Positions 1 through 64,000 of a DNA stretch of 64,000 nt are shown here, piece after piece (positions within the stretch are counted from its first letter, which is position 1; every line of letters begins with the position of its first letter). Below the pieces are notes generated by a model that searched no databases, was not told where the DNA came from, and saw nothing but the letters and a program-made list of their open reading frames with translations. The stretch is from Saccostrea cucullata (Eukaryota). The stretch is taken from positions 1,054,001 through 1,118,000 of the forward strand of contig NW_026920581.1 in NCBI RefSeq assembly GCF_032062105.1. The letters are read 5' to 3'. The position numbers were made by a program, and so were the translations under genes.

Positions 1-3000
1 ATCACAACAAGATAATGTAACTTTATCACAAAGTATTGTCGATATTATTGATGTCTTATTCAGAAACATATAGAAAGATAATGACCCTATTAAAGTTCAT
101 CTAATAATTATAAACAAACCTACGAATAATTGTAGATAAACCTTAGAAGAACATTAAGTAGGAAAATGAGAACATCTTCAACATGATTTTCATAAAATCA
201 TACTTGAATTAATATTGACCAAGTATGTTTTAAATAGACAGTACTTCAAATAGTACAATGTAATCCACTGCAGTTTAGTTATATCTTTATTTAAAAGGAG
301 AATTAATTAGCTTGCAACTATTAGAACTCAACTCAACACAAAAGTTCCTCTGGGTGTTTCGCATATACCCAATCAGATTTTGATATTAACAGATCAGCAA
401 AAGTAACCGTTGTTTTGATGAGAACTCAGCTCTGAGTACTGTTCTAAGGGTAAATTCCGTTATCCTTCTTGGTATCAATATCTGTATCAATCTAAAAATT
501 TCTACCCATCAGTCAAACACAAGAATTCTATCTATATATATATCTAAACTAGTGGTTTTTACCAAAGAAAAAAAAAACCAGATATACGGTACAACTCATA
601 TAAGTAATCACTGCATTGTTAATTTGGATTCTTATCAAAGACAACAGGCCTACCAGAAAATATGAGTAAAATATTCTATTCAGTTTATTTTTCAAATCCC
701 TTTAAAAAGAAAACTGAACTAGAAAAATAGTCAGTTTCAACCTTATTTTCCATAAAATCAATAAAAACAAAATTGAATGTCATGATTTTGACTTCAACAT
801 TGCATTCTTGTCCAGTGCAATTCTTATCAAGATAATCTGTTACAGTAGTAATTCTCATCCGAATAAAGAAATTTATGAATCGGTCAAAGACAAGTGTTCA
901 TTTCATCTGGAGGATTTCGCTTACCCAAAATAGTTGTTGAAAAAATAGAAATAGGTTACTTTATCGAAAAGTCCTTCGATAAATTTTTGATTGTTAATTT
1001 TCATTCATGCAAAAGAGAACAAATATTTAGAAATTGCGAATAAAAAAAAATCCCCATTAATTAAAAAAAATTTCTGGAACACAAAATAAGAAAGGTGTTG
1101 ACTGCAGTAAAATTATTGTTAGGATACTCTTTGAAATAAAAAAAATCCACTCATCAGTCAAAGTCAAGTTTCCCTATCTTCGGAATGTTTTGCGCATACC
1201 AAAACTTATAATAAATATGTAACTTTGTCGAAATGTCTTTCGACACAAATACTGATGGTTAATTTTGATTCCTATAACAGAAAACATTAAAGAAAATGTG
1301 AATTTAAAAAAAAACAAAACAATTATTCACTTCAAGTTTTTTTTTTAAATTCAGAAATAGAAATAGTGTGGATTTTCAATCATATTTCGAATTCAGTTAC
1401 AAATTGACTAAGTTTATTTTGATTGGTCAATTTGTAAGGCATTACAACGTGTTTCTTTGTATTGCAGCAGAGTGCAGTATTTTAAACAAGCACAATTATT
1501 ACACTTGTCAGTGTAATGGAGATATTCCCCCACCATCCACCCTTCAAAGGCAGCCTTTATATACATTTTTCCTTTGCGACTGAAAGTAAGTTGTAAAATT
1601 TGCATAATGTGTGTTTGTTACAAAGTTCGATAACTCAAATTATGGCCCTTTGACCAACGTAGATAAAACGATCTTTGCTCTCTGCTTTATATTATGCAAA
1701 TGTTCAGTCAATGCTTACAGGCGGCAAGTTTGTAAACTATATAAGACTTCATAGAGTCTTTTCCAGGATGAACAAGTGTCAATGGCAGAGTGACTAAGAG
1801 AATTGTCACTTGTAAAGTTTGGTGTTAATGTGAGTTTATCTCACTAAACAAGGCTTGCCCTATAAAAAGCAGACTTTAGAAAGCGCGTATGATTGTTCTA
1901 AATTGAAATCGGCGCTTTGTATTATTGTGTCTCGGAAATGTTATTCATTTGTCAAACAAGAATGCCCATTTCTATGACTGTTTTGCATACCCCAATAAGG
2001 CATCACAGCAAGATGATGTAACTTCAATCATCACAAAGTATTGTCGAATTTATTGATGTCTTATTCAGAAACATATAGAAAGATAGCGACCCTATTAAAG
2101 TTCATCTAATAATTATAAACAAACCTACGAATAATTGTAGATAAATCTTTGAAGAACATTAAGTAGGAAAATGAGAACATCTTCAACATGATTTTCATAA
2201 AATCATACTTGAATTAATATTGACCAAGTATGTTTTAAATAGACAGTACTTCAAATAGTACAATGTAATGCACTGCAGTTTAGTTATATCTTTATTTAAA
2301 AGGAGAATTAATTAGCTTGCAACTATTAGAACTCAACTCAACACAAAAGTTCCTCTGGGTGTTTCGCATATACCCAATCAGATTTTGATATTAACAGATC
2401 AGCAAAAGTAACCGTTGTTTTGATGAGAACTCAGCTCTGAGTACTGTTCTAAGAGTAAATTCCGTTATCCTTCTTGGTATCAATATCTGTATCAATCTAA
2501 AAATTTCTACCCATCAGTCAAACACAAGAATTCTATCTATATATATATCTAAACTAGTGGTTTTTACCAAAGAAAAAAACCAGATATACGGTACAACTCA
2601 TATAAGTAATCACTGCATTGTTAATTTGGATTCTTATCAAAGACAACAGGCCTACCAGAAAATATGAGTAAAATATTCTATTCAGTTTGTTTTTCAAATC
2701 CCTTTAAAAAGAAAACTGAACTAGAAAAATAGTCAGTTTCAACCTTATTTTCCATAAAATCAATAAAAACAAAATTGAATGTCATGATTTTGACTTCAAC
2801 ATTGCATTCTTGTCCAGTGCAATTCTTATCAAGATAATCTGTTACAGTAGTAATTCTCATCCGAATAAAGAAATTTATGAATCGGTCAAAAACAAGTGTT
2901 CATTTCATCTGGAGGATTTCGCTTACCCAAAATAGTTGTTCGATGAAAAAATAGAAATAGGTTACTTTATCGAAAAGTCCTTCAATAAATTTTTGATTGT

Positions 3001-6000
3001 TAATTTTCATTCATGCAAAAGAGAACAAATATTTAGAAATTGCGAATAAAAAAAAAATCCCCATTAATTAAAAAAAATTTCTGGAACACAAAATAAGAAA
3101 GGTGTTGATTGCAGTAAAATTATTGTTAGGATACTCTTTGAAATAAAAAAAAATCCACTCATCAGTCAAAGTCAAGTTTCCCTTTCTTCGGAATGTTTTG
3201 CGCATACCAAAACTTATAATAAATATGTAACTTTGTCGAAATGTCTTTCGACACAAATACTGATGGTTAATTTTGATTCCTATAACAGAAAACAAATGTG
3301 AATTTAAAAAAAAACAAAACAATTATTCACTTCAAGTTTTTTTTTTAAATTCAGAAATAGAAATAGTGTGGATTTTCAATCATATTTCGAATTCAGTTAC
3401 AAATTCAAATTGACTGATTGGTCAATTTGCAAGGCATTACAACGTGTTGCATTGTATTGCAGCAGAGTGCAGTATCTTAAACAAGCACAATTATTACACT
3501 AGTCAGTGTAATGGAGATATTCCCCCACCATCCACCCTTCAAAGGCAGCCTTTATATACATTTTTCCTTTGCGACTGAAAGTAAGTTGTAAAATTTGCAT
3601 AATGTGTGTTTGTTACAAAGTTCGATAACTCAAATTATGGCCCTTTGACCAACGTAGATAAAGCGATCTTTGCTTTCTGCTTTATATTATGCAAATGTTC
3701 AGTCAATGCTTACAGTCGGTAAGTTTGTAAACTATATAAGACTTCATACAGTCTTTTCCAGGATGAACAAGTGTCAATGGCAGAGTGACTCACAAAATTG
3801 TCACTTGTAAAGTTTGGTGTTAATGTGAGTTTATCTCACTAAACAAGGCTTGCCCTATAAAAACCAGACTTTAGAAAGCGCGTATGATTGTTCTAAATTG
3901 AAATCGGCGCTTTGTATTATTGTGTCTCGGAAATGTTATTCATTTGTCAAAGAAGAATGTCCATTTCTATGACTGTTTTGCATACCCCAATAAGGCATCA
4001 CAACAAGATAATGTAACTTTATCACAAAGTATTGTCGATATTATTGATGTCTTATTCAGAAACATATAGAAAGATAATGACCCTATTAAAGTTCATCTAA
4101 TAATTATAAACAAACCTACGAATAATTGTAGATAAACCTTAAAAGAACATTAAGTAGGAAAATGAGAACATCTTCAACATGATTTTCATAAAATCATACT
4201 TGAATTAATATTGACCAAGTATGTTTTAAATAGACAGTACTTCAAATAGTACAATGTAATGCACTGCAGTTTAGTTATATCTTTATTTAAAAGGAGAATT
4301 AATTAGCTTGCAACTATTAGAACTCAACTCAACACAAAAGTTCCTCTGGGTGTTTCGCATATACCCAATCAGATTTTGATATTAACAGATCAGCAAAAGT
4401 AACCGTTGTTTTGATGAGAACTCAGCTCTGAGTACTGTTCTAAGGGTAAATTCCGTTATCCTTCTTGGTATCAATATCTGTATCAATCTAAAACATTTCT
4501 ACCCATCAGTCAAACACAAGAATTCTATCTATATATATATCTAAACTAGTGGTTTTTACCAAAGAAAAAAAACAGATATACGGTACAACTCATATAAGTA
4601 ATCACTGCATTGTTAATTTGGATTCTTATCAAAGACAACAGGCCTACCAGAAAATATGAGTAAAATATTCTATTCAGTTTGTTTTTCAAATCCCTTTAAA
4701 AAGAAAACTGAACTAGAAAAATAGTCAGTTTCAACCTTATTTTCCATAAAATCAATAAAAACAAAATTGAATGTCATGATTTTGACTTCAACATTGCATT
4801 CTTGTCCAGTGCAATTCTTATCAAGATAATCTGTTACAGTAGTAATTCTCATCTGAATAAAGAAATTTATGAATCGGTCAAGGACAAGTGTTCATTTCAT
4901 CTGGAGGATTTCGCTTACCCAAAATAGTTGTTGAAAAAATAGAAATAGGTTACTTTATCGAAAAGTCCTTCGATAAATTTTTGATTGTTAATTTTCATTC
5001 ATGCAAAAGAGAACAAATATTTAGAAATTGCGAATAAAAAAAAATCCCCATTAATTAAAAAAAAATTTCTGGAACACAAAATAAGAAAGGTGTTGATTGC
5101 AGTAAAATTATTGTTAGGATACTCTTTGAAATAAAAAAAAATCCACTCATCAGTCAAAGTCAAGTTTCCCTTTCTTCGGAATGTTTTGCGCATACCAAAA
5201 TTTTTCATCAGTACGTAACTTTGTCGAAATGTCTTTGGACACAAATACTAATGGTTAATTTTGATTCCTATAACAGAGAACAAATATGAATTTTAAAAAA
5301 AAACAAAACAATTATTCACTTCAAGTTTTTTTTAAAAATTCAGAAATAGAAATCGTGTGGATTTTCAATCAGATTTCGAATTCAGTTACAAATTGACTAA
5401 GTTTATTTTGATTGGTCAATTTGCAAGGCATTACAACGTGTTGCATTGTATTGCAGCAGAGTGCAGTATCTTAAAGAAGCACAATTATTACACATGTCAG
5501 TGTAATGGAGATATTCCCCCACCATCCACCCTTCAAAGGCAGCCTTTATATACATTTTTCCTTTGCGACTGAAAGTAAGTTGTAAAATTTGCATAATGTG
5601 TGTTTGTTACAAAGTTCGATAACTCAAATTATGGCCCTTTGACCAACGTAGATAAAACGATCATTGCTTTCTGCTTTATATTATGCAAATGTTCAGACAA
5701 TGCTTACAGTCGGCAAGTTTGTAAACTATATAAGACTTCATACAGTCTTTTCCAGGATGAACAAGTGTCAATGGCAGAGTGACTTACAAAATTGTCACTT
5801 GTAAAGTTTGGTGTTAATGTGAGTTTATCTCACTAAACAAGGCTTGCCCTATAAAAACCAGACTTTAGAAAGCGCGTATGATTGTTCTAAATTGAAGTCG
5901 GCGCTTTGTATTATTGTGTCTCGGAAATGTTATTCGTTTGTCAAAGAAGAATGTCCATTTCTATGACTGTTTTGCATACCCCAATAAGGCATCACAACAA

Positions 6001-9000
6001 GATAATGTAACTTTATCACAAAGTATTGTCGATATTATTGATGTCTTATTCAGAAACATATAGAAAGATAATGACCCTATTAAAGTTCATCTAATAATTA
6101 TAAACAAACCTACGAATAATTGTAGATAAACCTTAGAAGAACATTAAGTAGGAAAATGAGAACATCTTCAACATGATTTTCATAAAATCATACTTGAATT
6201 AATATTGACCAAGTATGTTTTAAATAGACAGTACTTCAAATAGTACAATGTAATCCACTGCAGTTTAGTTATATCTTTATTTAAAAGGAGAATTAATTAG
6301 CTTGCAACTATTAGAACTCAACTCAACACAAAAGTTCCTCTGGGTGTTTCGCATATACCCAATCAGATTTTGATATTAACAGATCAGCAAAAGTAACCGT
6401 TGTTTTGATGAGAACTCAGCTCTGAGTACTGTTCTAAGGGTAAATTCCGTTATCCTTCTTGGTATCAATATCTGTATCAATCTAAAACATTTCTACCCAT
6501 CAGTCAAACACAAGAATATTCTATCTATATATATATCTAAACTAGTGGTTTTTACCAAAGAAAAAAACCAGATATACGGTACAACTCATATAAGTAATCA
6601 CTGCATTGTTAATTTGGATTCTTATCAAAGACAACAGGCCTACCAGAAAATATGAGTAAAATATTCTATTCAGTTTGTTTTTCAAATCCCTTTAAAAAGA
6701 AAACTGAACTAGAAAAATAGTCAGTTTCAACCTTATTTTCCATAAAATCAATAAAAACAAAATTGAATGTCATGATTTTGACTTCAACATTGCATTCTTG
6801 TCCAGTGCAATTCTTATCAAGATAATCTGTTACAGTAGTAATTCTCATCCGAATAAAGAAATTTATGAATCGGTCAAAGACAAGTGTTCATTTCATCTGG
6901 AGGATTTCGCTTACCCAAAATAGTTGTTGAAAAAATAGAAATAGGTTACTTTATCGAAAAGTCCTTCGATAAATTTTTGATTGTTAATTTTCATTCATGC
7001 AAAAGAGAACAAATATTTAGAAATTGCGAATAAAAAAAATCCCCATTAATTAAAAAAAAATTTCTGGAACACAAAATAAGAAAGGTGTTGATTGCAGTAA
7101 AATTATTGTTAGGATACTCTTTGAAATAAAAAAGAATCCACTCATCAGTCAAAGTCAAGTTTCCCTTTCTTCGGAATGTTTTGCGCATACCAAAACTTAT
7201 AATAAATATGTAACTTTGTCGAAATGTCTTTTGACACAAATACTGATGGTTAATTTTGATTCCTATAACAGAAAACAAATGTGAATTTAAAAAAAAACAA
7301 AACAATTATTCACTTCAAGTTTTTTTTAAAAATTCAGAAATAGAAATAGTGTGGATTTTCAATCATTTTTCGAATTCAGTTACAAATTGACTAAGTTTAT
7401 TTTGATTGGTCAATTTGCAAAGCATTACAACGTGTTGCATTGTATTGCAGCAGAGTGCAGTATCTTAAACAAGCACAATTATTACACTAGTCAGTGTAAT
7501 GGAGATATTCCCCCACCATCCACCCTTCAAAGGCAGCCTTTATATACATTTTTCCTTTGCGACTGAAAGTAAGTTGTAAAATTTGCATAATGTGTGTTTG
7601 TTACAAAGTTCGATAACTCAAATTATGGCCCTTTGAACAACGTAGATAAAACGATCTTTGCTTTCTGCTTTATATTATGCAAATGTTCAGTCAATGCTTA
7701 CAGTCGGCAAGTTTGTAAACTATATAAGACTTCATAGAGTCTTTTCCAGGATGAACAAGTGTCAATGGCAGAGTGACTAAGAGAATTGTCACTTGTAAAG
7801 TTTGGTGTTAATGTAAGTTTATCTCACTAAACAAGGCTTGCCCTATAAAAAGCAGACTTTAGAAAGCGCGTATGATTGTTCTAAATTGAAATCGGCGCTT
7901 TGTATTAATGTGTCTCGGAAATGTTATTCATTTGTCAAACAAGAATGCCCATTTCTATGACTGTTTTGCATACCCCAATAAGGCATCACAGCAAGATGAT
8001 GTAACTTCAATCATCACAAAGTATTGTCGAATTTATTGATGTCTTATTCAGAAACATATAAAGATAATGACCCTAAAAGTTCATCTAATAATTATAAACA
8101 AACCTACAATAATTTATAAATTAGAAGAACATTAAGTAGGAAAATTAGAACCCTTCAACATTTTCATAAAATCATACTTCAATTAATATTGACAAGTATT
8201 TTTTAAATAGACAGTTTCAAATGTTACAATGTAATCCACCAAAAATATTTAAAAGGAGAATTAATTGTGTAATTACTCAATCAACACAAAAGTTCCCTGG
8301 GTGTTTGTTAAAAGATTTTGATATTAACAGATCAGCAAAAGTAATTTCATATGTTTTTGTTCTAAGGGTAAATTCCATTTATTTAATTTATCAATATCTC
8401 AATCTAAAACATTTCTACCCATCAGTCAAACACAAAAATTCTATCTATATATATATTAAAATGTTTTTACCGTGTATGAAAAAAACCAGATATACGTACA
8501 ACTCATATAAGTAATCACTGCATTGTTAATGGTCCAAAGACAACAGGCCTACCAGAAAATATAGTAAAATAAAGTTTGTTTTTCAAATCCCTTTAAAAAG
8601 AAAACTGAATTATTTATTATTTTCCATAAAATCAATAAAAACAAAATTGAATGTCATGATTTTGACTTCAACATTGCATTCTTGTCCAGTGCAATTCTTA
8701 TTAAAAATTGTTACAGTAGATTTTCTGAATAAATAAATTTATGAATCGGTCAGACAAGTGTTCATTTCATCTGGAGGATTTCTTACCCAAAATAGTTGTT
8801 CGATGAAAAAATAGAAATAGGTTACTTTATCGAAAAGGCTTATAAATTTTTGATTGTTAATTTTCATTCATGCAAAAGAGAACAAATATTTAGAAATTGC
8901 TAATAAAAAAATCCCCATTAATTAAAAAAAATTTCTGGAACACAAAATAAGAAAGGTGTTGATTGCAGTAAAATTATTGTTAGGATACTCTTTGAAATTA

Positions 9001-11350
9001 AAAATTAATCAAAGTCTCTTTCTTAATTATCCAAATTAATAGAAACAAACTTTGGAAATGTCTGGGGACACAAATACTAATGGTTAATTTTGATTCCTAT
9101 AACAGAAAACAAATTGAATTTAAAAAAAAACAAAACAATTATTCACTTCAAGTTTTTTTTAAAAAAGTCATCCACATTTCAACATATTTAATTCAGTTAC
9201 AAATTGACTAAGTTTATTTTGATTGGTCAATTTGCAAGGCATTACAACGTGAGCGCTTTTCCAGCAGCAGAATTAAACAAGCACAATTATTACACTGTCA
9301 GTGTAATGGAATAACCTCCACCCTTCAAAAGCCTTTATATTTTTTTAATTTTGTGTAAGTTGTAAAATTTGCATAATGTGTGTTTGTTACAAAGTTCGAT
9401 GATCAAATTATGGCCCTTTGCAAGTAGGATAAAAATCTTTGTATCTGCTTTATATTATGCAAATTTTCAATGCTTACAGGCGGCAAGTTTGTAAACTATA
9501 TCTTCTGCATTTTGTGTTAAAGTCCATTAATATAATTATATTAAGTGAAAAAAAATATTTTACTTCTTTTAATCCTGTTAAGTTTTAAATTTATATTGTC
9601 TGAAGCAGTGTAAAACAAAAACTTACGTGAGGACTTAGAAATTTTGATTAGTATAGAAAGATAGCGACCCTATTAAAGTTCATCTAATAATTATAAACAA
9701 ACCTACGAATAATTGTAGATAAATCTTTGAAGAACATTAAGTAGGAAAATGAGAACATCTTCAACATGATTTTCATAAAATCATACTTGAATTAATATTG
9801 ACCAAGTATGTTTTAAATAGACAGTACTTCAAACAGTACAATGTAATGCACTGCAGTTCAGTTATATCTTTATTTAAAAGGAGAATTAATTAGCTTGCAA
9901 CTATTAGAACTCAACTCAACACAAAAGTTCCTCTGGGTGTTTCGCATATACCCAATCAGATTTTGATATTAACAGATCAGCAAAAGTAACCGTTGTTTTG
10001 ATGAGAACTCAGCTCTGAGTACTGTTCTAAGAGTAAATTCCGTTATCCTTCTTGGTATCAATATCTGTATCAATCTAAAAAATTTCTACCCATCAGTCAA
10101 ACACAAGAATTCTATCTATATATATCTAAACTAGTGGTTTTACCAAAGAAAAAAAAAACAGATATACGGTACAACTCATATAAGTAATCACTGGATTGTT
10201 AATTTGGATTCTTATTAAAGACAACAGGCCTACCAGAAAATATGAGTAAAATATTCTATTCAGTTTATTTTTCAAATGCCTTTAAAAAGAAAACTGAACT
10301 AGAAAAATAGTCAGTTTCAACCTTATTTTCAATAAAATCAATAAAAACAAAATTGAATGTCATGATTTTGACTTCAACATTGCATTCTTGTCCAGTGCAA
10401 TTCTTATCAAGATAATCTGTTACAGTAGTAATTCTCATCCGAATAAAGAAATTTATGAATCGGTCAAAAACAAGTGTTCATTTCATCTGGAGGATTTCGC
10501 CTACCCAAAATAGTTGTTCGATGAAAAAATAGAAATAGGTTACTTTATCGAAAAGTCCTTCGATAAATTTTTGATTGTTAATTTTCATTCATACAAAAGA
10601 GAACAAATATTTAGAAATTGCGAATAAAAAAAAAATCCCCATTAATTAAAAAAAATTTCTTGAACACAAAAAAAGAAAAGTGTTGATTGCAGTAAAATTA
10701 TTTTTAGGATACTCTTCGAAATAAAAAAAAATCCACTCATCACTCAAAGTCAAGTTTTTCTTTCTTCGGAATGTTTTGCGCGTACCAAAACTTATCATCA
10801 ATACGTAACTTTGTCAAAAAGTCTTTCGACACAAATACTGATGGTTAATTTTGATTCCTATAAAAGAGAAGAAACATTAAAGAAAATGTGAATTTAAAAA
10901 AAAAACAATTATTCACTTCAAGTTTAATCACTTCAAGTTTTTTTTAAAATTCAGAAATAGAAATAGTGTGGATTTTCAATCATTTTTCGAATTCAGTTGC
11001 AAATTGACTAAGTTTATTTTGATTGGTCAATTTGCAAAGCATTACAACGTGTTGCATTGTATTGCAGCAGAGTGCAGTATCTTAAACAAGCACAATTATT
11101 ACACTAGTCAGTGTAATGGAGATATTCCCCCACCATCCTCCCTTCAAAGGCAGCCTTTATATACATTTTTCCTTTGCGACTGAAAGTAAGTTGTAAAATT
11201 TGCATAATGTGTGTTTGTTACAAAGTTCGATAACTCAAATTATGGCCCTTTGAACAACGTAGATAAAACGATCTTTGCTTTCTGCTTTATATTATGCAAA
11301 TGTTCAGTCAATGCTTACAGGCGGCAAGTTTGTAAACTATATAAGACTTC
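1..11350. repeat. ~2.0-kb tandem repeat array (macrosatellite), ~5.7 monomers in window, open at the left edge
   Basis: Monomer start ATCACARCAAGAT at 1, 2002, 3997, 5991, 7985 (periods 2001/1995/1994/1994). Near-identical copies give recurring short ORFs (MDFQS..., MRITTVTDY...). Monomer 5 is riddled with deletions; clean sequence resumes at ~9652. Confidence 0.97.
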
Positions 11351-12166
11351 AGAGAGATTTCCAGAATAATCAAGTGCAGAGTCAGATTAATTAACAGTAT
11401 TGTCGCGTGTGAAGTTTTGTGTCAATGTGAGTTTATCTCACTAAACAAGTACTGATACAGAAAAAGCAGTATTGAATATCGCATTTGATTGGTCTGTATT
11501 TGAATCGACGATAGAGTCGTATAAACTTTATTCATTTGTCAAACAAGAGCGTCCATTTGTTTTGACTGTTTTACATACCCCAACAAGGCATCACAGCAAC
11601 AAAATGTAACTTTATTATAAAGTATTTTGTCGATATTATTGATTCCTAATTCAGATATAAAGTAAGAGAGCTACCCTATTAAAGTTTCTCTAATAATTGT
11701 AAACAAAACTATGAATAATTGTAAATAAACCCTGTATAGGAAAATGAGTACATTTTTAGCTTTCTTTTCATAAAATCATGCTTGAAATACCGGTAATGTT
11801 GACCAAGTATGTTTTAAATAGACAGTACCTCAAGCAGTCCTCAACTCACCACAAAATTTCCTCTGGATGTTTAGCCAATACCCTATCAGACTTCGATATT
11901 AAAAATTCAGCAAAAAATATAGTTGTTTTGATGAGACCTCAGCTCTAATTATAAGATTAAATCCCGTTTTTCTTCTTGGTGAATATCTGCATCATTTTCA
12001 AAAACAAGAATTCTGTCTTTATATCTGAACTAGTGGTTAGACCAAAGAAAAAAGTCCAGATATACAGTATATCATATTAGTCTCGACATAACTACTAGAT
12101 TGTTAATTTGGATTCATATCAAAGACAAGAGGCATACCAGAAAACGTTAATAAAATATTCCATTCA
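11351..12166. repeat. Diverged terminal partial monomer of the 2-kb array
   Basis: Colinear with the monomer (e.g. aaggcatcacagcaac at ~11585, gaccaagtatgttttaaatagacagtac at ~11801) but with many substitutions and indels; ends at the transposon insertion at 12167. Confidence 0.9.
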
Positions 12167-12498
12167 GGCCGGAATTAAAAATATCTTTGTTTCCCCTAAC
12201 CCGACCCTAAATTCTCAAGTTGGGTCGGTAGGTAGGTAAACAATTTTATTTTCTGAAGCAGCTTTGAAAATACATTCGAAAATTTAATGAAAAATTACCT
12301 TTCAAAATAAGAAAAGTACAAAAGAAAGCGATTTGTGATCAAAGTGCTACGTATCATACATATGCCGTTTAAAAGCAGAATTCATGATTAATTAATTCAC
12401 AACTGTTATTTTACATTTATATAATTTGAATAAAATAGACAAGATTGTCAAAAACGGAAAGACCAGACATACGAGTATATACCAATGTACTTGTTTGA

Positions 12499-12770
12499 GG
12501 GCAATGAGACTTGCAGTGGTTCTGGAGCATTTTGCTTTGGAGTTAAATCGCAGGTTCAAATCCCAATGAGTAACGTTGAAAACGGTCCTTCAAAGGAGAC
12601 CATAGAAACTTATGCCCAGTGTCGCAGAAGATGCTGGCTCAAGAAAGATCCCCCACTGCTTAATGGCAAAAAAGTGCCGAGTAGGTCTAAAGTTGGAGCA
12701 ATGGGGAAATGCTTAAATGTCGTCCTAACAAATCTCGAAGGGATTAAAAGCAAAGAAACAACCAATCTTC
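12499..12770 (+). mobile_element. Diverged full-length tRNA-derived SINE with Deu/Nin-type core, nested in the Harbinger-like element
   Basis: A-box-like GCAGTGGTT..AGC, B-box GGTTCAAATCCC (12553-12564), core GGAGACC..AAAC...AAAGATCCC, A/C-rich tail. Homologous to the minus-strand copy at ~52.5-52.8 kb. Confidence 0.65.
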
Positions 12771-13173
12771 AAGGGCCCAGTTAAAGAAAAATACACTGGA
12801 CGTCTCAGGAAGCTGAATCCTAATTTCAAAACTATTTGGAAAGAGTATGTTAACAATATTTAATTGAACCAAACCAAATCTACAAATTATGAAAATGCTA
12901 TATACAATGTCATAGTCACGAAGTTTAACCACTAAATAAAGGCAGGAAGAAAGGACATCTGAATTATATTTATCAGGATGAATATGTAGGCATATTTACA
13001 ACAACTTCTATAGTTCCATAATGACATATAGTAAACATAGGAACAAGATGAACTAGATATTAGATCAAAACTCAAATAAAATAAAATGCAGTGAAATTGA
13101 AGGATGTGTTCACTAGTTGGGCCCCTCATCAGGCGGGCCTTACCGTGTATCATGTACCTTAAATTCAAAGACA

Positions 13174-13234
13174 GATTTGTTTGTTTGTTGTTTAACGTCC
13201 CTTTCGAAAATTTATTCACTCACATGGAGACGCC
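13174..13234 (-). mobile_element. 5'-truncated SINE 3' tail
   Basis: TTGTTTGTT...GTTTAACGTCCC..CGAAAATTTATTCACTCACATGGAGACGCCA matches the tails at 15403 and 52545; possible short TSD AAGACA. Confidence 0.6.
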
Positions 13235-13826
13235 AAGACACCTCCGAAACAATCTTAATTAGTCATGGTAAATTTTATCATCGAATTGTTTCAAGAGAAA
13301 AGAATTCCAATTGGCTAAAACCATAAGACTGAGACATCGCCATTGTTTTATGAAGAGCTAATGCCCACATCTGGACGTTTCCAACAAATGCTTGAAAAAT
13401 TACAGTAGAAAAATGTCGGCCGTTCTGATAAAAACTGATTTTGATGAAATTGTATTTTATAAAACCTGGTTAACAATAAAAAAAATATTTGAATCATCTT
13501 ATTTAAAAAAATATTTTCAGTCGATGCGATTTAGTTGGGTCGGTCGTGTTAGGGGAAACAAAGGTATTTTTTATTTTAGCCTCAGTCTGGGCTTTTTCCC
13601 AAACATGTCTTGTTATTTTTCCAGTGTCATGTGTTCTGGAGGACATTTTGGTCAGTTTCATTGGTGAACTGAAATAAAATAGAATCCTTTCGAGAATTAA
13701 GTCATTTCCTGTTTCAAATATAAAGAGCTTTTATGCATTTTGTCGATAAAATCAGTAAATTATTGACATGTAATGATTCACGAATCCAGATTTCAACAGT
13801 TATCAAACCCAAAGGTCCTTTGGAGC

Positions 13827-36900: not shown

Positions 36901-39841
36901 TGATGGGAAATGGAATAAAACGAGCAAAAGAAAAAAAAGTGGAATAAAAAATGAAATATTAAGTGGAATTCAAAGAAAGCCTGAATTGATTTTATTTCTT
37001 CAGTTATCCATGACACTTTTCACAAATCTAAATATTCATTTAAGCCTCTATAAAATTTCTGGATTTTGTTATCGTTTGTCATACCATAAAAACCTTGGTA
37101 AAAATTTTTTTTAAAGTGCATGCCTAGTTAACCTGAAATGCAAAGTTTTTCTGGCTTACTTATCAACTTTCTCAATATATGATATGTACATGGGACACAA
37201 TTCAAATATTTGACCTTAAATTTTATGTTCTTAATATCCAAATTAAGTGGGTGGTATCTAGCTTTACCTGGATTCCATAGCAACCAAAGTTTGTCTTATC
37301 TTGCCTGCCCTAGCGACGTTATTTGATAACGTAGGTTGTTAAAAGTATGAATTTTTATCTAGCTATTTATGATTAAATGGAAAACTGCAGTTTTTAAAGT
37401 TCCGTCTGTTTGACGTTTTTAAGTCGATCATTTCAAAATTCCATTGTCGTGAATTTCTGATTCAAACAGAAAGCTTCTTATAAAACAACAAAACCTGAAT
37501 TTCAGAAGTATTTCAAAACCTATTGTGATATATCAGGGTTTGTTAAAATCTGTTTGAAGTTAGTATATTTAAAAATTTGATGCATGATCTTTTCAAAAAT
37601 CTTTTCATAAAAAATGTGCCTCCATATTGTAAAATGTGTGTGTATTCTAAATTGTGCAAAATTTGAAATTATAAAATAAACTAAAATTAAAAAAAAAAAA
37701 GACATTTGCAACCCAATTATCACCGAGCGCATGTGTTTGTTTTGATATTGTTGAATTATAATATCAATGAAATATTTTTTTTTGAACAAACTTGCGCTCT
37801 ATAAATTTTTAAAATTTTGAAATTTTAGCCATTTTTTTTTTTTTGACTAGTTTGTAAATAAAAAGAAAAATTTATTTATAACAAATCAAATTTTCCACTA
37901 TATAAATATATAATTTTCTTTTTTTTTCTTTTGCTAATTTTGAGTTTTTTAATAAGACTGTTATGAATTCGTTTTTTTTCAAGGAATGAAGAGATTTTTA
38001 TTCTTAAAGACAATCAAATAGTAGAAGGGTATTTATATCCAAAAATTTATCATTTCTAATATCATATGACATATGGCTTCAAAATGGACCTTGGAAGAAG
38101 TCGTGAAAAAAAATTATAACACTACATTTCTGTGGCCTGATTTTGTAATTCATCTTGCCAGATTCTGAAGAGGAATATAACTGCATGTATATAAAGCTAA
38201 TTATCTAATTCTTAATGACAAAAATGTCCCAAAATAATTTACTTTTAGCATAAAATCATGCGTTGTATGTAAATTTATGTTATTATACATTCATAAAGGT
38301 GATGTCAAAATGATATATATTTGAGAAAAGTGACTAGAAATTTCTTAAAATGACAGAAATAGTGTTTTTGGAGCCGAGAAAAAACTTCAGGAAGTTTTAT
38401 TCCATTATCTGTCAGTATCAGTGATTGGTTAGGTCAATTTAAAAAAAACGACAATATTCGATTGTCAATTTTCTGTCTTAAAATTAGCTGAAGAGTAAAA
38501 CTTTTAAGGAAATCCCAAAAAAATTGTAAAATAAGTACAAAAGAGGAAATGCAATGAAATAAATCTGAAGATTTTGCAGAGATGAACCATAAAGTTTATA
38601 GTAACAAGTTGGAAGGGGAGGGGGGGGGGGTGGTCCTTGAATGTAAGCTTCTGTGCAGTTATGGTTTAACTAAACATATGAGCATTGATGCTTTTAACAC
38701 ATGCCTTTACATAAGAATTTTGTGTAATATATCAATTATTTTTTTGCATCAGAAACTTTAGCATTGGTAATTTAAAATAAAAGATGTTTTAAAGCAAATC
38801 TTACAATCTCTTACTTTTTGTAAATGTCAGTTGCATTTCTGTCAGTTTGCAGAGTGCATACTCATTTCTCAGATCAAATTAAATGTGAAGTTTTAAGGGA
38901 AAAAAATTACATTTTAACAAAATGTAAGATATTGTATGCCTGTTCTGCACTGCATGCCTTCGTGATATTAAATTGTTTCACTAAACTAAAAAAAAGGGGG
39001 TGGGGAGAAAAGAACAAGGTGTGTTTATGAAACACTGATGTCCCCATATTGCAGCTTATGGGAAGATTTGAAGTTTTTCCAATGCAAGTCAAATTCAAGG
39101 TCAAGGTCAAAAAGTCACAATTAGTATGAAAGCCCTAGTACAAGCTATTCAAAAGTTATGGCTTAGGGCAAAGTTTGGGTTTCTTTTGTAAAAGTAGGTC
39201 AAACTCCAAGGTCAAGAGGTATTTGGTGGTACCCAAAGAAAGGTCTTTTCACAAGGTATACACCTATGAAATATGAAAGCCATATCCCCACCCACTCAAA
39301 AGTTATGGGCTAGGTTTTGTTGATAACAGACAGACAGAAAAACAGACAGACAGGACAAAAACAATATACCTCTGGGATCTTTCGATCTGAGGGCATAAAA
39401 AGTATGCTCCATCTATCATGCCTGTATACCCTGTATCTAAAATAGTTTTATTCATTCCTGATTTATAAATAAAACAAGATGTGTTGGTGATACACTGATG
39501 CCCCCCTATGGTAGCCTAGAGCTAGGGTTGAAGTTTATCCAATGCAAGTCAAACTCCAAGGTCAAAGGTCAGAGTTGTTGGTATCCAAAGGAAGATTGTC
39601 ATAAAGAATACACCTGTGAAATATCAAAGCCCTAGTACTAACAGTTCAAAAGTTATGGTCAAGGTTAAAGATTTTAAAATGTGAGTCAAGCTATAAGTTC
39701 AAGGTCAAAAGGTCAAATATTTTTTAATTCATTTCAAGGTCTTGTCATATTGAATACACATCTGAAGTATGAAAATCCTAGCACCAATTATTCAAATGTT
39801 ATGGCCAAAGTTAAAGTTCGGATTTTTTTTTGTGGTAAAAG

Positions 39842-39877
<36 letters not shown>

Positions 39878-42800
39878 TTTGGTGGAACCTGTAGAAAGGT
39901 CCTATCATAAGGAATACACCTCTTAAATATGAAAGCCATAGCCCCATCAACTCAAAAGTTATGGCCAAGGTTAAAGTTTTTGAGGACAAACAGACAGACG
40001 GACAGGGCTAAAACTATATATTCCTGAATCTTTTAATACAAGGGCATGAAAATGTTTTACCCTCATACAAATATTATTATAAAGAAAATGGTGCAGATTC
40101 AGTTGATATTTAATTGGTTCCTGTAAAATAACAGTAACATAGGAAAGTGGTAATATTTTCATTAAAGTATCTACTCAGATATCACAGGGGGGATAAACTG
40201 GAAGCCTATAATTAAAATGTTTTTGTTAATTAGTCCTGTCATTTAACTTGCCTATTATTGATTTATTATTGAATATTGTATTCCATACAATTCTCCGATA
40301 TTAAAGTGTTCCTTTAATTGGCCTAGGATAATATATTGATGAAATTTATGCTAACAAAAAAGAAAAAGAGGTTTTTAGAGGAAATTTTGAATGATTAAGA
40401 AAGTTTTTTGAGAGTAAGCACTTTATAAGAATCTTGACACATTCTGGGTGATATATTGGTTTAAATGGCGTGTAGATGTATATGTCTATTGTAGATGCAA
40501 ATTGGAACTAATTATTATTATAAAGTCTTGCTAAGTTAATTAAACACTAATTACAATAGTCTGTCTTCATTTTCTTGTTTGTTCACTAGAATTCTTTTTT
40601 TTCATTTTGATGATGCCCTTTATTAGATATGGTAGATCACAAGATCATGGGATTTCAAATGGCACTGTATTGAGTTTTTTGAGCTGATTTTATTGGTTTT
40701 AAATGTCATGTGTATAGCAGGCTTAGACTGCAAAAAAAAGATGACTTCTAATTCAACATATATCCGCTAGGCACCTAATAGCTGTTTACAACATTCTTCT
40801 TTTTCTGAGCCATCAAAAGTTTTCCTTTTGGTCAGATTTCCAAATTTCGACACTTTGCTGTAAATAAAGAAACAAGATTTATGGAGAATTAATTTACATA
40901 CCTGAAAATGAAATGTAAAGTTTTGGTTAAAAATAAAATATTTATAAACAAAAATTTTATGCAACAATTAATGTCAGGGTTTATGGTAAGCATTTCCACT
41001 TTTGTCACTTGGTAATGGATAATGTTATAGAGTTTTGTGTGAAAATGAAATGTTTTTCCACAAATTGGCAATGTGTTTGTCCCACAAGTCCCCGCTCTAG
41101 GTGAGATGATGATAAAAGGTCAAAACTGTATGGACTTTGTATTGATAAGTCATTTGTTGTTTATAGTGTTCTGTTAGGTAAAAAAAAATTAATAACCTGC
41201 ATAAAAGATTGAGTTTCATGTGTAGATTTGTTGTACAGTGAAGCTTGCATTATCCAAATGATGTATTTTCCGAAGTCTTGCCTAATATGATGTAAACGAA
41301 ATTGAATTGTTTGAGATCTTGTTTCACCTGGAATGTTGACTGATCTGGCAACTTTCTATGGAACAAAAAGTGTCCAGATTAAATGTTTTACTATTATATG
41401 TTACTGCTTAGGGTTTTATTTTTTTCAGTGGTATTTCTAAAGGGGAGAAAAAATAACAGCATGATTTTCCCATGAAACTTTGGTTATGCAATTTCTTTAA
41501 TTTCCTATTGATTGCAGAGGTTCAAAAGAGAAAAATTAATGTTTCATCTATTAGATCCCATTTTTTCTTTCAAATAAGTAATGCCAAGGCTTATCCAAAA
41601 TTATATTTAAGTGTGCAAATGCAGGTACTTGTACCTCTAGCAGGAAGTTCTCAAAAAGGAAGTTGAAAGAATGTTGCAGGTGGAAATTTGTACCATTTCA
41701 CACCTCTATACATACAAGTATGTCTCACTGTTTTGACATACTTCTTGGAATGGAAAACCAAGGGTTGCTACTTTGTATAGCATCCGACAATCAAACACAG
41801 GTGCATGCATTATAAAAAAAAATTTCAAATCAAGATATTTATGAACTTTTAATTTTATACATCATATACATACAGTTACATCAACTGATGTAAGGGTGGA
41901 CATACTCATTATTTATTAGGGGGGGGGGGGGGTATGTTATACTTTTTAAAAGTTACGTAACAGCTGACTTAACCTTTTTAGTCGTATGTCTAATGTTTTA
42001 AATCATTATCACCATTAAAATTTGTACTTGATTTGAACATGAATATGAGTAAATAAAAATATTTAAATATTAAATGTTGAATTTTCGTTTATGTGATGAA
42101 CTTTGATAATATATTACGGTGAAAAAAAAAATCTTTAAAGGTAAAGATTAATGTGTTAGACAGAAAGGAAAAGTATTTTCTTTGGGCTAAAGATAAACCT
42201 ATAATGACACTGAAGTGTGAAATTTGTCTAAATTTCAAAATTTTAATCAATGTGGGATTTTTTTCCTTCTAAAGTTACTGTATCGATAATCTTCATAACA
42301 TTCTATAAGGTCTCAGTCATTAATTGTCCTTATAATTCCTCTTATTTAAAAAAAAAATCAATGAGTTTTTAATTCACACAAAGACATATTTATTTCTTGG
42401 AAGTAAAGAAGTAAAGAACTACTAAGGGTATTTATGATGAGTAAACTGGTAATAGATTAGGGGCAGGGGGGGGGGGGATAGTAGCTCTAGTTGAAATAAG
42501 CACAAAAAATGTTCCCACTTCCAAAACAAAGAAGAAAAAAAATGGGCTTTTGTTGATCTACAATCTATATCTTTTTTTCATGTCGATCTGTACTTTAGCA
42601 GATTTTGTAAATTTTTTTGTAAATTATTAGATATTTCTTTCACGTTTTGATTCCTTTGTGTGACAATATCGACATGATCAACATGCTACAGGTGCAAGAG
42701 CATCATTAAGATGTATTTTATGTACAAGCTATTTTACAAAATCTTTGGGGGAAAAGTTTTATCTTCTTGCATTCTTTTTTCTTTATTATTCTGTCTTAAT

Positions 42801-45800
42801 TAGATGAAAATTGACTCGGTAAATCATTCTGTCATATAATCGTGTTTTCATAATAAATTAAAAACCATTTAATGAATTTGTTCTTTGGCCTTTTGTTATT
42901 TTATTATTTTCTTTGCTATTCTGATTTTGAAGAATTATTCAAATTATTTTTCTATGTTTGGGGCAGAGAAAAAGTTTGAGTTAAAAGTAGACAAATTCAA
43001 AATTTTCTGAAAGATTTCCATTTACACAAATTTAATATTCAAATTTTAAAAATTTGCAATTAAAATTTCAAGAAATTTATTAATTTCTTGACATATTGTC
43101 ATTTAGTTATGTGCTGATGTTGATGGAAGGTTTTTATAATTAAAAATATACAAGATTTTGTCATTTTCTGTTGTTTCAAGAAAATTTATTTTCCAAGGTG
43201 TCAAGGGGTTTGGTATGAAAATTAGTTTTTCACATTTGATGTATCTTTTTTACAAAGAAAACTTCTGTGAAGTTGAAATATTTATGATAATGAAGATATA
43301 CATCATAAATTGAAACTTTAAAAAACAAAGGATAACATTTCTTTCAATAAATGTTTTATATAATTTGAGGATTTTTTTTTTACCTTTTATTTTTGAAAAC
43401 ATTGTCAATCTTGAGAACAGTATCAGGTTTTTGAAATTCTGCCAAAATGGACAGCATTGAAGATTTATTTCACTTTTATTCACAATTTAAGCTGTCATTT
43501 AAAAACAGAACAGTTTTTCCTCCAGAAACGACAGTTTGAACACGTAAAAATGTACATAATCTTCTATTGTTGAATGCTGTCCAAGATTTAAAGGGACATG
43601 AATTTTATAAAGAAAAGTTTTCAAAAACAGTCAAATATTAATCTTTTGAAAGATCAGAAACTTGAACGCTTTAAAAGAATTAACAGAAATATAGGCAAGA
43701 AATATGTGTGATTAATAAATTTCTCAATATTGAATACTTATGTTGGAGAACAAATGAAACTTTTAGGTATATAGAAAATTAAAAGGCAATTGCAAAGTTT
43801 TCCTAATGGTTAAAATTTTTGCATATTTTTGTGGTCTTAATTATACTTTGTTATTAAAAACTTTTTTCTTTTTTAATTAATGAACGTCAGTAAATTCACT
43901 CTGCATTTTTATCATTTACATGTATTTAGAATTTTTTGAGAATATGTGGTTTTCAGAGCTATTTAAATGCTCCAAATATACTCCATTTTTATCAACATTT
44001 GCAAGAGAGAATATAAGATTTATAATTTGTCAAACCTAAAAATATTTTTACTACCAAAAGTTTATGATAAATGTCCATAAGGTGGACATATATATATATA
44101 TCATGGTACCATATACATCTTAGATAACATGAAACATAAATATTCCTTAATATTCAATTTTTTTTTTTTACAGTTATAAAGGATGATAAATTTACAAACA
44201 GTGCAGCCTACATCAAAGCCGTATTCAACAACCAGAGTCCTGGTTCCCCGAGCCCAATCAAACACCCAGGACTTCCTGACTATTCCAAATACCTTAAAAG
44301 GTAGGATTTTGTCCCCCACCCCTAAGCTGTTGAAGGGGGGAGGGTGTTGGATTGACCTTGACATTATGTCGTATGCCTGTACATCCCCAGACTACCACAT
44401 GCATTGGGATCAAGGTCTCTTCCCAGCTTATCACAATTTTGCTCAAACGTGTATCTATAAAAGTTTAGTTCCTTCTTTGCTTAGAATGCTGCATTTGACC
44501 TACATTTTATATTTCAAAGTACAAAATATCAGTCAGTTTTTGCTTCAGAAGCTACAAACTAACCATTACACAATTGCTGTTTTTGAGGTCAATATAATAA
44601 TTTAGCCACCTGAGGAGTACAATCTTCACCAAGCCCAATGAGCCGAGGTGAAGATCGTATTCCTTAGGTGGCTAAATCATTGTATCTACCCCAGAAACTG
44701 TAATACTTATTTGTTTAATGTTTGTCTTGTAGCTTCTGAAACAAATGCAGTGGCACCAATTGTAAGATTATGAACTGTAAGGATATATTGCTATATTGTA
44801 GGTTTAGCAGTGGTACCGACTGTAAGATTAAGTACTGTAAGGAGCTGGGATACAGGGAACACTTCCACTGCATGGACTGTAATTTCCGGGTCTTTGTTAA
44901 GAAGGAGGAGATGGTGCGCCATTACAAGTGGCACCGTAAGAGAGAGGAGTCCCTCCAGCACGGCTTCATGCGGTACAGTCCCCTAGACGACTGCTGTCAG
45001 AAGTATGGTAGCTGTACCCACAATGGCCGCCAGACCCACTACCACTGTCTCCAGGTAATACTTCCTTGTCAATATCATCTACTGTAAATCAATCTTTATT
45101 TGGGAGAACTTTATTTTTTCCTATGTATACAAGACAAATTTGCTTGCAAAAATTTCATTCTCTCATATTTTTATCTACATGAATATATAGAGCAATAGTG
45201 AGATTTTTTTTTAAAGTATCATCATTAGGATAGCAAATTCATAAGTCACAAAAATCATGTTTCTTGAAAATTATATGCTGGACAGTACTTTAGCTTGTCA
45301 GTTATATCAGCAAACTATTCAAGGCACCTATGTACATGTATTTTTGACTTTACCATTTATTTTCTTAAGCCTGGATGTGATAAAGTTTACATCAGTACCT
45401 CCGATGTTCAGATGCATGCTAACTACCACAGAAAAGACTCCGCCATCATACAGGAAGGATTCCAGAGATTCCGCGCCACAGAGGATTGTGGGACACCAAT
45501 GTGTGCTTTTTACGGCCAGAGAACAACTCACTTTCATTGTAGAAGACCAGGATGTAACTTTACATTCAAAAACAAAGCAGATATGGGTGAGTTTGAGTTA
45601 TTTTACCATCTGTAGTGTGTTGTGAAAAAATATGCTCTGAAGAAAGGGGAGTAACTCTGTTCTGTTTTTGCCTCAGAAAAACATAAAACTTATCACCAGA
45701 AGGATGAAGTACTGGGTCGTGATGGATTTAAGAAGTTTATGAAGTATGAACACTGTGGTTACATTGGATGTAGATATTCCAAACTCAGTAACCATATCCA

Positions 45801-48800
45801 CTGCATCAGGCCAGGTAAGTGTTTAAAAATCAAAGCACCAAAAAATGATGAATAGTAATAAAATGCATTTTAATTACCAAGTTGTTCTATTCTAATAATC
45901 TTTTCCACTATTTTTCAGGCTGCATTTATGTTCTGCATTCGACTGCTCAATTATTTTCCCATAAGAGAAAGCATGAACGGCGAGATTTTGAAACTGCCTA
46001 CAGAAAATTTCGAGAGGACAGTACTGACATGGATTCCAGTATGCAGTTTGGGGGAGGTGTAGTGGGAGAAAACTCCTCCTTCACATCTAGCCCCCTTAGT
46101 CACATGTCTCTACCAATCTCAATTAAAACAGAAATCACAGAGGATGATTTTAAGGAGGAGAGTTGCGACTCCAAGATCCCGATGTCAGAACAATCGATGG
46201 AGGACAGTAATTCTGATGTGAAAAGTCTAAAGTCTGATTGTTCTGACACCAAAGATATTTCTCAGTCAGAGGAAGAAGCCATGGTTCTGTCCAAACATGC
46301 AGATCAGCTCAGCGGGGAGAAACTGAACGATTCCCTTACCTTACCTATACCAGGATGCACTGCTGTGGGGGAGAGTCCAGGTGCAATGTCTACCCCGATT
46401 AAGTCTGAGACTGGGAACGCCATCATGCCAAATGCAATACCAGGGATGAAGGAGTCCTCTCCCAAGGTCCCTCTTCCAATCTCTGTCCCTCCCATGCTGT
46501 TATCCAAACCCTCCCCCAACACCCAGGAACGCAAGGAGAGGGACGAGTCTTGGAAAAACTACCTCATCAGGTAACTAGCAATATTAATATAAAATGTGGG
46601 AAAGCAGAGCTACATTTGTCTAATATTCAAGAATAACTACCTTTTATATGTACCGGTTGTATAATTCTAATGACTTTCTGTTGACAGATATACAGCCAAT
46701 GACCCCTGTAACTCTCGCTGTCAGTACCTGTACAAGGACCACTATCATTGTAGAGTAGACGGATGTCTGGTCTTATTTAAGTCTAAAGATGGAGTGAGAG
46801 AACATGCCAGGTAGGCTAATCTTCAAGGATGTGTAAATGTATACTGCTTCTAAGAGACATTTTCTTGTGTGTTTCTTAATTCCTGGTATTAAGATCATTT
46901 TTTTATGTTTTGTAGATTTCATGAATTACAAGATCGTATTACTCCTGTGGCCTATACTATGTATACAGAGACTGAGGCCTGCCCAGAGAATTGTCAGTAT
47001 AGCGGTAACCAGAGACACTACCACTGTATATGGGTAAGGGGTACTAATCATATGGACTCTCATTCATCATTGAATTTGTTTCACATTTGTTATCTTGTGC
47101 TGCAATTCATTTTGCGATATGTTGATCAGAATTAGCCTCACTTAACTGATGAAAGTATGAATTCTTAAAAATAAATCAATGAATTCTATTGTAATTGGTG
47201 AAACCTAAACCGTTGCTTCATTTATACTATCCTTTATTTCAGTCTGGTTGCACCCATGTAGTACCACATGAAGGCCCCACATTTGGCAGACTAGAACACT
47301 ACCGCATTCATGAGTATGCTCGAAGCTCTGCTGGAAAGACATACAAGACCTCACCAAAGTCAACGGAGGATACACCAAGGAAGAGGGGTCGACCTCCAAA
47401 GTACCCCCGTAACACCATCCCCGTCATCCCCAAAGTAGAACTCACAGAGTCTGAGATGCTGAATTCTTCTGGTGAAGACCCAACAGTTATCAATGGATTC
47501 AAGAAGTTTGAAGAGAACAATCCCTGCCCAGATGAGTTGTGCCTTTACAGAATGAAGGAACATTACCACTGTGCTCGCCCTCGCTGTTACCAGGCTACTG
47601 ATAGACTAGATGTCCTAAACCTGCACGCCAAAGATTTCCATAGCTTTGTCACCATTTACGAAGGCTTTGAATTCTTCGATAGGAATGTCAATTGTCGCAG
47701 ACCTCATTGCCACAACAACAAGGCTAATCGTCATTTCCATTGTGTGAGACCTAAATGCGATTATTCCTTTGTCCGTCACAGCACCATGATACAGCACAAC
47801 AAGAAGCACGAGCAGACAGAGACCCCCAGCACAAGCAAAGAAGATCCCCCTCTAATCCCACCCTCAGAGACCATTTCCACTGCTGGCTTCATTCCCATTG
47901 CCCCAGCAGATGCAAAAGCTATGATCAAAACATCAGGAACATTTTATCCTTTATCAAGTATTGCCTCAGGACAGTCAGGTCAGATGCCTTCAGTTCCAGC
48001 TATAGATTCCACTATTTTCCACCCAATGTCAGTTTCTGGTGCACTCACTGCTCTGCCCATGGTATCGGCAGCTATTGCTCCAACCATGTTATCTCCAGGG
48101 CTGTTAGCTAGTGCAGGACACCCTCTACCTTTGGCAGTTCTTTTGCAGCAAGGTGGAAACCCTATTCCACAACCAAGCTGGATCGATTTGAAGAACAAGA
48201 TGCATTATGGTTTGGAGCAAAACTGTGGTCGACCATTTTGTAAGCTCAAGAAGAAAGACCATTATCACTGTTTTGAGTGCAATCAAGCTTTCTCTGACAT
48301 GAACAGGGTGAAGGCTCATGTATCTAAACATGGATTGAAATTTGGCAAGAATGATACCCAGCCATTAATGGGAAAGACAGCTTTTCCCATAACCATTGCA
48401 CCAAAGCCTGATCAAACACCAATGGCTACAAACCAAGATCACGTGACCTCTGACCCAGAGAAAGGGTCAGCCCAGGAATCTGACGATGAGCATAATTCAT
48501 TGGAAGGGGAACTCAATGCATCAGACTCTCTTAATCTGAATCCATCCACCTTCTCCAATCTTATCGCCAAAGCTCAGAAAGCTCACTCCACATCTGATCT
48601 TCAAAACAATAACTTAGATGCAGATGATGATGAAGATGGAAAATTGGTTATATCTGAGGCTGAAGGTAGCAATAATATTGAAGAGGAGACAATGGATGAG
48701 AACAGCTTTGAGACTTCAGCTGATGACAGCAACATGTCGGAGAACATTACTAGCATTTCTAAGAGGTCAGGAAGAAAACGAGTGAGAACCAAACATAATG

Positions 48801-49402
48801 ATTTCGTCGACAGCGGTGAAATTGTTGTCAAACAAAGAAGGATCAGTAGTGGTAGTGCCAGTAGCAAGAGCAACAAAGACGACAGTATTCCTGATGGATA
48901 TATCCGAGTCAGACATAAGGATGACTGTCAGTTTGTAAAATGTGCCTATCGCCAGGGAATCACTCACTTCCACTGCAGACGTCCAGACTGTGGCTACAGC
49001 TTCAGTGATCGATCTCGCCTCATTCAACACACACTGAGGCACGAGAGAATCGATAGTCTCACTGGCGGAGAGATGCAGCAGTTCAGAATGAACCAACCCT
49101 GTGGACGTGACGCCTGCGAATTCGAAGGCAAGGCCTCCCACTTCCACTGTCTGAAGTGTAACTATAACTGTACAGACTCCAGCAAAGTCCTCACTCACCG
49201 AAAATACCACGCCAAGCTGGATAACATCAACTCGCAGGGATTTCAGAAGTTTGGAGTCGGTGATAAGTGTGAGGTTGCGAAGTGCCCCTATGAACTGAAA
49301 CAGACCCATTACCATTGTATGAAGTCTGGCTGTAACTATGCAGTGCTGGGCCCCGCTCAGATAGCATCCCACAACATCAAACATGCTAATGACTCTCTGT
49401 AG
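30978..49402 (+). CDS. CASZ1: Zinc finger protein castor homolog 1 (~1631 aa, 9 coding exons)
   Basis: Exons 30978-32085, 44174-44300, 44802-45054, 45370-45586, 45677-45814, 45919-46570, 46688-46810, 46916-47033, 47243-49402 (4896 nt, all phases consistent). Diagnostic sequences [73 protein letters not shown]. Confidence 0.95.
39013..39401 (-). mobile_element. Helentron-type (HINE-like) element
   Basis: AACAAGGTGTGTTTATGAAACACTGATGTCCCC end, CAAGGTCAA units, GACA microsatellite, GGGCATAAAAA end; same architecture as 15820-16941, inverted. Confidence 0.7.
39473..40052 (-). mobile_element. Helentron-type (HINE-like) element with ~3 internal repeats
   Basis: AACAAGATGTGTTGGTGATACACTGATGCCCCC end, repeated TCAAAAGTTATGGCCAAGGTTAAAG, GACAGACGGAC microsatellite. 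Confidence 0.7.
44570..44705. repeat. Palindromic (hairpin) element in a CASZ1 intron
   Basis: 31-bp arms 44600-44630 and 44647-44677 with 3 non-Watson-Crick positions, 16-nt loop; looser pairing extends ~25 bp further each side. Confidence 0.75.
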
Positions 49403-51045
49403 AAAATGCAAGTTTATGGACAGTTTTATAAAACTTCACAAATTATTTCACTTTGTTACTAAATCAACAATCATGGACTGTCAAATTTTTATTTTTCCCC
49501 CCTTGTTTAAATCAATAGCATAAAAGCTAGATTTGTCATATATTTTAGTTTATTTTTCATCAAGTATGTTCTCTCTCAGAGTCTGTAAACATTATTGTTT
49601 TTGATATATGATTCATATTGTCAAAATTATTTATACATGTGTATATTGCACCAACATTCCTTTTTTAGTACATTTCCATGCCATAAACATTTTTTTTGTA
49701 GCATAATCAGTATTACTATATTAACTAGGTCATTCCAATTAAGGTTCATTCCATGTACATTTTTTATCATCACACTTTTTCTGATGGCAGTTAATTCAGT
49801 TATTGAATTCAGTTTTCAAGCATTTTCCTGTGATATTCAAAGCAATGTTGATAAAACTGCTGGATATTTTTTTTTAAAACTAAACATTCCACTTTTGGAC
49901 CACATTCCATTTTTGTCAGATGCTGTTTGCAGTGCATTCCTCTATATTCGTGAGATGTAACCATTTTTGATGGCATTATAATTTTTTCTGTCATGCTAAA
50001 CCATTGTTGATTTTTGAGTGAAATACTAATGTACCGGTATTTATTTTTGTAGTGTGAAAGATTTGAGATATAAATAATATATAAATACTGCTGAGTTTAC
50101 ACTTGAAAGAGTAATTATTGTATAGATCATAATATTGATGAAATCCAACAGTATTACAACAATTATAAGCTGTAAGCACAATCATTGAATGGATGCTTGA
50201 TTTTAATTTCTGCATTGCACATATGATTTCAGTTCTCAGTTTGTCAGAAATTAACATTCCAGTCAGCTGTTATGTTTATTTCATGTCATTGTCTCGGGCA
50301 TTGTAGAGTTGTGTCCCTTTGTAATGCATTGAAATTTGGTAAAAAAGATAAAAACTCAGTTGTGTGTAACCTTTTTGTTTTTGAAGAATGCATTGTTTAA
50401 TCATGCACACATATAGTGCCTTAGTTATAAACTTATTACTGCTTTGTTTTACACATACCACATTTGTTATATAAGAAAACTTAGTATGTGAAACTAAACA
50501 TGTTAGGAAATTTTATTTTTGGTGCCAATTTGTTTTGTGAATGTGATTTTGTGTGTTTCTTTTCTGTCCAGTATTTTGTTATCTACATGGCAATTACACA
50601 AAAAGTTCAACATAAACTTAATGACACAAGTTATTTAAGTCAATACAGATATCAATATACAAACTTTGATCATTATGTATTCATTTCTTAAAGATTAACT
50701 CATGTGGTACAGTAATATATCTGAATGTACACATATTTCTTCATGTTTTAAAGTACTTATTTTTACATTATATACACTTTCACTGTAAGCAAAAGTACTT
50801 TTTTTGCATACTATACACTACAAAACAGAGAGCAAGAGATGAATTAGTCAACTATCTTTACAATTGATGTGATATCACAACCAATAGTCATAAATTATTG
50901 TCATATAGACCCCCCCCCCCATAGCCAGTCATGTCATTTATATACATTATACTTTTTTTGTCATTCCAGTTGTTATAATATACAAGCACCTATGATTTGT
51001 TTAATTATGTGTTTTGTACACTATATAGGTTGTAAGCGAATGTGA

Positions 51046-51051
51046 AATAAA
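51046..51051 (+). terminator. Candidate polyadenylation signal of CASZ1 (3' UTR ~1.65 kb)
   Basis: AATAAA followed by T/GT-rich sequence. Confidence 0.4.
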
Positions 51052-51593
51052 TTTTCTTCTGGGAATCGTTTTATCTTTTGTATTTGTCTAATATTGAGGT
51101 GCAGCAAGCTATTGAATCTGTTCCAAGATTTTAACAGTGTTTAAATGTGGTATGATTTGAACACTTGTTGATTAAGTAAAAATTATATTATTTGACCAAA
51201 CTGGAACAGACTTGTTATTGCTGAATGATGGAAGTTCTCATGGGTAACTGAGAAGAAAACTGTTCAGTCTATTTATTTTCATAATGCATTCTCCTTTTGT
51301 AATTTATATTATGGTCAATTTCTGTTTTGTTTGTTTTTTTGTTGCTGCATCCCAAGTGTGCCATAAATCTTTTGCAAACAGTGTAATGGCCGATATGATA
51401 TAAATTGTACAAAGAAAAACATTAATAATGGGTACGTTTCATTTATAGTTGTTTCTTAATGCGGTATATTGTGATTGGATTCTGTTGCAGAGATTTCACA
51501 ATTTTTTTGCCAGGTAGAAAAATGGATTCATGAAAAGAATTTATTGATGTACATCCATTAAAAATAAAGAATCATCGGACTGAATTTGTAAAA

Positions 51594-52320
51594 AACAAGA
51601 TGTTTTTGTGAAACACTATGCGCCCAGTGGCAACAAAGTTCGAAAAAGCATATTTTTAGCAATAAGTCACAGTCAAGGTCACAAAGTCATTGATCTTGGT
51701 GTCATTTGAAAGAACCTGATTAGTGAAGTATGCATATCAAATATGAAGTCTCTATCTCTCATGGTTCAAAAGTTACGGTGAAGGTTCAAAAAAGCTATTT
51801 TAGCACATATGACAGTCAAGGTCACAGGGTCATTAACCCTGGTGTCATGTGAAAGGGCTTAATTAGTGGAGTATTTATGCCAAATATTAAGTCTCTATCT
51901 TTCATCGTTCAAAAGTTATGGCGAAGGTTAAAGTTTGCCGACAATAAAGCTATGTTTAGCATATAGGTCACAGCCAAGGTCACAAGGTCATTGACCATGG
52001 TGTCATTCAAAAGAGCAATCAGTGGTGTATGCATATTAAATATGAAGTCTCTATCTTTTATGGTTCAAAAGTTATGACGAAGGTTAAAGTTTGCAGAAAA
52101 AACTATTTTTAGCATATAGATCACAGTCAAGGGCACAAGGTCATTGACCTTGGTGTCATTTGAAAGAGCTTAATTAGTAGAGTATGCATACCAAATATGA
52201 AGTCTCAACCATTCATGGTTCAAAAGTTATGGCGAAGGTTAAAGTTTGCAGACAAACAGACAGACAGACAGGACAAAAACAATATACGCCTCGGATCTTT
52301 TGATTCGGGCGCATAAAAAT
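51594..52320 (-). mobile_element. Helentron-type (HINE-like) element with four ~150-bp internal repeats
   Basis: AACAAGATGTTTTTGTGAAACAC end; units starting ~51643, 51790, 51946, 52097 (CAAGGTCACAAGGTCATTGACCTTGGTGTCATT); GACA microsatellite; GGGCGCATAAAAA end. Confidence 0.8.
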
Positions 52321-52543
52321 TGTTGCTTGTCATTACGGTTGTCTTAATCACAACATAATCATCAGAAATTCAAACAAGTTACCTAATTATAAATGTCTCA
52401 ATTCAATTTAGTTGGCTTTGAATTTTGATCTTGAAATTGGCAAATGTTGAATCACATATGACTTCTGCATGTACAATGTAGAAGAATTAATTTCATGCAA
52501 ACTGTGCAAGTTGTTTTAAACTCTGGCCTTTGTAGAGTTGACG

Positions 52544-52770
52544 TTCGTTTGTTTGTATGTTGCTCGAGAATTTTTCACTTATGGAGGCGCCACCACTTGC
52601 CAGTGGAGAGCAGCAATTTTTTTTCTATACTCGGCACGTGAAGCCATTGTGCAGGGAGGGATCTTTTTCGTGCCAGCACATACTGCGACACGGGACCTCG
52701 GTTTATACGGTCTCATCCGAAGAATCGGTTCCGACGTCCCACGCTCTAACTACTACGCTGCGCGGGCGAC
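52544..52770 (-). mobile_element. SINE with Deu/Nin-type core
   Basis: Minus strand reads TAGTTAGAGCG (A-box-like)...TTCGGATGAGACCGTATAAACCGAGGTCCCGTG...AAAGATCCCTCCCTGC...AGTGAAAAATTCTCGAG with a CAAA tail; no clear B box. Confidence 0.7.
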
Positions 52771-53212
52771 GAGTTGGCGTTTCAGATTGGTAGAGAGAAC
52801 ACTATAACCTCTTTTGAAGATGACATAATATGAGTAATGATGTACTAAATCACATTATGATTCACAATTAACTTCAAATTACATTGTACATAGTTTCAAG
52901 TACTAGGAACAGAGTTCTTCTTCCCCAAATGTTTTCTTTAATGCAGATTTTCACTTCAAGCACTATATGATGCCATGCAATATGGCACTGGCATTGCAGT
53001 CACTTTTCTAGTTGCTCTTCTATTAAATGATGAAATACAAGAAATGTTCTTCAAAAAGGTGAAGAGGACAATCGTTTTCATATCTTGTTCTCAAGGAATG
53101 ATTCGTTTATTTTACATCTATGGCAAAGCAAAGCATAGTGAGACTTCATTTCTAAGCGATACGACTCCGTATTATCGCAAACCTTGTACCGTGTGTACAG
53201 TTTTCTTTCTCC

Positions 53213-54780
53213 TTAACAGAAAATATCATAATTTGACAAGTCCATACTGACATTTGATGTATAAAAACCTATTTCCTTATAAAGATCATTGCAAACCAAA
53301 TCCACTTCTTCGATAACCTTTTTAGAAAGGGTGCTTTTCCATGCATTGGCAACATTTCTAGACTGGGTTTTACGGACGTAGAAAGAATCTTTAGCAATCT
53401 CAGGCTTTTGATTTTTAGGTTCTGTTGTAAAAGTACTACTTTTTCCACTGCTGCGAGTGGTGTGGTCTAAGATCCAGTTTTCTGTCTGTTTGGAATATTT
53501 CAATCCAAGAATACCAAACAATTTTGTAGCCACGACTGTTGGATCCGAAACCATACATTCAAAAGTTAATGGCACAACGCTGCCCTTCTTCTGTCTCATT
53601 TCATCCTTTACGAAAAGAACGTCTGAATTCAAAAGATGACACAAATGACGGGCAGATAAGTACATATTGTTGTCATTTACTTCACCAATCTTTCTCCGAG
53701 AGTTTAAAATGCCTAGTGGATGTCGAATCAAATGCACAACTTTTACGTCATGTACAAATGATTCAACTTCCTTTAGAAGCCGTGGTGACAGACGAATAGT
53801 CTTGATCACGCGTGCGCTCGCTTCCTTGCAGGCTCTTTTCCAGCGAGTGAAACACCAGTCCTTTCTGTTTTCATAAAGAACTTGTTTCTTTCGACTCTCC
53901 CTATTTCTCCATAATTGCTTTTTAGACAAAATCGATTTACAACGTCTACTGTACCCACTGGTGTAAGGAAAACTTGTGAAACTCTTTAAGACCTCTAGTG
54001 GCAGGTCAGAGATTCGACAGTCAAAAATCGCCTCTAAAATTGACATAGTTTTGTTCGTCTTGTGCAGTTGTTTGGTCGGTGTACTGAAAATATAGATTTT
54101 ACAGTTCTTTCTTACATTATCCAACTGGTTCTGTTATTATTAAAAATTATTTTACATGTAACATTTTTCTCTGTTGTGATTCTTACTGACAAGTGCCGTT
54201 TCGGAAACAAACTTCAGTGTCCGTGCGGAAGGATTTCTCATACACCGACCAGAATGGCTCGAACACGTAGAAGACATTTCCACCAAACTTCAGAAGTTCT
54301 CCCACGAAGGAAGATCCACTTCTCATGTAAGTCATCAACAAGATTTTGGATACGTTTTTTGGATAAGTTTGATCTGGAAATTTAAAATAAGTTTTCTGCA
54401 TTTTGTTTGGCAACCACGTCGGAAAATAATCCCTTTTTACCTGCCCTGAAGATGCAAACCTTATTTAGTCTTTTTACAGCAAATCCAAACATTGTAAAAT
54501 TTAACTTACGCTGAAGTGTTAACTCTTTTGCAGATATAAATGCTGACATTGGTTCTACTGGCTGGTTGCCATGGCGATAGGTGTTGTTATACGTCTGAAA
54601 CACTTAGAAATGGCCTTGAGTAGATTGTAAAGGTATAAATTGACCAAGATCGTTACAAGAGTAAAAGTTTGGTATTTGTTAAGACCTACCAATGAGAAAA
54701 GTTAGAGCACAAGAGATAAGAAAAACAGCCAAGGTCGCCCAGATCTTTTTCCTTTGTGGTTTCCTCATTGCTGGTAACAT
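53213..54780 (-). CDS. Carbohydrate sulfotransferase, Gal/GlcNAc-6-O-sulfotransferase (CHST1/3/4/5)-like, type II Golgi membrane protein (~413 aa)
   Basis: Exons 54780-54690 (MLPAMRKPQRKK + TM IWATLAVFLISCALTFLI), 54602-54510, 54373-54187 (5'-PSB TYMRSGSSFVGELL, FYVFEPFW), 54083-53213 (VIKTIRL, 3'-PB KVVHLIRHPLGILNSR); 1242 nt in phase. Confidence 0.88.
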
Positions 54781-55041
54781 CTGAAATACGGAAGAGTAAG
54801 GCTTTCGTTCGATTGTTAAGGCCTTTCACTAAATCTTTCATAGCAACTGCATTAAGTTGTGGACATCTGCTGATTCACACAGTGAACAAACTCTAAACCA
54901 TGCCGAAGATCTTTCATAAATATTAAAATACACCACACATTTACAGGAATTTTACGAATGTACTATCTTTCGTTGAACTTCGTCCCAGAAAAGGATACAT
55001 GGACTTAAAGTGATAAGGATCTGATCGACCTCTTTTTCGAA

Positions 55042-58000
55042 ATGGATCTCCATGGTGTGCTAGCGATTTTCGTGGTAATTTTGCATCTCTTTGTAAATGA
55101 CAGCAATGGATTTTTATTCAAAAGAACGATTAAGGAAACTATAGAAGCTCTAAGTTCAAAGATAGAGGACCGGCTCCCAAAGAAGGACACCAAGCCACTT
55201 ATGTTACCATGGACACTCAATAAAGGGACATATGAAAGTGTCGTGAAATTGAATTTTCATGGAACACCGGAAATGGCTGCTATCCGCGAAAACTTCGAAA
55301 TTAACGACAACAACATGTTTGTGACGGCCTGGATTACGGCATGTCTCCTGGAAATCCAAGCTTTAGGTGGGGAATTCAAACCAAAGAGGGAGCAGATAGA
55401 TTTAGCCGTAGAAGCTATAGGTAAGATTCTATCTACTTCGAGAGAAGAAGCTATTTCAGGATGTTTGTTTTGATGAATGTTGGTGAAGTGGCACTTTATA
55501 ATTGATAACAAAAAAAGTATATGTCTGTGTTTTCTTTGTTCCAACCTGTATTGTTTAAATGAACTTTTGAGCTTGCCTAATCGTTCTTTATTTCCATATT
55601 TCATTAGGAAAGTACCACGACAAAAATGTCAACTACAACACATCTGTGATGACGTTTTGGCCACAAATTTACAATGAGACCACCAAGACTTGGCAGAGTA
55701 CTCCAGAAAATCTGTTACAGCTGTTTGATATGACCGATAAGTTCCCGGCCAAGACGGTGGAGGACCTGCTGAAACTTATTGGGCTGAAAGACGTAGCCAC
55801 AGTCATGGAAAGTCTGCTGAAAGAAAAGTAAGTCTGTAAGGGCACGACTATAATCAGACGTACCAGTATAACGATCTTTGTCAGATGTATGCTTTGAGTT
55901 ATAAACAATTAATACAGCGTAACCGGGTGTACTAAACCAAATGTTCCGGAGTAAAATGAATACTGAGATTCTTTTTTATTATAGAGGGATATTTTCTGCA
56001 GCATTCCATATTCCTCCAGACTTTGATGATACCTTTGTCAACATAGGGCTAGGTTCTCTCTTGAAAGGAATCCCCGAGTATAATGACTTGTACAACAAAT
56101 GGAGGGACACAAACTCAAACGTCACCTCTGTGCTGCAGGCGCTGAAGAAATACGCCTATAGACCGCTCTCTAACAACACTCGAGTGAATACCATTGATAC
56201 TCGGACGTACTTCTATCTTCACCGTTATCTGGCGCATGCCAATAAATCGGATGCAGTATTTGTTCCAACATGGGTATGTTTAGAACACGTAGATTCTGTA
56301 ACATAACCATCAATGGAAATTGGACGTGGCTAGATATTTGGACCAACGCTTTTGGTTCGATAATGACATCAGTCAGATCCAGCAAAGCCGAATTTCAGCT
56401 AAGACCGTCTTCTTTGCTTTCTAGGTACAAGATACAGGTGAAGCGTTAAAGCTTAGTGATAAAGGCGTGGCTATGCCATTTTGGGTTAATAACGTCGACG
56501 TCACTGTTGCAACCAATACCATAAATGGTTTGACATCTGGGCTACTTTCTGGTCTTTTTCAACCAAGTGATTTTGACAGCGATATTCAGGTACTTGCAGA
56601 GATGTTACCCATAAAAATACTAATTCAGTCTGTAAATTTGATAATTCTTGTTCTATAGACTGATTCACAAATGAAAATCACACTTTGCTGGTAAACCTTT
56701 CTGACAATTTTATTACAGCACATTTACAGAGATACAGTAGACTTGATAATTTACGAAATCACGAGGAATTTTTCGTCTCGGCGAGACTTGGCACTGACGT
56801 ACTATCCATCTAAGTTTGAATGTTTCTGGTTTACCTCTCGAACGCTGACAACCTTGCGTGACTTTTACCAGAAAGCCCCTCTGCCATTCAAGGTATCGTA
56901 AAAGTTTTGCATTTCACATTTCTCCCATTATAAAAACATATTTAACCCTCTTCAATAAAACAACTTAATATACATTGTTCTTTTTGAAAAGATGCTTGAA
57001 GATGTCATGCAAAAGCTTGAGACCGCCATGAAAAACGAAGTTACAGCTGACATTTTGCGTGAAGCGTTGAAATCCGAGGACGGGGGAATCTTCTTCGATG
57101 ATTTTCTCGGAGATGGTGATGTAAACTCCAAAGGACAAATGATTGTAAATGTTAAAATTGACGACTTTCTGAAAAATTTTAGATTGGTGGATTGAAATGT
57201 TCATTTATTATATTGACCATAGAGAATTCATGAAAGGTAAAAAGTGAGATATCACGACCCAGTAAAAAGTGTATCATTAATTTTTTCTGGTATAATTCTG
57301 TTTACTTGATTAGAAAAATGGAGAAGATAGATTGTTTACAACGTCAATGGCAATCAATACACTTATCAACGTCTGGACAAAATCTACTGATGGTGGACTT
57401 GTTTTACTAGAAGGTGAAGAACTTACATCTAGCTCAAGATAACTTGAGAAGACTTTAAACGAATGGATCTTTTTTATATAAATGATGAAAACCATGTCAG
57501 AATGACCCCTTTTGCTTGAAACAGATACGCCGGTTTCAGTAAACCAAACAATCCAGCAGAGTGTGAAATGGTTAAATGACAACATCCTTGGTACTCATCT
57601 GAAGCCATGGAACGCCTTCTTTTCAGGTTCCGGCAAAGGAATAGAGGTATGCGTATTCAGTGATACAAGCTAGTTTCTATCATAAAAACAAAAGACCAAA
57701 ATTATTTCCAAAGAATGGGGCTCTGAAAGATGCATCATTTGAGAAAACTTTAACAATTTATATCAACGCTAGATTTGCATTCTTGCAATCACTAGAATCA
57801 ATGTTACGATGGAAAATGGTGTTCGCATATGAGGTGATGGAGGAGAAGAAAGCAAAAGGCTTTGCTTTATGTTTGATTGTATATTTCAGAGTATGCCGTT
57901 TTGGTATCCAGCTAATCGAAGACAATATTTAAATGGGACTGGTTTCAATGACACGGTGCTGCCACACGGACCATTTCTTGTGGGTTTCCAAGGAACCACA

Positions 58001-58180
58001 TCTGATGCTGAATATAATCGTCTGCTTGCAGAGCCTCATTTTGGGAAGAAAACCCCTATTGACTTTCGCGGGTTTAATCCTTTAGATTCCCCAACAGGAT
58101 TTTTTCCATTCTGGTCGTCTGATGCATATACTTATTCAACAACAATGTTGGCATTTGCAAAATACCTAAAAATTCATTGA
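55042..58180 (+). CDS. Uncharacterised secreted glycoprotein (630 aa, 9 exons) with terpene-cyclase/prenyltransferase alpha-alpha barrel-like motifs (PDFDDT)
   Basis: Exons 55042-55420, 55608-55827, 55985-56273, 56425-56589, 56719-56892, 56992-57144, 57314-57413, 57525-57646, 57890-58180 (1893 nt, all phases consistent). Signal peptide; 9 N-glycosylation sequons. The gene model is solid; the function is inferred. Confidence 0.85.
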
Positions 58181-58389
58181 TGTATTATAATCGTTTAAAA
58201 GTTGATGTGATTTTTGTACATGTAATGGAGATATTATTATATGAATCTCAAAAAGAAAACAGCTAAAAAAAATGTTGCCTTTCCAAATTATATATTTTTA
58301 TATACATTTTTCTCCAAGCTTTACATCCAAGTCATCAGATGGGTTATGATATTTACAAAAACAAAGAAAATAATTTATCTATCATTCGA

Positions 58390-58715
58390 CTTCGTCTCCC
58401 AAACTATTCGCTACTCAAGAACTAGCTCTGAGTAAAATCAATTTTAAAGCGAGTCAGGCTACTCACTGATAAGTTGAAGTTACAGGGATTTTAAAAGTCT
58501 CGTTTAAAGTCAGCATTTTGTAAATATTATGGTCGTCATAATAATTATCTTGTAAATAATTATAATCTATCTTTAGGTTATGTTTTGGCCAACATGTTTC
58601 ATACCAATTTTTCGGCCTATGTTTTTTAACTGAATTGACTACGGAAGGTTCCATCAATACATAGAGCCCATGGCGGTTGTAACCAGTTATCAGGGATTGC
58701 TTATTCCTCCCGGAT
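58390..58715 (+). mobile_element. Degenerate Penelope-like retroelement 3' fragment (RT C-terminal region)
   Basis: Stop-interrupted FVSQTIRYSR...RLLTDKLKLQGF*KSRLKSAFCKYYGRH resembles the SQLIRYAR...LxxKLxxQGY RT C-terminus of Penelope-like elements. Confidence 0.65.
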
Positions 58716-59589
58716 TGGTTATAAAATAATTTATATGTCCTTGCTTCTATTCTGTCCCATTTTGTCAGGTTCTTTGAAATTTTAAACATAATGGTGTAAA
58801 GTCTCAAAGAATATTAAAAAATCTTTTTGATAAATGAAAAAATTATTCACAGGTCGTTTCCGGTTATAAACGAGGAAGGATTTTAAAGGGTCTATGAATT
58901 TAATTTGTGGCTTGTTTATCATAAAAATGAATAATGTAAATCAAAGAAAATGAAATATCTGAATCTTGCAGTTAAAGCCTGAAAATAACAAGCTAATTCA
59001 GGGAATTCGTGTCCCCCGCTTAGGGAAAAAGTCGGATCCCCCTGACTGAATTTGTAGAATTATTAAATGTATACATGTATACTGAAGCAAATAAAATACA
59101 TGTATGTCAATATATAAAATCTTTATTATGTGTATAGAAGATTCTTTTTATATGGAATATTTATCACACTGTAATGATGATTTTATAACCTCATAAATTT
59201 TTCATTTCACATGCTGAATACTATCATTTAGTAAAAAAAAAAAATAAAAGTATTAAAGAAAAAAAAAGGATCTCCAAATGTACATGTGAAGCGAGAGACA
59301 TACCACTAGATCACGGAATCGCTTTACATGGAGGCAAATATACGCAGAACTGAAGTCACAAATATGTATATATTCATGTTCGGTATTCTCAAAATTTTAC
59401 ACAATCCATGGTGTTTGATTTATTTAGCCTTTATTAAACAGTTCTAATAGATGTAATAAGAACATAAAGTCCGCCGAGAACCTGTTTTATACGCAATAAC
59501 TCTCCTCATGCCCCTGTGCTAAAAATAGCGACATGTAATACTATAAATACTTATTACTTTGAGAGGGGTGAGAGAGGAGGGAGTTTTGG

Positions 59590-60005
59590 TATAAAATTAC
59601 ATTGCATAAGCTCAAAATCTTCTTGAAATATCGCCCGGAAATTTTGTTACACACAGAAATGTACAAACAATTTGACCTTTTGACCTCAAAATATAATTCA
59701 TTAGGTCAAAGTTGTTATATTAAATTTCATAGCAATAGCTCAAATGGTTCTAGAGATATCGTGTGGAAACGAAAGTGTTATAACGGACAGAATTTGCTTA
59801 TTTATGACCTTGACCTTTGACCTCAAAATCAATAGGGTTCTTCTTTAGTCCATAAGGAGTTGCTGTGCTAAATTTCATTGCAAAAGCTCAAAGGGTTCTC
59901 GAGATATCGTGTGGAAACGAAAGCGTTACAGACAGACAGAAAGACGGACGGACGGACGGTCAAACCCAAATTAATATCCCTCACTTTTCAAGCGGGGGAC
60001 AAAAA
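59590..60005 (-). mobile_element. Partial Helentron-type element
   Basis: Two ~145-bp units (TTGACCTCAAAA...GAGATATCGTGTGGAAACGAAAG), GACAGACGGACGG microsatellite, CGGGGGACAAAAA end. Confidence 0.65.
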
Positions 60006-60592
60006 GCTATTTCTAATGTACATGAAGTAAATATAAAATCAAGGAAACATTCAATGGAAACAAAACACATACGATCTTCCCCAAATGTACATCAGTTTCC
60101 AATTTTTCTTGCAAAAAGCATTCTGCTATTTTGCAAAGCGGCCATATTGTTTCAATATGGCGATTTCCTGTTAAAAAAACCTATTATAAAAGGAGGGAAA
60201 AAATAACGACTGAGATTTTTTAAAGAATTGAACAATTTCTTCTTCACATATAATTTCTTCAAATAATTATTTTATGGAGATTTTTCGCAATAAAGGTGAC
60301 ATTCTACATCATTATTGATTTTCAAGTTAATAGATGAAAGGTTAAGATCTATCGTCATTTTCCGACAACACCTCTTCCATCCGTTTCCCTGAATCAGCTA
60401 AAGTTTGCTTCTGAAATACTGGTCAGTGTATATTTCTTCCATCTAAAAATAACTTACTAGAAAACACTATATGTACATTGCAATCATGAATGATACACTA
60501 TTCTAAAATGTGTATAATACATGTATGATTAACCTTCATCTGTCCATTATTTTTTAATTTCAGCACAAATACGTTTCGTTGTGTCCATGCCT

Positions 60593-62917
<2,325 letters not shown>

Positions 62918-63289
62918 CTAGAAATAAAAAAAACAAACAAAATGTGATTTACTCTTATTTTAAAACTACATTTTATCAGTATTCTTCTGCACATTTACTT
63001 AACGATCAGTTCAAATCATCCCAGCTACTTATCGTCAGAATGGTGACCAAAAAGGTTAAAATGCATAATTCTATAATTACCTATATCTACCATAATCATA
63101 TTGTGTATTCACATCTTCTATAGTACGAATTATTTCTAAGAGCAAAGTACATTAGTAAGAAAAATTGGCCTTTCCTCCAAAATTGAAAATAATTATATAG
63201 ATATGATTGCAGAATGTACACTTCATAAATATATTAACAGTTTTTATCTATCTTTTATAGTTAAGTTGAAATGACCCCACCAAAGATTG

Positions 63290-64000
63290 GATGTATTTTA
63301 CTTGTATTGTAGTCAGGCCTCCCAATGTATAATAATAAGGCTTCCACTTGTATTGTAATAAGGCTTCCATTCGTATTGTAATAAAGCTTCTACTTGTAAA
63401 TTGTAATAGGGTCTCTACTTGTATTTAAATAAGTCATCTACTTGTATTGTAATCTGGTATCTACTCCTAATGCATGACTATATTTTAAATTTCAAAGAAT
63501 CTATTTCATGATTTTTTTTCTATATCATTTTGTAGGATATCCTAATGCATGACTATATTTTTTGTAATAAGGTTTCCACTTGTATTGTAATAAGGCCTCT
63601 ACTTGTATTGTAATCAGATATCTACTTGTATATTGTAATAAGGCTTCCATTCGTATTGTAATAAGACCTCTACTTGTATTGTAATCTGGTATTTACTACA
63701 TGTATCTATTTGTAATCGTAATAAGGCCTCCAAGTGTATTGTAATCAGGCCTCCACTTTTATTGTGATAAGGCCTTTGTCTACATTGAATTTTTTTTTGT
63801 TAATTTGCAACAAGTCCCCCAATATTATTCGAATAAGTCCCCCACTAGCTTGTATTCTCTCCACTTGTATTTTAAAAGGGTTCCCACTTGTTTCTAATAA
63901 TGCCTCGTGCTTTATTTCAATAAGACCTCCAGTTATACAGTATAAGTCTTCCAAAACAATTCTGATAAGGCCTCCACTCGTATTGTAATAAGGCCTCTAC
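63290..64000. repeat. Degenerate ~23-bp minisatellite
   Basis: Unit approximately CTTGTATTGTAATAAGGCCTCYA, repeated with decay to the window end. Confidence 0.8.

What the first reader, a model, noticed from the sequence alone, without database searches (positions are those of the whole stretch)
55042..58180. Secreted animal protein with a class II terpene-cyclase-like DxDDT motif
Seen: an intact 9-exon, 630-aa ORF with a signal peptide and 9 N-glycosylation sequons, carrying in order DNNMFVTAWI, MTFWPQ, IPPDFDDT (DFDDT at 56019-56033), NNVDVTVATN, YYPS and a QW-like QQSVKWLNDN. Known: DxDDT is the protonating motif of squalene-hopene cyclases and copalyl-diphosphate synthases. As I recall, single-beta-domain class II cyclases (fungal AstC-type, bacterial drimenol synthases) follow it with a D-P-V-V-x-x-N helix and a YY motif. 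Inference: a lumenal or secreted (alpha/alpha)6-barrel, acid-catalysing enzyme. That location would be unusual, as these cyclases are normally cytosolic or monotopic. An alpha/alpha-barrel glycoside hydrolase is the main alternative.
Basis: partly seen in the sequence, partly recalled or inferred. Interest (0 to 1): 0.75.

Follow-up and report, generated by a model that had tools for sequence, protein, structure and literature searches.

The report
Secreted terpene-cyclase-like barrel protein gene
This mollusc gene encodes a secreted protein from a widespread but unstudied eukaryotic family that is predicted to fold like the acid-driven (class II) terpene cyclases and keeps their catalytic Asp-x-Asp-Asp motif in the same place, so animals may have an unrecognised type of such enzyme.

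Summary
Window 55042-58180 (+) is an intact 9-exon GT-AG gene of 630 codons. RNA contigs or reads show spliced joints at 7 of its 8 introns. It has an N-terminal hydrophobic signal segment, 10 N-x-S/T sequons and all the quoted motifs.

The interpretation passed its own three refutation tests.
- **Family:** it belongs to an uncharacterised, eukaryote-wide family of about 630 aa (molluscs, amphioxus, starfish, sponge, rotifers, several protist lineages). The family has no Pfam or PDB sequence match.
- **Motif:** the first two Asp of DxDD are invariant in 46 of 46 aligned members. A natural fragment that starts at the motif aligns to the cyclases from 8 to 25 residues before their catalytic Asp, so it is the same barrel helix.
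- **Sequence link:** this is weak. Only the motif block (IPPDxDD, shared with MstE-like monodomain cyclases) and one QW-type helix rise above shuffled controls.

Function is untested. A glycoside hydrolase or hydratase role is not excluded. The exons were never joined; homologues stood in for the whole protein. The scan noted this stretch before (s1-703855).

The parts
55042..55420 (+). Exon 1: start codon, signal segment, DNNMFVTAW motif (family D84/N86/F88 equivalents)
   Evidence: 3' joint seen in RNA
55042..55110 (+). Predicted signal peptide (about residues 1-23; the cleavage site is a guess from small residues at -3 and -1)
   Evidence: hydropathy maximum 3.34; the family shows the same in 148 of 161 members; no dedicated predictor was run
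55608..55827 (+). Exon 2: MTFWPQ motif (family F138/W139)
   Evidence: both joints seen in RNA
55985..56273 (+). Exon 3: IPPDFDDT, YAYRP, NTIDTRTY, TW. This is the most conserved exon (55% identity to paralogues in the same genome)
   Evidence: joints in RNA
56019..56033 (+). DFDDT: the DxDD motif. The middle Asp (56025-56027) is the candidate general acid
   Evidence: invariant in the family; same helix as the catalytic motif of class II cyclases; best-scoring block against MstE-like cyclases
56425..56589 (+). Exon 4: MPFWVNNVDVTVATN (family N316, N317, D319, V322, N325)
56719..56892 (+). Exon 5: RRDLALTYYPS, FTSRT (family D372, Y377, Y378, P379, R390)
56992..57144 (+). Exon 6 (long form, 51 codons)
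   Evidence: RNA joint 57144/57314; its length fits the family consensus
57314..57413 (+). Exon 7: GEDRLFTTSMAINTL (family D467, R468, N477)
57525..57646 (+). Exon 8: QW-type helix QQSVKWLNDN and NAFFSGSGKG (family F528, S529, S531, K533)
   Evidence: second colinear block against MstE-like cyclases; 5' joint in RNA
57890..58180 (+). Exon 9: YPANR, conserved NGT sequon, FPFWSS, stop codon at 58178-58180
   Evidence: the joint of intron 8 was not covered by RNA

Best explanation
The gene encodes a signal-peptide-bearing, N-glycosylated member of an uncharacterised eukaryotic protein family. Its single (alpha/alpha)6 barrel is a beta-domain-type class II terpenoid cyclase fold, enlarged by about 300 residues of loop and beta-hairpin insertions.

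Shown here: the fold, the family, the conservation of the motif, and its placement on the helix that carries the general acid in known cyclases.

Inferred: the invariant middle Asp of IPPDFDDT acts as a Bronsted acid that protonates a C=C bond or an epoxide of a lipophilic, probably isoprenoid or meroterpenoid, substrate held in the aromatic-rich barrel centre. The insertions would cap the site in place of a gamma domain. The reaction would take place in the secretory pathway or outside the cell.
For: - **Register.** In the model of the natural fragment P0027, DFDD sits at residues 12-15 (pLDDT 92.2). Its alignments start at SHC 366 (DVDD at about 374-378), OSC 445, AsDMS 298 (acid D323), MstE 90 (D109, entry title) and SsDMS 283 (D303).
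- **Conservation.** D207 and D209 are present in 46 of 46 members and D210 in 44 of 46. P-x-D-x-D occurs in 170 of 177 full-length-like members. At the third Asp, 8 of these 170 carry T, C, S or G, and T and C are the variants known from AstC/AsDMS (DxDT) and OSC (DC).
- **Sequence.** Cyanobacterial MstE-like monodomain cyclases carry IPPDxDD, and their profile hits SHC, OSC, 8paj and MstE in the PDB. The best family-versus-MstE-like block is exactly this motif: score 30.2, P 0.007, against 0 of 20 column shuffles (maximum 18.5) and 14.6 for the reversed profile. With the motif removed, the best block is the QW-type helix: 22.3 against 0 of 25 shuffles.
- **ESM Atlas.** The nearest named clusters are AstC-like_C and SQHop_cyclase_C. 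These are leads only.
- **Secretory features.**
Against: - No sequence-profile link reaches significance. There is no Pfam family for any exon. None of the 46 members shares a family with another member at E<=10. There are 0 PDB sequences at E<=10. The family profile finds nothing at E<=1 in 5 genomes that hold an SHC. hhalign probabilities are only 0.9-7%.
- Block shuffles show that the hhalign score comes from the motif block alone.
- Foldseek gave no match at E<=0.001 and a mixed list of toroids.
- In the truncated search the margin over GH105 is small (14.7-17.4 against 13.9, with SsDMS at 13.5).
- The register rests on first-aligned-residue ranges, not on a residue-level superposition. 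The offsets are 3-12 residues.
- The models are of homologues, not of the window's own protein.
- Many conserved polar residues (D84, N86, D267, R269, N316, N317, D372, R390, D467, R468, K533) would also suit a sugar-binding site.
- Prenyl diphosphates are cytosolic, so no obvious substrate is known in the secretory lumen.
- Dictyostelid members are fused to ankyrin repeats, so the location is not uniform across the family.
Confidence: 0.55

Rival explanations
1. It is an (alpha/alpha)6 carbohydrate-active enzyme: a glycoside hydrolase, or a GH88/GH105-type unsaturated uronyl hydrolase that hydrates a sugar C=C bond with an Asp. It would be secreted or lysosomal, and used by filter feeders and phagotrophs to digest polysaccharides.
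For: - The secretory signal, the many sequons, and the conserved Asp, Asn, Arg and aromatic residues at helix N-termini fit such enzymes.
- In the truncated search, the GH88/GH105 alignments start at about residues 77-84, close to an Asp (D88 of Bacillus UGL) that I recall as catalytic.
- UniRef names the Vitrella member 'GH63 C-terminal domain-containing'.
Against: - All ten top hits (full model) and all nine top hits (truncated model) are cyclases, with lower rmsd (2.7-3.6 A against 3.7-4.7 A).
- No GH63 chain appears among the 50 listed rows.
- No GH Pfam family matches any of the 46 members, even at E<=10. This includes the Vitrella protein.
- P-D-x-D-D-T/S is the signature of class II cyclases.
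Confidence: 0.2
2. It has a class II cyclase-like fold but a different chemistry or no catalysis. It could be a lipid- or cofactor-binding carrier, as transcobalamin and the complement TED domain are alpha/alpha toroids, or an acid catalyst of some other reaction such as an isomerase, a dehydratase or an epoxide opener.
For: - Bacteria hold many small secreted PF13243-like proteins. Only 1 of the 21 ORFs examined had a DxD-type motif, so the fold alone does not imply cyclisation.
Against: Invariant acidic residues and 60 strongly conserved columns over about 630 residues, across distant eukaryotes, point to catalysis rather than simple binding. No thioester CGEQ motif is present in the exon translations.
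Confidence: 0.2
3. The resemblance is an artefact: AlphaFold drew a generic helical toroid, and the DxDD is a chance or convergent motif.
Against: - Two independent models have pLDDT above 92.
- The cyclases lead both searches.
- The motif is invariant, and it lies on the equivalent helix in seven different cyclase structures.
- A chance P-D-x-D-D-T in a 630-residue protein is expected at roughly 3 in 10,000 (my own estimate from residue frequencies).
Confidence: 0.05

Closest known systems
Monodomain (beta-only) class II terpene cyclases: MstE (6SBB) and the Archangium enzyme 8PAJ, with their cyanobacterial relatives (alignment A4)
   Different: About 630 aa against about 350 aa, because of large insertions. 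The family has a signal peptide and N-glycan sequons and is eukaryotic. There is no significant profile match. No QxxxGxW motif was seen in the family consensus. The substrate is unknown.
HAD-fused drimenol/drimenyl synthases: AsDMS (9MHS) and AstC
   Different: The family has no HAD domain. It has not been shown to bind a diphosphate. The HAD-fused enzymes are cytosolic and are capped by a partner HAD domain (PMC13244436, passages read).
Squalene-hopene and oxidosqualene cyclases (1GSZ, 1W6K)
   Different: SHC and OSC are beta-gamma didomain, monotopic membrane proteins that match PF13243 and PF13249. The family matches neither.
GH88/GH105 unsaturated uronyl hydrolases
   Same: An alpha6/alpha6 barrel. 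As I recall, their chemistry is Asp-dependent protonation of a C=C bond. They are often secreted.
   Different: Lower Z (19.4-13.2) and higher rmsd. No DxDD signature. No profile match.

Membership tests
Class II terpene cyclase superfamily (beta domain) | An alpha6/alpha6 barrel that is closest in structure to cyclase beta domains | tested here: met
Class II terpene cyclase superfamily (beta domain) | A DxDD-type motif with a strictly conserved middle Asp, on the acid-bearing helix | tested here: met
   D207 and D209 in 46 of 46 members. Helix equivalence comes from the chain-range starts, with numbering. The positions for OSC, PtmT2 and Rv3377c are recalled.
Class II terpene cyclase superfamily (beta domain) | A match to the family's sequence profiles (PF13243, PF13249, PF00432) | tested here: not met
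   No match for the exons, for 10 homologues or for 46 members at E<=10. hhalign probability is 0.9-7%.
Class II terpene cyclase superfamily (beta domain) | QW motifs | tested here: inconclusive
   One helix (P0007 residues 497-515; window QQSVKWLNDN) aligns with the last QW helix of MstE-like cyclases above 25 of 25 shuffles. The Q-x-x-x-G-x-W part is not in the family consensus.
Class II terpene cyclase superfamily (beta domain) | Protonation-initiated cyclisation of an isoprenoid | not testable with these tools
   This needs an enzyme assay.
Class II terpene cyclase superfamily (beta domain) | A water-excluding cap over the active site (gamma domain, partner domain or mobile loop) | not tested
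   About 300 residues of insertions with beta-hairpins exist, but no coordinates were available to see where they sit.
Glycoside hydrolase families with an (alpha/alpha)6 fold (GH63, GH88/105, GH9, GH15, GH76) | A sequence-profile match to a GH family | tested here: not met
   The UniRef 'GH63' name of the Vitrella member was not reproduced.
Glycoside hydrolase families with an (alpha/alpha)6 fold (GH63, GH88/105, GH9, GH15, GH76) | Closest structural neighbours are GHs | tested here: not met
Complement / alpha-2-macroglobulin thioester domain | A CGEQ thioester motif and the flanking macroglobulin domains | tested here: not met

The most novel reading that the evidence does not exclude
Animals and many protists carry an ancient class II (protonation-type) terpenoid cyclase family that works in the secretory pathway and has escaped all profile-based surveys. 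It is expanded in molluscs. It could be the missing animal-encoded cyclase behind de novo drimane, meroterpenoid or other cyclic isoprenoids of marine invertebrates, working in a compartment where no terpene cyclase is known.
Probability: 0.3. Interest if true: 0.9.

Novelty: new variant of a known kind. Interest (0 to 1): 0.72.

Why it matters
- **Known cyclases in animals.** Apart from oxidosqualene cyclase, class II terpene cyclases are known from bacteria, fungi and plants. Surveys of the superfamily rely on PF13243, PF13249 or IPR018333 (passages of PMC9290348 and PMC13483135), and this family does not match those profiles.
- **A new candidate family.** Hundreds of eukaryotic proteins share the cyclase beta-domain fold and an invariant acid motif, yet carry a signal peptide and glycan sites. 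This would be a new place to look for animal-made cyclic terpenoids, and a new cellular location for this chemistry.
- **Monodomain cyclases.** The family is also a natural test of how a monodomain cyclase shields its active site. PMC12414744 raises that question for MstE.
- **If it is not a cyclase.** If it turns out to be a hydrolase or hydratase, it would show the DxDD acid machinery reused for another reaction.
- **Practical value.** Either way, a large 'dark' family gets a testable assignment.

Tried and rejected
- **Pfam.** The nine exon peptides gave only chance-level hits. Of 10 full-length homologues, 8 had no family, one had a chance DUF5457 hit and one had ankyrin repeats. Among all 46 aligned members at E<=10, no family was hit by more than one member.
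- **PDB by sequence.** Exon 3 alone and the family profile each gave 0 hits at E<=10.
- **Foldseek against the PDB.** Nothing at E<=0.001, and a mixed list of toroids. I therefore relied on the exhaustive aligner.
- **hhalign against 30 squalene-hopene cyclases.** Probability 0.9%. Alternative placements put three different inner helices on the SHC motif, so this could not settle the register.
- **hmmsearch --max of the family profile** against 81 cyclase-like ORFs. Best E 0.21.
- **Family profile in 5 SHC-bearing genomes.** 0 hits at E<=1.
- **Small bacterial PF13243-like ORFs (21 examined).** They lack the motif and did not serve as bridges.
- **GH63 idea** (from a UniRef name). Not reproduced.
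- **Two-gene module with the neighbouring sulfotransferase.** The neighbour is a real Sulfotransfer_1 gene. However, none of its 24 matches in this genome lies on any of the 7 contigs that hold paralogues of the barrel gene.
- **Literature.** Six searches found no paper on this family in the held library. Subscription papers and supplements were not seen. The supplementary trees of PMC12414744 could hold eukaryotic monodomain sequences that I could not check.
Full report
**1. The observation.**
The stretch 55042-58180 (+) holds nine exons with GT..AG introns and consistent phases, 1893 nt in all, which is 630 codons plus a stop. Each exon peptide aligns colinearly, at 38-56% identity, to residues 23-627 of a 633-aa Mya arenaria protein, P0007.

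Contigs of RNA run X3 carry spliced joints at introns 1-7, exactly at the predicted borders once the tool's cut offsets are applied. Raw oligo-dT reads of X22 (12 reads laid) show three of these joints. Intron 8 was not covered. X21 and X23 gave no reads, so expression is low or restricted.

Of the 40 exonic differences between RNA and window that the tool listed, 33 are synonymous and 7 are not (9 more were not shown). All quoted motifs are present, and DFDDT sits at 56019-56033. I count 10 sequons, one of them inside the signal segment. Everything that needed a whole protein was done with natural homologues.

**2. The family.**
A profile of exon 3 was built from the window and four paralogous copies in the same 1.17-Gb genome. 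Against 1.84 billion representatives it found 268 proteins at E<=0.001, 141 at E<=1e-10 and 16 at E<=1e-30. Typical full-length members are 620-690 aa with the exon-3 segment near residue 200.

A profile of 46 full-length members (A2) found 186 proteins. The 120 listed are all eukaryotic or unnamed metagenome and Logan sequences, and none has a precomputed Pfam domain. The named sources are:
- gastropods, bivalves, cephalopods and a chiton;
- three Branchiostoma species;
- Patiria and Amphimedon;
- monogonont, bdelloid and seisonid rotifers;
- Anaeramoeba, Vitrella, Rhabdomonas, Protocruzia and Thecamonas;
- two dictyostelids, whose proteins carry N-terminal extensions; ankyrin repeats were confirmed in the one (Heterostelium, P0060) that was scanned.

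All are annotated as uncharacterised. One UniRef name, 'GH63 C-terminal domain-containing', could not be reproduced with Pfam.

The window's exons carry the family residue at 59 of 60 columns conserved in at least 85% of the 46 members. An N-terminal hydrophobic segment is present in 148 of 161 members of 600-700 aa, against 16 of 161 for an internal control stretch. Only 4 of 161 have a further membrane-like segment. The median is 8 sequons per protein, and one sequon after the P-x-N motif recurs in 131 of 161.

**3. The fold.**
With A2 as its alignment, AlphaFold2 modelled P0007 at mean pLDDT 94.1 and pTM 0.93. The model is a mostly helical barrel with several beta-hairpin insertions, and the DxDD sits immediately before helix 208-223.

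|---|---|---|
| Cyclases | AsDMS 9mhs | 26.7 (rmsd 2.7 A, 299 residues) |
| | PtmT2 | 24.8 |
| | 8paj | 24.1 |
| | SHC | 23.6 |
| | Rv3377c | 23.5 |
| | MstE | 23.2 |
| | Tpn2 | 23.2 |
| | 6ij1 | 22.9 |
| | human OSC | 22.7 |
| | SsDMS | 21.9 |
| Next best | GH105 | 19.4 |
| | GH9 | 18.4 |
| | GH76 | 18.2 |
| | thioester domains | about 16-17 |

The ESM Atlas gave the same direction as a lead. Its nearest named clusters carry AstC-like_C or SQHop_cyclase_C. Its closest non-family structure is a bacterial 'squalene cyclase C-terminal domain' cluster, with TM 0.59 by the query and 0.78 by the hit.

**4. Is the DxDD the cyclase DxDD?**
The tools return alignment ranges, not residue pairs, and the barrel has internal repeats. 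hhalign could place three different inner helices on the SHC motif. I therefore modelled a natural N-terminally truncated family fragment, P0027 (440 aa, DFDD at residues 12-15, pLDDT 92.2), and searched again.

| Chain | First aligned residue | Position of the acid motif | Source of that position |
|---|---|---|---|
| SHC 1gsz | 366 | DVDD at about 374-378 | alignment printed |
| OSC 1w6k | 445 | acid D455 | recalled |
| AsDMS 9mhs | 298 | acid D323 | |
| MstE 6sbb | 90 | D109 | entry title |
| SsDMS 8zg0 | 283 | D303 | and entry title |
| PtmT2 5bp8 | 294 | not checked | motif position recalled only |
| Rv3377c 6vpt | 274 | not checked | motif position recalled only |

Extrapolating without gaps from the first aligned residue puts the family's middle Asp 3 to 12 residues from each known acid. 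Neighbouring inner helices lie 45 or more residues apart. The motif therefore sits on the equivalent helix. This is an inference from ranges, not a measured superposition.

**5. Conservation of the motif.**
D207 and D209 are invariant in 46 of 46 members, and D210 is present in 44 of 46. Among 177 held family proteins of 560-800 aa, 170 show P-x-D-x-D in the expected region. Three of the 7 misses are in A2, where the Asp columns are invariant, so the regex failed on the Pro. Of the 170, 162 have DxDD and 8 have T, C, S or G at the third position. T and C are the substitutions known in AstC/AsDMS (DxDT) and OSC (DC).

**6. Sequence-level link.**
No standard profile method reaches significance. 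From cyanobacterial genomes I took MstE-like monodomain ORFs of 352-383 aa, added relatives and aligned them as A4.
- **A4 is a cyclase group.** All 12 sequences carry I-P-P-D-x-D-D. The A4 profile hits only class II cyclases in the PDB: 16 sequences, with SHC at 1e-26, OSC at 3e-15, 8pak and 8paj, the SsDMS type, Rv3377c, and MstE at 0.001.
- **The motif block is the best match.** hhalign of the family against A4 gives probability 5-7% and P 0.005-0.007. The best Viterbi block is the motif itself (A2 204-221 against A4 111-128, score 30.2). This compares with 14.6 for the reversed profile and 11.3-18.5 for 20 column shuffles.
- **The signal is local.** Thirty block shuffles that keep the motif intact score the same (28.1-38.7), so the signal is the motif block alone.
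- **A second, weaker block exists.** With the motif and everything before it removed from both profiles, the best block is the family helix that contains the window's QQSVKWLNDN, matched to the last QW helix of A4. Its score is 22.3 (P 0.037), against 0 of 25 shuffles (maximum 20.9) and 12.9 for the reversed profile.

The two blocks are colinear. This is weak support, but it points the same way as the structure.

**7. Mechanism and rivals.**
The best reading is a secretory-pathway, monodomain, class II-cyclase-type acid catalyst. I put the chance that it works this way at about 0.55, and the chance that its substrate is an isoprenoid somewhat lower.
- **Glycoside hydrolase or GH88/105-type hydratase.** This stays possible at about 0.2. 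The location, the many conserved polar residues and the next-best structural neighbours all fit it. As I recall, those enzymes also protonate a C=C bond with an Asp near the same barrel position.
- **Cyclase fold with another chemistry, or a binding role.** About 0.2. Small secreted bacterial PF13243-like proteins mostly lack the motif (1 of 21 ORFs had a DxD-type motif), so the fold alone proves nothing.
- **Artefact.** Unlikely, about 0.05.

**8. Context.**
The pairing is not repeated at any of the 7 contigs that hold paralogues. The same genome holds at least three further distinct copies, two of them in tandem on C9179.

**9. Novelty.**
Six literature searches found nothing on this family. 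A 2025 survey of the cyclase superfamily mentions monodomain cyclases only from bacteria in the passages I read. I did not see its supplements. I class the finding as a new variant of a known kind: the known class II beta-domain fold and acid motif, in a new, profile-invisible, eukaryotic and secretory family.

Noticed in passing
window 53213-54413 (-): A sulfotransferase gene lies head to head with the barrel gene, about 630 bp from its start codon. It has two ORF pieces: the larger matches PF00685 Sulfotransfer_1 at E 5.9e-8, and the upstream piece carries an RSGSS-type motif. The pairing is not seen at the paralogue contigs of this genome.
   Followed up: partly
G000 contigs C9179 (two tandem copies), C7193, C2623, C9714, C12386, C4658, C14282; loci L002-L007: There are several paralogues of the barrel gene at 37-63% identity per exon. 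Some contigs look like allelic duplicates of one another. In L006 and L007 the exon-3 match stops at residue 63 and holds an in-frame TAA. This could mean a pseudogene or a different exon structure.
   Followed up: no
P0060 (Heterostelium, 1249 aa), P0075 (Cavenderia, 1014 aa), P0126 (Thecamonas, 989 aa): These members carry long N-terminal extensions. The Heterostelium protein has ankyrin repeats at residues 374-614. Such versions would be cytosolic, so the secretory location is not universal in the family.
   Followed up: partly
alignment of A4 to SHC residues 78-119: The IPPDxDD block of MstE-like cyclases also aligns weakly to a PPDLD stretch in the gamma domain of squalene-hopene cyclase. 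This fits the old idea that the beta and gamma domains are duplicates and that the motif is ancestral.
   Followed up: no
L128-L147 (unnamed bacterial genomes): These loci hold many ORFs of 300-490 aa with weak PF13243 matches, several of which begin with signal-peptide-like N-termini. Only 1 of the 21 ORFs examined had a DxD-type motif. They form a large group of secreted toroid proteins of unknown role.
   Followed up: no
window 55074-57523, RNA run X3: The RNA contigs differ from the window at about 1-5% of exonic positions, and 33 of the 40 listed differences are synonymous. This points to high allelic or strain diversity under purifying selection.
   Followed up: yes
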